From an uncultured delta proteobacterium (lineage in GTDB: Bacteria; Myxococcota_A; Polyangia; Fen-1088): 64,000 bases of DNA. The notes below the pieces were generated by a model. The model saw only the letters and a program-made list of their open reading frames with translations. It did no database searches and was not told where the DNA came from. Location: positions 2,112,001 through 2,176,000 of the forward strand of contig CAVYGB010000002.1 of NCBI GenBank assembly GCA_963767925.1, read 5' to 3'. Both the position numbers and the translations under genes were made by a program. Shown here piece by piece: positions 1 to 64,000 of the stretch (position 1 is its first letter; every line of letters starts with the position of its first letter).

Positions 1-1227
1 GAATACAAGCTCATGGGCCTGGCCCCCTATGGCCAGCCTCGATACGCGTCGCTCATCCTCGAAGAGCTAGTCGATCTGCGGGAGGATGGTTCCTTCGCCC
101 TCAACCAGGACTATTTCGACTACTGCGGTGGGCTCCGCATGACCACGCCCCGGTTCGACGCCCTCTTCGGTGGCCCGCCGCGCGATCCGGACGCTCCGCT
201 GACCCAGCGGGACATGGATCTGGCGGCCTCGATCCAGGCTGTCACGGAAGAGGTCGTGCTCCGACTGGCCCGGTACCTGGCGCGCAGGACCGGGATGAAG
301 CGACTCTGCCTGGCTGGTGGTGTTGCTCTCAACTGCGTCGCCTCCGGCAAGGTGCTGCGCGCCCGAACCTTCGACGACCTCTGGATCCAGCCAGCCGCCG
401 GAGACGCCGGTGGCGCGCTGGGCGCCGCGCTGTTCGCGCATCACCACCTGACGGGCGCGCCGCGCAGTTCCGGACCCCAGGACTCGATGCTGGGTGCTTA
501 CCTGGGCCCCGCCTTCAGCGATGCCGAGATTGCCACGCGCCTGAAGGCCATTGGGGCCCGTTTCGAGACCTGCGGCGAAGCAGAGCTGGTGGTCGAGACG
601 GTGGAGGGGCTGATGGCGGGAAAGGCGGTCGGGTGGTTCCAGGGACGTATGGAGTTCGGCCCCCGGGCGCTGGGGGCCCGATCGATCCTCGCTGACGCCC
701 GTTCACCGGTCATGCAGAAGCGGCTCAACCTCAAGGTGAAGTTCCGGGAGTCCTTCCGGCCGTTCGCCCCCATGGTACTCGCCGAGGATGTGCAGGACTG
801 GTTCGATCTGGATCGACCCAGCCCTTACATGCTGCTGGTGGCGGAGGTCGCCCAATCGCGCCGGCGAGAGATGAGCCCCGCGGAGCGACAGCTGTTCGGC
901 ATCGATCAGCTCAACGTGCCGCGCTCGCAGATCCCCGCGGTCACCCACGTCGACTACTCGGCGCGAATCCAGACTGTCCAGGCCGCCACCAACCCGCTTT
1001 GCCATCGCCTGCTCTCCGAGTTCAAACGACGCACCGGCTGCCCGGTGCTCGTCAACACGAGCTTCAACGTGCGCGGCGAACCGATCGTCCAGGAACCGGA
1101 GGAAGCCTTTCGCTGTTTCATGGGCACCGACCTGGATCTTCTGGCCATTGGCTCTCATCTGTTGCGCAAGGAGGACCAGGATCCCGCCCTGACCTCCAAC
1201 TATCGGCACCAGGTTCCCCGGGATTGA
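1..1227 (+). CDS. Carbamoyltransferase (NodU/CmcH family), 5'-truncated by window edge
   Basis: Frame open from base 1 (EYKLMGLAPYG); motifs LCLAGGVALNC, QPAAGDAG, GRMEFGPRALGARSILAD, KFRESFRPFAP, NTSFNVRGEPIV. Confidence 0.95.
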   Translation, partial: EYKLMGLAPYGQPRYASLILEELVDLREDGSFALNQDYFDYCGGLRMTTPRFDALFGGPPRDPDAPLTQRDMDLAASIQAVTEEVVLRLARYLARRTGMKRLCLAGGVALNCVASGKVLRARTFDDLWIQPAAGDAGGALGAALFAHHHLTGAPRSSGPQDSMLGAYLGPAFSDAEIATRLKAIGARFETCGEAELVVETVEGLMAGKAVGWFQGRMEFGPRALGARSILADARSPVMQKRLNLKVKFRESFRPFAPMVLAEDVQDWFDLDRPSPYMLLVAEVAQSRRREMSPAERQLFGIDQLNVPRSQIPAVTHVDYSARIQTVQAATNPLCHRLLSEFKRRTGCPVLVNTSFNVRGEPIVQEPEEAFRCFMGTDLDLLAIGSHLLRKEDQDPALTSNYRHQVPRD

Positions 1228-1282
1228 GGCCAGACGATCATCGAAGGAAGGGCATGAACATTCTCAAGCAAGGCCGGAGAGG

Positions 1283-2923
1283 TTGAGGGTCGGTCTCATC
1301 ACCCGACCGGCCAGCCTGGCCAGCCTCGAGCGGGTGTACCGCGACCTGGCCCGGGCAGTCGGTGCGAATCACGAGGTGCGGTCGTGGCCAGTGGCCGTGC
1401 CCATCGACGCCCGCCCCGACGAGATGCCCGACCGTCTGGTGGCCGGGGTAGATGCGCTGGTCGGTGTGCTCGATCCGGCCGTGCTGGAGGCGCGCGCCCG
1501 TATCGGGTCACGGGTTCCCTACCTCCTCTTGCTGCAGGGCCACCTGACCCGGGGTGGGCACGATTTACTCCCGGTCGCCCATCTGCTCCGTAGCACGGAC
1601 GTCCTGGTTGGAAACTGCAGCGCCGACCTGGAGGTCACACGGAGAGTTTTTGCCAACGCCCGGGTGGGACTGGTGCCGTACGCCGTCGATCCGGAGGAGT
1701 TCTATCGATACGATCCGTCGAGGCGCAGGCAGGTCCGGGAGGCGCGCGGCATCGGCCCGCAGGACCGGGTCCTCGCGTACGCCGGACGCATCTCACTGGA
1801 GAAGAATCTCCTCGCCACGCTCCGGATCTTCCGCGTGCTCTGCGACGTCGTCGACGGCGTGCGGCTGGTCGTGGCGGGTCCGATCTCGAACAACCCGTTT
1901 CGAGAATCCGGCGTGCACCCCATCGACCTGCGGACCACGCTCCAGCGCGCGATCGATCGGCTCGGCCTGCCAGCCGAGCGCGTGCATTTCCTCCGCGGTC
2001 TGGACGGCCCGGGCACGCGCGATTTGTACAACCTGGCTGATGTCTTCGTGAACATGACCCTGCATCACGACGAGAACTTCGGCTACGGGCAGGTCGAAGC
2101 CATGCTCTGCAGCACCCCGGTGGTGGGTACCAGCTGGGGCGGGCTGAAGGACACCATCGCTCATGGGGTGGGTGGATACCAGGTGAGCAGCGCCCTCACC
2201 GAGTCCGGGGTGAAGGTCAACTGGTGGGAAGCCGCGGACCGAATTGCCGCCATCCTTCTGGACGCCGACCTCCGCGCCCGGCTCGGCGAAGACGGTCGTC
2301 TCCACGCCCGCGAGCGGTTCTCGCTGGCCCGCATGCAGGAGGCGCTGGAGGCTCTCCTGCAGGAGTCCACCCGGGATGCAACCCTCGGTGAGCCTCTGCG
2401 CACCACCGAGCTGGGCAGCCGCCTCTGGGGTCGGCACGGCCAGCGACGCCCCCTCTCACCGCTTCCGTACCCCACCCCCTTGCCGCTCTACCGGGAGCTC
2501 ATCGCCCCGTACGCCGGGCTGACCGAAGGGGTCGTCGCTCGGCCCGAGCTCGACGACCCTGGCCTGATCCTGGTGCTGGCCCAGCCGGTCGAGCTGTTCG
2601 ACCACCTGATCAAGGTCGTTGATCCGCTGTATCCCCTCGACATCACCTTGCCGCCCGCGGTTCGCGAACCGGTGAGGCAGCTGATGGTGGCCCTCATCAG
2701 GGCGCCGGCGAGTCGCGCGGTCGATCTGCCCGGGCGCTGTCCCGGCCTCTCGGCCGATGCCCTCGCCGCCGCGGTCGCGTGGTCGAGTCAGCAGGGCCTT
2801 CTCTTTGCCACCCGATCCCTTGGCGGCCACCTGCAGCCTCGCGCGGTGGGGCCCGCGCTCGGTGTCCCCCTGTTCCGGAGTCGGCCCGCCGAGGTCGACG
2901 ACGACCTGGTCGTGGTCCGATGA
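1283..2923 (+). CDS. GT4 (GT-B) glycosyltransferase with C-terminal extension
   Basis: YAGRISLEKN and ENFGYGQVEAMLCSTPVV (ExFG...EA) motifs; TTG start after GGAGAGG. Confidence 0.85.
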   Translation: MRVGLITRPASLASLERVYRDLARAVGANHEVRSWPVAVPIDARPDEMPDRLVAGVDALVGVLDPAVLEARARIGSRVPYLLLLQGHLTRGGHDLLPVAHLLRSTDVLVGNCSADLEVTRRVFANARVGLVPYAVDPEEFYRYDPSRRRQVREARGIGPQDRVLAYAGRISLEKNLLATLRIFRVLCDVVDGVRLVVAGPISNNPFRESGVHPIDLRTTLQRAIDRLGLPAERVHFLRGLDGPGTRDLYNLADVFVNMTLHHDENFGYGQVEAMLCSTPVVGTSWGGLKDTIAHGVGGYQVSSALTESGVKVNWWEAADRIAAILLDADLRARLGEDGRLHARERFSLARMQEALEALLQESTRDATLGEPLRTTELGSRLWGRHGQRRPLSPLPYPTPLPLYRELIAPYAGLTEGVVARPELDDPGLILVLAQPVELFDHLIKVVDPLYPLDITLPPAVREPVRQLMVALIRAPASRAVDLPGRCPGLSADALAAAVAWSSQQGLLFATRSLGGHLQPRAVGPALGVPLFRSRPAEVDDDLVVVR

Positions 2924-2975
2924 GCGGCTGTGCGAGCAACCCGGCGGCAAGAGCGGGGGCCCTGGACGGTAGCGC

Positions 2976-3890
2976 GTGCTCTACGGCCGGCTAGCGGGAC
3001 TGGACAAGCCGGTCTCGCGGGCCATCGTAGGCTGCGAGCTCGAGGACGGGACGGAGGTGTGGGACCGGTTCGTCGATCTCGGCGGAAACAGCTTCGACAC
3101 CTCACACGTCTGGCGGGACGGGGCGGGTGAGCGGGCACTGGGGGCCTGGCTGGCCAGCCGGGGCGTCGGCGCGAGCGCGGTGGTGATCGTCAAGGGCGCA
3201 CATCCGCCTTGCTGCGACCCGCACAGTGTCGTGCGCGAACTGTCCGAATCTCTGGATCGGACCGGGCTGAGCGCAGCCGATGTGTACGTGCTCCACCGGG
3301 ACAACCCCGATATCCCGGTCGGCGAATTCGTGGACGTCCTGAACCAGCTGTGCGACGAGGGGCTGATCGGCATCTTCGGCGCATCCAACTTCACGGCGCA
3401 GCGATTCAGCGAGGCGAACGACTACGCGGTCCGCCATCAGAAACGCCCTTTCCGCGTACTGAGCAACCACTTCTCCCTGGCCACCATGGAGGCGCCAATC
3501 TCCCCCGGTGTCCGGAGCGCCATGGATCCCATCACCCGGGCCTTCCTGAGCCAGAGCCAGACGCCGCTCTTCGCCTGGTCGAGCCTGGCGCGCGGCTACT
3601 TTCACGCCCGGACTCCCAACCGGCTCCCGGAGGGGCGGGATCGGGCGGAGCGGTTCTTCGACAGTCCCGAGAACCGGGAGCGTCGGCGTCGTGCCGCCGA
3701 GCTCGGATCGCACAGAGGGCTCACCGCCGCTCAGATTGCGACCGCCTACGTCCTGAATCAGCCGTTTCCGTCGTTTGCCGTGCTGGGGCCACGCACCGTA
3801 GGCCAGGTCGACGACTGCCTGGCAGGCGTCGGCGTGGACCTGACGCCCGCCGAGCTGGCCTGGCTGGGGCTTGCTCGCCCGGAACGTTGA
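2976..3890 (+). CDS. Aldo/keto reductase
   Basis: FDTSHVW, DVYVLHRD, FGASNF, AWSSLARG, GPRTVGQV motifs. Confidence 0.9.
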   Translation: MLYGRLAGLDKPVSRAIVGCELEDGTEVWDRFVDLGGNSFDTSHVWRDGAGERALGAWLASRGVGASAVVIVKGAHPPCCDPHSVVRELSESLDRTGLSAADVYVLHRDNPDIPVGEFVDVLNQLCDEGLIGIFGASNFTAQRFSEANDYAVRHQKRPFRVLSNHFSLATMEAPISPGVRSAMDPITRAFLSQSQTPLFAWSSLARGYFHARTPNRLPEGRDRAERFFDSPENRERRRRAAELGSHRGLTAAQIATAYVLNQPFPSFAVLGPRTVGQVDDCLAGVGVDLTPAELAWLGLARPER

Positions 3891-3894
3891 AGCC

Positions 3895-5259
3895 TCAGCT
3901 CAGCTGCTGATTAATCTGCCGGGCAACATGCGCGCTGAGGGCCAGCGTGGTCAGGGTAGGATTGGCCGCGCCGGCCCGCGGGAAGAGGCAGGGACCGACC
4001 ACGAACACGCCTGGGAGCTGGCGAAGCTCGCCCGTCACGTCGACCAGCTCACCACCCAGCGGAAGCGTGCACGCGTCGTGATCGATGGTTCCCAGGGGGC
4101 ACCGATACCCGACCGCCACGCCCGGTTCGGCCAGCGCCATCTTCATTGCTGCGTCGAAGTCGGGCGGGCCGCCCGCGCTCCCCTCTCCACCAAGCGGGAT
4201 CCCGAGCGTGCCGCTCAGCTCGAGCAGCCAGCTGCGCTGATCTGCCAGGATCCTTTCGTCGGCAGCCGTGGGCTCGACCGAAACGACGAGGTCCTGCGCC
4301 GGTGAAACGAAGCGGACGGTGGCCGTCGGTCCGGGGAGTTGCTCGCCCATGGTCCAGGCGTCCACGACAGTCTGCTCGCCAATGCGATGGACCTCCAGGA
4401 AGCGGTTGATCCGGTGCGGTTGGTCCCGGCCCAGCAGGATCGAGGCTTCCTCGTTGCCGGGCGACGCGCTCCCTTCTGGACGCACGCAGACCCATCCCTG
4501 TGAGTGGTGGTCCACGATGGGATACGGCCGTTCGATCCCGGTGAGCCATGACACCAGCCGCGCATTTTCGAGGGCGCCGGTGGCCAGCACCACCGCTGCC
4601 GCGGACACCCGTTCCATCCCCGCGGGCCCTTCCAGCGTCGCCTCGAATCCCCCGATTCGCCCCGTGAGGCCTCTGAGACTCCGGCTGGACAGGACCGGGA
4701 TGGACCCGATCTCCTCGAGCGGCGAATACGCCGTCCAGAATCCGCCGTCCAGCGGGCGAGCCGCCCGTGGCGTGGGCGTCGCTCCTTCCAGGCCCAGCTC
4801 CCGCAGGCGCCGCAGCCAGGAGATCTCGCTGGCGTTGCGGGGCGCGGCCAGAGGGCGTCCCGACCACGCCGTCAGACGTCGTTCCACGCCGGCGTAACCG
4901 CCCGGGCTCTCCGGATCGCCGTCTTGCAGGGCCTGCTGTAACTCCCGGGGCCAGTCCGCGAGAGCGAAACCTTCCAGTCGTAGAACGATGCCCCGCCAGT
5001 AGAGGGATCGGCCCCCCACTCTCAACCTCGACCCTGCCCGAGGTCCATAGTGGATGGCGCTCGCGTCGCGCTGCCATGGGCGAAAGTGTGGATCGTGGCC
5101 GGGATCCATCCACGACCGCGTCGCTTCGGCCGCCGCGATGTGCGCAGTGGGTGCGGCTGGACCGAGGTCGCTGATCAGGACGGGCACCCCGCGCCGGCGC
5201 AATTCGCCGGCGACGGCTGCCCCGCTCATGCCGCAGCCCATGACCAGCACCGGATTCAT
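3895..5259 (-). CDS. FAD-dependent GMC-family oxidoreductase
   Basis: N-terminal VLVMGCGMSG Rossmann motif, VGGRSLYW, LATGALENARL, C-terminal FPRAGAANPTLTTLAL. Confidence 0.85.
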   Translation of the reverse strand: MNPVLVMGCGMSGAAVAGELRRRGVPVLISDLGPAAPTAHIAAAEATRSWMDPGHDPHFRPWQRDASAIHYGPRAGSRLRVGGRSLYWRGIVLRLEGFALADWPRELQQALQDGDPESPGGYAGVERRLTAWSGRPLAAPRNASEISWLRRLRELGLEGATPTPRAARPLDGGFWTAYSPLEEIGSIPVLSSRSLRGLTGRIGGFEATLEGPAGMERVSAAAVVLATGALENARLVSWLTGIERPYPIVDHHSQGWVCVRPEGSASPGNEEASILLGRDQPHRINRFLEVHRIGEQTVVDAWTMGEQLPGPTATVRFVSPAQDLVVSVEPTAADERILADQRSWLLELSGTLGIPLGGEGSAGGPPDFDAAMKMALAEPGVAVGYRCPLGTIDHDACTLPLGGELVDVTGELRQLPGVFVVGPCLFPRAGAANPTLTTLALSAHVARQINQQLS

Positions 5260-5379
5260 TTTGAATGCTCGAGGGCCAGACTAACCGGCGTTTGGTGGGT
5301 CCCTCCGCCGCTAAACGCTCCAGAACGAAGGAGCCGATCTCAGCGGTCGCGTGCTGTCGCCAGAGTTAGGATATCCGCC

Positions 5380-6174
5380 ATGCAGACGTCACCGTGGAGC
5401 GGGTTGTACGAGCGCATGTTGCGCGCGCCATCCCCGGCCGATCTCTTCGACCGGGTCCGACACGAAGGCCGGCGCTTCGTCCTGGTCACCGGCTGCCAGC
5501 GCAGCGGGACTTCCTGGATGCGCAAGCTCCTGGCCCAGGCCCTTCCCGGGGCGGCCGCCCCCAAGGAGCTGGAGGCTGGAAAATTTCTGATCGATGGAGA
5601 CCCCCTCGACCTGCCTGGAGCGTCGATCGTCGTGCTGCAGACGACGTTCGCAAATACCTACCCAGATTGTTTCGCGCGTTTGCCCGCGACTGTGCCAGTC
5701 ATTCTGCTTCTGCGTAACCCATATTCCGTGTGCCGTTCCCTGGTCTACAACTGGGACAGTCTCGACGTGGAGCACGCGCACCGGAGCGGAGATCCCGCCC
5801 GCGTGCTCAGCTTGCCAACGGACCTGGACCGGTGGAACGCAGCCATCTCCATCTATTGCCAGAGCGCCCGCGCTGCCCAGCAGATCGTGCGGGAGCGACC
5901 GACGTCGACCCGGTTGGTGGTCTACGACGATTTCGTCCACCACGTCTCGGAGGGCCTGGCGCAGCTGGCCGGCTTCCTCGGGTACCCCCCGCCGACCGGC
6001 GTCCCGGGAGCTCCCGTCGATGTGTCCACGCTCGACAAGCAGCGGTCGCTGCCGCCCGCGTTCCGAGAGCTCGTCACCGAGAGCTGTCTGCCTCTTTTCG
6101 ACAGGTTGCTGGCGGAGTCGCGCGCCTCAGGGGCTCAGCTGTCGATCGGCGCGGCTCGACCGCGCCTGTCGTAA
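5380..6174 (+). CDS. Sulfotransferase (Sulfotransfer_3-like)
   Basis: 5'-PSB motif VTGCQRSGTSW, 3'-PB motif LLRNPYSVCRS, YDDFV; ATG 5380 chosen within the longer ORF. Confidence 0.8.
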   Translation: MQTSPWSGLYERMLRAPSPADLFDRVRHEGRRFVLVTGCQRSGTSWMRKLLAQALPGAAAPKELEAGKFLIDGDPLDLPGASIVVLQTTFANTYPDCFARLPATVPVILLLRNPYSVCRSLVYNWDSLDVEHAHRSGDPARVLSLPTDLDRWNAAISIYCQSARAAQQIVRERPTSTRLVVYDDFVHHVSEGLAQLAGFLGYPPPTGVPGAPVDVSTLDKQRSLPPAFRELVTESCLPLFDRLLAESRASGAQLSIGAARPRLS

Positions 6175-6243
6175 CAGAGCGTAGTCGGCCTCGTCGGTGC
6201 GACCCTCTGGCTCCGCGAGAGGCCCTTCGCGTCGGGGCTCGCC

Positions 6244-7443
6244 TCACTCCCCGAGTCCGGCACCCCGCAGCGCGAGCTGGTTCGGTCCGACGTTCCGGAG
6301 CAACTCGACGATCCGGGCGCTTGCCCGTCCGTCCCCGTAGGGGTTGCTGATCCGGCTCATGGCCTGGTAGTGAATTTCGTCTTCCAGGAGGCGTTGGACC
6401 TCCTCGAAGATGCGCTCGGGCCGCGTGCCCACGACCCGCGCCGTACCCGCCTCCACCGGTTCGGGCCGCTCCGTGTCATCCCTGGCCACCAGCACCGGCC
6501 GGCCCAGCAAAGGCGCCTCCTCCTGCACCCCTCCCGAATCGGTCAGCACGAGATGAGCGCGCTTCAGGAGATAGACGAAAGCCAGATATTCGGCTGGACC
6601 GACCAGATGGATGCGGCTGCGACATCCGGCCGGAGCGGCGGAGAGCATCTCCCGGACCGGAGCGTGCACCTGTGGATTCAGGTGGATCGGCCAGAGCAGA
6701 TCGGTATCCGGAAAATACTGGACGATGTCAATCAGTGCCCGGCAGATGTTCTGGACCGGCTCTCCGAAGTTTTCGCGGCGATGGGCCGTCACCAGAATGA
6801 GCCGCCTGTTGCGGTCCAGGAAGGCGAACTCCTTGTCGAGCGCCTCGACCAGCGAGTGATCGTTGTCCAGCGATCGGGACATGTGCAGCAGGGCGTCGAC
6901 CCCGGTGTTCCCCGTGAGGTGAATTCGTTCTGGAGGGATCCCTTCGCCGACCAGATTGTCGCGGGCGGTGACGCTGGGAGCGAAGTGTACGTCAGCCAGG
7001 CCGGCGATGAGCTTGCGGTTCACCTCCTCGGGCCAGGGCGAGTATTTGTTGCCGGTTCGTAGCCCTGCCTCGACGTGCCCGATGTTCGCCCGTGCATAGA
7101 AGGCGGCCATCGCGCCCGCCATGGCGCTGGTTGTATCCCCCTGGACGAGAACCCACTCCGGGCGGAAATCGCGTAGCACGGGCGCCATTTTGAGCAAAGC
7201 CCCGGTCGTCACGTCGGCCAAGCTCTGGTCGGTCCGCATCAGATCCAGGTCGAAGTGGGGCTTGAGCGAGAACAGCGTCAGCACCTGGTCGACCATGAAA
7301 CGCTGCTGGCCGGTGACACAGAGGGCGTACTCGAACTCGGGGTGCGATTCGAGCGCCTTGCACAGGAGCGCCATCTTGATCGCTTCCGGCCGGGTGCCAA
7401 CCACAACCAGGACTCGCGTCCGCGAGAGCGAGTTTTTGCTCAT
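6244..7443 (-). CDS. wecB: UDP-N-acetylglucosamine 2-epimerase (non-hydrolysing)
   Basis: GTRPEAIKMA, VQGDTTSA, HVEAGLRT, TAHRREN, TDSGGVQEEAP, NPYGDGRAS. Confidence 0.95.
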   Translation of the reverse strand: MSKNSLSRTRVLVVVGTRPEAIKMALLCKALESHPEFEYALCVTGQQRFMVDQVLTLFSLKPHFDLDLMRTDQSLADVTTGALLKMAPVLRDFRPEWVLVQGDTTSAMAGAMAAFYARANIGHVEAGLRTGNKYSPWPEEVNRKLIAGLADVHFAPSVTARDNLVGEGIPPERIHLTGNTGVDALLHMSRSLDNDHSLVEALDKEFAFLDRNRRLILVTAHRRENFGEPVQNICRALIDIVQYFPDTDLLWPIHLNPQVHAPVREMLSAAPAGCRSRIHLVGPAEYLAFVYLLKRAHLVLTDSGGVQEEAPLLGRPVLVARDDTERPEPVEAGTARVVGTRPERIFEEVQRLLEDEIHYQAMSRISNPYGDGRASARIVELLRNVGPNQLALRGAGLGE

Positions 7444-7621
7444 TGAAGTCCTGGAGCCATCTCGGGCGATGATCGGCTGTCGGACAACGCTTGGCCATGC
7501 AGCAAAAGACGGCGCGGTATTCCCCAGGATGACGGCGGTGTCGACGGTCAGCGGCCTCGACTGTCGCACTTGACGGCACCCGGAAGGATGGCCCGCCCGG
7601 TAGTGTCGGAGGCGAACCACC

Positions 7622-8476
7622 ATGGCGACGCTGGAGATCACCACCCGGATCGGCTGCAGGGTCGCCTGCTCCTTTTGCCCGCAGAGCAAGCTGAAGAGCG
7701 CCTACCCGAGGGGCCAGCCGCGGTTGATGAGCTTCGAGGTCTTTCGGTCCTGCCTCGACAAGCTGCCGGTCCCGGTGAATATCGACTTTTCCGGGATGGC
7801 CGAACCCTGGCTCAATCCCGAGTGCACCCGGATGCTGTTGCACGCACATGAGCGCGGGCATGTCATCGGCGTCTATACCACCCTCGAGGGGATGGCCGTC
7901 GAGGATGTGCGAGCGATCGAGCACGTACCTTTCCGGGCCTTCGAGGTGCACCTGCCCTCAGCGGTTGGCAGCGAGAAGATCGTGCTCGATGAAACCTACC
8001 GGGCAGTCTTCGAGGAAATCAAGAGGAGTCGCATCGCCGCGAACTACCACTTTTTCGAGAAAGAAGTCGATCCCACTCTCGGGGTACAACTCTTGAAGAA
8101 GCCGAGCCTGCGCCGAAAGCACACTCGAGCCGGAAATGTGGCCGTCATGGGCGTGCCGGCGCCCACACGCGCCCGGAACCGCGGCGTCCTCGCCTGCCGA
8201 CGAAAGCTCGACTACAACGTTCTGCTGCCGAATGGCGACGTGGTCCTGTGTTGCATGGACTACGGCCGTGAGCACGTTCTCGGCAACCTGCTTCAGTCGG
8301 AATACCGATCGCTCTTCCGCAGCGAAGCCTTCAAGCGGGTGGAGCAGGGGCTCTCTGATGAATCGCTGCAGACTCTGTGCCGTAGCTGCGAGCGACACGT
8401 CTATCAGCCATCGCCCGAGGAAGAGCTGGAGAGGGCGCTCGTTACCAATCCCAATCTCTCTTACCCGAACGCATGA
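7622..8476 (+). CDS. Radical SAM protein with C-terminal SPASM/twitch domain
   Basis: CRVACSFC cluster motif, FSGMAEPWLN, GDVVLCCMDY...LGNL...CRSC. Confidence 0.85.
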   Translation: MATLEITTRIGCRVACSFCPQSKLKSAYPRGQPRLMSFEVFRSCLDKLPVPVNIDFSGMAEPWLNPECTRMLLHAHERGHVIGVYTTLEGMAVEDVRAIEHVPFRAFEVHLPSAVGSEKIVLDETYRAVFEEIKRSRIAANYHFFEKEVDPTLGVQLLKKPSLRRKHTRAGNVAVMGVPAPTRARNRGVLACRRKLDYNVLLPNGDVVLCCMDYGREHVLGNLLQSEYRSLFRSEAFKRVEQGLSDESLQTLCRSCERHVYQPSPEEELERALVTNPNLSYPNA

Positions 8477-8547
8477 CTGGCGTCCAAGGTAGCTTGCCCC
8501 TCGCGCTTGTCCGAAGTTCCCACGAGTGAGGGATCTCCGGTAGCCCG

Positions 8548-9309
8548 TCACGGACGTTCGCCATTCTGGAACCGGTTCCACATCTCGAGCGCGACCGTGC
8601 TCGGGTCCGGGACATCCGCAAAGCGGGCGCAGAAGCGGCCCACGTTCTCGACATCGCGTCGCAGGAACGACAGCGCGTTGCCGTTGAAGCGGGGATCGAC
8701 GGATTGGGGAAAATCTATGATCCGATAGGCGTGCCCGCTCCACAAGATGTTGTAGGGCGACAGATCGGCATGCAGGACGTCGAGCCAGAGCATGTGCTCG
8801 ATGTCCGCAAGGAGCCCCTCGAAGAGCGAAGCGGCTTGTTGCGGCGTGAGCCGCGCACTCGCGAGAGGGGCCGCGACACCGCCCTCGCCGTCGTCACACA
8901 GCTCCATCAGGATGGCGCGGTCGGCAGCATGAACGGGCTCGGGAACGTGCAGGCCCGCGGCGTGGAGACGGCACAGGACCTCCCATTCGCGCGTGGTCCA
9001 GGTCGCCTCCTGCACGCTCCGGCCGAAGCGCGAACCGTGGCGGAGCGCGCGGGCGGCGCGGGTGTTGCCGCCACCCATCCGGGAGAGGAGGTCGCCCTCC
9101 CGGTAGCAGGCGTCGTTCTTGAACGCGCGGCGTGCCCGCGGGCGGTACACCTTGAGCGCGAGCTGCTCGTGACCGCTCGCCGCGGTTCCTCGGCAGCGAT
9201 ACACGGTCGCTTCCTTCCCGCTCTTGATGGGCTCGCAGACTTCGGAGATGAGATCGAGATCCATGAAAGGGGCGATGCTGGCGTCGAGGTCGGTGTTGTC
9301 GGTGGACAT
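8548..9309 (-). CDS. RIO1-family atypical protein kinase
   Basis: KSGKEATVY, ALKVYR, LHADLSPYNIL, IIDFPQSVD, RRDVENV. Confidence 0.9.
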   Translation of the reverse strand: MSTDNTDLDASIAPFMDLDLISEVCEPIKSGKEATVYRCRGTAASGHEQLALKVYRPRARRAFKNDACYREGDLLSRMGGGNTRAARALRHGSRFGRSVQEATWTTREWEVLCRLHAAGLHVPEPVHAADRAILMELCDDGEGGVAAPLASARLTPQQAASLFEGLLADIEHMLWLDVLHADLSPYNILWSGHAYRIIDFPQSVDPRFNGNALSFLRRDVENVGRFCARFADVPDPSTVALEMWNRFQNGERP

Positions 9310-9988
9310 GGAGGAGCTCCGAGACGGGGGAGGGCCCGGTAAGCGGTCCGCTTGCCGAAGCCCCGCTCCCGGGAACGGTTTGTACCCATGCACGCAGCGA
9401 CGCTCGCTCGGGCCGCGGAGAGATCAACCGCGGCGCCGGCGTCGACTCGCCACGCGCTTTCAGCGCGCCTCGGTCGGCCTGGATTCAGGGACCGTCGTGG
9501 TCCCGCAGCTCAGGCGGAGAGAAGGCACACGAGAGCAAGGACAGTGGGGTGGGTCATCGCGCGCCTCCTTTCGTGATCCGGATACCCGCAATGGAGCGGA
9601 GAACCAATTGAGCTCATACAGCATGGCCCTACTCGCGGGCCGGCGCAAGCTGATTCCGTCCTCCGCCTGGAGCGGGGCGGGTCGCTAGAGCGAGATTACA
9701 AGTCGCCCGGGCGAGACGCCGCCCTATGCGGCACCAGCCCGGCGCCTCGTAGGTGTAGCGTCGGCGCGTGCCAATCAACATGGAGAGCGACTGGCGGGAA
9801 GCGATCGCGCCCGAAGGAGGGTCGGTCCTGCGGTAACCGGCGCCTCGGGTCGCGAATGAGCCCCGGTCCTTCGAGGAGCGCGCGCGTCCTCGAGCATCTG
9901 CGAAGGCCGTGTTCCGCCGACGCACCGGTCGGCCAGGACGATAGACGTCCTTGAGAGTGAAGTCGCCGCCAAGGGAGGTTCCAGGTCC

Positions 9989-10864
9989 ATGAAAGTTGCG
10001 TTCGTACTCGTCGCGGACGAAGCGTATTTCATCGGCGTAGCCGCACTCCTGTCTAGCTTGGCCTCCCACCATGGCAGAAGCACGTCCGTGATCCTGCTGA
10101 GGCCGGGGACCCAGGAACTGACGCCTTCAGATCTCGTACTCAAGGGCATAGCCCAGCGACTGCAGCTCGACTTCGAGCTCCGCCCCATTGGGGTGTCGAG
10201 GCACCAACTCGATTCACGCTTTTCCAGCTGCACTCACTTCCGATTGTTCGACGTTCCCGATCATTGCGGCGATCTCGAGCGTGTCGTCTATCTCGATTCA
10301 GACGTCGTGCTCATGTCGCCGGCTGACGAACTGCTCTATATGGATCTGAGGGGCAAGACGGCTGCGGCGGCCGTCGATCTCCCTGCGCATGCGACGCTCG
10401 ACGCGCCCGGCGTACTGCCCGGGTGGCCGGGCCGGGAGCGTTACAAGGGGCGGCCATATTTCAATTCAGGGGTTCTCGTCATCGATCTGGAGAAGTGGCG
10501 TCGCACACGGGTCAGCGAACGCGCCGTAGAGTTTCTTGAGCAATACCCCGATTCCACACGCTTCTACGACCAAGATCCGTTGAACGTAGCCTTGATCGAT
10601 GATTGGCTGATACTCGATCCACGCTGGAACCTCGAACCGGGCTTCGTCGGGACGCCAAGCTTCGAACGGAGCGTGCCGCCGGAGCTCTGGCCACAATATG
10701 CAAAGTGGGAAGACGAGGCGCGCATATGGCACTTCATGGGATCGCGCCGCAAGCCGTGGAAAGCGACCTATCCCCCTGGTAAAGTGCTCGACCGCTTTCT
10801 GAGGTTCGTTCCCCGCGAGGCGGCACACTGGCTTGAGTTCTCCACGTCCGGGATCTCGGCATGA
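9989..10864 (+). CDS. GT8 glycosyltransferase
   Basis: VVYLDSDVV, YFNSGVLVIDL, DQDPLN, IWHFMG..KPW. Confidence 0.9.
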   Translation: MKVAFVLVADEAYFIGVAALLSSLASHHGRSTSVILLRPGTQELTPSDLVLKGIAQRLQLDFELRPIGVSRHQLDSRFSSCTHFRLFDVPDHCGDLERVVYLDSDVVLMSPADELLYMDLRGKTAAAAVDLPAHATLDAPGVLPGWPGRERYKGRPYFNSGVLVIDLEKWRRTRVSERAVEFLEQYPDSTRFYDQDPLNVALIDDWLILDPRWNLEPGFVGTPSFERSVPPELWPQYAKWEDEARIWHFMGSRRKPWKATYPPGKVLDRFLRFVPREAAHWLEFSTSGISA

Positions 10865-10903
10865 AGACACTCTCGCGCCGCCGCTCCCATCACACACGGA
10901 CAG

Positions 10904-11470
10904 GTGAACATCATGGCCCAGCACATCGAGCTTCGTACCGACCGCTTGCTGCTCCGTCGTTTCCAGCCCAAAGACGTGGAAGATGCGCTGGCGTATCGCG
11001 ATGACCCGGAGTTCGGCCGGTATCTGCCCCACATCCCCCAGCCCTACACACGGAAACATGCCGAAGCTTTCGTGGAGGGGAACATCCGCGAGTCCTGGGA
11101 CGATTCCCCCACGTTTGCTGTCGTCCTGGATGATCACGTGATTGGCACCGTGAACTTCGACGTCGACCGAAAGCAGCAACTCGCCATGGTGGGCTTCGCC
11201 ATCAGCCGGCAGCACTGGGGAAAAGGCCTGGCCTCGGAGGCCGTTCGGGCAGCGCTCGACTGGGCCTTCGCGAGCCACGACGTGGCCAAGATCTGGGCCT
11301 GCACCGATGCTCGGAACCTGCGCTCACAACGGCTCATGGAGAAGCTGGGTATGCAGCGCGAGGGCCTCTTGCGAAGCCACGAGCTCTCTCGCGACGGCCG
11401 CACCGACAAGGTCTATTACGGTCTGTTGCGGGGGGAGTGGACGGACCTGGGGGCCGGGATCGCGAAATGA
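10904..11470 (+). CDS. GNAT acetyltransferase (RimJ/RimL type)
   Basis: LRTDRLLLR, HWGKGLASEA, NLRSQRLMEKLGMQREG. Confidence 0.9.
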   Translation: MNIMAQHIELRTDRLLLRRFQPKDVEDALAYRDDPEFGRYLPHIPQPYTRKHAEAFVEGNIRESWDDSPTFAVVLDDHVIGTVNFDVDRKQQLAMVGFAISRQHWGKGLASEAVRAALDWAFASHDVAKIWACTDARNLRSQRLMEKLGMQREGLLRSHELSRDGRTDKVYYGLLRGEWTDLGAGIAK

Positions 11471-11535
11471 ATCCTGACGCTCCTGATCCGGTCAGGACTC
11501 CGTCGAAGCGACAGGCAGGGCTTCGGTGATCGGTC

Positions 11536-12612
11536 GTGGGAACGCTGCTGATCGTCGACAACGCCTGCCCGAGACCCTACTGCCCCGAGGTTCTGAGAAC
11601 CGAGGGAATGGGCGGAACAGAAGCCACCGTGGTTCGCGTCGCGGAGGGGTTGGGCTCGACGCATCGGGTGCTGATCGCCCAACACAATCGCCCCAAGGAG
11701 GACTCCGTCCGCTTCAACGCCGTGTACGCGGGTATGCAGGTCCTCGACGAGGTGAAGGCTCCCGATGCGGTCGTGGTCATGCGGAGCTTCGAGTGGCTCG
11801 TCGAGGCACGAAGGCGGTTTCCCGAATCGCGACTCTTCCTGTGGGTGACGGACTGGAAGGAGAGGGAGCCCGGAATCAACCAGCCGCTGATGATGTCCCG
11901 TCGCACCCACTTTCGATGGGCTCTGACTGGGACGAAGACCACCCTCGTTGCCGTTTCCTCGGCCCATCTCGAGGTGTTGCGAAGCTGGGCCCGACCCAAC
12001 CGGCTCGAGAGGCTCCACCGCGCCATGCCGGATTCCACGTTCGTGTACAATCCAGTGGACGATGCGTTGACCAGTGAGTCGCGTGAATGGGACCGCAACA
12101 AGCTCATCTACTTTAGCCGCCCCGACCAACGTCTGGACCAGGTCCTTCGCGCATTCGTTTATGTCCGGGAACAGATCAAGGACCTGCGACTCCTCATTGG
12201 CAATCCTGGATATTTGAGGCGAAAGCTTCCAGAGCTGCCCGGGGTGGAGCCCCTCGGCGTGCTACCTCATGCCGTGGTCTTGACTCATGTCCAGACTTCG
12301 CTTTGTGCGTTCTACCCCAACACCCGGGTGCCAGAGGCCTTCGGGCTGGTCTTCGCAGAGAGCAACGCCGTGGGTACCCCTGTCCTTACGCACCGAATGG
12401 GAGCCGCGCCCGAGATTCTCTCGGAAGAACAGTTGGTCGATTCAGCCAACCTCGAGCAGGTAGCCCAGAGAATCAGGACGTGGTGGGACGGCCGTCGGCC
12501 GGTCGTCAAGCTGAACCCCAGGTTCAGGCTCTCATCAGTATTGGCGGACTGGAACCGGCTCTTGGGTTGGTCTAGCGGACCTGACTCGCCAACGATAGCG
12601 AACAAGGCTTGA
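11536..12612 (+). CDS. GT4-like glycosyltransferase
   Basis: GMGGTEATV, EAFGLVFAESNAVGTPV. Confidence 0.85.
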   Translation: MGTLLIVDNACPRPYCPEVLRTEGMGGTEATVVRVAEGLGSTHRVLIAQHNRPKEDSVRFNAVYAGMQVLDEVKAPDAVVVMRSFEWLVEARRRFPESRLFLWVTDWKEREPGINQPLMMSRRTHFRWALTGTKTTLVAVSSAHLEVLRSWARPNRLERLHRAMPDSTFVYNPVDDALTSESREWDRNKLIYFSRPDQRLDQVLRAFVYVREQIKDLRLLIGNPGYLRRKLPELPGVEPLGVLPHAVVLTHVQTSLCAFYPNTRVPEAFGLVFAESNAVGTPVLTHRMGAAPEILSEEQLVDSANLEQVAQRIRTWWDGRRPVVKLNPRFRLSSVLADWNRLLGWSSGPDSPTIANKA

Positions 12613-12813
12613 AATCGTTTACGCAGTCCGAGGCTCAGGCGAAGGAGGGCGCACACGATCATCCAGGTCCCTCAAACGGGATGAGACGGGCAGCGGAGCT
12701 TCGGCCCTCTGCATCTTACGGATGGCGCAGCCATCTACTTCTTCTCGGACGGTTGGCGTCCATGGGTGCAAATTGCTCCAGGCGGCCAGCAGGTTGAAGC
12801 GTACTGTAAGGCG

Positions 12814-13821
12814 GTGCAGAAGCGAATACTCGTAACGGGAGGAGCGGGCTTCGTTGGTTCGCACCTCTGCGAACGCCTTCTGACAGAGGGGCATCACGTC
12901 GTCTGCCTGGATAACTTCTTCACGGGCCGATGGTCGAACGTCGCGCAGCTTCTCGACAAGCCGGACTTCGAGCTCATCAGGTTCGACGTTCAACAGTCGT
13001 TTACCATGGAAGTAGACGAGGTCTATCACCTCGCCTGTCCTGCTTCGCCCACTCACTACCAAAAGAACCCCGTCCGCACCATTCGCACGGCCGTTGAAGG
13101 GACCCTCAATGCTCTGGAGGTGGCCCGAGAGGCGCGGGCTCGGATACTTATCGCCTCGACATCGGAGGTCTATGGCGACCCTCAGGAGCATCCACAGCGC
13201 GAGGACTACTGGGGCCACGTCAATCCGGTCGGTCCTCGTTCCTGCTACGACGAGGGCAAACGCTGCGCCGAATCGCTGGCCGTCGCCTACGCCCAGCAGT
13301 TCGGACTCGAGGTCCGCATCGCGCGGATCTTCAACACTTTTGGCCCGCGCATGCAAGAAGGAGATGGCCGCGTAGTCTCCAACTTCGTGGTGCAGGCTCT
13401 CAAGGGCTTGCCACTGACACTATTCGGCGACGGGCGACAGACGAGATCGTTCTGCTTTGTGACGGATCTGGTGGAGGGACTGGTCCGGCTGATGGCCAGC
13501 CAGCACGGATCGAGTCCGGTCAACCTCGGGAATCCAGTGGAAACCAGCATCCGTGACATCGCCGAGCTCTGCAGGCGCTTGACCGCTTCCCGGTCCGTCA
13601 TCGTCCCCGGGCCGCTACCCGAGGACGACCCTGTGAGACGCCGCCCCGATGTCTCCCGTGCCCGGAAGTTGCTGAGCGGGTGGAGCCCGAAGGTCTCGCT
13701 GGAAGACGGTCTTCTTGTCACGATCCAGGACTTTCGGCAGCGGCTGGGCATTACTCGAGACGTCACTCGAAACGACGCCGCGGTCGCTTCTGCTCTGAAA
13801 GTCCTGGCCAAGGGACGATAG
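12814..13821 (+). CDS. UDP-glucuronate decarboxylase (UDP-xylose synthase)-type SDR
   Basis: ILVTGGAGFVGSHL, YHLACPASP, STSEVYGDP, CYDEGKRCAE, DGRVVSNF; GTG start assumed. Confidence 0.92.
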   Translation: MQKRILVTGGAGFVGSHLCERLLTEGHHVVCLDNFFTGRWSNVAQLLDKPDFELIRFDVQQSFTMEVDEVYHLACPASPTHYQKNPVRTIRTAVEGTLNALEVAREARARILIASTSEVYGDPQEHPQREDYWGHVNPVGPRSCYDEGKRCAESLAVAYAQQFGLEVRIARIFNTFGPRMQEGDGRVVSNFVVQALKGLPLTLFGDGRQTRSFCFVTDLVEGLVRLMASQHGSSPVNLGNPVETSIRDIAELCRRLTASRSVIVPGPLPEDDPVRRRPDVSRARKLLSGWSPKVSLEDGLLVTIQDFRQRLGITRDVTRNDAAVASALKVLAKGR

Positions 13822-13920
13822 CTCCGGCACTCCCTCGTCCGAGGGCGTTGGAAGACCGAGGCGTCGTCATGATTGTTGTCGTCGCGAGCGGGCGCAGCCG
13901 TCAGCGTCGGTGAACGCTGC

Positions 13921-14652
13921 TCAGCCGTGCACGGAGCCGTTGCCGCTGACCGGGGACGGAGCGAGCCGCCAGGTCCATCCCAGCGGGCGCAGCCCCAACC
14001 GCTCCGCCAGTCGCTGCGACGATCGGTTGTCCAGCTCGGTGCTGTAGAACAAGTGTCGGCCAGGCCGCCGCATCAGCGCAGCCCACTCGGCGGTCACCGC
14101 GGCCCCGAAGCCCCGGCCCCGAACGGCGGGATCGGTCCAGACGCCGCACTCCGCGGAGCGCGCGGTGACGGAGACCGGCGTGTGGCAGATGGACAACACC
14201 CCCTTGCCGTCGAAGGCCATCGTCCAGGGGCCATGGCGTCCTTCGAGCAATTCCTGCCACTCCGCCGTGTGCCAGTTCCCCGGGTTGGCATCGCGCAAGC
14301 CCGACGGAAGCGGGACGTCCGATCGAACGATGGGAAGCTGCGAGGGGAACCGCACGTCGTGGGGGATCAGAAAGCTCGGTCCAACCCTCACTGAGAGAGG
14401 ACGGCCGCCCGCCTCGAGAAGCTTGCGGCAAGGCTCGAGCGCCGGAGGCGGCTGCGCCGGATCTCCTGTCGGAGCCGCGGCCTCGAAAGCCGCCCTGAGC
14501 TCCGCGGCGAGGGCCTCGGGCACCTCCGCTCCGATCCAGAGGGCCTGGCGGTCGCGCGTCCAGACGATGGTGACGCCGTGAAACCCCGCGGTCCGACCAG
14601 CGGCATCGACGGACCCCCCCTGGATTTCGAGCAGCTCGAGGTCGGTAGGCAT
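13921..14652 (-). CDS. GNAT acetyltransferase
   Basis: GVWTDPAVRGRGFG acetyl-CoA motif, NRSSQRLAERLG. Confidence 0.85.
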   Translation of the reverse strand: MPTDLELLEIQGGSVDAAGRTAGFHGVTIVWTRDRQALWIGAEVPEALAAELRAAFEAAAPTGDPAQPPPALEPCRKLLEAGGRPLSVRVGPSFLIPHDVRFPSQLPIVRSDVPLPSGLRDANPGNWHTAEWQELLEGRHGPWTMAFDGKGVLSICHTPVSVTARSAECGVWTDPAVRGRGFGAAVTAEWAALMRRPGRHLFYSTELDNRSSQRLAERLGLRPLGWTWRLAPSPVSGNGSVHG

Positions 14653-14799
14653 CGGTAGACTCTACACTTTCGTTCAGGGAGTTGTTGCCGGGGGCCGCCG
14701 CCGCCGCTGGCATTGGCTGCACCAGAATGCGCCAGGTGGGACCGCATCGTTCCCGGTATGGTTCCTCACGCTGCCCCAGGTTCGCAACAGGAGGATCCC

Positions 14800-16215
14800 A
14801 TGGCCCGGCCCCACAACAGCGGGACATCGCACCCCGCTCGGCGGCGCCCTCTCAACGTCGTCTTCATCCTGGCAGATGACCTTGGCATCAATGATCTCGG
14901 GGTCTACGGACGTCAGGACCACCAGACTCCCCACCTCGATCGATTCGCGGCGGGCGGGCTGCGGCTGACCAACGCCTACGTGGCATCGCCGATCTGCTCG
15001 GCATCGCGCGCGGCGCTCCTGACCGGTCGTTGCCCGGCCCGCCTGCACCTGACCACTTTTCTGCCGGGTCGTGACGACACGGCCGCCCAAAGCCTCCTGC
15101 AGCCCAAGAGTCAACCAGGTCTGCCGGTGGCAGAGAAGACCCTGGCCGAGCGGCTACGGGGAAGCGGGTACGTCACCGCGTTCCTCGGGAAGTGGCATCT
15201 GGGCGGTGAGCGCCCGGGCCATCGCGAGCGCGGGTTCGACCTCTTCTACAGTGGGCAAGCGACCACCAGGCGCGGCGCCTTCGAGGGGGGAAAGGGGGAG
15301 TGCGACCTGACCCGCGCCGCCCAGAGCTTCATCGAAGCGGTCGCGGAATTGCCGTTCTTCCTCTATCTCTCTCACTATAATCCGCACGTTCCTTTCAATG
15401 CCCATCCGGATGCGGTCGCCGCCAATGCCGGCGCCTTCGCCCCGGTTTACGCAGCCATGATCCAGACGCTCGACAATTCGGTGGGGCGTTTGCTGTCATT
15501 CCTGGACGCTTCCGGACTGCGCGAGCGGACCCTCGTGGTCTTTACCAGCGACAACGGAGGGCTCCACGTGCCCGAAGGAATCCGCCCCCGGCAGGTCACA
15601 CACAACACGCCGTTCCGGGCGGGCAAGGGGTTTCTCTACGAAGGCGGACTGCGCGTTCCGCTGCTGGTGCAAGGCCCCGACATCCCCCGGGGCTGCGTCA
15701 CGGATGCGCAGTTCGTCAACACCGACTGGACCCCGACGTTGCTCGCGCTGACCGACCAACCCCCGGCCGACGATCTCGATGGCATCGACCAGACTGCCCT
15801 GCTGCGGACAGCGAGATCGCCTTGTCCGGATCGCCAGCTGTTCTGGCACATGCCCCATTACACCAACCAGGGGAGTCGACCGTCGGGCGCCGTGCGAGAC
15901 GGCCGCTGGAAGCTGGTCGAACATTACGACGACGATCGGGCGGAGCTGTTCGACCTCGACGAAGATCCGGGGGAGACCGCGGACGTTTCGCCGGCTCACC
16001 CCGAACGGGTAGCCTCCTTGCGAACCAGTCTCCTGAATTGGCGGCGATGCATGGGCGCGCAGGAGAATCGGCCCAACCCGGCTCATCATCCCAGGTTGCA
16101 CCGGAAGCTCTACCTCGACTTCGACGCCAGCCGCTTCGATCCGCTGCGAGCGGACGACCAGGCCTGGAAGGCGGCTGCGGCCTGGCGCGAGCAGATGAAC
16201 GCAGTCCTCCGTTGA
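14800..16215 (+). CDS. Sulfatase (Cys-type, formylglycine-dependent)
   Basis: NVVFILADDLG, CSASRAALLTG, GKWHLG, FTSDNGG, YEGGLRVP; RBS GGAGG before ATG 14800. Confidence 0.93.
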   Translation: MARPHNSGTSHPARRRPLNVVFILADDLGINDLGVYGRQDHQTPHLDRFAAGGLRLTNAYVASPICSASRAALLTGRCPARLHLTTFLPGRDDTAAQSLLQPKSQPGLPVAEKTLAERLRGSGYVTAFLGKWHLGGERPGHRERGFDLFYSGQATTRRGAFEGGKGECDLTRAAQSFIEAVAELPFFLYLSHYNPHVPFNAHPDAVAANAGAFAPVYAAMIQTLDNSVGRLLSFLDASGLRERTLVVFTSDNGGLHVPEGIRPRQVTHNTPFRAGKGFLYEGGLRVPLLVQGPDIPRGCVTDAQFVNTDWTPTLLALTDQPPADDLDGIDQTALLRTARSPCPDRQLFWHMPHYTNQGSRPSGAVRDGRWKLVEHYDDDRAELFDLDEDPGETADVSPAHPERVASLRTSLLNWRRCMGAQENRPNPAHHPRLHRKLYLDFDASRFDPLRADDQAWKAAAAWREQMNAVLR

Positions 16216-16307
16216 CGGAAATGGCGGCTCCGGTCCCTGCTGCTGGTCACCGTCGCACCGGCCCTGCTTCTCGCGCCACCCTCTCGGCGGACCAACCCAC
16301 AAGAGAT

Positions 16308-17237
16308 TCAGACTCTCGTCGGTGCTGAAGGACTGGAGTGGGCAGTTGAGCTCGGAGCGGTCTGTTCGCTCCCGGTCTGCGTGAAATTGCGACGGAGAAG
16401 CTGCTCGCATTCGGGCGGTACGACCCAGCTCGTGAGGACCGCCGCTACCTGGGCTGAGGAAATTGCCTCTTCCGGGCCGATGTCCGGCTTCTCCGAAAGG
16501 CCGGTAACGCCGAGCACGGCCGTCCCTCCCTGGGGAAAAGCGCGCACGTCGATCCGCGGCTGGCCGGTCTCCCCGATGCCCGCCCCGAGCCCCCTGAGCG
16601 CCACTTCGTAGTCCCGGTCCTGGGCAGCCATCCTGCGCCAGAACCGGGCGAGCCTGTGCATGATCCAGTCGTGCTTGTGGGCCTGCACGAAGCAGGTGCG
16701 AAAGACGTCTCGGTAGTACTGCTCGAACCCGTGGAGGCCCACCGGTTGCGCCGTCTGGATCCAGGGATAACCGCGCTCCTTCATCGCGTTGAGGGTGGAC
16801 AGCTCCGGGCGTAGGGGTCTGAAACTTGCCGGTGCTGCCGGTGACGCCAGTCCTTCCGCAGGGATGAGGTCCAGTGCGGTTCGCAAGGCGGCGGTCCGGT
16901 ACAAATGATTGCCGGCCGGCCGGAAATTGCCAAAGAACTTGTCGAGGACCAGTCCCTGCACCTCGCAAACATTGTCGCCAGCTGCGCGAGCGGTGTCACG
17001 CAGGTCGCGGACCGCATCCGGAAGGGGCAACACGTCCGCGTCCACGCAGAAGGTCCAGGTCAGCCCTCGTTCCAGACCGACTCGAAAGGACCGGGCCAAA
17101 GTGGCCGAAAATGGAGCATCGCGGACGACAACGATGTTGTCCGGGGGAATCTGTTCGGCAAGGAGCCGGCGGCAACTTTCCTCGGTCCGTTCGCCCACCG
17201 ATCGTACGATCGCCGTGACGTCGCGTATTTCCTCCAT
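16308..17237 (-). CDS. Putative GT-A fold glycosyltransferase
   Basis: WTFCVDADVL DxD motif; glycan-locus context. Confidence 0.6.
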   Translation of the reverse strand: MEEIRDVTAIVRSVGERTEESCRRLLAEQIPPDNIVVVRDAPFSATLARSFRVGLERGLTWTFCVDADVLPLPDAVRDLRDTARAAGDNVCEVQGLVLDKFFGNFRPAGNHLYRTAALRTALDLIPAEGLASPAAPASFRPLRPELSTLNAMKERGYPWIQTAQPVGLHGFEQYYRDVFRTCFVQAHKHDWIMHRLARFWRRMAAQDRDYEVALRGLGAGIGETGQPRIDVRAFPQGGTAVLGVTGLSEKPDIGPEEAISSAQVAAVLTSWVVPPECEQLLRRNFTQTGSEQTAPSSTAHSSPSAPTRV

Positions 17238-17242
17238 GAGGG

Positions 17243-18094
17243 TCAGTTGAACCACCTTTCAGCGAGGGAGATCCAATCGAGGGTCTCGTCGTTCTTGTCT
17301 CGGACCACGCTTCGCTCCTCCCGGGTGGGCACCGGCATCTTCAGGCCCTCTCCGGCGGCTTCGATCACCTCGTCGACCGTGGAGCACCGCACCCCGAAGT
17401 TGGTGAAGTAGTCATCACAGAGATCGGTCTTCAGGCCCACCACCACACACCCGGCGACGAGCGCTTCCTTGGGCGGACGTGGCGATCCTTCCTTGAGACC
17501 GCTCCGCCAGACAAAGACCTTCGCCTCCTTCAGAACCTGGGCAACCTCCGCCTCGGGGATGCCGACGATGTCCACCACCTTGTCTCCGTAGCGCTGTCGC
17601 AGCGCCTGGGCGGTCTCCGGATGCTTGTTGGGGCGGCGCATGTAACAGATGATGTTGCGCTTGGGGCGGCCGTCGTACTCGAAGAGCGCGCGATCAATGC
17701 TCGGCTGCACGATCACCGTGGGCGTCGAACGGTTTGTAGCCCTCACCCAGGAGACGATTGCCGGCGACTTGCATACGGCCAGCGTGGCGTGTGGTTGCAC
17801 CTGTCCGTCCTTGCCGCACTTGCCCAGTGCCAGACAAATGTGATGCTCGACGTGCGGCAAGTGAGGCTGGTAAACCTCAGGATATAGCACCACGCGCGGC
17901 GTGTAGGAGAAGTCGTATGGCTTGCATCGGTGATTGAACCATCCGGCCATCTGTTGGGACGGGGACTTGTAGTTCATGATCGTACAACGGCCGATGCGGG
18001 CAAGCGCCTCGCAAGCGTGGTACAGCGACTTGATGCCGCCAGCCTGGTGATGGCGCGCAAAGACCAGGGCATCCAAATCTCTCGACTCACGCAT
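17243..18094 (-). CDS. Putative GT-B glycosyltransferase
   Basis: AGGIKSLY, EGSPRPPKEALVAGCVVVG (EGFGLPP.EA-like); ATG 18094 chosen. Confidence 0.7.
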   Translation of the reverse strand: MRESRDLDALVFARHHQAGGIKSLYHACEALARIGRCTIMNYKSPSQQMAGWFNHRCKPYDFSYTPRVVLYPEVYQPHLPHVEHHICLALGKCGKDGQVQPHATLAVCKSPAIVSWVRATNRSTPTVIVQPSIDRALFEYDGRPKRNIICYMRRPNKHPETAQALRQRYGDKVVDIVGIPEAEVAQVLKEAKVFVWRSGLKEGSPRPPKEALVAGCVVVGLKTDLCDDYFTNFGVRCSTVDEVIEAAGEGLKMPVPTREERSVVRDKNDETLDWISLAERWFN

Positions 18095-18335
18095 CAGGGG
18101 CCCTCGTGGAGATGGTTGCGTCGACCTCCCAACCGGAACGAACGATACGCTGGAGGCGGCGCCGTCTCTGGCAACTCTAGGCCGAGACGGCGCCCGCGCG
18201 CCTGGCGCAAGGTGCGGCATCTTCTTTGAGTCCCGCGCTCGCTCCGCCCTGGCGGGTCGGGTCGTGGACCGTTCGCCTGCCTCCATTTGGGGCAGAGGGC
18301 CCGGCCGCTGGACCTGACATTCTTGCTCTCTCCCC

Positions 18336-19898
18336 ATGGTCGGTCCATTTGTGTGCGCGGAGATCGTAATCCTTCTCCTGTGCGGCGCGATTGGTCGGAT
18401 CGTCCGCTGCCCCTTGCGTGCGTGGTCGGCTCGACTGGGAGTGCCATCCGGGTTGGCGCCCTGGATTGTCCTCGCCCTGCTGGCGCCGCTGCCCCTGGCC
18501 TGGCCGGGCCCATCTTTCCGGGCGGCGATGGTGACCTTGCTGTTCGTCATGTCCTGGAAGGCGGCCAGTCAGGATATCGATCTTGGTACGGAAGACACCC
18601 TGTGGAGCGAGCGGGCTTTCCTCCTGGTCAGCGCCCTGCTGTCCTTCTGGAATCCGGTCTTCCTGCTGGCCAATCTCTGGACGCAGTTCTCGGTCTTCGA
18701 TGCTTTCAAGCATCACGGCACCCTTCCGCTCCGCGTTTTGATGATCGGGTGCGCGGTGTGCGGACAGTGGACCCTGATGGGCGCACTCGGTTATGGCGGC
18801 GTTCTGGCGCCGGGGTTGCTGACCTTGCTCTCCTGCCACTCGATGGCCTACTGGCTGCCGGCGCTGGGAAAGGCCCGACTGGGGCCTCGCTGGTACTCCT
18901 GGATGCTGGACAACCGACTCCACTACATCATCGCCTCGGCCTTCAGCTGGGGGTGGCTGCGGTTTCTCCCGGAGAGGGTCTGGATCGGGATCGTGAATCG
19001 GGCAGCGGTCCTCACCGTCCCTTTTCAGATCGTCGCCTTCGGTCTCGAGACGACCGCGCTGGTGGAGATCGTCGACCACCAGGCGCTGCTGGCGGTCACG
19101 GTGTGGGCTGCCATTTTCCATCTGACGGTGTTCGTCACCACGGGAATCCTGTTCTGGGAATGGGCCTTCACGGGTCTGGTGCTGTTCTGGATGGTCCGCG
19201 GTCTGGATCCTCAGGTCACGGGGGTCGTCTTCGGCCCCCACATGCTCGTGCCCTCGCTGGTCGTGATGGGGGCGCTGTGGCTCCTGGGCAAGATCTGGAG
19301 GCCGCAGGTGCTGGCATGGTGGGATACCCCGTTTACCCAACGCGTTCACTGGCAAGTGCGCGGTCAGAGTGGAAAACTCTACGGCCTCTACAGCGACTTC
19401 TTCTGCCCGCACGAGCGGCTCTACGGGCGGGTTCACGGGTATTTCATGACCGACGAGAAGATCTGCACCGAACATCTGGGTGAGGTGAAGGATCGACTAC
19501 AGCGGGACCTCATCTGGTCATGCGACGGAGATCCCCTGCTCCTGAAGGGGGTGAAGGACCACTGGGGAAGGGCCCGCCGGAACAAGAGCAAATCGGCGCA
19601 GCATCGCGACTACCTGCTGAGGCTGGTGGTTGCCTACAACGCCGGCCGCAGGAAGAGCGTCTATCCCCGGTGGCTCCGCTGGCTCAAAGCGCCCGGCGGC
19701 CAGTTCTACTATTGGGGCCGAGCTCCCCGCTTTCGGGGTCAGGAGCCGGTCGCACGGGTGATAGTCTCCTACCGTGAGGAGTATTTCGACGGGAGAGCCT
19801 ACAAAGTGATCACCGACCGGTTGCTCGAAGAGATCGAGCTCCCCACGGGGCTCGGGGACGGACGGGAGTCGCGCCTCGACGCCGTGGCGCAACCCTGA
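18336..19898 (+). CDS. Multi-pass membrane protein, HTTM-like
   Basis: Many hydrophobic segments; AYWLPALGK...W and FHLTVFVTTGILFW resemble HTTM motifs; soluble C-terminal domain. Confidence 0.55.
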   Translation: MVGPFVCAEIVILLLCGAIGRIVRCPLRAWSARLGVPSGLAPWIVLALLAPLPLAWPGPSFRAAMVTLLFVMSWKAASQDIDLGTEDTLWSERAFLLVSALLSFWNPVFLLANLWTQFSVFDAFKHHGTLPLRVLMIGCAVCGQWTLMGALGYGGVLAPGLLTLLSCHSMAYWLPALGKARLGPRWYSWMLDNRLHYIIASAFSWGWLRFLPERVWIGIVNRAAVLTVPFQIVAFGLETTALVEIVDHQALLAVTVWAAIFHLTVFVTTGILFWEWAFTGLVLFWMVRGLDPQVTGVVFGPHMLVPSLVVMGALWLLGKIWRPQVLAWWDTPFTQRVHWQVRGQSGKLYGLYSDFFCPHERLYGRVHGYFMTDEKICTEHLGEVKDRLQRDLIWSCDGDPLLLKGVKDHWGRARRNKSKSAQHRDYLLRLVVAYNAGRRKSVYPRWLRWLKAPGGQFYYWGRAPRFRGQEPVARVIVSYREEYFDGRAYKVITDRLLEEIELPTGLGDGRESRLDAVAQP

Positions 19899-19973
19899 CC
19901 CGGCCGGATCTTGCTGCCGCGAAATCGGACATTCACGCCTGCCTGAAAACCCGGGACCCTGTCTCAACGACCC

Positions 19974-20705
19974 ATGCCAAGCAGCGCAGCCTCCCATCTT
20001 TCCCCGGCGGACGCGATCGCGGCGGGCCTCCGCAGGCTTCGTCGAATTCGCAAGGAACTGATCGCTGTCCTGTCGATTGCCGCGGTCGCCGGAGCTTTGC
20101 TCATGGTGGCCTCGCAGCTCTACCAGCGGCGGGAAGACCGGAAGAAGGCCGAGGCGCTGGCCGCCCGGATCCGCTCCGGTGAAATCGTGCTCGAGAGGCC
20201 CCATAGCCCCAGCCTGGGGCCGGCGAACGCGAAGGTGACACTGGTCGAGTTCCTGGATCCCCAGTGCGGAAGTTGCCGGAAGATGTTTCCGAAGGTGAAG
20301 GAGTTGCTCGCGAGCCGGGCCGATGTACGGCTGGTCGTTCGGTACATGCCCTTTCATGCCCAGTCTGTCCATGCCGCGATCGCAGCCGAGGCCGCTCGCG
20401 CGCAGGGGAAATATTGGGAGATGCTGGCCATGCTCTTCGAGCGGCAGGAGGACTGGGGGGCCGCCGAACGTCCCCGGACCGATCTGATCACCGGCTATGC
20501 CCGCGCGCTCGGCCTCGACATGGGAGCATGGGAGCGGGCGATGGCGGACCCGGCGCTGCGAAAACAGGTCGAGACCGACCAGACCGATGCCGGCAACGTT
20601 CCGATCGGGAGCGTCCCGACATTCTTCGTGAACGGCCACATGGTCCGCGGCAAGCTGGAGCTGGACGCCCTCCAGGCGGCGGTCGACACACAACTCCAGC
20701 TCTGA
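19974..20705 (+). CDS. Membrane-anchored DsbA/thioredoxin-like oxidoreductase
   Basis: N-terminal TM segment; EFLDPQCGSC (CxxC), SVPTFFVNG cis-Pro loop. Confidence 0.9.
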   Translation: MPSSAASHLSPADAIAAGLRRLRRIRKELIAVLSIAAVAGALLMVASQLYQRREDRKKAEALAARIRSGEIVLERPHSPSLGPANAKVTLVEFLDPQCGSCRKMFPKVKELLASRADVRLVVRYMPFHAQSVHAAIAAEAARAQGKYWEMLAMLFERQEDWGAAERPRTDLITGYARALGLDMGAWERAMADPALRKQVETDQTDAGNVPIGSVPTFFVNGHMVRGKLELDALQAAVDTQLQL

Positions 20706-20707
20706 GC

Positions 20708-20797
20708 TGCGAAAGCACCCGTCGCCAGGCGGCGCAGCATCAGGCCGATCATCGCGACATGGATCATCGCCTGGCTGGTATCCGTTCGGTGCTCGTA
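20708..20797 (-). mobile_element. IS5-family transposase C-terminal remnant
   Basis: Minus strand reads YEHRTDTSQAMIHVAMIGLMLRRLA, matching the typical IS5-family (IS1031-like) transposase C-terminus. Confidence 0.7.
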
Positions 20798-20814
20798 GGG
20801 CTCTCTGGGCCGCC

Positions 20815-21810
20815 TCAGCTCCGTCCCGCGTGCGCTGCGTACCAGGTGAGGGTCGCGCGCAGACCCGCGTCGAGTGCTGTCCGAGCCGTCCAGCCCACTA
20901 GCCGCCGGATCTTCGACACGTCCGGCAGCCGCCGCTCCACGCTGCCGGTCGGCGCCGGACGGATGTCGAGACGCCCCGGCCGCCAGTCCGCCACCCGGAA
21001 GATCGCCTCCGCGAGATCACCGATGCGGGTCTCCTCCGCCGATCCGACGTGTACCGTCTCGGCGCGATCCGCTCCGATGCTGAGGTCGTCCATGAGCAGC
21101 GTCATCGCTTCCACCGCGTCCTCGACAAAACAGAACGATCGCGTCGCGTCCGGGCTCGAAATGGGAAAAGGATCTGTGTGCCGAAGGGCCTTCAGCACGA
21201 GCTCGGGAATCACGTGGTCGAAACCGGCGCGCGGTCCATAAAAATTGTGGGGCCGCACGATGACCGCGGGGAGCCGGTGGCGCTTGGCATAGTGAATGAC
21301 GAAGAGCTCGCCGGTGAGCTTGGTCGCGGCGTAAGACCAGCGGGGATTGTAGGGGTCCTCTACCACCAGCGGGATCTCCTCGGGAGTTGGGATGGGAAGG
21401 TGGTGGAATGCCGAAAGGCCGCCCGCGTAGGCCTCGTTGGAAGACGTGAACATCAGCTTCGGTTTGCGAGGCAGCGTGGCGAGCCAATCGAGGATATTGA
21501 CCGTGGTAAGCGTGTTCGTACGCAGCACGCGTTCTGGCGCCTCGTAGAACCAGCGAGTCCCGTTCACGGCAGCGAGGTGATACACCTGATCGAACTCCCC
21601 ACCCAGGGTTCGGAGCGCAGCTGGATCGGTCAAGTCCAGCCTTCGCAGCTCGATGTTGGGCCGGCTGTCGAGCAGGGACCTGAGGTCGTCGTCCTCGCGG
21701 CCGCGCTCGAGGTTGTCCGCGATGACGATGGACGTCTCGGCGCGCGGGGCCAGCCGCTTGACCAGATGATAGCCGATGAAGCCAGCCCCGCCGGTGATCA
21801 GGACCCTCAT
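20815..21810 (-). CDS. NAD-dependent epimerase/dehydratase
   Basis: VLITGGAGFIG, HLAAVNGT, YAATK (YxxxK), RPHNFYGP. Confidence 0.9.
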   Translation of the reverse strand: MRVLITGGAGFIGYHLVKRLAPRAETSIVIADNLERGREDDDLRSLLDSRPNIELRRLDLTDPAALRTLGGEFDQVYHLAAVNGTRWFYEAPERVLRTNTLTTVNILDWLATLPRKPKLMFTSSNEAYAGGLSAFHHLPIPTPEEIPLVVEDPYNPRWSYAATKLTGELFVIHYAKRHRLPAVIVRPHNFYGPRAGFDHVIPELVLKALRHTDPFPISSPDATRSFCFVEDAVEAMTLLMDDLSIGADRAETVHVGSAEETRIGDLAEAIFRVADWRPGRLDIRPAPTGSVERRLPDVSKIRRLVGWTARTALDAGLRATLTWYAAHAGRS

Positions 21811-22607
21811 CGTGGTCGCATGCCTTCGGGAACCGTGACCTGGAACTTCTTGTTCTCCTCGACGATGGCTTCGAACAGGTTCATGTTCAAGCCCAGCGAG
21901 CGCACCAGCGCGGCGAACGCCGTGGTGTCCTTCGGAAGGCACATGCCCCCAAATCCACGAAATCTATCGTTGCAGTCGAGATAGGCGTCCTCGATGGTGC
22001 TGCGGTGGACGAGGGCGTTCTTTATCGTACCGTAGTCCGCCTTCAAGGTCTTGCAGACTTCGAAGAACTCGTTGGCGAACACGATGCGGAGGGCGTTGAA
22101 AGTGTTGGAGAAGTACTTGGAGAGCTCAGCCTCCGTGGGCGTCAGGCGGAAGAACCGCTTGGGCAAGTGCCCGTGGGCGCGGGCGACGACGTCGTATTCT
22201 TTGTCGCCTCGTGCGCCTATCACGCACACGTCATGGTTGTCGACGAAGTCCGTGTAGGACGCGCGCTCGCGCAGAAACTCGGGACAGAACACCAGGCGAA
22301 GCGAGGGAAACTCACGCATCAGCCGTTCGGTCGTTCCGGGAGTAACAGTGGACTTGATCGCGACCACACCGCGGTACTCCGCCTCGGCAAGACTACGAAC
22401 TGTGTTGACGACCCTGCTGACGTCGCACGAACCATCGTCGGCGCACGGCGACGGCACGCAGACGAACGTCAACTCGGTGCCGAGCACATGCCCCAGCACC
22501 GTGCCCTCGAGCTTGATGTCGAACACGGACACCTCATGCCCGATGCGCTCGAGGCCGTGCCGAACTGCGCTGCCGACCACGCCCAGGCCAACGATGCCGA
22601 TCTTCAT
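21807..22607 (-). CDS. UDP-glucose/GDP-mannose dehydrogenase family, short form lacking C-terminal domain
   Basis: IGIVGLGVVG, IKSTVTPGT, PEFLRE, AELSKYFSN, GFGGMCLPKD. Confidence 0.88.
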   Translation of the reverse strand: MKIGIVGLGVVGSAVRHGLERIGHEVSVFDIKLEGTVLGHVLGTELTFVCVPSPCADDGSCDVSRVVNTVRSLAEAEYRGVVAIKSTVTPGTTERLMREFPSLRLVFCPEFLRERASYTDFVDNHDVCVIGARGDKEYDVVARAHGHLPKRFFRLTPTEAELSKYFSNTFNALRIVFANEFFEVCKTLKADYGTIKNALVHRSTIEDAYLDCNDRFRGFGGMCLPKDTTAFAALVRSLGLNMNLFEAIVEENKKFQVTVPEGMRPR

Positions 22608-22686
22608 GAGCTGCCTTCTCCGTGCTGCTCAGAGTACCCCGAGCCCCGGCGCCTCCTGATGTAGCGATATGCGCCGCCCGAGGCGG

Positions 22687-24036
22687 TCAATGCATCACTG
22701 TTTCGAGGTGTCTGGCGAGGCGCCGGGCGAGCGCCAACACCGTGAATGTCGGGTTGGCGTTGCCCGCCGTAGGAAACACGGAGCTGCCGGCCACGAACAG
22801 GTTGTCCACGCTGACCACCCGGCAGCTCTGGTCCACCACGCCCTCCTCGGGTCGGGCCGCCATGCGGGTAGTCCCCAGCTGATGGCTGGCGTCCCTGAAG
22901 CGGGGCAGCGCCGTGCAGGCCGGTTCCACAGCCGTGTTTCCGAACCGACGCAGCCTCTCCGCGAGCCTCACGGCGAACCTGTCGAACAAGGTCTCGTCGA
23001 GTTGGCGCAGCTGCCAGTCGACCCGTGCGAGGAGGATGTCGAGCTCGTCGCGTTCATCCGACAGTGTGATCCGGCTGTGGCGGTTGGGGAGTTGCTCGAG
23101 GTAGACGTTCAGCTTGTAGCGGCCGGGCGCTGGCAACTCTTTGAGGTGGACACAGTGATTCGGCAGACCTTCACGCTCGAGATCCCTGTGGTCGAGCTCG
23201 AGGCCGACGCCGTGCGGATCCTCGTTATGACGAGACCACTGGAGGATCTCTCGCGGAGGGTCGTCGGGCGAGGAGCATTCGAACCACCCGGCGGACCCTT
23301 TTGGGTGATCCAGGAGGTTCCGGCCCACCCAGCCGTACCCATTCCCGATGCCCGCCGTCAGGCGGCGGCGCGAGTTGAGCAGAATTCGCGCGTTTTCGAT
23401 GGCGCCGCAGGCCAGGACGAACCACCTGGCCCTCACCATCCAGGGGCCTCCCCGCCAGGAACGCACCTCGACGGCCCTCACACGAGGGGCCGGGCCGTCG
23501 AGCACCAGCTCGGCGACGTTGGCCCCGAGCACACGGAAGATGTTGGGCGAGCGCTCGACCAGACGGGTCAGTCGGTCGCGCAGGTCGACTGGGTTTTCCT
23601 CCGTGATGTAGTAGCTGGGAGACAGGCCGGGCGTGGCCGCCAGGTCCAGCATCGAGCCCTGTGGGTGACGGTGCGTGTCCAGCAAGCCTTCGAGCTGCTG
23701 TTCGCTGGCCAGGGCTCGATAATGAGGCTCGAGCTCTTCGTAACCAATCGGCCAACCAGCTTCCTCGAGGCCCGGCTTCGGCCGCAGGTCGAACGGGGTC
23801 AGCACCTTCCACCGCTCGGACCAGATGTTCGCGGTTCCTCCGTATTGCCGTATCCGACACTCCGAGCGAGCCCCGCGAATTTTCCGCTCACCGGCCCCGC
23901 CCAGAGGGACGGGGGCCTCCCGGCTGGTCCACTCCACAGGGAGACCACCGCCGGTGACGCCTTGAAGCACCGGCGCCCAGTCCTCTCGATCCTTGGGGGG
24001 GAGCTTCAGCGCCACCCGCCGCTGGCGCCCGGGCAC
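22687..24036 (-). pseudogene. GMC oxidoreductase, apparently lacking the N-terminal FAD-binding motif
   Basis: YGGTANIW, LACGAIENARILL, HQLGTTRM, FPTAGNANPTFT present; no GxGxxG at the N-terminus. Confidence 0.65.
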
Positions 24037-24051
24037 CGGTGATTCCGGTGA

Positions 24052-24432
24052 TTAAGGGACCCCGTCAGACCGGTGACGACAGGCGGCGTAGTACGCAGCC
24101 ATCAAGGCTGCCGTGCCGGTGCTGAACGTCAAGGCGTGCCGCGCTCCCGTGTGGGCCGCGAACTGGTCTTCGAACATCTTTCCGACGCCGTATCCGGCCC
24201 CGGTGAGCTCGTCACGATCGAGCATGGCGCCGAGCAAGTCCTTCTCCGCCTGCTTCGGCCGGCGCCATCGTTCGGCGGCCTTACGGGGCAAGGCGGGCGC
24301 CCCACCCAGCAGGGCGAGAGTTGCGCATCGGTGCCCCGGACCGACCGTCAGGGCGGCTGGCTCGCCCGCCGAGCTTGGCGGCTCGGCGCCGTGCGTGTCA
24401 GTGGTCTCATTGGACGAGTGCTCGTGCGACAT
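24052..24432 (-). pseudogene. DegT/DnrJ/EryC1/StrS aminotransferase N-terminal fragment
   Basis: LALLGG.P...FEDQFAAHTGARHALTFSTGTAAL, then stop after about 125 aa. Confidence 0.8.
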
Positions 24433-24622
24433 GGTGTAAATCAAGCTCCGGTCGACGGTCGGAAGCTAACATTTGCCCTTTGCGGACGATGGCGCTTCTG
24501 CGGCAGTCGAGCTGCGCAAACCGCGGCAGCTTTCGGGGCAGGTTTGCCAGCGCGTCTGCGGCGCATATGCAGCTTTTTGCCGCGGACCTCGAGGCGCCCA
24601 TCCCTCCGGTTCGCCTGTCAGC

Positions 24623-25708
24623 CTAGGTTCGCTGCTCGAGCCCACTCTCCGCGGGGCGCCGGGCCGACTGGCCTCGCCCCAACCGCCCGAGGATCTCGCT
24701 CACCTGACGAAAAAAAACTCGTTCGGAGAAGTACCTGCGGTAGGCGCTCAGCGCCGCGCGGGTGATTCGCCAGCGCTCCTCTTCGTGAGCGAGATAGAAG
24801 GCGCAGACCTCCTCGAGATCGGAGAAGTCGGGCCGCACCGGCAGATAGGTCTCACCGGGCCGGTAGATGTTCGGCTCGGTGACGAGGTGCTCCATCGAGG
24901 GCTTGACCAGCAATGCTCCTGCCATCACCACCTCGAAGTCCCGGAAGCACACCTCGCCGTAACCCCAGGGAGATAAACAGATCTTCGAGCTCGCCAGCTC
25001 CCTCTGGTACTCCCGGACCGGGAGGACCTGATTGTGGCAGGCCACCTGGAACCTGCCGCTCAGGGCGCCGAGGGTGTCCAGGGCCCGCTGGCGGTGCCGC
25101 CGGTACCAGTGAGTCGGCTCGAGGAAGTCGACCGACATCCGCATGCTGATGTCAATGGGGCGCTCGGCGGCGGGGCGCTCAGCCGTCGGGCCACAGTCGC
25201 GGAGTCGGCCTTGCATGGCGCTGGCGACGCCGAGGTTCCACCCCAGGACGAGCTTGTCCGGAAAGCAATCCGGCACCTCAAAACTGGTGGGCTCGCTCAG
25301 GCCGTCCACACAGTCGACGTAATGAGCGTGGATGCGTTGGCTCGGGTGCGACAAGCGGTAGTCATCGAGGCTTCGAAGCACTTGCTTCTTCACGTACAGG
25401 TCCGCGAAGGCGGCGGCATCCCCATGACACACACCCGCGCTGTCCTGGTCATCGAGGATTACCTTCTGGGTCCCAATTGCCCGGAGCAGCTGACCGAGGA
25501 GATCGGGATGATGGCGGAAGACCTTGGACTGGACGAAGACGATGTCGAATCGATCGAGTGTGAATATGTCGATCTCACCGAGTGTGCGCAGGCTCCGCTC
25601 GGTAAAATGAAAATCATGGAGCTCGACGAGCTCCTCGCGATGGTCGTGAAACGGCTCGATCTGCACACGCGAGGACGCCGAATCGTTGGTGAGGAACAGA
25701 ACTTTCAT
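24623..25708 (-). CDS. Glycosyltransferase (GT1/CgeB-like)
   Basis: SSKICLSPWGYGEVCFRDFEVVMAGALLVKP, YLPVRPDFSDL. Confidence 0.8.
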   Translation of the reverse strand: MKVLFLTNDSASSRVQIEPFHDHREELVELHDFHFTERSLRTLGEIDIFTLDRFDIVFVQSKVFRHHPDLLGQLLRAIGTQKVILDDQDSAGVCHGDAAAFADLYVKKQVLRSLDDYRLSHPSQRIHAHYVDCVDGLSEPTSFEVPDCFPDKLVLGWNLGVASAMQGRLRDCGPTAERPAAERPIDISMRMSVDFLEPTHWYRRHRQRALDTLGALSGRFQVACHNQVLPVREYQRELASSKICLSPWGYGEVCFRDFEVVMAGALLVKPSMEHLVTEPNIYRPGETYLPVRPDFSDLEEVCAFYLAHEEERWRITRAALSAYRRYFSERVFFRQVSEILGRLGRGQSARRPAESGLEQRT

Positions 25709-25930
25709 CGCCTGCCCAACGATATCCGTCGGGCCGACCAGGGGACGCAGCATTTGGCGGCGGGCGATCTGGCGGCTCTTCGCTCGAGGCCTTCGCCTCC
25801 TTTCGGGCCGCATGCCGCAACATTGGGCAGGTGGATGATTGCGGCAGCTGCTAACTTCCGGGAGCTGGATTTTCGCTGAGCTCCTGGCTTTCTCTCTGCA
25901 AGCCCAGGGTTACCGCTGAAAGGGTCCGTA

Positions 25931-26677
25931 ATGGAGACCGAGCTAGCCGCCCCTGTCGACGAGCGTGTGATCGACGAGCGCCTGCATCACATAGCCGACA
26001 TGTTCCGCAGGTATGGTACCTACCGGACGATCCTGAATCCGCGCTCGATCGTGCTCCATCGCCATACCCACTACCACTGGCCCCGCTACCTGGAGCACTG
26101 GCCGCTGGCGGTCTGCTGGGGCCAGTGGGACACTTCCTCCGCGATCGGCGCCCTGGGTGCTACCGGTGCCGCGCTCAGCGAACGACAACGACTCATCCCC
26201 GTCGGCCACCAGGTCGAACCTTTCCGGGAAGAGACGATCGAGCAGTTCCTGGCCGAGCAGGTGCCCCTGCGCGAGACCCGCCGCTACCGCGAGATGATGG
26301 CCCAGCTCGAGCGCCAGGGAACGACGGCTTGGAAGAAGTGCCGCACCCGGGAGGAGATCGAGGCATACCTCCAGCGCGTTCTCGACCTGTGCCGTCGGAT
26401 CCGGACCGACGGCTATTGTACGCGGCCGGAGGGCGCGCCCGGCAAAGAGATCACAGTCCGCATTGGTCGCGACGGCCGCTTCATCAAATGGGGACAGGGA
26501 ACTCACCGCCTCGCGATAGCCCGATTTCTGCAGCTCCGCTCGGTGCCAGTGGTCGTGGACCTGATGCACTGGCAGTGGGCGCGAGCCTGCCTCGCGAGCC
26601 GCCCGCCGGGCACCACCATGCGCCAGGCCGTCGAGGATGAGCTGGCCCAAATCGCCCGCCGGGCGACAGCGGCCTGA
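25931..26677 (+). CDS. Hypothetical ParB/Srx-fold protein, copy 1
   Basis: ITVRIGRDG...GQGTHRLAIARFL...VPVVV (GxHR motif). Confidence 0.65.
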   Translation: METELAAPVDERVIDERLHHIADMFRRYGTYRTILNPRSIVLHRHTHYHWPRYLEHWPLAVCWGQWDTSSAIGALGATGAALSERQRLIPVGHQVEPFREETIEQFLAEQVPLRETRRYREMMAQLERQGTTAWKKCRTREEIEAYLQRVLDLCRRIRTDGYCTRPEGAPGKEITVRIGRDGRFIKWGQGTHRLAIARFLQLRSVPVVVDLMHWQWARACLASRPPGTTMRQAVEDELAQIARRATAA

Positions 26678-26768
26678 ACCCTCACCCTTGCGGTTCTTCG
26701 CTAGCCGGGATTATTCATCAGGGGGCAACGCTGGGGGTCGCGCGGCCACCGGCGCCGTGATCCCGATC

Positions 26769-26858
26769 GTTCCCGTTCCCGTTCCCGTTCCCGTTCCCGT
26801 TCCCGTTCCCGTTCCCGTTCCCGTTCCCGTTCCCGTTCCCGTTCCCGTTCCCGTTCCC
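26769..26858. repeat. Perfect hexamer tandem repeat (GTTCCC)x15
   Basis: Directly visible, 90 bp. Confidence 0.97.
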
Positions 26859-26984
26859 GGACCCGTGCCCGGCTTTTCGGACTGGGGCCCCCGCAATCAG
26901 CGCTGAGGGCGGGGCTGCGCCCCAGGGGCAGGGGGAATAGAGGGCGAGGGGAGTGTGCGCGGTTCAGCCGAAGGGCTGCGGCGA

Positions 26985-27129
26985 TAGCACGAAGCGGACG
27001 TTCGAGCCTTGCTCGGTATGCTCTGCCTTGATCATCATGCGGTAGCCGCGCGGCCAGCGCTTACGGCCCGTTCCCTTGGAGCGATATCGGATGGACTTGA
27101 ATAGGCGGGTCTTCTTGCCCGCGCGCGTT
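26985..27129 (-). mobile_element. IS1380-family transposase internal remnant
   Basis: RLFKSIRYRSK...WPRGYRMMIKAEHTEQGSNVRFVLS resembles IS1380 W..xRxxxKAE...G.NPRFVVT. Confidence 0.65.
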
Positions 27130-27384
27130 GCCGCAACATGGGGCAGCTGGATGATTGCGGCAGCTGCTACCTTCCGGGTGCTGGGTTTTCGCTGAGCTCC
27201 TGGCTTCGGTGAGCTCGGCGCGCGGGAAACGCCCACTGCCGCGCTTCTCCCGCTTGCTGATGACTGCGCCTCCTCTACGCTCTTCCGCGAAAGACGTGCC
27301 CTGGTGCGACGGGGTGCGGACGGGCGCCTGCTACGCCCACCTCTTCGATCTGCAAGCCCAGGGCTACCGCTGAAAGGGTCCGCA

Positions 27385-28110
27385 ATGGAAACCGAACTAG
27401 CCGCCCTTCTCGACGAGCGTGTGATTGACGAGCGCCTGCATCACGTAGCCGACATGTCCCGCACTTATGGTGCATACCGGACGATCGTGAATCCGCGGTC
27501 GATCGTGCTCCGTTCGCGACGCGACACCCACTGGCCCCGCTACGTGAGGCACTGGCCGCTGGCGGTCTGCTGGGGCCAGTGGGACTTGCATGCTACCGGT
27601 GCCGCGCTCAGCCGACGACAACAACTCGTCCCCGTCAGCCACCAGGTCAAACCCATCCGGGAAGAGAGGATCGAGCAGTTCCTGGCCGAGCAGGTGCCCC
27701 TGCGCGAGACCCGCCGCTACCGCGAGATGATGGCCCAGCTCAAGGGCCAGCGAATGACGGGTTCGACGAAGTGGGACACCCCGGAGCAGATCGAGGCATA
27801 CCTAGAGGACGTTCTCGACCTGTGCCGTCGGATCCGGACCGACGGCTATTGCGCGCGGCCAGAGGGCGCGCCCGGTAAAGAGATCACCGTCCGCATTGGT
27901 CGCGACGGCAGCTTCATCAAATGGGGACAGGGAACCCACCGCGTCGCGATCGCCCGATTTCTGCAGCTCCGCTCGGTGCCAGTGGTCGTGGACCTGATGC
28001 ACTGGCAGTGGGCGCGAGCCTGCCTCGCGAGCCGCCCGCCGGGCACCACCATGCGCCAGGCCGTCGAGGATGAGCTGGCCCAAATCGCCCGCCGGGCGAC
28101 GGCGGCCTGA
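27385..28110 (+). CDS. Hypothetical ParB/Srx-fold protein, copy 2
   Basis: Paralog of 25931-26677; GQGTHRVAIAR. Confidence 0.65.
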   Translation: METELAALLDERVIDERLHHVADMSRTYGAYRTIVNPRSIVLRSRRDTHWPRYVRHWPLAVCWGQWDLHATGAALSRRQQLVPVSHQVKPIREERIEQFLAEQVPLRETRRYREMMAQLKGQRMTGSTKWDTPEQIEAYLEDVLDLCRRIRTDGYCARPEGAPGKEITVRIGRDGSFIKWGQGTHRVAIARFLQLRSVPVVVDLMHWQWARACLASRPPGTTMRQAVEDELAQIARRATAA

Positions 28111-28409
28111 ACCCTCACCCTTGCGGTTCTTCGCTAGCGCGGCTCTGTCGCCCGACCCATAGGGGTGGAAGCGGGCATCGCCTTCGGTGGTCCCCAACAG
28201 GATGTCAAGGGGTCGGGGCGTGAAGCAAATGGCGGCATAGCAGCAGGCGCCGGGACGGCCTAACACTGAGGAAATCCTGCCGTGCGCACCGGGACTGGTC
28301 CAACACCGCTGGGAGCGTATGCTTCCGAGCACCCTGGGGTCGGGTGATCACTTCTTCGCGAGGTTCGGATAAATGAATTCGAACTCGCGCCGCTGAAGAG
28401 CGTACTGCG

Positions 28410-29141
28410 ATGAGCGCAGCCAACGAAAGGAAGACCTTTTCAATGCCAACAGCCGCTGCCGTCGTCTCCTTCCCCAAGTCCGGGCGCACCTGGTTGCGCG
28501 TCATGCTGGACCAGCTGGCGGTGCGCTGCGGTTACCACCACGATCAATCGGGCCAAAAAGCGGCGGTTCCTTTTGAGCGCATGAACGTTCCCGGGGCGAA
28601 ATTCAATGGCAGGCGGGTCGTATTCCTGAGTCGGGATCCGCGCGACGCTCTAGTATCGGGCTATTTTCACGTCACCCGGCGGCACCAGGGCTATCAAGAC
28701 GACCTGTCTTCGTTCATTCGGGATTCGCGTCATGGAATCGAGAAGGTCGCCCGGTTCAATCTCGCGTGGCGTATGCGACCACCGGTTGGCTCTCTCGTGC
28801 ACAGGGTGACCTACGAGGAACTCATGGCCGACACGTTTCGAGGGTTGACGGAGATCCTGAAACATCTGGATGTGGAGAGAACTCCGGAGACCATCAGGCA
28901 GGTCGTGTCCGACAACACGTTCGAGAGAATGCGTGCGCGAGAGGCAACCGGGATCTACGCTCCCCGTTACGGCTCGAAATTGATGCCAGGCGACCCGGCG
29001 GATGAGGAGAGCTTCAAAGTGAGAAAGGGCAAGGTAGGTGGTTATCGCGATTACCTGAGCGCGGAGGACGTGAGCTACTGCGACTCGGTCCTTGCTCGCC
29101 TCGGATACTGGGAGGTGGTTGGGCACAGCCGCTCGCGGTGA
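28410..29141 (+). CDS. Sulfotransferase (Sulfotransfer_1-like)
   Basis: VSFPKSGRTW, RDPRDALVS, TYEEL, RKGKVGGY. Confidence 0.9.
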   Translation: MSAANERKTFSMPTAAAVVSFPKSGRTWLRVMLDQLAVRCGYHHDQSGQKAAVPFERMNVPGAKFNGRRVVFLSRDPRDALVSGYFHVTRRHQGYQDDLSSFIRDSRHGIEKVARFNLAWRMRPPVGSLVHRVTYEELMADTFRGLTEILKHLDVERTPETIRQVVSDNTFERMRAREATGIYAPRYGSKLMPGDPADEESFKVRKGKVGGYRDYLSAEDVSYCDSVLARLGYWEVVGHSRSR

Positions 29142-29175
29142 GCGTCAAGATGGTTGTCGCCTTGATCGGGCACGG

Positions 29176-30084
29176 ATGGTGAAATCGGAACAGGGACGAG
29201 GGATCGTGTCCGTCTACTTCAGGGGCCATGAAGGGCGTCTGGGAAACCACCTCGCGCAGTACTGTATCGGCCGCCTCCTGGCATCCGAGCTAGATCGCGA
29301 CCTGGTGAGCGAGAGTAAGCCTGGCTTTCCCAACGTGGGCTGCGTCCTCAAGGGACCGATCGATAGCAGTGTCGGCGGGGAGATCCTGGAGCTCACGGGT
29401 CACCGTCTGGATCTGACGGAGTTGCGGCGTCAGCCGCTCCCCGATCTGCTGGTGATCAAGGGCCACTTTCTTCGTTACGAGAATTTCCACCCATACAAGA
29501 CCGCGATACGCGAATCCTGGTTGGTCAGCGACAGAGCGATCGAGAAGCTGCCCGCGGATGTCTTGACGATACACGTCCGCTCAGGGGACATCTGGAAGAT
29601 CAGCGGCAAGAGAAGGGTTAAAGCCGATTACCCCGCATTGCCCTTCTCGTATTACGAGGAAATCGTGAGCTCCCGTCTGTGGAGCCGGATCCTCGTAGTC
29701 AGCGAAGATGCTGGCGACCCGATGGTGCAGAAGCTGGCGTCCCGTTTCGGCGCGGAGGTACGGTCGGGGAGCCCGCTCGACGATTTCAACCAGCTGCGGG
29801 CCAGCGCCAACCTCGTCTTGTCGGTCAGCACCTTTGCCTGGTGGGCGGGCTGGTTGTCGCACGCCCAACGCATCTATTATCCCGTTGCCGGTCTCTTCGA
29901 TCCCGATCGGCAGCGACTGCGCTCCTTCGAGTGGCAACACGATTTCTGGGTCGGCGACGAGGATCGCTATATCGCCATCCGGCCGCCGGATGTCACCGGC
30001 GACTGGCGAGGCGAGGAAGATGATCGGCAGCGGATGCTCGATTCTCGGGCGCCCTGTCTGTGGAATGTGAAGATGCCATGCTAA
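29176..30084 (+). CDS. GT11 alpha-1,2-fucosyltransferase-like
   Basis: GRLGNHLAQY, IHVRSGD, STFAWWAGWL. Confidence 0.8.
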   Translation: MVKSEQGRGIVSVYFRGHEGRLGNHLAQYCIGRLLASELDRDLVSESKPGFPNVGCVLKGPIDSSVGGEILELTGHRLDLTELRRQPLPDLLVIKGHFLRYENFHPYKTAIRESWLVSDRAIEKLPADVLTIHVRSGDIWKISGKRRVKADYPALPFSYYEEIVSSRLWSRILVVSEDAGDPMVQKLASRFGAEVRSGSPLDDFNQLRASANLVLSVSTFAWWAGWLSHAQRIYYPVAGLFDPDRQRLRSFEWQHDFWVGDEDRYIAIRPPDVTGDWRGEEDDRQRMLDSRAPCLWNVKMPC

Positions 30085-30173
30085 GATGGCACAGAGGCAT
30101 CCCGACGCTCTGTCCTGAGCCTGGAAATCAACTCCCCGCCGCGGCCCGACCACCCGCGGACGCTTTTTCAGGA
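30083..30173 (+). repeat. About 90-bp imperfect direct repeat, second copy at 31324-31415
   Basis: AAGATGGCAC...AATCAACTCCCCGC...CCCGACCACCCGCGGACGCTTTTTCAGGA present at both sites. Confidence 0.9.
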
Positions 30174-30850
30174 GTCCTGAGCCGGGCCGCCTATTTCCGC
30201 GCGTGCGGGGGGAGCGCCGCCGGGCGGTTGCCTCAGAGCGGCCAGGTGCCCGAGTGCACTCACGTGCACGTAGCCCACCATGGCAGGGACCATCTCGAGT
30301 CCCGCGGTGAGGCTGATGGAGAACCGCCGGTTTCCCGTTCCGAGGAAGAGCGTTCCGCCCGGGCCCACGTGTATCACAATGCCGCCCTCCTCGCGAAAGT
30401 TCCCTGGATTGAGCTCCTCCCGAGTCCGTAAACGTCGTTCACGATCGACCGTGAGGTACATCCAATCGTATGTCTGGCACATGCGCAGGGCGGCCTCCGG
30501 GATGTTCAAGCCGCCGCGGATCGATTTGGTCTCGAGGTACTTGAGGATCCTCTGATACATCGACGTGTCTTCCCATTCGCCACCGTTATCCAACGGTGAA
30601 TGCAGGAGGCGACCCTTTTTTTCTGACTCACGGGGATGACGACGCCACCGAACGGGGGAAACTCCGATTCGACAACGGTCCCAGTATCGGCGTGAACCCG
30701 GTGGGCTCTAAAGACCGCGCTGCCGAACCTGATGGCCCTGGTGACCTCGGCTGGCTTGACCCAGATTCGCTCACAACGGAGTGGTGCTTTCTCACCGTAT
30801 TTCTCGCGATTCAGCCGATCCCGACCATGAAATGGGATAACTATTTGCAC
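30168..30850 (-). pseudogene. Frameshifted paralog of the ParB/Srx-like gene at 36860-37543
   Basis: Two frames each match the intact gene; 1-bp loss near 30588 (GATAACGGTG vs GATGAAGGGTG). Confidence 0.88.
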
Positions 30851-30926
30851 GTCGGCTTCCTTGATTGGTGTCGATCGCTCTCTTGATTTCAAGTTCAAGA
30901 TCAGAAGCTCCCGGGTTCCTGGCGCC

Positions 30927-31070
30927 TCAGCGAAAACCCTGCGCCTGCAGCTCGAACAGCTCGGCGTAGCGACAGCGTGCCTTCAACAGGTCTCCGTGGC
31001 TGCCGTTCGCGGCGATCATTCCTTCGCGCACGACCACGATCGGGTCGGCCATGCGGACGCTGGGGAACCG
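30927..31070 (-). pseudogene. 3' remnant of ABC exporter, paralog of 34954-36819
   Basis: Reads RFPSVRMADPIVVVREGMIAANGSHGDLLKARCRYAELFELQAQGFR*. Confidence 0.9.
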
Positions 31071-31326
31071 TATTCCGATTTCAGCGTCCGTGTCCGATCG
31101 TCATCCGTCAAGGTCACTGTGATCGTGAAGTCTACGTCTGGGTGGCGTCGGGCATGCTGCCGCAAACCGCGGCGAGCCGCTCCGGATGCGCTGGGACCAT
31201 CCGGACTTCTCCGACCTGCCGCTGGCGGTCTGGGCGGGTGCGCGACAACGTCCCCAGCTGGTCGGCGCAATTTGCGACTGGGGACAGCGGCGGCGGGCTG
31301 GCAGGATCGCTCGGTTGGTGACGAAG

Positions 31327-32061
31327 ATGGCACAACAGGCATACCGACGCTGTGTTTTGAGCCTGGGAATCAACTCCCCGCAGCTGCCCGACCACCCGCG
31401 GACGCTTTTTCAGGACTACAAGCGCGGTCTGCTCCGGATCCGCGACCAGCTGTCCGCCATGCACTTCGCGGGTGACTTCGTTTTCTGGGACCAGGACTAC
31501 CCGCCGGGAGCGCCCCGACACGAAGAGGCCCGTTTCGCCTTCAAGCCCTTCTGTTTCGAGGAAGCCAGGCGGCGAGGCTACCAGCTGGCGCTGTGGATGG
31601 ACTCATGTGTCGTCATCAATGACGGCACCTGGCTCGACCTCCTCTTCGACGTTATCCGCGATCAGGGCTACTTGTTCGTGTCGGAATCGCACTCTGTCGG
31701 GATGTTCTGCCGCGACGAGGCCCTCCCGGCCCTCGGGATCACCCGGGAGGAGTCCTTCCGCCTGCCCTCGGCCTGGGGATGCGTCATCGGCCTGAACCTG
31801 ACTGATGAGCGCTCGCTGCGCTTCCTGGAGTCATGGAAACGGCTCGCCGCCGAGGGGACCAGCTTCCGCGGTCCGAAATGGAGCGGCGAGCGCGGCGCGC
31901 CCCGGACCGCATCCCCCGACCCCCGGGTGCGCGGGCATCGCAGCCAGGGCGCCATGAGCGTGGTGGCGCTCCAGTTGGAGATGAACCGCTGGCTGAGCAA
32001 GAGCGACTTCGAAAAGATGTTCGTCGCCGACCGCAAGTTCGTCCGAACATTCGATGAATGA
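31327..32061 (+). CDS. Putative GT-A nucleotide-diphospho-sugar transferase
   Basis: FAFKPFCF...LALWMDSCVV pattern typical of small GT-A proteins; context. Confidence 0.55.
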   Translation: MAQQAYRRCVLSLGINSPQLPDHPRTLFQDYKRGLLRIRDQLSAMHFAGDFVFWDQDYPPGAPRHEEARFAFKPFCFEEARRRGYQLALWMDSCVVINDGTWLDLLFDVIRDQGYLFVSESHSVGMFCRDEALPALGITREESFRLPSAWGCVIGLNLTDERSLRFLESWKRLAAEGTSFRGPKWSGERGAPRTASPDPRVRGHRSQGAMSVVALQLEMNRWLSKSDFEKMFVADRKFVRTFDE

Positions 32062-32161
32062 GACCGACCAGGTTAGAGATCAGTTGACCATGGACCAGCA
32101 TTTCGCGGCGGCCACGTACAGGGATCGCCGTCGTGGGTTCGGAGAGCGTGCGAGCCGCCGA

Positions 32162-32739
32162 TCAGGTCTGCAGCAAGCGCAGGCGGTCCTCGAGGGAGCC
32201 ATGCCAGTCGCCGGCCATGTTCGGAAGTAACCGGTAGAGGTAACGCGGCTCGTCCGGCACCCAGAGGTCTTGCTGCCATTCCCACGGCCGGGACCTGGCC
32301 CGTGCAGGATCGAACAGGCCCGCGACGGGGTAATAGATGCGTTGGGCGTCGGAGAGCCACGCCGCCCACCAGGCGAACGTGCTGACCGACAGCACAATGT
32401 TGCGCGCGCTTCTCAGGCGATTGAAGTCGTTCACCGCCGTGCCGGCGCAGACGCGAGCTCCGAAACAGGTGACGAGCCGCTGGACCATTGGATCGTCCGG
32501 GTGTTGCGTGACCACGGTGATAGCGCGCCACTGCCGTTCACGCACGACGCTGGCGTAAAACGAGAAGGGAAGAGCCGGGTAGTCGCGGGCGACCGGCCGC
32601 CCCTCCGACATGTCTTGCCACACGTCGCCGCCGCTGCGGACGTGAATCACGAGGTCATCTGGGCCAGATGGATCGAGCGGTCCGGCGCGCAGCCATTGGC
32701 GGCGGATGAGATCTTTGTGCGGGCGATAATATTCGTAGC
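32162..32739 (-). pseudogene. 5'-truncated GT11-like paralog
   Basis: RYEYYRPHK..IHVRSG..DYPALPFSFY..STFAWWAAWLS matches 29176-30084; N-terminal third replaced by IS DNA. Confidence 0.85.
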
Positions 32740-32810
32740 GTGTTCACGATGGTCCGATCGCTCCGTTCACGATGCTCCGATCGCGGTGTTCACGATGACC
32801 GAAATGCGCA
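32740..32810. mobile_element. IS21-family terminal segment with multiple repeats
   Basis: Three GTTCACGATG units ending GAAATGCGCA (reverse complement TGCGCATTTCGGTCATCGTGAAC), the IS21-type end architecture. Confidence 0.75.
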
Positions 32811-33362
32811 GCGAGCTGGCCAGGGACCTGATGGAGACCTCGTGCGAGCGTCAGCAGATCCAGCCCGGCGTCCTCTCGATGCATTCCGACAACGGCCCCG
32901 CGATGATCTCTCAACCGGTGGCTTCTCTGCTGATCACCCTCGACGTGGCCAAGAGCCACTCGCGCCCCCACGTTTCCGACGACAACCCCTTCTCGGAGGC
33001 CCAGTTCAAAACCCTCAAGTACCGCCCCTCATTTCCCGAACGCTTCGCCTCCCTGGAGCACGCACGAGCTTTCCTGCGGCAGTTCTTCGCTTGGTACAAC
33101 ACCGAGCACCACCACAGCCGCTTGGCCCTCCTCACACCCTCCGACGTCCATCATGGCCTCGTCGACCAGCGCATTGGCCAGCGCGCCCTCGTCCTCGACG
33201 CCGCCTTCGCCGCCAGGCCGGAGCGCTTCGTCCGACGGCCACCCACCCCGCGTCGGCCACCTGAAACCGTGTGGATCAACCCACCTAAGGAATCTCCAGC
33301 GACCGAGGAGGCGCGAGCGTAAATTCAACAGTCGGCTATCTCAGAATCGTTGACAGGTTCCG
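32811..33362 (+). mobile_element. IS3-family transposase 3' fragment (rve core) with right end
   Basis: HSDNGPAM, SHSRPHVSDDNPFSEAQFKTLKY, WYNTEHHHS; stop at 33322 followed by TCTCAGAATCGTTGACAGGTTCCG. Confidence 0.9.
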
Positions 33363-33449
33363 TCCGAGCATTTCCGCGTACCACTTCACGGACTCGTCGA
33401 TGTTGGCGACCTGAAGTGCGACGAGCTCGATGAACTGGACTGGAATCAT
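33363..33449 (-). pseudogene. VOC/glyoxalase N-terminal fragment interrupted by the IS3 element
   Basis: RBS AGGAG; MIPVQFIELVALQVANIDESVKWYAEMLG runs straight into the IS end. Confidence 0.7.
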
Positions 33450-33463
33450 ACTGGCTCCTACCT

Positions 33464-34183
33464 TCAGATCACCCGTACCCAGGGTAGCCGCAGCGTCTGG
33501 ACGCCCACGCCGTGGCGCTGCTTGTAGGCCGTGATCTCCTCTAGATCGCGCTCATCCCGGTTTTCCAGGCGCTCCAGCGTCGTCGTCGAGGCGTCCGGCA
33601 CGTACTTCCGGAACCCGGAGGCCAGCTTCTGCGGCAGCAGCGCCATCTCTCCCACGCGCCCGCAGCGCTCCCTCCACAGTCTGTCCGTGGCGTAGTGGCC
33701 GGCGTAGGTCTCGTCCTCCCCTCCCACCCGCCAGAAGAACTCCTTCGACATGAGGAAGCTGTTGGGGTGGGGATTACGGGGGGTCATCTCCGGCCAGCGG
33801 CCGCGCGAGAACATGTACCAGACCCGGGCGTCGTGGTCCTGTCGCATGAGACTCTCCATCACCTCCGGAAGGACCACGTGGTCCATGTCGGTGAGGAGAA
33901 GCCACGGGGTGGTGGCCTCGCTGGCCCCGAGGTTGCGACCCTGCAGGCAGTTCCAGCGGAGGTCGGTCAGGATGCGATAGAGCCGAAAGTCCAGGACGTC
34001 CACCGCCAGCCCCTGGGCGCTTATGACTTCCTGGGCCCGCGATCCCAGCGGTGAGCCGTCGTCCACGACGATGATCTGCAGGTGTCTTCTCGTCTCCTCC
34101 GAGTACTGGTTCCAGAACTCGAATTGCTTTCGCAGCATGTTGGGGTTGCGGTAGTAGGGCAAAATGAAGGTCATCTGTTTCAT
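33464..34183 (-). CDS. GT2/GT7-like glycosyltransferase
   Basis: IIVVDDGS, RNLGA, LLTDMDH, VGGEDE. Confidence 0.85.
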   Translation of the reverse strand: MKQMTFILPYYRNPNMLRKQFEFWNQYSEETRRHLQIIVVDDGSPLGSRAQEVISAQGLAVDVLDFRLYRILTDLRWNCLQGRNLGASEATTPWLLLTDMDHVVLPEVMESLMRQDHDARVWYMFSRGRWPEMTPRNPHPNSFLMSKEFFWRVGGEDETYAGHYATDRLWRERCGRVGEMALLPQKLASGFRKYVPDASTTTLERLENRDERDLEEITAYKQRHGVGVQTLRLPWVRVI

Positions 34184-34185
34184 CT

Positions 34186-34803
34186 TCAGCGCGCCCCTTC
34201 GCCGACCCGACCTGCGGACGAGAACAATGCCGGCGACAGCACGACATCGATGATCCCGTAGGCCTTGGCCTCGTCCGCCCGGAAGAACCGATCTCGCTGC
34301 ATGTCCTTCATGACCTGCTCCGGCGATTGACCGGTGTGTTTGGCCATCAGCCCGGTGATGACCTCCCGAGTCCGCAACACTTGCCGGGCGTGGATGGCGA
34401 GATCGGAGGCGGACCCTTCCGACGCGGCCGAGGGCTGGTGGGTCATGATCTTGGCGTGCGGCAAGCAGTAGCGCTTGCCCGGAGCGCCGGCGGTCAGCAA
34501 GAAGGAGGCCGTGGAGACGGCGCTTCCGACACACACGGTGGCAACGGCGGGGCTCACGTATTGCATGGTGTCGTAGATAGCCAGCCCGGCACTCACCAGG
34601 CCGCCCTGGGAGTTGATGTAAAGCATGATGTCCCGGTCGGGATCTTCACTCTCCAGGTAGAGGAGCTGGGCCACCACGCTGCTGGCCATCTCATCGGACA
34701 CGCCGCCACCCAGGTAAATGATCCGGTTGTTCAACAGTCCAGAGAACACGTCCCACGAGCGTTCCCCCTTCTGGGTGGTCTGAGAGACGCGGGGAATCAG
34801 CAT
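34186..34803 (-). CDS. clpP: ATP-dependent Clp protease proteolytic subunit (divergent paralog)
   Basis: RIIYLGG, AQLLYLESED, YINSQGG, AIYDTMQY; Ser (AVST), His (THQP) and Asp (RDRF) triad. Confidence 0.93.
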   Translation of the reverse strand: MLIPRVSQTTQKGERSWDVFSGLLNNRIIYLGGGVSDEMASSVVAQLLYLESEDPDRDIMLYINSQGGLVSAGLAIYDTMQYVSPAVATVCVGSAVSTASFLLTAGAPGKRYCLPHAKIMTHQPSAASEGSASDLAIHARQVLRTREVITGLMAKHTGQSPEQVMKDMQRDRFFRADEAKAYGIIDVVLSPALFSSAGRVGEGAR

Positions 34804-34953
34804 GGTCCGGACTTCGCGATCATTACCGAACCGGCGGGGACGCTGGCCGCCGCAAGTTGAGACAGCGGCCGCGCCGGGATGCCTTGTTATCGTCACCTCG
34901 ACTTGGATGGTACCGTCAGTGAGCTCGAGCGGTCCCTCGACGCAGGATAGGCC

Positions 34954-36819
34954 ATGAGCTCTGCCGAGGGCGGCAAGCCATCGGTGGAGACGCCCTGGAC
35001 GAGCCGCTTGCGAAACGGCCTGGGTCAGATCGTCCTGGCCATCAGTCTCATGTGGAAAGCGGCGCCCTGGGGGACGTTGCTCTCCATCGTTCTGGTCGTC
35101 CTCTCAGGAGCACTTCAGCCCGCCAGTGCCTACGTCGGAAAGCTGATCGTCGATGCGGTGCTCGACGCGCAGCAGGCCGCACATGTCCCGGGAGCCATCC
35201 AGCGGGCGCTCGAATTCGTCCTGCTGGAACTGGGCCTGCTCCTGAGCGTGACGCTGCTCGACCGATCTCTGGGGCTGGTACGTACGATGGTCGGCGCGCG
35301 CCTGACCCTCGACCTCGCCACGAAGATCCTGAAGAAGGCTCTCCTCCTGGAGTTGAGGCAGTTCGAAGATCCAGTGTTCTACGACCTGTTGACCCGGGCC
35401 CGGCGCGAGGCCACCGGCAGGCCGCTCGGCCTGTTACAGCGCGCCTTCGGTCTGCTCAAGAACGGGCTCGTACTCGCTGGGTACCTCACGCTGCTGACGA
35501 CCTTCTCCGCATGGGCGACCCTGGCGGTGCTCGTCGCGAGCGTCCCCGCATTCCTGGCGGAGGCGCACTTTTCCAGGAAGACCTACCTCATCCGGAACTC
35601 TCGTTCGGAGGAAAACCGGCGCCTCAACTACCTGGAGAAGGTGTTGACCGAGGAGGAATACGTCAAAGAGGTCAAGCTGTTCGGTCTGGGATCCTATCTG
35701 CTCGGGCTGCACCGGGACCTGTCCGTGAAGTTTCTTCGCGAGGATCGGGACTTGCACTTGCGCTCTGCCGGCTGGGGGTACCTGCTCTCGGCCGCTGCCT
35801 CGCTGGCCTTTTATGGCTGCTACGTGGTGGTCGTGATCTCGACGGTCCAGGGAAGACTTTCTCTGGGTGAGATGACGCTCTATCTGGTGGCCTTCCGTCA
35901 GGCGCAGGAGAACTTCCGGGGACTCCTGGCGGGGGTGGGGGGCATGTACGAGGACAACCTCTACCTGACGAACCTGTTCGAGTTCCTGGCCATCCCTCCC
36001 GGCCACCCCGTGGCGACGAGCAATCTTGCCCTCCTTCCGGCAGTCGCGTCGCGGGCACCAGCGGATGGAGGGATCCGCTTCGAGCAGGTCTCATTCAAGC
36101 ACCCGGGGTCTGACAGATACGCCGTCCGCGACATCGACCTGGTCGTGCCGCCCGGCCAGAGTCTGGCCCTGGTGGGGGAAAACGGGGCCGGCAAGACCAC
36201 CATCATCAAGCTGCTCACGCGCCTCTACTCACCCACCGAGGGGAGGATCCTGCTCGATGGCCGGGACCTGCGCGACTGGGACGAGGTCGAGCTACGCAGC
36301 CGTATCGGAGTCATTTTTCAGGACTTCAACCAATACCAGTTCCGGGTGCGGGAGAACATCGCCGTGGGCAGCATTGCCCGAAGAGATGACGATCTGCGCG
36401 TGAAGCGGGCGATGGAGGAAGGAGGCGCCCGGGCGGTGGTGGCTGGCCTTCCCCATGGATTGGACACTCAGCTCGGACGCAAGTTTCGGGACGGCGTCGG
36501 GCTCTCGGGAGGGCAATGGCAAAAGATTGCCCTCGCCCGCGCGTTCATGCGCCAGGAGGCCGACATCCTGATCCTGGACGAACCCACCGCAGCGCTGGAT
36601 GCTCTGGCCGAACACGCCATCTTCGACCGGTTTCGCGAGCTCACCCGGGGCCGGACTGCCATCATCGTGTCGCACCGGTTCCCCACCGTCCGCATGGCCG
36701 ACCGGATCGTAGTCGTGCGTGAAGGAATGATCGCCGAGAACGGCAGCCACGGAGATCTGTTGAAGGCAGGCGGTCGCTACGCCGAGCTGTTCGAGCTGCA
36801 GGCGCAGGGTTATCGCTGA
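34954..36819 (+). CDS. ABC exporter, fused TMD and NBD
   Basis: GENGAGKT, LSGGQWQKIALAR, LILDEPT, SHRFPTVRMAD. Confidence 0.95.
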   Translation: MSSAEGGKPSVETPWTSRLRNGLGQIVLAISLMWKAAPWGTLLSIVLVVLSGALQPASAYVGKLIVDAVLDAQQAAHVPGAIQRALEFVLLELGLLLSVTLLDRSLGLVRTMVGARLTLDLATKILKKALLLELRQFEDPVFYDLLTRARREATGRPLGLLQRAFGLLKNGLVLAGYLTLLTTFSAWATLAVLVASVPAFLAEAHFSRKTYLIRNSRSEENRRLNYLEKVLTEEEYVKEVKLFGLGSYLLGLHRDLSVKFLREDRDLHLRSAGWGYLLSAAASLAFYGCYVVVVISTVQGRLSLGEMTLYLVAFRQAQENFRGLLAGVGGMYEDNLYLTNLFEFLAIPPGHPVATSNLALLPAVASRAPADGGIRFEQVSFKHPGSDRYAVRDIDLVVPPGQSLALVGENGAGKTTIIKLLTRLYSPTEGRILLDGRDLRDWDEVELRSRIGVIFQDFNQYQFRVRENIAVGSIARRDDDLRVKRAMEEGGARAVVAGLPHGLDTQLGRKFRDGVGLSGGQWQKIALARAFMRQEADILILDEPTAALDALAEHAIFDRFRELTRGRTAIIVSHRFPTVRMADRIVVVREGMIAENGSHGDLLKAGGRYAELFELQAQGYR

Positions 36820-36859
36820 GGCGCTTAGAGAGCAATCGACACCAATCAATGGAGCCAAC

Positions 36860-37543
36860 GTGCAAATAGCTAGCCCGTTTCATGATCGGGATCGGCTGAA
36901 CCGCGAGAAATACGGTCAGCACGCACCACTCAGTTGTGAGCGGATCTGGATCAAGCCAACCGAGGTCACCGCTTACATGAGGATTCCCGCCGCAGTCGGG
37001 GGCGCCCGTCGGGTTCGCGCGGAGAGTGGGACCGTTGTCGAATCGGAGTTTCCCCCGCTGGGTGGCTTCGTCATGCCCTTGACTTGGGTGGGCAGGATCG
37101 CCTCCTGCATTCACCGTTGGATGAAGGGTGGCGAATGGGAAGACACGGCGATGTATCAGAGGGCCTTCAAGTACCTGCATGAGACCAAATCTATCGGCGG
37201 CGGCTTGAACATCCCGGAGGCCGCTCTGCGCATCTGCCAGAAATATGATCGGATGTACCTCACGGTCGATCGTGAACGACGTTTGCGGACCCGGGAGGAG
37301 CTCAATCCAGGGAACTTTCGCGAGGAGGGCGGCATGGTGATACACGTGGGGCCGGGCGGAACGCTCTTCCTCGGATCGGGGAACCGGCGGTTCTCCATCA
37401 GCCTCACCGCGGGACTCGAGATCGTCCCCGCCATGGTGGGCTACGTGCACGTGAGCGCCCTCAGGCACCTGGCCGCTCTGAGGCAACCGCCCGACGGCGC
37501 TCGCGCCGCACGCGCGGAAATAGGCGTCACGCCTCAGGACTGA
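36860..37543 (+). CDS. Hypothetical ParB/Srx-fold protein
   Basis: GGAG RBS plus GTG; VIHVGPGGTLFLGSGNRRFSISL...VPAMV; a frameshifted paralog exists. Confidence 0.65.
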   Translation: MQIASPFHDRDRLNREKYGQHAPLSCERIWIKPTEVTAYMRIPAAVGGARRVRAESGTVVESEFPPLGGFVMPLTWVGRIASCIHRWMKGGEWEDTAMYQRAFKYLHETKSIGGGLNIPEAALRICQKYDRMYLTVDRERRLRTREELNPGNFREEGGMVIHVGPGGTLFLGSGNRRFSISLTAGLEIVPAMVGYVHVSALRHLAALRQPPDGARAARAEIGVTPQD

Positions 37544-37575
37544 TTCGAGATCCCCTGGCGTCCGCCCGTCGCCGA

Positions 37576-39726
37576 TCAGGCCTTCGTTCGCGGCTGCACC
37601 TTCAGCAGTAGCTCTCCCTCGGCGGCGTCGACGACGACGGTTCCACCTTTCGTCAGCCCACCGAACAGGACCTCGTCGCCCAGCCGCCGGACGACGGCGG
37701 ACTGGAGCAGGCGAGCCAGGGGCCGCGCCCCCTGGTTGGCGTCGAAACCCTTGTCCAGCAAGTAGGCGCGCCCGTTTTCGGTCACGCTGATCCGCACCTT
37801 TCGGGTAGCCAGCTGCGCCGACAGCTCGGCCAGCCGACGGTCGAGGATGAGTCGCATGTGTTCCGGCAGCAGGCGGCCAAAGTCGATCTTGGCCGTGAGC
37901 CGATCCCTGAACTCGACGGAGAAGACCGACCGGAGGGCCTTACCGGAATCGACCGTGCTGTCGTCGCGCACGAATCCCGGTCTGCGCACGGTAGCGTCGC
38001 TGGCCCCCACGTTGCTCGTCATGATGAGAACGGTCTGGCGGAAATCGGTCACCCGGCCGCGGCTGTCGGTGAGCTTGCCGTGATCCATGACCTGCAGCAA
38101 AACGTTGCAGACATCGCTGTGTGCCTTCTCGATCTCGTCGAGCAGCAGGACAGCGTGCGGGGTGGCGTTGACAGCGTCGGTCAGGAGGCCCCCCCGGTCG
38201 TATCCGACGTAACCCGGTGGAGCGCCGATAAGCCGGGAGACGCTGTGCCGCTCCATGTATTCGGACATGTCGAATCGGACGAGGGGGAGACTGAGCGCAT
38301 CTGCCAGCTGGCGGGCAAGCTCCGTCTTGCCCACCCCGCTCGGACCGACGAACAGGAAGCTGCCAATCGGTTTGCCGGCTGCACCCAGTCCGGCGCGGTG
38401 TATCCGTACCGCTTGCACAAGGCTGGCGATGGCCGCTTGCTGGCCGAAGACCTTGCCGTTCAGCTGCTGCTCCAGGTTCATCAATCGCGCCCGCTCGCGC
38501 CGATCGGGCCGGGTTTGTGATGACGGTGCCGACAGCTCGAGCGCGGCCAGCACGTCCCTGGCATCGACCACCGTCCGTGTGCGGCTTCCCCGGCTGGTCC
38601 TCATCTTCACCAGCGCAGCCGCGCGCTCGACCAGATCAAAGACGCCGCCAGGCAGGCGGCGCTGTGCGGTCTGGCCCCGCGACAGCTCGGTCGCCCGTAC
38701 CAGGGCGGCCTCGCTCAGGCCGACACCATGACGCCTTTGCAGACGGTTGCGCTGGGCTCTCAGGGCGGCGACAGTGTCGGGCACGGACAGCTCCCCCAGC
38801 GGAACCACCTCGAATCTGCTGAACGATTGCGGGTCGCGGTCAATCGCCGCCAGGTGATCGCGCGCGGGCATCACCGCCAAGCAGTGACTCCCGCGGGTGC
38901 TGCCGAGCACCATTCGCAGGAGGGTGCTGGAACCGGTGAGACCGAAGAAAGCCTCGGCGGTCAGAATCGTCGAGAAGTCGTCGATGAGCAGGACGAACCG
39001 GCCCTGGCGCGCCAGCTGCAGTTGGATCGTGGCGTACCGGCGCTCCAGCTCGATACGGGAATCGACGCCCTGAACCACCCAATCGACCTTCAGCACGCGG
39101 ACCAGGGGAGGGTCTCCGGAGACGAGAGCGGGCGACTTCTCGAGCAGGCGGGCCAGGTGCTTCAGCAGCGCGGTCTTGCCTACCCCGCGTTCGCCCACCA
39201 GCAGGGCGCAGTTCCGGATGCGGCTGGCCAGGATGCACTGGATCCGCTCTATCTCAGGCTCGCGCCCGATCAGGCGCTTCGTGCTGACTTGCCTGACCGT
39301 GAAAGTGGCAGCGTGTTTGTTGTCTTCCAGGATGTCTTCGAAGATGTCGACGTAGCTCAAACCCTCTTGCTGCAGCAGGCGGGCGGCATAGGAGTCAGGC
39401 TCGGTCTGAATCACTCCCAGGACCTCGGGCAGGCCGGGAATGCGCCCGAGCAATCGACTCAGCACGAGGGCTCGAGCGAGGACTCGCTCGAGATTTTGAT
39501 CGGCAGCGGCGATGGGCACGGGACCCCGCTGTTCGCTCTGCAGGTGGGCCTCCAGGTTGAGCCGCAGCCGCGCCCCGACCTTGGGGTCACCGCGAAGCGA
39601 GCGCGGGGAACCCTCGTGGGTCAACAGCCCGAGCAACAGATCCTCGACGGTGCAGTGTTCGGCGCCTCGCGCGGCGGCGGCGGAAAGCGCCTTGGCGATG
39701 ACCTCTTGGAGGGCTCCCTTGAACAT
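37576..39726 (-). CDS. clpA: ClpA-like AAA+ chaperone (divergent)
   Basis: N-domain TVEDLLLGLL; D1 GERGVGKT; D2 GPSGVGKTEL, FDMSEYMERHSVSRLIGAPPGYVG, LLDEIEKAH; PGF loop; GARPL. Confidence 0.88.
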   Translation of the reverse strand: MFKGALQEVIAKALSAAAARGAEHCTVEDLLLGLLTHEGSPRSLRGDPKVGARLRLNLEAHLQSEQRGPVPIAAADQNLERVLARALVLSRLLGRIPGLPEVLGVIQTEPDSYAARLLQQEGLSYVDIFEDILEDNKHAATFTVRQVSTKRLIGREPEIERIQCILASRIRNCALLVGERGVGKTALLKHLARLLEKSPALVSGDPPLVRVLKVDWVVQGVDSRIELERRYATIQLQLARQGRFVLLIDDFSTILTAEAFFGLTGSSTLLRMVLGSTRGSHCLAVMPARDHLAAIDRDPQSFSRFEVVPLGELSVPDTVAALRAQRNRLQRRHGVGLSEAALVRATELSRGQTAQRRLPGGVFDLVERAAALVKMRTSRGSRTRTVVDARDVLAALELSAPSSQTRPDRRERARLMNLEQQLNGKVFGQQAAIASLVQAVRIHRAGLGAAGKPIGSFLFVGPSGVGKTELARQLADALSLPLVRFDMSEYMERHSVSRLIGAPPGYVGYDRGGLLTDAVNATPHAVLLLDEIEKAHSDVCNVLLQVMDHGKLTDSRGRVTDFRQTVLIMTSNVGASDATVRRPGFVRDDSTVDSGKALRSVFSVEFRDRLTAKIDFGRLLPEHMRLILDRRLAELSAQLATRKVRISVTENGRAYLLDKGFDANQGARPLARLLQSAVVRRLGDEVLFGGLTKGGTVVVDAAEGELLLKVQPRTKA

Positions 39727-40081
39727 GTCGATACGTTCTCCAGAGTGGGCCCCCAGTATCACTCGCTCTTCGGGAGGGACGGCGCCGCAACATGAGGCAT
39801 CGGGGCCAGACAGCGTCGGCGCTAAGAACCGAGCACGTGCTCAAGAGCTGTCGGTCGTCTCCTGCGCGTGGGGTTCTCAAGAGTGAGCCACGGATACGCC
39901 CGCCTGCCGGCGACAGGTCGACGATGGCTGTGTCCGCTTGCGGGACGGATGTCCCAGAAGCGAACGTCCCGGGCGTTCTCTCGCCTGCGGAGGCGCAGGC
40001 TTCTGTCTTGGCACGATTATCGCATTTGAGGAGTGACCTCTCCGCCGTCAGGAGGGCCCCCTCTTTGCCAACCACCTAGGA

Positions 40082-42526
40082 GTGATCTTGCTCGGAGACC
40101 TGCGTCTGGCTCTCAGGAGGCTGCTTCGGCAGCCAAGCTTCACGTTCGTGACGGTCTCCATCTTGGCGCTCGGCCTGGGGGCGACCACGGCCATGTTCTC
40201 GGTGATGAATGAGGCCATGTTCAGACCCCTTCCTTACCCGCGCCCGAACGCCCTGGTGCAGCTACGGGTGGAAGTGGGCGGGCCGGAGGCGAGCGTGAAC
40301 CGCCTGTCGCCCTTCGTCTTTCGCCACCTACGCGAGCACAACCAGGTGCTCGCGGGCATCGCGGCCGTCGCCGACAGTCAAATCGGGCTCTCGTACGCGG
40401 GCCAGCCGCCGGAAACCGAGGTCACGCTCATGAACGTCACCGCTGACTTCTTTCCCATGTTGGGGATGCCGGCGGCTCTTGGGCGGGTGCCTTCTCCGGA
40501 CGAGGACCAGGAGGGGCGGAATCAGGTCGTGGTGCTCAGCGATCGACTGTGGCGTCAGCAATTCGGGGGCGACCCGGCGGTGCTGGGCAAGTCTCTCCAG
40601 CTCGGCACGCAAATCGTGACGGTGATTGGAGTGATGCCCCTGCAATTCACGGATCCGATGCGCCGCCGGACCCGGGCCGACCTGTGGCAGCCCTTCGGTT
40701 TGCCCGCGGTCAGTATGAATCCCAAGAACACCGCAAATCTGACGGTCTGGGCCCGGCTCAAGCCAGGTGTGAGCAGCAAAGCCGCCGCGGCTCATCTGAC
40801 CGGGTTGCTCGGCAATCTCGGGGACGGGCAAGCGCGCTGGGCGTCGATGAGGTCTCTAGGCGACGATTCAGCCCTGGAGGGGGAAAGCCTGAGCGGCATC
40901 CGGTTTACCACGGGCCTGTCGGTGTTCGTGCTCTTCATCGCGAGCGTCAATCTGGCGGGACTTCAGCTGGCCCGATTGGCCGCCCGGGGCCACGAGCAGG
41001 CAATCCGCGTCGCGCTCGGGGCTAGCCGCCTCCGTCTGATGCGGGAGACGTTCGCCGAGAGCCTCCTGTTGAGCGTGATGGGAGGGGCTCTGGGGCTTCT
41101 GTTGTCAAACTGGTGCACGGCTCTTTTCGCCAGCCGGCTGGAACTCACAAATGGCCCCCGGGCGGTCGGGTTTTCTGTGGGGGTCGATTGGCGCGTGTGG
41201 ACCTTCGCGGGCATCAGCGTGCTGGTAGTTGCGCTCATCGTGGGGACCGCTCCGGCGTGGCTGCGGGGACGCGAGCAGCTGGCTCAGACTTTGCGGAAGG
41301 GTGCCCGGGGCGCGACCGATCGCGGACAGCCGCGTCTGAAAACATCGCTGGTGGTGGTGCAAATGGCCATGGCACTGGTGTTGTTGATGGGCGGCGGTCT
41401 GTTCGTTCGGGGGCTGGAGCGACTGGCCGCGGCAAACCCGGGCTGGCAGGTGGACGACCTGCTGTTCGGTGAAGTGACGCTCAAGGGCGAGCGCTACAAG
41501 CAGCCCGCGGATCGCGTGGCCTACGGGGAAAACTTGCAACGACAAGTGGGCGCCTTGCCCGGTGTCACCGGCGTTGCCCTGGCAGACTCCTTGCCGTACA
41601 AACGCCCGGAGACGGTGTTGAGCTTGAAGGTCGAAGGTCTTGCCGCTACGCCTCGCCGGCTCCGCAGTGAGATCGTCGGAGTTTCCAGCGACTACTTCAG
41701 CGCGCTCGGTATAGACGTCCGCGAGGGCCGGGGGCTTGGTCGCCAGGATGTCCTCAACGGCCTGCCCGTGGTGGTGGTCAACGACGCCATGGCGCGTGAT
41801 CTGTGGCCCGGGGCGAGCCCCATCGGCAAGCGGGTCTCGTTGGGCTGGGACAATCCGGACGTTTTGGCTCCGTTCAAGGCCTGGAAAGTGGTCGTCGGTG
41901 TCGTCGCGACCGTCGGCCATCCGGGAGACGTCGAGGATCCCAATACCCCATATCAGGCATATTATCCGTTCGGGCAGTTTCCCGGATCGGGGATCCATCT
42001 GGCCGTCCGGGCCAAAGGGCCTCCCGAGGCGCTCATCGGGGCGGTCCGGCACGCAGTGGCCCAGGTGGATCCCAACCTGCAGCTCAAGCGCCCGATCGGC
42101 GCTCGTTCGCTCATCGAGCGGGAACTCTCGAACTTCCGGGTCTTCGCCTGGGCGATCGTTGGTTTTGCCGGACTTGGGCTTCTGCTCGCCTCCCTCGGGA
42201 TCTACGGTCTGTTCTCGGGCTTGGTGACCGAGCAGACCCGTGAGATCGGGGTGCGCATGGCCATCGGCGCTACCCGCCGCCAGGTCGTGTGGCTAGTCCT
42301 TCGCAAGGGCCTGCGGATCGCCGGAATCGGCGCGCTCGTGGGTATAGTGGCTGCCATGGCGGTCGTGCCGATGTTGCGCTCGGTCGCATACGGCCTGCCA
42401 CCGCACGAGCCACACCTGGTTCTGCTGCTCGCTTTGTTGCTGACGGGTGTGGCGGTGTTTGCGTGCTGGATCCCCGCACGCCGGGCTTCCCGGCTCGATC
42501 CCGTGAACGCCATCCGGCAAGACTGA
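40082..42526 (+). CDS. ADOP-type duplicated ABC permease (MacB/FtsX)
   Basis: DLRLALRRLLRQPSFT, REIGVRMAIGA, PARRASRLDPVNAIRQD; two FtsX halves. Confidence 0.92.
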   Translation: MILLGDLRLALRRLLRQPSFTFVTVSILALGLGATTAMFSVMNEAMFRPLPYPRPNALVQLRVEVGGPEASVNRLSPFVFRHLREHNQVLAGIAAVADSQIGLSYAGQPPETEVTLMNVTADFFPMLGMPAALGRVPSPDEDQEGRNQVVVLSDRLWRQQFGGDPAVLGKSLQLGTQIVTVIGVMPLQFTDPMRRRTRADLWQPFGLPAVSMNPKNTANLTVWARLKPGVSSKAAAAHLTGLLGNLGDGQARWASMRSLGDDSALEGESLSGIRFTTGLSVFVLFIASVNLAGLQLARLAARGHEQAIRVALGASRLRLMRETFAESLLLSVMGGALGLLLSNWCTALFASRLELTNGPRAVGFSVGVDWRVWTFAGISVLVVALIVGTAPAWLRGREQLAQTLRKGARGATDRGQPRLKTSLVVVQMAMALVLLMGGGLFVRGLERLAAANPGWQVDDLLFGEVTLKGERYKQPADRVAYGENLQRQVGALPGVTGVALADSLPYKRPETVLSLKVEGLAATPRRLRSEIVGVSSDYFSALGIDVREGRGLGRQDVLNGLPVVVVNDAMARDLWPGASPIGKRVSLGWDNPDVLAPFKAWKVVVGVVATVGHPGDVEDPNTPYQAYYPFGQFPGSGIHLAVRAKGPPEALIGAVRHAVAQVDPNLQLKRPIGARSLIERELSNFRVFAWAIVGFAGLGLLLASLGIYGLFSGLVTEQTREIGVRMAIGATRRQVVWLVLRKGLRIAGIGALVGIVAAMAVVPMLRSVAYGLPPHEPHLVLLLALLLTGVAVFACWIPARRASRLDPVNAIRQD

Positions 42527-42645
42527 AAGGCCTGGCGCCGAGGGGCCGCGCGCGCTCGCTCGCGACTCGCGCCCCAAGATACGCGGCGGGCTGACCAGGG
42601 GACGTAGCATTGTGCGGCGGCTCGGATGCCGATCGCCGGATCATA

Positions 42646-43338
42646 ATGCCGAGAATGGATCGGCCCAGCAGGCCCGGCACCGAGGGAGACGACTGCAGCG
42701 CGGTCATTCTGCTTGCCCGTCAAATCCTCGGCGATCACGCCAAGGCGGTGGCGGATCTGGCAGGTTCCGTTGGCGCCCGGTTCGAGTTTGCGGTCGACCT
42801 CATCGCAGGCTGCGCGAATCGGCTAGTCCTGACCGGCGTGGGCAAGTCTGGCGTCGTGGCCAGACAGATCTCAGCCACCTTCGTCCGTACCGGCATGCCT
42901 AGCCTGTTCGTGCATCCGACCGATGCGGCTCATGGTGATCTGGGGGCCATCGCGGGCGACGATCTCGTGCTCGCCGTCTCCAGCTCGGGGCGGACGGAGG
43001 AGCTCCTCAGCCTGGTGCCCCACCTGCGCAGGCGATGCCGGGCCATCCTGGCGATTGTTGGCGACGAAAGGTCGCCGCTCGGAAGGGAAGCTGATCTTGC
43101 GCTCGAGGTGGCGGTCGCGGATGACGTCATGGTGGCGGCGCCCATGGCCTCCAGCGTGGCGACGCTGGCCCTCGCCGATGCTCTGGCGGTCTCGGTCATG
43201 CAACGACGTGCGTTGCCCAGAGAGGTGCTGGCCCGGAACCATCCGGGCGGGTCGCGCGGCGCTCTGGCCCGTCTCGCTGCAGAACTGGAGACGGCGCCTG
43301 GCCCGCCCAGCCGTGGGGCGGGAGGAGCGGCGGGTTGA
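42646..43338 (+). CDS. kpsF: Arabinose-5-phosphate isomerase (KpsF/GutQ), SIS domain only
   Basis: TGVGKSG, HPTDAAHGDLG, SSSGRTEE, NHPGG; no CBS pair. Confidence 0.85.
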   Translation: MPRMDRPSRPGTEGDDCSAVILLARQILGDHAKAVADLAGSVGARFEFAVDLIAGCANRLVLTGVGKSGVVARQISATFVRTGMPSLFVHPTDAAHGDLGAIAGDDLVLAVSSSGRTEELLSLVPHLRRRCRAILAIVGDERSPLGREADLALEVAVADDVMVAAPMASSVATLALADALAVSVMQRRALPREVLARNHPGGSRGALARLAAELETAPGPPSRGAGGAAG

Positions 43339-44207
43339 GCGTCGCGGGTGGCAGCGACTGGCCCCCGAGCGAGCCAGCCGCCCGCGTACGGGTGGGGGCG
43401 GTCGAGCTGAGCAACACCGGCCCACTGGCCATCATAGGAGGACTCAACGTCCTGGAGGACCAGGGCATGGTCAACGACGTTGCCAGCGCCTTCGTGGAGG
43501 AGACGCGGGCGGTCGGCCTACCCTTCATCTTCAAAGCCTCCTTCGACAAGGCCAACCGGAGCGCACCCGAGAGTCCCCGCGGCCCGGGACTGGCGGGGGG
43601 GCTGCACGTTCTCGCCGAAGTCAGGGCGCGCTTCCGCGTGCCGGTGCTCACGGACGTACACGAGGCTGGGCAGTGCCGGCCGGTGGCCGAGGTCGCGGAC
43701 GCGCTTCAAATCCCGGCGTTCCTCAGCCGCCAGACCGACCTCCTGCTCGCCGCGGCGGCCACGGGCCGTCCCCTGCACGTGAAGAAGATGCAGATGGCGG
43801 CGCCCTGGGACCTGGCTCACGTCGTGCGAAAGTGCCTGCAAGGGGGCAACGACCAGATCCTGCTCTGTGAGCGGGGGACGTTCTTCGGCTACGGGAACCT
43901 GGTGGTCGACCCCCTGGCGTTTCCAGAGCTCAAGAAGATCGGCTGCCCGGTGACCTTCGATGTTACCCACGCGCTGCAGCTCCCGGGAGCGAGGGGCTCC
44001 GCCGCCGGAGGACGGGCCGAACACACCGCTTCTCTGGCCCTGGCCGGGGTCTCGCAGGGCATCGCGGGCCTGTTCCTGGAGGTTCACCCGGAGCCGTCAC
44101 AGGCCCTGTGCGACGGGCCGTCGGCGCTGCCGCTGGCACAACTTTCCACACTTCTGCGCAAGGTCAAGCTGCTGGACAACTTGGTCAAGGGCGCCCTGTC
44201 CAAATGA
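43335..44207 (+). CDS. kdsA: KDO-8-phosphate synthase
   Basis: FKASFDKANRS, TDVHE, QIPAFLSRQTDLL, CERG, FDVTHALQ, FLEVHP, CDGP. Confidence 0.95.
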   Translation: MSVAGGSDWPPSEPAARVRVGAVELSNTGPLAIIGGLNVLEDQGMVNDVASAFVEETRAVGLPFIFKASFDKANRSAPESPRGPGLAGGLHVLAEVRARFRVPVLTDVHEAGQCRPVAEVADALQIPAFLSRQTDLLLAAAATGRPLHVKKMQMAAPWDLAHVVRKCLQGGNDQILLCERGTFFGYGNLVVDPLAFPELKKIGCPVTFDVTHALQLPGARGSAAGGRAEHTASLALAGVSQGIAGLFLEVHPEPSQALCDGPSALPLAQLSTLLRKVKLLDNLVKGALSK

Positions 44208-44241
44208 CCACTCGCTCGAAGCGGTCGTCACGGTGAAGAAC

Positions 44242-44949
44242 ATGGAAGGGAACCTGCCGCGCGTCTTCATTGGCTACGACAGCAAGCAGGACATCGCCTA
44301 CCACGTCCTACGGTATTCGATCCTCAGGCACACCTCCCAACCTCTCGACGTGAGGCCGATCGTGCTTTCGGAGCTGCAGTTTCCGCGTCAGCCCGACCCG
44401 CTGGCCTCGACGGAGTTCACCTACACGCGGTTCCTGGTCCCCTACCTGTGCGGCTTCTCCGGGCGCGCGCTGTTCATGGACTCCGACATGTTGTGTCTGG
44501 GTGATCTGAGCGAGTTGTTCCGGCTCGGCCTCGATCCCTGCTGGATCCGGGTAGTCAAGCACGACCACCGCCCTCTCGACGGCGTGAAGATGGACGGCCG
44601 CGCTCAACGGAGCTACCCGCGCAAGAACTGGTCGAGCCTCATGCTGATGGACTGCGAGAAGCTCACTGCCTGGAGCTACGAGAACGTGCTGGGAAAGTCA
44701 GGTGCCTGGCTGCACCGCTTCGAGCCGATCCCGGACGAGCGACTGGGGGAGCTCCCTTCAGAATGGAACGTCCTCGACCGGTACGACCATCATACGAAGA
44801 TGATCCACTACACGATGGGAGGGCCCTGGCTGCCCAACTATCGCAATCATCCCTACGGTGACATCTGGTTTCAGTACCGGGGCGAGGCAATCCGTGGGGG
44901 CGCGGTCACAACCGGTAGCCAAACGACGCGGGCCCAGTTGCATGGCTGA
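44242..44949 (+). CDS. GT8-like glycosyltransferase, copy 1
   Basis: VFIGYDS, STEFTYTRFLVP, FMDSDML, YPRKNWSS, IHYTMGGPW. Confidence 0.85.
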   Translation: MEGNLPRVFIGYDSKQDIAYHVLRYSILRHTSQPLDVRPIVLSELQFPRQPDPLASTEFTYTRFLVPYLCGFSGRALFMDSDMLCLGDLSELFRLGLDPCWIRVVKHDHRPLDGVKMDGRAQRSYPRKNWSSLMLMDCEKLTAWSYENVLGKSGAWLHRFEPIPDERLGELPSEWNVLDRYDHHTKMIHYTMGGPWLPNYRNHPYGDIWFQYRGEAIRGGAVTTGSQTTRAQLHG

Positions 44950-45652
44950 GCGAAAATTCTCTCCGGAGAGGAATCTGGAGCGCATCGCCGCTCTGCGCGG
45001 GCGCTTCGCAGGAGAACAATGCGTGGTGCTCTGCACCGGACCCTCGGTTCGGGACGCCGATTTGTCACTCATCGAGAAGCACCCGTTCGTCATGGGCGTG
45101 AATGGTTGCTATTTGCTCCGCAACAATTTGCGCTTCTACTTCGTCTCGAACCCATGGTTCGTTCACAACAACTCCGCCCGGATCGCCCAGATCGATACTG
45201 AGCGCATCTTCGTTCCCTGGTCATCTGCTGACGACTGTCTAGCCGCTGACATCGACGAGGAACGGCTGATCTTCTACGAGCTGAAGGACTATCTCATCAC
45301 CACGGAGATCACGACCGACCTCACCAGCCGGTTGCCACACGGCCCCCCCGTATTGCTGGCCATCGTGCTGCCCGCCCTAGTGTGGTGTGGGTTCCAGGAG
45401 GTCTTGCTGATCGGAGCAGACTTCCCGGTGCACGGCTACTCGCGCTTTCACACCGGGAATCGGGACGCACCCCGGCACGGGGCGAAGCCGCTCCACTTCT
45501 ACGAGGCCGAGATGGAGATAGGTCGATTTCGGGCATCCCTCTGGGCCCAGTACCTCCGCGAGAACCATCCCACCATGCGGGTGCTGAACTGTTCGCCGCG
45601 CTCCGAGCTCGAGGCGTTCGAGCGTGCCGATCTCCGCCAGGCGGTCCGGTGA
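44942..45652 (+). CDS. MAF/DUF115-like (sialyl/ulosonyl-transferase-like) protein
   Basis: CVVLCTGPSV, MGVNG, GFQEVLLIGADF, VLNCSPRS. Confidence 0.6.
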   Translation: MAERKFSPERNLERIAALRGRFAGEQCVVLCTGPSVRDADLSLIEKHPFVMGVNGCYLLRNNLRFYFVSNPWFVHNNSARIAQIDTERIFVPWSSADDCLAADIDEERLIFYELKDYLITTEITTDLTSRLPHGPPVLLAIVLPALVWCGFQEVLLIGADFPVHGYSRFHTGNRDAPRHGAKPLHFYEAEMEIGRFRASLWAQYLRENHPTMRVLNCSPRSELEAFERADLRQAVR

Positions 45653-46374
45653 GCAATCGTCTGACCAAGCTGGCGGTCATTCCTGCACGCATGGCATCCG
45701 TGCGGTTGCCTGGCAAGCCGCTGTTGCCCATCTCCGGAACCCCGATGCTGGAACGGGTGTACCGTCAGGCAGCGCTCTGCCGGCAACTCGACCGGGTGGT
45801 GGTGGCCACCGAGGACGAGGAGATCGTGTCGTTCTGCCGCGCGCGGGACATACCCGTGGAGCTCACGGCCCGTCACCCTTCGGGGACCGACCGCGTGGTC
45901 GAGCTCTCCGAGCGCCTGAAGGCCGACCTCTTCGTCAACATACAAGGTGATCAGCCCATGCTGGATCCTCGGCAAGTGGACATCCTCTTGAGCGTCTTCC
46001 AGCGCCGCCCGGAGGCGTCCGTGTCGACGCTGGTGGCTCCCCTGGCCGACGACAAGGCGTTCTCGCCCCATGTCGTCAAGGTCGTGCTGGCGTCGGATGG
46101 GCGGGCGCTGTATTTCTCCCGAGCCCTGGTACCCCATGGCGCGACTGCCCGGCGCTGGCAACACATTGGCCTCTATGCGTACACGGCTGCCGCTCTGGCG
46201 ACCTTCAAGCGGAAGGGTCCCTCCCTGCTCGAGGGGGTCGAGAGCCTCGAACAACTCCGCTTTCTGGAGGCCGGTGTCCCCATCCACACCGCCCCCACCG
46301 AGATCGTCACGCCGAGCGTCGACACGCAGGATGATCTCAGGTTCGTGGAGCGACAGCTGGAGACAGAGGCCTGA
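45649..46374 (+). CDS. kdsB: CMP-Kdo synthetase
   Basis: IPARMASVRLPGKPL, SGTDR, NIQGDQP, ALYFSR, HIGLYAY, ESLEQLRFL. Confidence 0.95.
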   Translation: MSNRLTKLAVIPARMASVRLPGKPLLPISGTPMLERVYRQAALCRQLDRVVVATEDEEIVSFCRARDIPVELTARHPSGTDRVVELSERLKADLFVNIQGDQPMLDPRQVDILLSVFQRRPEASVSTLVAPLADDKAFSPHVVKVVLASDGRALYFSRALVPHGATARRWQHIGLYAYTAAALATFKRKGPSLLEGVESLEQLRFLEAGVPIHTAPTEIVTPSVDTQDDLRFVERQLETEA

Positions 46375-47330
46375 TGGCGTCGCGCCGCTCTCGAGCCTGC
46401 ATCGTGACCACGGTTCGCGATCCCGGACCCTCGCTGGTGTCCTTCCTGCAGTACCACCGACGAATCGGGTTCGATCACATCTTCGTATTCTTCGACGACC
46501 CCCACGATCCCTGGCTAGCGGTCGCTCGGAGCCATCCGGACGTGACGGCGCTGCCGTGTACCCCTGAGTTGAGGCAGCAGCAACGGGCCCGAGTCGAGGG
46601 GTTCGAGGCTCAGGCTCCGCTGCTCGACAGCGACGTGATGGCTCGGCAGGTTCTCAACGCCGACCACGCCCTCTGGCTGGCGCGGGAGCGCGGCGCTGAC
46701 TGGCTCTTGCACCTGGACGTCGATGAGCTCTTCCTGGCGGTGGAGTCTGTGGACGCGCATTTCGCGAGCATCCCCGACCATGTTGGGCAGGCCCGCTACT
46801 TGAATTTCGAAGCTGCACCGCAGGTCATGGAGATGGCGGACCACTTCCGCAGTGTCACGCTGTTCAAGGTCCACCCCGCGCTTTGCTCTCCCGGGGCTCT
46901 AGAAGGATGGCTGTCCGCGACCGGCCGCCGTTTTTTCTTCACGGCCTATGACAATGGCAAGGCGGCGGTCCGCGTGGTCCCTGGGGCTGCCGCCTGGGGC
47001 GTGCACCAGTTTGCGGGCCCGCCCGGCCTGCAGACCGTGCAGCTTGGATACCCGTGCGTCCTGCACTACGTGAACTGCGGCTTCGAGAACTACCAGCGAA
47101 AGTACCGCTTCATTCGGGAGTTCGCCGAGACGTGGTTCGATCGCTGGCCCCCGCTGCCGTTTCTGCGCGATTCGCGCGAGCTTGCCCTGAATGGAGACGC
47201 CGATGCTCAGCGACAGTTCTATCGCGAGAGCGTGATCTATTCGGATGAGCATGAGGTTCAAGACATGCTCGCGGCTGGGCTGGCAGTGAAGATCGGCCTG
47301 CCCAAAGCGTTGCTCGAGCAGCCCACTTGA
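46374..47330 (+). CDS. GT2-like glycosyltransferase (Glyco_tranf_2_4)
   Basis: YHRRIGFDHIFVFFDD, WLLHLDVDEL, GKAAVR, VLHY. Confidence 0.85.
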   Translation: MASRRSRACIVTTVRDPGPSLVSFLQYHRRIGFDHIFVFFDDPHDPWLAVARSHPDVTALPCTPELRQQQRARVEGFEAQAPLLDSDVMARQVLNADHALWLARERGADWLLHLDVDELFLAVESVDAHFASIPDHVGQARYLNFEAAPQVMEMADHFRSVTLFKVHPALCSPGALEGWLSATGRRFFFTAYDNGKAAVRVVPGAAAWGVHQFAGPPGLQTVQLGYPCVLHYVNCGFENYQRKYRFIREFAETWFDRWPPLPFLRDSRELALNGDADAQRQFYRESVIYSDEHEVQDMLAAGLAVKIGLPKALLEQPT

Positions 47331-47342
47331 TGGAAAATTGAC

Positions 47343-48041
47343 ATGGAAGCCACCAGCCCACCGCGCATCTTCATCGGTTACGACAGCCGGCAAGATATTG
47401 CCTATCAGGTCCTCCGGCACTCGATACTCAAACACACCTCCCGTCCCCTCGACATCCGCCCTCTCGTCCTGGCCGATCTGAAGTTCTCGCGCCCCATCGA
47501 TCCTCTGGCTTCCACCGAGTTCACGTATACCCGCTTCCTGGTTCCTTACCTGTGCGGCTACTCGGGGCGGGCGCTCTTCATGGACTCGGACATGCTTTGC
47601 CTGAGCGACCTGAGCGGGCTCTTCGAGCTGAGCATCGAGCCCTACTGGCTGCGGGTGGTCAAACACGACCAGCAGGCGGTCGACGGTGTGAAGATGAACG
47701 GTCGGCCGCAGCGCAACTACCCGCGCAAGAACTGGTCCAGTCTCATGCTCATGGATTGCACCAAGCTGACGGCCTGGAGCTACCAGAACGTGCTCAGCCA
47801 GTCGGGGGCCTGGCTGCACCGCTTCGAGCCAATCCCCGATGATCGGATCGGAGAGCTCCCGTCGGTGTGGAATGTGCTGGATCGTCAGGATCCGGACACC
47901 AAGATGATCCACTACACCGAGGGCGGGCCCTGGTTGCCCAATTACCGGAATCATCCGTTCGGGGCGATATGGTTCCAGTATCGAGACGAGGTGCTGGCGG
48001 TCGCCGGACAGGGGGACGCTTCATCGGTGGCGGGCGGGTGA
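47343..48041 (+). CDS. GT8-like glycosyltransferase, copy 2
   Basis: Close paralog of 44242-44949. Confidence 0.85.
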   Translation: MEATSPPRIFIGYDSRQDIAYQVLRHSILKHTSRPLDIRPLVLADLKFSRPIDPLASTEFTYTRFLVPYLCGYSGRALFMDSDMLCLSDLSGLFELSIEPYWLRVVKHDQQAVDGVKMNGRPQRNYPRKNWSSLMLMDCTKLTAWSYQNVLSQSGAWLHRFEPIPDDRIGELPSVWNVLDRQDPDTKMIHYTEGGPWLPNYRNHPFGAIWFQYRDEVLAVAGQGDASSVAGG

Positions 48042-48045
48042 CGGC

Positions 48046-49317
48046 GTGGACCAGAACCTGCCCGCAAACGTGCTGGAGCGGTCGCCGATCGCCCTGACCG
48101 GCGACCCGGACCGGCCAGAGCCGCCGGCTGCCCCGCCCCCGCCGCCCCCGCAGATCCGGGAGTTGCAGGATCTGGCCAACGTCATCGAACACCGCTGGCA
48201 GAGAGTCCATCGGGACGAGCGGAGGTTCACCGAGATCGCTCTCGAAGCCCTGGCTCGTTGCCCGGTCCACCGGCTGGACCTCGGCCAGCTCTTGGCCTGG
48301 GCCCTGACAGGGCCGCGGCTACCGACGCAGGCCGATCCCGACTCCAGCTTCGGCGAGCCATCTTTGACAGTGGTCAATCGGGACGGCTTCCAGGTCGATC
48401 TCCTTTTCTGGCTCGACGGGACCACCACCATCCACCAGCACCAGTTCTCCGGCGCTTTCCGGGTCGTGATGGGCTCCAGTCTTCACAGTGAGTTCTCCTT
48501 CACGCAACGCCAGCGAGTCAGCTCCCGTCTGTCTCTCGGGGACCTCACCTTCGACCGGGCCGAGCTGCTCGAGGAGGGGGATACGCGACCGATCCACGCC
48601 GGCGATCGCCTCATCCATTCCGTGTTTCATCTGGACCGGCCCTCCATGACGCTGGTCGTCCGCACCCGGCACGAGGTGGACGCGCTTCCTCAATTCGACT
48701 ACCTGCCGCCCGGGATAGGTATCGATCCGTCCCTCCGACCCACCAGCCTGCGAAAGCGGATCCAGCTCCTGCGCACGATGATGCGGCTCGATCATCCGGC
48801 CGTCGCCGAAGGGGTGCAGGGGCTATTCAAGGCGGCCGACCTGGAGACCGCCGCTCTGCTGCTCAGGTGCCCGGACATCTTCTCCGCGTTCGACGCCCGC
48901 AAGGAGCTTCTCGAGCAAAGAGGCCGTTTCGGGAGCGCGATGGACTGGCTGGTTCCGGCATATGACCATGCCCAGCGGATGAACGCGTTGGCGTTGTGGC
49001 GGCGAGTCCTGCGGTCGGTCGACCTGCGCCTGTTTCTCGGACTGACGCTCAATGTCCCCTCCCGCTCCGCGATCCTGAGCCTCATTCAGCAACGCTACGG
49101 TGGAAACCCGGTCGAGCTCGTGATGGGCTGGCTCAGGCAACTGGCCGAGCTGCAGCGGGGTGTTACCGAGGTCCAGCCGCTGATCGAGGGCGAGCTGACG
49201 GAAGCGGACCTGCAATCGCTGCAGAGTCTGCTGGATCGTCCGCGCGGCGCCTCGCTGGATCCCGACTCCCTGGGAAACCTCGGGCGCTCTCCGTTGCTCC
49301 GCCCCTTGCTGGCCTGA
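48046..49317 (+). CDS. Cupin/cysteine-dioxygenase-like protein with helical C-terminal domain
   Basis: TTIHQHQFSGAF and LIHSVFH give an HxH...H metal triad. Confidence 0.6.
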   Translation: MDQNLPANVLERSPIALTGDPDRPEPPAAPPPPPPQIRELQDLANVIEHRWQRVHRDERRFTEIALEALARCPVHRLDLGQLLAWALTGPRLPTQADPDSSFGEPSLTVVNRDGFQVDLLFWLDGTTTIHQHQFSGAFRVVMGSSLHSEFSFTQRQRVSSRLSLGDLTFDRAELLEEGDTRPIHAGDRLIHSVFHLDRPSMTLVVRTRHEVDALPQFDYLPPGIGIDPSLRPTSLRKRIQLLRTMMRLDHPAVAEGVQGLFKAADLETAALLLRCPDIFSAFDARKELLEQRGRFGSAMDWLVPAYDHAQRMNALALWRRVLRSVDLRLFLGLTLNVPSRSAILSLIQQRYGGNPVELVMGWLRQLAELQRGVTEVQPLIEGELTEADLQSLQSLLDRPRGASLDPDSLGNLGRSPLLRPLLA

Positions 49318-49355
49318 CCGCCTCCTGGGTGAGGCCGTCGGTTAGTTGGGGCGCG

Positions 49356-49377
49356 CAGCCTCCGGTCAAGGAGGCTG
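49356..49377. terminator. GC-rich hairpin between convergent genes
   Basis: CAGCCTCC-GGTCAA-GGAGGCTG; no U-tract. Confidence 0.4.
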
Positions 49378-49507
49378 GCGCTCCCCGCGTCGCGGTGCTA
49401 CTGGGCGCCGAGGCGCCCGGTCGAAGACACCCAGAACAGGGATGACCGGCGACGTGCGGCCAGCTGTGTCCGGGCTCTCATCATGGGGTCAACCCCTTCG
49501 CGTGGTG

Positions 49508-49678
49508 CTACCAGCCGCAGACGCTGGAGCAAGGCCCCATGGTCTCAGCCAGCGGAGTGCCGCTGCTGATACCCTTGGCCAGGTCGAGCAGGCGCTGCCG
49601 GAGTTCGGCACGCTGGTCGTCCGAAAGACCGGGGAGGGCGGCGCCCCGCGCGAGGTTGCTGTCGTTGCTGTCAGACAT
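49508..49678 (-). CDS. Small 56-aa peptide, RiPP-precursor-like (not in ORF track)
   Basis: MSDSNDSNLARGAALPGLSDDQRAELRQRLLDLAKGISSGTPLAETMGPCSSVCGW*; RBS AAAGGA 8 nt upstream. Confidence 0.7.
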   Translation of the reverse strand: MSDSNDSNLARGAALPGLSDDQRAELRQRLLDLAKGISSGTPLAETMGPCSSVCGW

Positions 49679-49716
49679 GTTTTCGATCCTTTCTTGCCTA
49701 CAAATAGGCGTTCTCG

Positions 49717-49746
49717 ACCGTAGCGGCGGTTGCGGTTTATTGTCAA
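49717..49746 (-). promoter_or_regulatory. Sigma70-like promoter for the 56-aa ORF
   Basis: Minus strand TTGACA, 18-bp spacer, TACGGT, in an AT-richer gap. Confidence 0.6.
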
Positions 49747-49951
49747 CGTCGATGCAGATGCCACGGCGACGTGCGGAACGCGCCGAATAGTGCGGGATAA
49801 CAAAGATTGCGGGTATTTAGGAAAGGATTCTTCGCTGGGCAATCAAGGCGCCGCAATTGGCAGCAGCACGGATCGACGAGGACCGCGACTCTCGCTGAGG
49901 CTTCTCGGGAGGAGCGCCGAGGGTGACGTGGGGTCCCTGGGAGCTGAGGCT

Positions 49952-50299
49952 TCAGGCAGTCTGCTCCCGTCGCTTGGTCATTCCAGTCAGCTCGTCCTGA
50001 TAGGTAACAAAGGCGGAATAGTTCATCGCGGCGAGGCGGTGCCTGGTGAACGGCACCATCTGTCCAGGGTCGTTGCTGCCCAGCGTCCGGCTGTTGCTGT
50101 GCCAATGTCTTTTTCACGTCGGCGCGGTGGGCGGCGGAAATTCGTCGAGCAACTTGCCGCTCGATCCTTCGGAAATAACACCGTCGATGGTGACGTGCGG
50201 AAGGGGCGAAGCCGTGCGGTAGCGCTCGCTCAGCGTTCCTGTCAGAGACTGAAGGACGGCCGTGTCGAGCCAGAAGCCGTCGCCAAAGGTGGGGGTCAT
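49952..50299 (-). pseudogene. Decayed 2OG-Fe(II) oxygenase (N-terminal part)
   Basis: ASPLPHVTIDG..LLDEFPPP, TGA at a likely Trp position, then QMVPFTRH..MNYSAFV..ELTG. Confidence 0.65.
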
Positions 50300-50419
50300 T
50301 TGGGCCGCCCGCGAATCAGGACACGCTTCCGTTGGTCATGTATCACAGCCGCCCGGAGGTGCGCTCGCCGCGGTTTGCGGCAGGAAGTTCAGCGCCGCCC
50401 GCTTGTAGATTCACGAAGC

Positions 50420-51469
50420 TTGAGCGCCGCGGCCGCCTGGTGGTCCCACACAGAGAACGTGCACATTGCGAGCTACCGGCTGCGCTGCCTCCGTATCGTC
50501 ACGGCTCTGCGCGTACGCGGCGTTGAGGTCGGGCTTTATCGTGCGGCCGACGAAGTCCCGCCCCGCTGCCTGGTACTCACGAAGCGCTATGATCCAGGCT
50601 CCATGCAGGAGGCGATCTCTCTGCGCAAGCGCGCCGGGACGCGGCTCGTGCTCGACCTGTGTGACAACCATTTCAATTTCGAAAGCGACGACCCTGCGCT
50701 ACACCTAAGGGCCGCGACGCTGCGCGAGGCGGTGCGCGCGGTGGATCAAGTCGTGGCGTCGTCGCCAGCACTGGCCGAAGTCATAGAGTCCGAGTGCGGC
50801 GCGGGGGTGCCGGTCGGCGTGATTCCCGACGTGGCCGAGCCGCCGTTCGTGCCGACGCGCCTCGCGCGCTCGGAGCATCCGATAGCCGAGCAGCAGCTGT
50901 GGCGCCTGGCAATGAGCTTGCGGCGCAGTGGGATACCGCGGGAGCGCCGGCTACTCTGGTTCGGGAACCATGGTTCCGTCGGGGTGAACGGTGGCATGAC
51001 CGATCTCCTTCGCATCTGTGAGGCCCTGCATGATGCCCACTGCGTGCGGCCGCTATCACTGACGGTCATCAGCAACGATGAGGCGAAGTTCCAGGCCGTC
51101 ACCCAGGGCTGGGCACTGCCGGCGTATTACCTGCCGTGGCACCCCCAGACCTTCTCCCGGATTGCGCGCCTGCACAGTGCGGTCGTGGTTCCCATCAGCG
51201 TGAACCCCTTCACCCAGTGCAAGACCAACAACCGGCCCGCCACGGGGTTTCTGCACGGCCTCAACGTCGTCGCCGACGCCATCCCCAGCTACCAGGAGTT
51301 CTCCGACTGCGCCGTGCTCGACGACTGGAGGCGCGGGCTGGGCGACTACCTCGACGATTTGCCCCGTCGGACGGCGGACGTAGCTACCGGACAGCGGCTG
51401 CTCGCGCAACGTTACAGCCTCGACGTCGTGGCCGCCCAGTGGCACGCGTTGGTAGCCCCGGACGCCTAG
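50420..51469 (+). CDS. Putative GT-B glycosyltransferase
   Basis: ASYRLRC, LDLCDNHF, LLWFGNHG, KTNNRP, GLNVVADAIPSY; TTG start assumed. Confidence 0.7.
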   Translation: MSAAAAWWSHTENVHIASYRLRCLRIVTALRVRGVEVGLYRAADEVPPRCLVLTKRYDPGSMQEAISLRKRAGTRLVLDLCDNHFNFESDDPALHLRAATLREAVRAVDQVVASSPALAEVIESECGAGVPVGVIPDVAEPPFVPTRLARSEHPIAEQQLWRLAMSLRRSGIPRERRLLWFGNHGSVGVNGGMTDLLRICEALHDAHCVRPLSLTVISNDEAKFQAVTQGWALPAYYLPWHPQTFSRIARLHSAVVVPISVNPFTQCKTNNRPATGFLHGLNVVADAIPSYQEFSDCAVLDDWRRGLGDYLDDLPRRTADVATGQRLLAQRYSLDVVAAQWHALVAPDA

Positions 51470-51713
51470 AACGGCGAACGGTTTGAAAGGGCCTGACCGT
51501 CGTACGCCAAGATCCCGGCGACGACCGAGCTGGCGATGTACCCCGCGGTCAATAGCTCCTGTCCATGGAGCGTGGGGTTACCGGTCGGTTTTGCCCCGCC
51601 GCCAATGTCCAGGGGTGCGACGATGATGTCACTTAGCGCTCTTTGATCAGAACCGCTTCCCATCGGGACCTGCGGCAATTGCCCCGCCCCGCCACCCCGC
51701 CGCCTCCTCTTCC

Positions 51714-52061
51714 TCACCTCGGCGGGTCGAGGTGGGCGGTGGCGATGCGCTTGGGGACGACCATGCGCCAGGCGTCGGTGACGAGCTTGTGCATCTCGAC
51801 CCGGTCGATGGCGTCAACGTGGACGCAGACCCAGTTGAAGCGCAGGTCCGACGGCTCGGGCAGGTGGAACTTGGTGGGGTCGCCCTCCACGAGCTCGGTG
51901 CGCCACTCCTTGGGGAAGGCGAAGCCCATGGTCTTCTTGTCGAGGGAGAACGCCACGTAGACGATCTGGCCGACCCGGAACTTGACCCTTCCGCGGATGA
52001 GGTGTTCCTCGGTCCTCGGCAACGACATCGCCAGGCGGCGCACGTCGTGGATCGTCACCAT
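51714..52061 (-). CDS. MmcQ/YjbR family protein
   Basis: VRRLAMSLPRTEE, KFRVG, LVTDAWRMVVPKR. Confidence 0.85.
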   Translation of the reverse strand: MVTIHDVRRLAMSLPRTEEHLIRGRVKFRVGQIVYVAFSLDKKTMGFAFPKEWRTELVEGDPTKFHLPEPSDLRFNWVCVHVDAIDRVEMHKLVTDAWRMVVPKRIATAHLDPPR

Positions 52062-52116
52062 GTCGGCGACGGAGATGTACCACCCGGCGGTGGAGCCGTC
52101 ACGCCGATCGGCGCGG

Positions 52117-53463
52117 TCACCCGGCGTGCCAGCGGTAGACGACGCAGCTTCGTTGCGGGTCGCCCGGGGTGTACAGCACGGTGACGGGGTCGCCGGCGAC
52201 CCAGCGGCGGGTGGCGGGGTCGGCGCAGGTCAGCTGGTGGCGGTAGCGCTGGCCCTCGACGTCGAATTCGTAGGTGATCTCGGCGGTGGTGCTGTCGACT
52301 TTCAGGATGCGTCCGGTGGTTGCGAGGCCGTCCCGGAACAGGGGGGCCAGGGATTTGCGGCGACGGAGGCTGGAGACGCCGAGGATGATGGGGACGATGC
52401 CCAGGCTCACCAGGCCCATCATCGTGTAGAGAGCGGCCCGGCCGAGGACCGACCAGGGGCCGCGACCTTCGGGGGACAGGCGGCCGTCGAGGGTGTCCAT
52501 GAGGTTGGCGTAGACGTCGGCCAGGGGCCCGCCTGGATCGCGCGGGGTGGCGCCCATTTCGACCGGCTGCGGGCGGGGCTCGCCTCGGGCCATCGGGAGG
52601 GCCGGGAGGGTCGCGCCCAGCGGGGCCAGGGCGCGTGGTTCGCCCTCGGACAGCAGCAGGCGCCGGGCGGCTCGAGCGGTGGCGGGGCGATCGCGGGGCG
52701 CGGGGGCCAGCAGGGTGTCGATGGTCCGGCGCAGGGATGGGCGGACGTCGATCTCGGGCGGTAGGGTGAGGCGGCCGGTCTCGAAGGAGAGCTCGGTCGG
52801 CTCGCGTCCGGTGAGCAGGTGCAGCAGGGTCACGCCCAGGGCGTACAGGTCGCTGGCCGGGGACACCTGGCCCAGCAGCTGTTCCGGCGGCATGTAGCCG
52901 AACGTGCCGGAGACCGTCGAGCCGCCCTGGATGGGGCGGCCGCCCTGACCGACGCCGCCGAAGTCCACCAGGGCGGGCGCGCCCGACGGACGCAGGACGA
53001 TGTTCGACGGTTTGATGTCCCGATGGAACACCGGGGGGCGGCGCTCGTGCAGGTACTCGAGCACCTCCAGCAGCGCCAGGGCCAGGTCGGTGGTCTCGAG
53101 GTCGTCGAAGGTCCGCCCGGCGCGCAGCTCGTCCCGCAGCGAGGGTCCCTCGATGAGCTCCATCACGAGATAGAGGGCCAGCTTGCCCTCGTCGTCCTGG
53201 CCTTCGAAGTGGCGATAGATCTCGGGCACGCCCTGGTGGCGCAGGGTGGCCAGCACCCGGGCCTCGCGCTCGAACAGCTCCACCGGTTTCCAATCACCGG
53301 CGCCCTGCACCCGGAGCTGTTTCACCGCCACGGGGCGCTCGTCCTGCTGGAGGTCCACGCAGGCCAGCGTGCGGGCGAAGGTGCCCTGGCCCAGCACACG
53401 TGTCGGCCGGTAGCGGCCATCGATGAGCGCGGGGAGCGGCTGGGGCGGGGCCGGGTCAGTCAT
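52117..53463 (-). CDS. Hanks-type Ser/Thr protein kinase with TM segment and C-terminal OB-like (DUF3592-like) domain
   Basis: LGQGTFA, VAVK, HRDIKPSN, DFG, GTFGYMPPE, SDLYALG. Confidence 0.92.
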   Translation of the reverse strand: MTDPAPPQPLPALIDGRYRPTRVLGQGTFARTLACVDLQQDERPVAVKQLRVQGAGDWKPVELFEREARVLATLRHQGVPEIYRHFEGQDDEGKLALYLVMELIEGPSLRDELRAGRTFDDLETTDLALALLEVLEYLHERRPPVFHRDIKPSNIVLRPSGAPALVDFGGVGQGGRPIQGGSTVSGTFGYMPPEQLLGQVSPASDLYALGVTLLHLLTGREPTELSFETGRLTLPPEIDVRPSLRRTIDTLLAPAPRDRPATARAARRLLLSEGEPRALAPLGATLPALPMARGEPRPQPVEMGATPRDPGGPLADVYANLMDTLDGRLSPEGRGPWSVLGRAALYTMMGLVSLGIVPIILGVSSLRRRKSLAPLFRDGLATTGRILKVDSTTAEITYEFDVEGQRYRHQLTCADPATRRWVAGDPVTVLYTPGDPQRSCVVYRWHAG

Positions 53464-53519
53464 GGCTCCCGGGCCGGGGGCGAGCGGGTGGGGGTGGGGG
53501 TCCGCTCCCGAGCAAACCC

Positions 53520-54638
53520 CTAGAAATCCAGCAACACGACGCCGAGCAGGTCCTGCGGCGACACCTGGTCGAGGGCGTAGCGCAGGGTCTTCGCGCGGGA
53601 GCGATCCGCGCGGGCGACGAAGATGAGGCCGTCGACGGCGTCCTCCAGGAGGGGGATGTCGGGGCCGGCGCTCACCGACGGCGCGTCGATGACGATGTAG
53701 TCGTAGGCGCCGCGGAGGCTGTCGAGGCAGTGGGCGAAGGTGCCGCCTTCGAGGGCGCGGAGTTTTTTCGAGGTGGGGTCGACGGCGAGGAGGTGGAGGT
53801 CGTAGGTGGACAGCTCGGTGACTTTCCAGGGGGCGAGGAAGTCCTTCTTGTGCTGTTCGAGCTGCTCGAAGAAGCAGGGGTGTTTGGTGAGGCCGAAGAT
53901 GGAGGCGAGGGCGGGCTGGTAGGCGTTGGCTTCCAGCAGGAGGACGCGGGAGCGGCGGACTTCGGCGAGGGAGAGGGCGAGGTTGACGGCGCAGAAGGTC
54001 TTGCCTTCGCGGCGGGTGGCGCTGGTGACGGCGACGACCCGGGGTTCGCCGCGGTCGGCGAGGCGGTGGCGGAGGGAGCGGATCGACGCGGCCTGGGGGA
54101 GGAGCTTGTTGTTGAGGAGGACCAGGGGCCACTTGAGGTCGGAGGGTACCGTGTGGCGGAAGGCGGCGATCTCGGCGGCGGGGACGCTGGGGCGGTCCTT
54201 GCGGCCGCGGGGGGTGCTGGGCAGGGAGGGGATGAGGGCGGCGTTGTCGGCGCGCCCGCGCGACTGCACCACCAGCGATTGGGGGCGATCGGGGGAAGGG
54301 TCGGCCTTGGGGGCGGCGCCCATCAGGACGGTCTCGCGGCTGAGGACGCGGGGCGGGTCGGGCAGGGCGGTCAAGACGCCCGAGCGGTCCTGGGAGCTGT
54401 CGCCCTCCGAGCTGGGGGTCTCGCGCCGGCGCTGGCCGGGCAGGACGGTCACCGGGGGCAGGCCGATGCGGGTGCGGGAGGCGGAGGCGTTCTTGACCGG
54501 GGGGTCGTCCTCGCTCCTGGAGGCGGCGGCGGTCGAGCTGGCGCTCTTCACCGCTTCCATGTAGGTCGGCGTCCGGCGCCGGGGCGCCTCTGCGTCGGGT
54601 TTGTCGGCCTTGGTGCCGGAGGGAGGCTGCTTAGTCAC
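53520..54638 (-). CDS. Stand-alone CpsD/CapB BY-kinase-like protein
   Basis: VTSATRREGKT, NLALSLA, YDYIVIDAP; long disordered N-terminus. Confidence 0.85.
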   Translation of the reverse strand: MTKQPPSGTKADKPDAEAPRRRTPTYMEAVKSASSTAAASRSEDDPPVKNASASRTRIGLPPVTVLPGQRRRETPSSEGDSSQDRSGVLTALPDPPRVLSRETVLMGAAPKADPSPDRPQSLVVQSRGRADNAALIPSLPSTPRGRKDRPSVPAAEIAAFRHTVPSDLKWPLVLLNNKLLPQAASIRSLRHRLADRGEPRVVAVTSATRREGKTFCAVNLALSLAEVRRSRVLLLEANAYQPALASIFGLTKHPCFFEQLEQHKKDFLAPWKVTELSTYDLHLLAVDPTSKKLRALEGGTFAHCLDSLRGAYDYIVIDAPSVSAGPDIPLLEDAVDGLIFVARADRSRAKTLRYALDQVSPQDLLGVVLLDF

Positions 54639-56010
54639 TGGAGCTCCGGTATTTGCGAGGTACGGGCGGAACGACCGCGAGCACGTTGGCCCCGCCGAGC
54701 TGCAACACGTCCATGCGATCGAAGATGCGGTCGCTCGCGGTGGCGCGCGCCAGGGCGGCCCCGGCGGCCAGCATGCAGGCGAGGACGAAGCCGACCATGG
54801 CGGAGCGCCGGCGCCGGCTCTGTAGCGGCGAGCCGGGCAGGGTGGCGGGGTCGTGGATGGTCAGCTTGAGCAGGTTGCCGCTGGTCTCCATCTGCTCTTG
54901 CACGCCGAGCTTGAGGCGCTTGTCCTCCAGCTTGTTGAGGCGCTCGCGCGACTGGCCGAGCTGCTCGCGCAGGCTGTTGAGCGGCACCTCGAGCTGCAGC
55001 AGCTTGGGGTTGCGGGCGCGCGGGCTACGCTGCACCCGGATCTGACCGAGCTGGCTGTTGAGGGAGGCGATCTGGGCGTCGATGGGGCTCTGACCCTCGG
55101 CGCCCGGGGTGGGCGGCACCCGCTCGATCATGGCGTTGATGCGCCCGACGTCGGCCTCGGCGCCCTTCACCTTCGACTGGGCGCTCACCACGTCGGGGTG
55201 GGCCTCGGTCTTGGTGGCGAGCATCTCGGCCAGCTCGAGGCGCCGCTTGTCCCGCTCCGCCTCGGCCATGCGCTTGCGCTCGAACAGCTCGGTCAGCGAG
55301 CTCGAGCCGGGGGTCTTTTGCCCGGCGGCCCGCTCGCGCTTGAGGTTGTCGATCTCCCGCTGGATCACCAGGGCGGTGGGGTCGGCCGCCGCCGGGGCCT
55401 GCTCCTGCAACATCCCCACCTGGGGGTGCTTGGCGAGAAAATCGTTGAGTGCCTGCTCGCTGCGCAGGACCTCCTCCTGGAGCTGGCGGCGTTCGGAGTC
55501 GAGCAGCTCGCGCGACTCCTTGAGGCCCTTGCCCCGGTCACGGTCGTGATCGGCGACCAGCGACTGGGTCATGTCGGCCAGCACGACCTGGGCCTGCTGG
55601 GGTGAGAAGCCGGTGTACCGCACCGAGAAGGTCCCACCTGCCCCGACCTGGAAGTCGGTGCGCTTCTTCACCTCCTCGAGGGCCGCCTGCGGGGTGTACT
55701 CCGGGAACAGCTCGTGCTTCTGGATCACCGCTCGCAAGCGATCGCCACTCATCAACATTCCCTTGAGGCGCGCGCCGGCCTGGGACGGGTCGAGCGTCCC
55801 GCCCATCTCGCGGGTGGGTCCCTCGGCGAACATGAGCACGGCCTCGGACATGTACGGCTGCCAGGTCTGCCGGGCGAAGGCCAGGGTGGCGGCGACGCCG
55901 AGCACGAACACCACGGTGGCCGAGCGCCAGAAGCGCAGGGCCCGTCGCGCCAGGTAGACCATGGGAGGAGGCCCCCCCTCACCCGAGCCGGCTGAGTCTC
56001 CAAAAGTCAT
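54631..56010 (-). CDS. Polysaccharide co-polymerase (GumC/Wzc-like)
   Basis: Two TM segments flanking a coiled coil; TEAHPDV; LGGANVLAVVP. Confidence 0.8.
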   Translation of the reverse strand: MTFGDSAGSGEGGPPPMVYLARRALRFWRSATVVFVLGVAATLAFARQTWQPYMSEAVLMFAEGPTREMGGTLDPSQAGARLKGMLMSGDRLRAVIQKHELFPEYTPQAALEEVKKRTDFQVGAGGTFSVRYTGFSPQQAQVVLADMTQSLVADHDRDRGKGLKESRELLDSERRQLQEEVLRSEQALNDFLAKHPQVGMLQEQAPAAADPTALVIQREIDNLKRERAAGQKTPGSSSLTELFERKRMAEAERDKRRLELAEMLATKTEAHPDVVSAQSKVKGAEADVGRINAMIERVPPTPGAEGQSPIDAQIASLNSQLGQIRVQRSPRARNPKLLQLEVPLNSLREQLGQSRERLNKLEDKRLKLGVQEQMETSGNLLKLTIHDPATLPGSPLQSRRRRSAMVGFVLACMLAAGAALARATASDRIFDRMDVLQLGGANVLAVVPPVPRKYRSSSD

Positions 56011-56077
56011 GTGAACAACCCCGTAATAATAACGTCTGTTCCCCGAAACTTCTCGCAGACCGCGATTTCGCTGGGTT

Positions 56078-57067
56078 TTACGCCCGGGCCCCCCCCTCCA
56101 GACGTCCCAGGGTAGGGATTCCCAGACGGCGGATGTCCTCGACGCTCTCTATGAAGGGTGTAAACGCCCCCACCAGCAGGATCATCACCGGCAGCGCCAG
56201 CAGGAACCCCACCAGGGCCACGGTGAGGAGCAAGGGGACCAGCGGCAAGGGTGGATCCACCCGGGATTCGGCGATCTCGTAGTCGATGCCCGGCCGGCTG
56301 GTCTCCTCGCGCAGTCGGCGCTCGGCGTCCCGCAGCTCGCTGTCCAGCCGCCCGGCCCGCCGTTGCGCTTCGGTGACGGCGTCGTCGAGGGCCAGGAAGC
56401 TCGCGTCGGAGTCCTTTCCACTGCCGCGCAAGGGGGTCGCGGCCCGCAGCGCCTGGATGTTGAGGGCCTCGTACAGGGCGCGGGCGTCCTTGAGGGACAA
56501 CCTGGCCTGGACAACCTCCTGTTCGGCCTCGCCCCGACGCCGGCGGGTGCTGGCCTCGACGATGGGGGCGGTCAGCGAGCTGACGACGCCGACCGCCTGC
56601 TCGGCGAAGGGCGACTCGTAGGTGAGCACCACGTAAGCCGAGCGCGGCGTCTTGGTGTCCTCCTGGAGCACGATCCGGTTGCGCACGATCGAGACCCCCA
56701 GGGCGTCGCGCAGGCGTTCCACGCCGCGGGCCGGGTTGGGGTTGGTGTCGCCGGCGCGCAGGTACCGGTTGTAGACGTCGAGCAACACCGCGTGGGTCAG
56801 CGCCACCCGGGTCACCCGATCCAGCAGCTCGAGGTTGGTCCACTGGCTGCGGGGGAGCTGGAAGTCGACCACCTCGGTCAGCCGGATCGAGGTCACGGCG
56901 ACGTGATTGTGGGGTGCCTGCCAGGCGAACAGGACCGCCCCCAGGGTGGCGGCGGCGGTCGCCGCCAGCACCAGGCCGGCGCGCCGGCGCGCCCGGTGCA
57001 GCAGGCGGGCGACCTCGCTGCGCAGGGCGAAATACCCCGGTTCGCTCTCGGTCCATGACCCGGCCAT
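56078..57067 (-). CDS. Wzz-like co-polymerase
   Basis: Two TM segments and coiled coil; EDIRRLGIPTLG C-terminus. Confidence 0.65.
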   Translation of the reverse strand: MAGSWTESEPGYFALRSEVARLLHRARRRAGLVLAATAAATLGAVLFAWQAPHNHVAVTSIRLTEVVDFQLPRSQWTNLELLDRVTRVALTHAVLLDVYNRYLRAGDTNPNPARGVERLRDALGVSIVRNRIVLQEDTKTPRSAYVVLTYESPFAEQAVGVVSSLTAPIVEASTRRRRGEAEQEVVQARLSLKDARALYEALNIQALRAATPLRGSGKDSDASFLALDDAVTEAQRRAGRLDSELRDAERRLREETSRPGIDYEIAESRVDPPLPLVPLLLTVALVGFLLALPVMILLVGAFTPFIESVEDIRRLGIPTLGRLEGGARA

Positions 57068-57199
57068 TGGCCCATCTCAGCATAGGTTCCCGGCGCCCCC
57101 GGATCCAGTCGGTCGAGCGGCTGCAAATCCAGCGCGTCTCGGGGCCCTGGCGCCTGTTGACCTGAGGTGGGCTTTGAGGGTCAAGTACCCCCTTCACCC

Positions 57200-57952
57200 A
57201 TGAACAATCCAGCAGACGCAGTCACGCAATCACCCCGACGGGTCAAGCTAAAAAAGCTTCTGAAGATCGGGCTGGCCGTGGGCATCGTGGTGGGCATCGG
57301 GCTCCAGTTCGTCCCGGTGGAGGGGATCGGCGTCAACCCTCCCGCACGTTACAAGATCGATGCGCCCCCGGAGGTGCTGGCGATCCTCAAGGAGTCGTGC
57401 TTCGACTGCCACTCCAACGAGACGGCGTGGCCGCTCTACGCCCGCATCGCCCCCGGCTCGTGGCTGATGGCGCGCGATGTGCGCAAGGGTCGCAGCCGCC
57501 TCAACATGTCGGAGTGGGGTGAGACCGACGAGGAGGAGCGCACGCTCGACCGCGAGTCGTCCTGGGACGAGATCCAGGAGGGGGAGATGCCCCCCTGGTT
57601 CTACCTGCCGATGCACCCCTCGGCCCGCCTCGACGACAAGGAGAAGGCCATCCTGAAGGAATGGATGCTGAAGAAGCGGCCGGCCGAGCCGGCGGTGGCC
57701 GTCCCCGCCGAGGGGACCACCGACACGCCGCCGGTCGAGGGCGCCGCCGCCGTGGCGGGCGCTGCCCTCGCCGGTGGTGCCGCCAGCAAGGCGGCCGCCG
57801 GCCCGAAGGCGGGCGCGAGCAAGAAGCAGGGCAAGGCTCGCCCGGGCAAGCAGCCGCTGCGCCGGCGTGCCAAGGCCGGCCGCCCCTCCACCAAGTCGAA
57901 GCAGAAGGCCGCCGTTCGCGCGCGCGGCAACCGCCCCCGACCCAACCGCTGA
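57200..57952 (+). CDS. Haem-binding (c-type, Haem_bd) protein with basic low-complexity tail
   Basis: SCFDCHSN (CxxCH), EMPPWFYLPMHPSARL. Confidence 0.88.
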   Translation: MNNPADAVTQSPRRVKLKKLLKIGLAVGIVVGIGLQFVPVEGIGVNPPARYKIDAPPEVLAILKESCFDCHSNETAWPLYARIAPGSWLMARDVRKGRSRLNMSEWGETDEEERTLDRESSWDEIQEGEMPPWFYLPMHPSARLDDKEKAILKEWMLKKRPAEPAVAVPAEGTTDTPPVEGAAAVAGAALAGGAASKAAAGPKAGASKKQGKARPGKQPLRRRAKAGRPSTKSKQKAAVRARGNRPRPNR

Positions 57953-58046
57953 GCGGCCCACCCGGCCCGACCCGCCCGCACCCGGACGTCCCCAGAAGTC
58001 CGGGGCGGCGGCGCAGCGCTCGCGGTAGCATGATCAACGTCGCTTG

Positions 58047-59939
58047 ATGCCTGCGACCGCGCAACCGATCCCACCAGCCAGCTCACCGGCCGCGACCGCC
58101 TCCACCAGCCAGATCCTGCGTCGCCTGTTCCGGTTTGCCTGGCAATACCGGAAGGACTGCCTGGCCGTGCTCAGCTACCAGGCCGTCCTGCTGGCCCTGG
58201 GCCTGGCCGGTCTCGGCGCCGTCGGGCAGGCGGTCGACACGATCCGCGCCGCCCTCGACAGCAGCGCCACCGCCCCGCGCTGGCTGTTCGGCTGGCAGCC
58301 GCCGGCGGGGGTCGGCCCCCTGTCCCTCACCATCGGCCTGGCGGTGCTGGTGCTGCTGATGGCCGCCCTGCGGGCGCTGCTCAACTACCGCTACTCCATC
58401 GCGGTCGGTCGCCTCCTGCAGCTCGACATCGTGCCCCGCCTGCGCTCGGAGGTGTTCGACAAGCTCCTGCGCCTCGACTTCCGCTTCTTCGACGCCAACG
58501 CCTCGGGCTCGATCATCAACCGGGTCACCGGCGACGTGCAGTCGCTGCGCTCGTTCATCGACGGCGTGCTCATCCAGAGCGTGATCCTGCTGCTCTCGCT
58601 GGCGGTCTACCTGATCTACATGCTGGGCAAACACGTGCCCCTCACCATCGCCTGCCTGGCCTCCACGCCCCTGCTCTGGGTGGGCACCGCCCTGTTCTCG
58701 CGCTGGGTGCAGCCGGCCTACGCCGAGAACCGCAACCTGGCCGACCAGCTCGTGCTGGCCCTGTCCGAGGGGGTGCAGGGGATCGAGGTGGTGCGCGGCT
58801 TCGGCGGCGAGCGCCAGGAGCTTGCCCGCTTCGCCGCCCGCAACCGCGAGCTGTCGCAGCAGCAGCAGCGCATCTTCTGGCGGGTCAGCCTGTTTTCCCC
58901 GGGGGTCAGCCTGGTGGGCCAGGTGAACCTGATGGTGCTGCTGTTCTACGGGGGCTTCGCCGTGCGCTCGGGCACCCTGTCGCTCGGCGACCTCATCGTG
59001 TTCGCCGGGCTGCTGCAGCAGTTCTCCGGGCAGATCACCAACCTCGCCGGGGTGGTCAACACCCTCCAGCAGAGCCTGATCGGCGCCCGCCGGGTGTTCG
59101 AGGTGCTCGACGCCCCCGTCGCCGTCCGCAGCCCCGGCTCGCCCATCAAGCTGCCCCGGGTCACCGGCGCGGTCCGCTTCGAGGGGGTGCACTTCGCCTA
59201 CACCCCCGGCGCCCCGGTGCTCGAGGGGGTCGATCTGCAGGTGGGGGCGGGCGAGCGCATCGCCGTGCTCGGGCAGACCGGGGCGGGCAAGACCACCCTG
59301 CTGTCGCTGCTGCCCCGGTTTTACGACCCCACCGCCGGTCGGGTCGCGATCGACGGCCACGACGTGCGCGCGCTGGATCTGCCCTTCCTGCGCCGCCAGA
59401 TCGGGGTGGTCTTCCAGGAGAGCTTCCTCTTCTCCGACACGGTGGCGGGCAACATCGCCTTCGGGCAGCCGGGGGCCGACCGGGCCCAGATCGAGCGCGC
59501 CGCCCGCCTGGCCCGGGCCCACGACTTCATCGTGACCCTGCCCGCTGGCTACCAGACCCGGGTGGGCGAGGGGGGGCACGGCCTGTCGGGCGGGCAGCGC
59601 CAGCGCCTGGCTCTGGCCCGGGCCCTGCTGCTCGAGCCGCACATCCTGCTGCTCGACGATCCGGCGGCCGCCCTCGACCCCGGCACCGAGGAGGAGCTGT
59701 TCTCCGCCCTCGAGAGCGCCACCGCCGGCCGCACGACCTTCATCATCGCCCACCGCCTCAGCACCCTCCGGCGCGCCGACCGCATCATCGTGCTCGACGG
59801 CGGGCGCATCGTGCAGCAGGGCACCCACGACGAGCTGATGCGCGAGGGGGGCACCTACCTGCGGGCGATGACCCTGGAGGTCGTCGACGCCGTCCCCACC
59901 CTGGCCGCCCAGGCCGCTACAAAAACGGGGGACGCGTGA
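58047..59939 (+). CDS. ABC exporter subunit A
   Basis: GQTGAGKT, LSGGQRQR, LLLDDP (degenerate Walker B), AHRLST. Confidence 0.93.
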   Translation: MPATAQPIPPASSPAATASTSQILRRLFRFAWQYRKDCLAVLSYQAVLLALGLAGLGAVGQAVDTIRAALDSSATAPRWLFGWQPPAGVGPLSLTIGLAVLVLLMAALRALLNYRYSIAVGRLLQLDIVPRLRSEVFDKLLRLDFRFFDANASGSIINRVTGDVQSLRSFIDGVLIQSVILLLSLAVYLIYMLGKHVPLTIACLASTPLLWVGTALFSRWVQPAYAENRNLADQLVLALSEGVQGIEVVRGFGGERQELARFAARNRELSQQQQRIFWRVSLFSPGVSLVGQVNLMVLLFYGGFAVRSGTLSLGDLIVFAGLLQQFSGQITNLAGVVNTLQQSLIGARRVFEVLDAPVAVRSPGSPIKLPRVTGAVRFEGVHFAYTPGAPVLEGVDLQVGAGERIAVLGQTGAGKTTLLSLLPRFYDPTAGRVAIDGHDVRALDLPFLRRQIGVVFQESFLFSDTVAGNIAFGQPGADRAQIERAARLARAHDFIVTLPAGYQTRVGEGGHGLSGGQRQRLALARALLLEPHILLLDDPAAALDPGTEEELFSALESATAGRTTFIIAHRLSTLRRADRIIVLDGGRIVQQGTHDELMREGGTYLRAMTLEVVDAVPTLAAQAATKTGDA

Positions 59940-61768
59940 GCGCCCCGCCGCGCCCGGGCGATCCCGATCCCGACGAGCCGGAGGTCGACCGCCGCCCGCT
60001 CGACGCCGGCCTCATCCGCCGCCTGCTCGCCTTCACCCGCCCTCACGCCCGCAAGCGCAACCTCCTGTTCGGGCTCGTCGTCCTGCGCGCCATCCAGCTC
60101 CCGGCGCTGGGCTGGGCGGTGGGGGCGGTGCTGTCGGGGCCCATCGCCAACCTCGACGGCCCCGGCACCCTGCTGGGCGCGGTGGGGTTCTTCGTGCTCG
60201 CCCTCAGCACCGAGCTGAACTTCCACTTCCGGGTGCGCCTGGCCCTCGAGTTCGGCGAGTCGATGGTGCACGACCTGCGCAACCGGGTGTACCAGCACCT
60301 GCTGGCCATGCCGGTCAGCTACTTCCAGGCCCGCACCGGCCGGGTGGGGCGCCTCATCAGCCGCACCATCTCCGACGTCGACGCCATCCGGGTGGGCGTG
60401 CAGGACGTGGCCTTCGCCGGCGTGGTCCAGCTCGGCACCATGATCGGCGCCGCCGCCCTCATGATCTACCACGACGCCCTGCTGTTCCTCGTGGTGCTGG
60501 CCCTGGTGCCCCTGCTCTGGCGCCTCATCGCCCACTTCCGCCGCAAGCTCGAGAGCGCCCACCGCGCCGTCCACGAGAGCTACTCCAAGGTCACCTCCAC
60601 CCTGGCCGAGTCGGTCACCGGCGTGAAGGTGACCCAGGGCTACGTGCGCGAAGACATCAACGGCGGCCTGTTCCGCCAGCTCATCGATCTGCACTCCCGC
60701 AACAACATGGAGGTCGTGCGCCACTCCTCGGTCTTCCTGCCGATGCTCGAGTTCAACGGGCAGGTCTTCATCGCCACCTTGCTGGCGGTGGGCGGCGCCC
60801 AGGCGCTGGCCGGGGACGTCGAGATCGGGGCCCTCGTGCAGTTCCTCTTCCTGGCCAACCTGTTCTTCAACCCCATCCCCGTGCTCGGCACCCTCTACAA
60901 CCAGGCGCTCACCGCGATGGCCGGGGCCGAGCGGGTGTTCAAGCTGCTCGACACGCCCCCCGCCTGGGCCGACGCCCCCGACGCCCAGCCGCCGCCGCCC
61001 GTCGAGGGGCGGGTCGAGTTCCGGCGGGTCACCTTCGGCTACGGCCAGGCCCCGCCCGCCCTGCGCGAGGTCAGCTTCCTGGCCGAGCCGGGCCAGACCA
61101 TCGCCCTGGTCGGCCCCACCGGCAGCGGCAAGAGCACCATCTTGTCGCTCATCGCGAAGTTCCACCTGCCCGGCAGCGGCGAGATCCTCATCGACGGCCG
61201 CGACCTGCGCGCGCTCACCGGCGACGGCCTGCGCCGGCAGATGGGCACCGTCCTGCAGAACAACTTCCTCTTTTCGGGCACCGTGCTCGACAACATCCGC
61301 ATCGGCCGCCCCGACGCGGGCGACGAGGAGATCCGCGCCGCCGCCGCCCGCCTCGGCGTCCTCGACCTGATCGAGGACCTGCCCCGGGGGCTCGACACCC
61401 GCATCGGCGAGAAGGGGGGCGGCCTGTCGCTGGGGCAGCGCCAGATCGTCTGCTTCTGCCGGGCCATGGTGGCCGACCCGCGCATCCTCCTGCTCGACGA
61501 GGCAACCAGCGCGGTCGACACCTTGACGGAGCTGCGGCTGCAGCGCGCGCTGGCCAAGCTGCTGCGCGGGCGCACCAGCTTCGTCGTGGCCCACCGCCTG
61601 TCGACAATCCGCCACGCCGACCGGCTGCTTGTCATCGAGGCCGGGCGCGTCGTCCAGACCGGCACCCACGCCGAGCTCGTCGCCCGCGACGGCCTGTACG
61701 CGTCGCTGCACCGCGCCTTCGTGCGCGCCACGGCGCCGAGCAGCGCGCCAGCGGTGGCGGAAAATTGA
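59936..61768 (+). CDS. ABC exporter subunit B
   Basis: GPTGSGKS, LSLGQRQ, LLDEATS; GTGA overlap with subunit A. Confidence 0.93.
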   Translation: MSAPPRPGDPDPDEPEVDRRPLDAGLIRRLLAFTRPHARKRNLLFGLVVLRAIQLPALGWAVGAVLSGPIANLDGPGTLLGAVGFFVLALSTELNFHFRVRLALEFGESMVHDLRNRVYQHLLAMPVSYFQARTGRVGRLISRTISDVDAIRVGVQDVAFAGVVQLGTMIGAAALMIYHDALLFLVVLALVPLLWRLIAHFRRKLESAHRAVHESYSKVTSTLAESVTGVKVTQGYVREDINGGLFRQLIDLHSRNNMEVVRHSSVFLPMLEFNGQVFIATLLAVGGAQALAGDVEIGALVQFLFLANLFFNPIPVLGTLYNQALTAMAGAERVFKLLDTPPAWADAPDAQPPPPVEGRVEFRRVTFGYGQAPPALREVSFLAEPGQTIALVGPTGSGKSTILSLIAKFHLPGSGEILIDGRDLRALTGDGLRRQMGTVLQNNFLFSGTVLDNIRIGRPDAGDEEIRAAAARLGVLDLIEDLPRGLDTRIGEKGGGLSLGQRQIVCFCRAMVADPRILLLDEATSAVDTLTELRLQRALAKLLRGRTSFVVAHRLSTIRHADRLLVIEAGRVVQTGTHAELVARDGLYASLHRAFVRATAPSSAPAVAEN

Positions 61769-61798
61769 CCAGCACCGCTTATGTAGGATACTTCCGAC

Positions 61799-62191
61799 AT
61801 GAGCGTACAGTTGCGGGCGGACCTGGCGTCGCTGATCGAACCCGAGCGACGGCTGGGCCCGCGGATGGCGGTCGAGATGTACCTGAACGCCTACGTCGAG
61901 GATTGCCCGCGGCGGGGCTTCACCATGAACATCAGCGAGCACGGGCTGTACCTGTTCACCCTGCCCGACAAGGGGCTGCCCCCCGGCAAGACCATCGGTC
62001 TGGAGTTCGCCCTGCCCGGGATCCGGGAGACGATCTGGGCGGCGGGCGAGGTTTGCTTCGATGAGAACGACGACTACTTTCAGGGGCAGGGGATTCGCTT
62101 CACCGCCATGGCCCAGCTCCACGCCCGCCTGATCCGCCACTTCTGCTGGCAGACCGCCGCGGGCATCCCCTCGATCGCGGGCGGACGGTGA
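61799..62191 (+). CDS. PilZ-domain protein
   Basis: ERRLGPR (RxxxR), NISEHG (NxSxxG), GIRF. Confidence 0.85.
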   Translation: MSVQLRADLASLIEPERRLGPRMAVEMYLNAYVEDCPRRGFTMNISEHGLYLFTLPDKGLPPGKTIGLEFALPGIRETIWAAGEVCFDENDDYFQGQGIRFTAMAQLHARLIRHFCWQTAAGIPSIAGGR

Positions 62192-63255
62192 CGGTCGCGG
62201 CGATCGATACGCGCGTCGAGGCCATCCCGCTCTCGCGCCCGTACACGATCGCCTTCCGCACGGTCACCGCCATCGAGACGGTGATCCTCCGGATCCGCGA
62301 CGCCGAGGGGCGGGTGGGCCTGGGGGCCGCCTCGCCCGAGCGGCACGTGACCGGCGAGACCGACACCGCTTGCCAGGAGGCGCTGGCCCCCGGCGCGCTG
62401 GGCTGGCTGATCGGGCGACCGCTGCACGGGCTGCCGGCGCTGGCCCGCGAGCTGGCCGCGCGGATCCCCGCCGCCCCCGCGGCCCGGGCGGCTGTCGACA
62501 TGGCGTTGCACGACCTGGCGGCGCAGCGGCTGGGCCTGCCGCTGTGCGATCTGCTGGGCCGGGCGCACGAGGAGCTGCCCACCTCGATCACCATCGGCAT
62601 CAAGTCGGCCGAGGAGACCCTGGCGGAGGCCGACGAATATGTCGGCCGCGGCTTCCTCTCGCTCAAGGTCAAGGTCGGCCGCGCGCTCGACGAGGACCTG
62701 GATCGGCTGCGCCGGCTGCGGGCCCACGTCGGGCCGGACATCCGGATGCGCGCCGACGCCAACCAGGGATATACCCTGGAGGAGACGGCGCGCTTCCTGG
62801 CCGCCACCCGCGCGCTCGACCTCGAGCTTGTCGAGCAGCCGGTGAAGGCGGCCGCCACCCGCTCGCTGTCCGCGCTGAGCGAGGCGGACCGCCGGTTGCT
62901 GTGCGCGGACGAGAGCTTGCTCGCGCCGCAGGACGCGCTGGCGCTGGCGGCGCCGCCGGCCCCGTGTGGAATTTTCAACATCAAGCTGATGAAGTGCGGC
63001 GGCGTCTGGCCCGCGCTGCAGATCGCTGCCATCGCCGAGCTCGCCGGCATCGGGCTCATGTGGGGCTGCATGGACGAGAGCCGGATCGGGATCAGTGCCG
63101 CTCTGCACGCGGCCTTCGCCTCGCCGGCCACGCGGTTTCTCGATCTCGATGGCAGCTTCGACCTCGCGCGCGACGTGGCGGAAGGCGGTTTCGTCCTGAA
63201 AAACGGCCGCCTGCGCACCACCTCCGCGCCGGGCCTCGGGCTGCGCGCGCTCTGA
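62188..63255 (+). CDS. Dipeptide (L-Ala-D/L-Glu) epimerase, enolase superfamily
   Basis: LKVKVG, DANQG, EQP, ADES, NIKLMKCGG, DLDG. Confidence 0.9.
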   Translation: MTVAAIDTRVEAIPLSRPYTIAFRTVTAIETVILRIRDAEGRVGLGAASPERHVTGETDTACQEALAPGALGWLIGRPLHGLPALARELAARIPAAPAARAAVDMALHDLAAQRLGLPLCDLLGRAHEELPTSITIGIKSAEETLAEADEYVGRGFLSLKVKVGRALDEDLDRLRRLRAHVGPDIRMRADANQGYTLEETARFLAATRALDLELVEQPVKAAATRSLSALSEADRRLLCADESLLAPQDALALAAPPAPCGIFNIKLMKCGGVWPALQIAAIAELAGIGLMWGCMDESRIGISAALHAAFASPATRFLDLDGSFDLARDVAEGGFVLKNGRLRTTSAPGLGLRAL

Positions 63256-63257
63256 GT

Positions 63258-63340
63258 ACAGCGCCAAACAGCGCCAAACAGCGCCAGCAACAGCGCAGAA
63301 AGCGCCAGAAAGCGCCAAACAGCGCCAGGCAGCGCCGACA
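63258..63340. repeat. Degenerate 10-bp tandem repeat (ACAGCGCCAA-like), about 8 units
   Basis: Directly visible after the epimerase stop codon. Confidence 0.85.
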
Positions 63341-63537
63341 CGCGAGACCACGCCCGCGCGCGACCCGAGACGCGCTCAGGACCGACTGGCGATCCCGCGG
63401 CGGGCGCGCCGCGCGCTGCGTCTGTCACGATTGGTGACTTGGAGATGTGCTAGCTTCGTCGATGGCTGGCGATCGGAGCTGCTGGCTTCAATCGCCCTCT
63501 AGAACACGGACTCGGGATGGGAGAGCTAACAAGCTGG

Positions 63538-64000
63538 ATGCTGGGTGATCTGACCCCCCGGGCGCGGGTTTACACCGCGCTCGCGCCGGCGTTGCTCGTC
63601 TCGGCCATCTTCGTCACCGGGTACTTCGCCTTCATCGTGCGCTCGCTGATCTGGGGCGTGCCCCGGCAGTACGAGACGGAGATCCGCGGCCGCACTGCCC
63701 TGATCGGCGCGCACCTGCGGGTCGCCTTCTTCTGGTTCATCAACCCGTTCTGGCGGCTGCTGCTGGCCTCCGGGCTGTCGGCCAACGCGGTCACCGGCAT
63801 CGCCGCGCTGATGGGCCTGGGGGCGGCGCTGGCGGCGGCGCTGGGCCGCTTCGCCCTGGCCGGCTGGCTGTTCATCTTCGCCGGCATCCTCGACGTGCTG
63901 GACGGGCGCCTGGCGCGCGCGCGCAAGGAGGCCACCCCGGCGGGCGCGGCCATCGACTCCATCCTCGATCGCTACACCGACTCGCTGATGCTGGTCGGGC
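63538..64000 (+). CDS. CDP-alcohol phosphatidyltransferase, 3'-truncated by window edge
   Basis: SANAVT, DVLDGRLAR...GAAIDSILDRYTD signature. Confidence 0.9.
   Translation, partial: MLGDLTPRARVYTALAPALLVSAIFVTGYFAFIVRSLIWGVPRQYETEIRGRTALIGAHLRVAFFWFINPFWRLLLASGLSANAVTGIAALMGLGAALAAALGRFALAGWLFIFAGILDVLDGRLARARKEATPAGAAIDSILDRYTDSLMLVG

Follow-up and report, generated by a model that had tools for sequence, protein, structure and literature searches.

The window, by which we mean the whole 64-kb stretch of DNA analysed here, carries a small gene for a 56-aa peptide that faces, on the opposite strand, the gene of a 423-aa protein (Table 1). Our preferred reading, to which we give a probability of about 0.5, is that the peptide is the precursor of a rare new RiPP family and that the 423-aa protein is most likely its putative tailoring enzyme, oxidising a cysteine of the peptide's core. 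The pair is a good candidate for a new peptide-modification system because a RiPP-like precursor is found facing an enzyme that has relatives in peptide-modifying clusters. An earlier note on this DNA had proposed peptide and cupin as such a system. The proposal survives in outline, through the leader/core pattern of the peptide, the TIGR03975 and cupin neighbours of its counterpart in another genome (L017) and the RiPP-type loci of the cupin family. It does not survive in two details, namely that the system is minimal and that the cupin is an orphan; CxxxC is no mark of the peptide's family, and the upstream remnant of a 2OG oxygenase is unconfirmed.

Table 1. Features of the peptide-cupin locus, in window coordinates
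Feature	Position	Strand	Remarks
SIS/KdsD-like, KdsA-like, GT8-like, MptE-like (weak), KdsB-like cytidylyltransferase, GT2-like and GT8-like genes	42610..48041	plus	
423-aa two-domain protein, unnamed family	48046..49317	plus	no Pfam or NCBIfam family
Thiol-dioxygenase-like 3-His cupin domain, residues about 30-230	48133..48735	plus	Foldseek, VIA, hhalign
His codons of the cupin domain	H130 48433-48435; H132 48439-48441; H191 48616-48618; H195 48628-48630	plus	
All-helical C-terminal domain, residues 231-423	48736..49314	plus	separate model; no recognisable fold relative
Two GC-rich stem-loops between the convergent genes	49351..49421		no T-run; first hairpin arms 49356-49363 / 49370-49377, second hairpin 49400-49421
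56-aa precursor-like peptide gene	49508..49678	minus	ORF and translation from sequence
Leader, residues 1-47	49538-49678	minus	ends in invariant T46-M47
Core GPCSSVCGW, residues 48-56	49511-49537	minus	stop codon 49508-49510
Shine-Dalgarno-like AAAGGA	49687..49692	minus	8 nt before ATG; read from sequence
Promoter-like TTGACA-N18-TACGGT	49717..49746	minus	read from sequence; -35 at 49741-49746, -10 at 49717-49722
Broken reading frame	49955..50299	minus	61-aa ORF 50114-50299, TGA 50114-50116, then same frame resumes

The 56-aa peptide and its relatives

The minus-strand ORF described in the earlier note, with its 56 residues, was confirmed on re-reading and by homologs. Its composition is coding-like (GC of 0.65, 0.56 and 0.84 at the three codon positions). 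Eight close homologs have 54-56 aa and 75-82% identity, and five distant ones comprise an ORF in L017 and four database matches. The latter come from a search of 1.84 billion representatives that returned nine matches at E <= 0.001, the remaining five being a close homolog (P0112) and four proteins of 250-1452 aa. When the window's peptide gene is compared with that of L017, 15 codons specify identical residues and 11 of them differ synonymously, and differences fall 10, 6 and 18 times at first, second and third codon positions. These comparisons indicate that the ORF is real and under selection as a protein. Profile searches of 401 genomes of the class, 138 of the family of G401 and 401 of the phylum gave no further convincing member. 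Weak profile matches in those genomes sit within long open frames. Look-alike ORFs with the pattern AET..C..C.W (L031, L056 and L133) were rejected as antisense frames within a conserved gene of 452-491 aa.

The leader is nearly constant and the core is not. Pairwise comparison of the nine close members gives a mean identity of 0.95 for the leader against 0.40 for the core, and 6 of 36 leader columns vary against 8 of 10 in the core (Fisher p = 3.8e-4, which is overstated because the sequences are kin). The leader ends in ETM, of which T46-M47 is invariant in all 14 members, and is followed by a hypervariable, Trp-containing tail of 8-10 residues. This tail is patterned: a proline comes after ETM+1 in all ten sequences, and the nine close members all contain cysteine and all end in tryptophan, usually with two cysteines in the window's own subgroup. 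Five distant cores (L017, P0121, P0122, P0123 and P0124) are free of cysteine, and tryptophan is the sole residue common to nearly all cores. CxxxC is thus no feature of the family, and since distant cores lack cysteine, a family-wide Cys-directed reaction is ruled out as the common step. Judged by its alignment, the peptide shows the pattern expected of a RiPP precursor, i.e. a small gene-encoded peptide with conserved leader and variable core. It matches neither Nif11 nor any other leader model in Pfam and NCBIfam.

The signals around the gene were read again. The AAAGGA ribosome-binding site is where it had been reported. The promoter attributed to the gene stands as far as its hexamers and N18 spacer are concerned. 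Its -35 hexamer matches the consensus at 6/6 positions, yet the element fails the sigma-70 rule (at least 4/6 bases per hexamer and a spacer of 16-18 nt) because its -10 hexamer matches at only 3/6, and a consensus sigma-70 scan returned 0 sites. The hairpin reported between the convergent genes has fully (100%) complementary arms and is accompanied by a second one; the fold z-score of the whole peptide-cupin spacer is -1.9, and Rfam and tRNA scans around the locus gave no match. Four soil DNA runs yielded no usable variants over the peptide ORF: X1 gave one identical piece (49638-49803, the first 41 ORF bases plus the promoter), and fragments of about 40 bases with 7 other letters came from X2 (49577-49614) and X3 (49551-49590 and 49579-49618).

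A cupin protein with a predicted thiol-dioxygenase fold

The model of the whole 423-aa protein (pLDDT 86.6) combines a cupin barrel with a helical C-terminal half. Structural comparisons of the cupin domain point to thiol dioxygenases. Foldseek matched it to 6xb9 at E 2.6e-7, and VIA gave Z scores of 15.4 to 11.0 against MDO, CDO, PCO and ADO and of at most 9.5 against generic cupins. The top four thiol dioxygenases scored 15.4 (6xb9, rmsd 2.9 over 164 residues), 15.3, 15.0 and 14.7 (rat CDO, 4ubg), the next unrelated cupin 9.5, so that between the thiol dioxygenases and all other cupins there is a gap of 1.5 to 6 Z units. The HxH...H triad that had been read from the sequence is well borne out: H130, H132, H191 and H195 are kept in 174, 175, 175 and 175 of 175 family members, R206 is invariant and Y219 nearly so. 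When aligned by hhalign with four CDO_I proteins (probability 68%), H130, H132 and H191 pair with the invariant histidines of these proteins; the alignment stops before the second-sphere columns of CDO_I (H157 and Y159, invariant in the four).

Sequence searches did not recover this relationship. The Pfam model CDO_I (PF05995) gave no match to the protein at E <= 1, a CDO_I search of its own genome none at E <= 1e-5, and a PDB sequence profile search no meaningful one. Matches in the ESM Atlas were to unnamed clusters only, and none of the Pfam and NCBIfam models recognises the cupin family. We conclude from the models that the protein has a thiol-dioxygenase fold with an invariant or near-invariant metal site, i.e. 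a predicted three-His iron site on a cupin barrel, in a protein that stays below the Pfam gathering cut-off.

The C-terminal domain was already described as helical and uncharacterised, and this agrees with what we find. Its model (pLDDT 88.1) is all-helical and retrieved no structural relatives: Foldseek offered nothing better than E 1.6 and VIA nothing above Z 7.4, the latter over 78 residues of a helical repeat, and there was no RRE-like match.

Gene neighbourhoods and rival readings

The protein has 110 homologs; genome contigs contain 413 relatives and metagenome contigs 518, the latter found with an alignment as query where the single protein gave no match. By record title the family is mostly acidobacterial, with some Myxococcota and Verrucomicrobiota. 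Lasso/PqqD-type genes (PqqD, HPr-kinase-like, NTP_transf_5, Asn-synthase/lasso-cyclase-like, lasso-like precursor or cluster-5) occur in 59 of the 76 loci whose flanks reach 2.5 kb or more on each side of the cupin. The L028 locus has a full LanB. In L207, sister to the window's clade, a Nif11 precursor, an rSAM/SPASM gene and TIGR03975 surround the cupin. A peptide of the L059 locus has a LTDDELEIVNGG stretch that we take, with no supporting family match, to be a putative double-Gly leader. Gene content thus indicates that the cupin family as a whole resides in RiPP-type clusters.

Among 168 cupin loci the peptide HMM matches two, that of the window and that of L017. Apart from the window's own, L017 is the one genome in which we found the peptide; 2.4 kb separate it there from a cupin that belongs to the window's clade. 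The two cupins span the deepest split of this ten-member clade (support 0.94), and in both L017 and L207 the cupin gene and TIGR03975 form a divergent pair. Peptide and enzyme thus stay linked in two distant genomes, a comparison that covers only two loci with DNA, of common ancestry. A cupin with 90% identity (P0002) and a peptide (P0116) are each on 2 contigs, the longest 35167, and we infer that they share one contig.

The same neighbourhoods provide the arguments for a different maturase. The L017 peptide is encoded beside a maturation enzyme, 232 nt downstream of TIGR03975, a RiPP radical-SAM C-methyltransferase (505 bits against a cut-off of 281.85), and this enzyme rather than the cupin may be the maturase there. 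In the window the sole candidate is the predicted cupin enzyme, and this gene is no orphan. It starts 4 bases past the stop of the last GT8-like gene and ends a same-strand run of Kdo and glycosyltransferase genes. A gene call in a relative (P0097) even joins KdsB to the cupin N-terminus. The system is hence hardly minimal, and the cupin may be serving this operon instead. One might then suppose that a true RiPP precursor is encoded here and matured by unlinked enzymes, e.g. a radical-SAM methyltransferase as in L017, while the cupin acts for the Kdo/glycosyltransferase operon or on a peptide encoded elsewhere. The Cys-free cores of distant members, the position of the L017 peptide next to TIGR03975 and not to the cupin, the 4-base gap and the KdsB-cupin fusion all fit this account. 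Yet it is at odds with the observation that Kdo/glycosyltransferase genes adjoin the cupin in none of 167 other loci, most of which have RiPP-type genes. Nor is there a homolog of the L017 radical-SAM enzyme near the window (the best matches in its own genome have 25-27% identity and lie on other contigs), and peptide and cupin are within 2.4 kb of each other in both genomes despite rearrangement. We regard maturation by unlinked enzymes as rather doubtful.

We find it unlikely that the 56-aa product is instead a regulator or antitoxin-like protein, small and helical, with a tail that is merely unconstrained. Like the "addiction module component" antitoxins of PF09720 and TIGR02574, the peptide is short and helical and has an LSxxxR...L motif. 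PF09720 (Unstab_antitox) matches six of seven members via an LSxxQR helix, with E about 5e-4 to 8e-4, and TIGR02574 matches at E 0.036. However, these scores lie below the cut-offs (for PF09720, 19.8 bits for the window's peptide against a curated 23.3), the six members that match hardly differ from one another, and that of L017 is not matched. An antitoxin would be expected to adjoin a toxin gene, and downstream of the peptide gene its own strand offers no ORF of a toxin's size: the 190-nt hairpin spacer leads straight to the convergent cupin. The tail, although hypervariable, is patterned in its proline, cysteine and terminal tryptophan, and in L017 the peptide has RiPP-enzyme neighbours.

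Upstream of the peptide gene, the frame previously described as a decayed 2OG-Fe(II) oxygenase is indeed interrupted. Its identity as a 2OG enzyme is unproven because neither piece matches Pfam and no longer homolog of the 61-aa ORF was found; among 41 genomes there was one weak match, truncated by a contig end. The plus-strand segment 50305-50487 has a weak similarity to the cluster-5 neighbour family (E ~1e-4 in a tiny database), on which we do not rely, and that family itself matches 2OG-FeII_Oxy_2 below threshold in one of four members tested. Genes of other RiPP pathways are missing around the pair. The window has no leader protease, PqqD/RRE, radical-SAM or cyclase gene, and HMMs derived from cupin neighbours found no lasso set (Asn-synthase-like cyclase, B1/PqqD and precursor) among ORFs of at least 40 aa in the 64 kb. 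That the locus is the decaying remnant of a larger RiPP cluster, with maturases lost and peptide and cupin no longer joint producers, would fit these absences, the broken frame directly upstream and the lack of any DNA match to 42.5-53 kb in the same-genus genome G001 (86% complete), and is nevertheless very unlikely. Both genes are intact and the cupin metal site is preserved, and 8 more relatives from metagenomes have an uninterrupted peptide whose leader hardly changes while its core diversifies.

Proposed chemistry and known systems

Under our preferred reading, in which the cupin acts on the facing peptide, the precursor would consist of a conserved helical leader ending in (A)ETM and a short hypervariable Trp-containing core. 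The 423-aa protein would be a mononuclear-iron, O2-dependent oxidase with a thiol-dioxygenase fold, a three-His site and a novel helical domain that might hold the leader. The residue attacked in the window's peptide would be a core cysteine, whose thiol might be turned into a sulfinate (+32 Da) or linked oxidatively to the C-terminal tryptophan, and the adjoining Kdo/glycosyltransferase genes might decorate the product. One might speculate further, and we do so tentatively, that the protein founds a new class of RiPP maturases, peptide-directed oxidases with a thiol-dioxygenase-type site and a leader-binding helical domain of their own. Lasso, lanthipeptide, Nif11/radical-SAM and PqqD-fused Cys-rich peptide clusters of soil bacteria would each have taken up an enzyme of this type. 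Its product in the window would be a nonapeptide with a Cys sulfinate or a Cys-Trp cross-link, made from a new "ETM-leader" precursor, and the Kdo/glycosyltransferase genes, presumably co-transcribed, might glycosylate it.

If the pairing is true, ribosomal peptide natural products gain a new precursor family and, more importantly, a new and widespread family of tailoring enzymes. The cupin family would then provide a genome-mining handle on clusters of uncultured soil bacteria, and the locus a simple two-gene system for testing.

In the portions of the literature available to us we found no description of the cupin family, and in those of the thiol-dioxygenase literature, including a 2024 review, no thiol-dioxygenase-type peptide-tailoring enzyme. 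Several known systems nevertheless share parts of this one. The bsf cluster for a phosphorylated lasso peptide has the set of HPr-kinase-like, NTP_transf_5, PqqD and Asn-synthase-type genes that we find in most acidobacterial cupin loci. No cupin is named for it in the available part of its description (PMC10368454), and the window lacks bsf-type genes. Nif11/proteusin-type clusters with TIGR03975 are linked to the family by the cupin-TIGR03975 pairing in L017 and L207 and by the Nif11-leader precursor of L207, whereas the window has neither such a radical-SAM gene nor a peptide recognised by Nif11 models. A cupin-fold iron tailoring enzyme acting on a ribosomal peptide, beside a B12 radical-SAM enzyme, is described for biphenomycin-like clusters (PbsQ/BpmG). 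In the part of that paper available to us, PbsQ is cupin-like and related to a JmjC-domain protein (PMC12257519); as described there, it neither resembles thiol dioxygenases nor carries an extra helical domain.

The closest likeness is to the thiol dioxygenases acting on cysteine, 3-mercaptopropionate and mercaptosuccinate (CDO_I), which share the fold predicted here, including the N-terminal helices, and have a three-His site that aligns. The 423-aa protein differs from them by its additional 190-residue helical domain, by a fourth invariant histidine (H195) and the invariant R206 of its family, by neighbours that are peptide-maturation genes and not genes of sulfur metabolism, and by the absence of a CDO_I Pfam score. 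On peptide cysteines, thiol-dioxygenase chemistry is familiar from the oxygen-sensing pathways of plants and animals and, to our knowledge, does not occur in natural-product biosynthesis as described so far. PCO4 and ADO are enzymes of this fold that oxidise a cysteine within a polypeptide and need it to be free and N-terminal. The cupin domain matches them (PCO4 6s0p, Z 11.6; human ADO 7lvz, Z 11.0) less well than CDO and MDO, and the candidate cysteines of the window's peptide, in contrast, lie 1-7 residues from its C-terminus.

The peptide and its gene

The 56-residue reading frame described in the earlier note translates as claimed, its ribosome-binding site is present, and the hairpin placed between the convergent genes was found as two stem-loops. 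Of the claimed promoter, the hexamers and their spacer are there, but the -10 hexamer matches only three of six consensus bases, and scanning 49200-50500 for consensus promoters gave none. Codon-position GC of the frame (0.65/0.56/0.84) is as in real genes of the window.

Features discussed in the text, with positions in the window or, where a locus is named, in that locus
Feature	Position	Strand	Remark
ABC exporter	34954-36819		621 aa
Short GT8-like gene	44209-44949
Short GT8-like gene	47343-48041
Cupin gene	48046-49317	+	423 aa
Stem-loop	49356-49377		GC-rich, without T-run
Stem-loop	49400-49421		GC-rich, without T-run
Peptide gene	49508-49678	-	56 aa
AAAGGA	49687-49692	-	8 nt ahead of ATG
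TACGGT	49717-49722	-	-10 hexamer
TTGACA	49741-49746	-	18-nt spacer to TACGGT
Possible gene remnant	50305-50487	+	weakly like cluster-5 core
LanB locus L028	1635-7206		contig labelled Polyangiaceae
Compact cluster in L207	1899-10039		G039:C676
135-aa frame in L059	4201-4608
PqqD-Cys-rich protein in L081	4258-4773

A word-indexed search returned five cluster representatives of 54-55 aa, 75-81% identical to the peptide, and the homolog clusters contribute three further members. Among nine close sequences, variable columns number 6 of 36 in leader residues 12-47 (mean pairwise identity 0.95) and 8 of 10 in the tail beyond T46-M47 (identity 0.40), which also differs in length; Fisher's p of 3.8e-4 overstates this contrast because the sequences are kin. 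The tail is patterned: the second residue past ETM is Pro, all nine tails contain Cys, eight have at least two (spaced CxxxC or CxC), and all nine end in Trp, the window's own reading GPCSSVCGW. Searched with a profile, 1.84 billion representatives yielded nine matches at E <= 0.001, of which five are small proteins (the close homolog P0112 and the distant P0121 to P0124) and four have 250-1452 aa. The distant homologs retain the leader motif and the ETM junction, and their cores all have Trp and lack Cys. The proposed CxxxC motif is not a feature of the whole family.

Between the window and the homolog at L017, the only other genome locus with the peptide, 26 alignable codons differ 10, 6 and 18 times at positions one, two and three, and at 11 of 15 identical residues the two use different, synonymous codons. 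Within the family, no model of NCBIfam or Pfam exceeds its cut-off; the antitoxin family PF09720 reaches 19.8 bits (cut-off 23.3) in six of seven near-identical members. These comparisons show the peptide to be a genuine protein under selection, built like a precursor. Given the conserved leader and the variable, patterned tail, the RiPP-precursor reading made earlier is well supported.

The cupin protein and its neighbours across genomes

The HxH...H triad and helical C-domain proposed for the convergent protein were borne out: the histidines are present, and a structural model (pLDDT 86.6) predicts a beta-barrel spanning residues 107-226, followed by helices from residue 233 to the C-terminus. 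The protein falls in no Pfam or NCBIfam family and its 110 homologs in the clustered database are all unnamed. Genome contigs contributed 413 relatives and metagenome contigs 518; by label most are Acidobacteriota and some are Myxococcota or Verrucomicrobiota. Foldseek matched residues ~30-230 to the dioxygenases of 3-mercaptopropionate, cysteine and cysteamine (E from 2.6e-7). A search independent of Foldseek put first 3-mercaptopropionate dioxygenase (6xb9, Z 15.4), mercaptosuccinate dioxygenase (8vni, 15.3) and the cysteine dioxygenases (CDO) of B. subtilis (4qm8, 15.0) and rat (4ubg, 14.7), followed by ergothioneine dioxygenase (12.0), plant cysteine oxidase (11.6) and ADO (11.0), with every other cupin at 9.5 or below. 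Profile comparison with four CDO_I proteins of related genomes (probability 68%, E 4.7e-5) paired H130, H132 and H191 with their invariant histidines. In 175 members, H132, H191 and H195 are always retained, and H130 and R206 in 174 each. By score the protein falls outside Pfam CDO_I, and it carries an additional domain, the C-terminal half, which was modelled alone at pLDDT 88.1 and gave no structural relative (best Foldseek E 1.6; best VIA Z 7.4 over 78 residues). Being like thiol dioxygenases in modelled fold and metal site, it would be expected to work as they do.

The neighbourhood survey started from 168 sequences matched by tblastn, the window's own and 167 from fetched loci. All frames of 30 aa or longer within 3.5 kb were extracted, those of 35 aa or longer were clustered, and recurrent neighbours were modelled as HMMs. 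In the 76 loci flanked on both sides by 2.5 kb or more, these neighbours were a PqqD-domain protein (48 loci), an NTP_transf_5 nucleotidyltransferase (33), an HPr-kinase-like protein (32), an Asn-synthase or lasso-cyclase-like protein (14), the ~198-aa cluster-5 family (14; sub-threshold for 2OG-FeII_Oxy_2 in one of four tested members) and a lasso-like precursor (12). At least one of the six is present in 59 loci. The other 17 include the window, L017, L028 and L089, and some bear other RiPP genes: TIGR03975, a radical-SAM C-methyltransferase, at L017, and at L028 a complete LanB dehydratase (E 9e-136), which with an unnamed 352-aa frame lies directly upstream of the cupin homolog. L207, the full contig of L009 and sister of the window's clade, has in order a Nif11-leader precursor (47 bits, cut-off 32.3), an rSAM/SPASM maturase-like gene, the cupin and a divergent TIGR03975 gene (611 bits), with a JmjC protein, an FkbM methyltransferase and a carbamoyltransferase-like gene alongside. 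At L059, a frame with a LTDDELEIVNGG stretch, which may be a double-Gly leader, and then a Gly/Asp-rich region precedes a cluster-5 protein and the cupin; it matches no family in Pfam or NCBIfam.

Many acidobacterial homologs (L081, L037, L029, L063, L103 and others) lie beside a ~160-250-aa protein with an N-terminal PqqD domain, a twin-arginine-signal-like or transmembrane stretch and a Cys-rich tail. In 79 matches to the PqqD model, the last 45 residues hold six Cys in 42 and eight in 10; this protein may combine, in one chain, a leader-chaperone and the exported Cys-rich peptide that it serves. In 18 loci there are MauE/thioredoxin genes.

The locus and the linkage of peptide and cupin

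The cupin, called an orphan in the earlier note, in fact ends a same-strand run, starting 4 bases past a GT8-like gene (SIS/KdsD-like, KdsA-like, GT8-like, weak MptE-like, KdsB-like, GT2-like, GT8-like, cupin), and the claim of a minimal system is wrong. The two short GT8-like genes are paralogous and share one operon with the KdsD-, KdsA-, KdsB- and MptE-like genes; none of the genes in the run was recognised as KdsC. The window's Kdo and glycosyltransferase genes stand beside none of the 167 other cupin loci. The metagenomic protein P0097 (399 aa) joins a KdsB start, ~130 residues apparently out of frame and the first 150 residues of a cupin homolog, probably through a frameshift or assembly error fusing neighbouring genes; hence KdsB and cupin are neighbours in a relative too, one that is 61% identical in its cupin part.

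The supposed decayed 2OG-Fe(II) oxygenase is a 61-aa frame that runs on beyond its TGA. Neither piece has a Pfam match, the search for a longer homolog found none, and the oxygenase identity is putative. Nearby, 50305-50487 is weakly similar to the conserved core of cluster-5 proteins (E ~1e-4, small database), which elsewhere lie convergent to cupin homologs, and may be a second gene remnant. The same-genus genome G001 (86% complete) matches an 11-kb query around the locus (window 42-53 kb) only in its first 552 bases. GC is 62-67% over 6-52 kb versus 70-72% beyond, with a step near 52 kb, past which the GC3 of genes climbs from about 0.8 to 0.9-0.98. The region looks like a large, possibly acquired accessory segment. 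Homologs of the window's ABC exporter lie beside the cupin in 13 of 167 other loci (up to 44% identity, at L172; directly upstream on the same strand at L041 and L142), and it may export the same type of product, though it is 11 kb from the cupin.

Among the 168 loci, the peptide HMM matches only L017 and the window. In a FastTree phylogeny of 175 sequences, the two cupins straddle the deepest split of a 10-member clade (support 0.94), in which L097 is the only further member with DNA, its flanks being just 113 and 490 bases. In the window peptide and cupin converge, 190 bases apart. At L017 the TIGR03975 gene, a 232-nt gap and the peptide follow on one strand, with the cupin divergent from the radical-SAM gene and 49 bases off, so that peptide and cupin are 2.4 kb apart. 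A cupin 90% identical (P0002) and a peptide (P0116) each occur on two metagenomic contigs, the longest being 35167 in both cases, which suggests a shared contig. The peptide is rare. Searches of 401 genomes from its class and 401 from its phylum turned it up only in G000, and a search of 138 from the family of G401 only in G401. Two rare genes within 2.4 kb of each other in both carriers is not chance. Their proximity could instead reflect inheritance of one block.

Proposed reaction and comparison with known systems

On the whole, what the earlier note observed is confirmed in part, and its interpretation has partial support. A putative enzyme-substrate link between cupin and peptide is plausible. 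The cupin would oxidise a core residue of the peptide in an iron- and O2-dependent reaction, its helical domain acting as a putative leader-binding module. Since the fold is that of thiol dioxygenases and the nine close cores contain Cys, the target in the window would be a Cys thiol, which would become a sulfinate or be linked oxidatively to the terminal Trp. This choice is weakened by the Cys-free cores of distant members: across the family the shared target may be Trp, or the class may be defined by an enzyme other than the cupin. The Kdo and glycosyltransferase genes upstream of the cupin might decorate the product.

Our literature search, with subscription journals outside its reach, found in the text available to it no thiol or cysteine dioxygenase in a RiPP context. 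In the accessible part of a 2024 review on Cys-modifying metalloenzymes, SbzM and OvoA/EgtB figure as novel homologs of CDO, and none that tailors peptides is named (PMC10989515). Cupin-fold tailoring enzymes as such are already known in RiPP pathways, the JmjC-related PbsQ being an example (PMC12257519). The gene neighbourhoods of the acidobacterial cupins are similar to the phosphorylated lasso-peptide clusters that carry genes for a kinase and a nucleotidyltransferase (PMC10368454).
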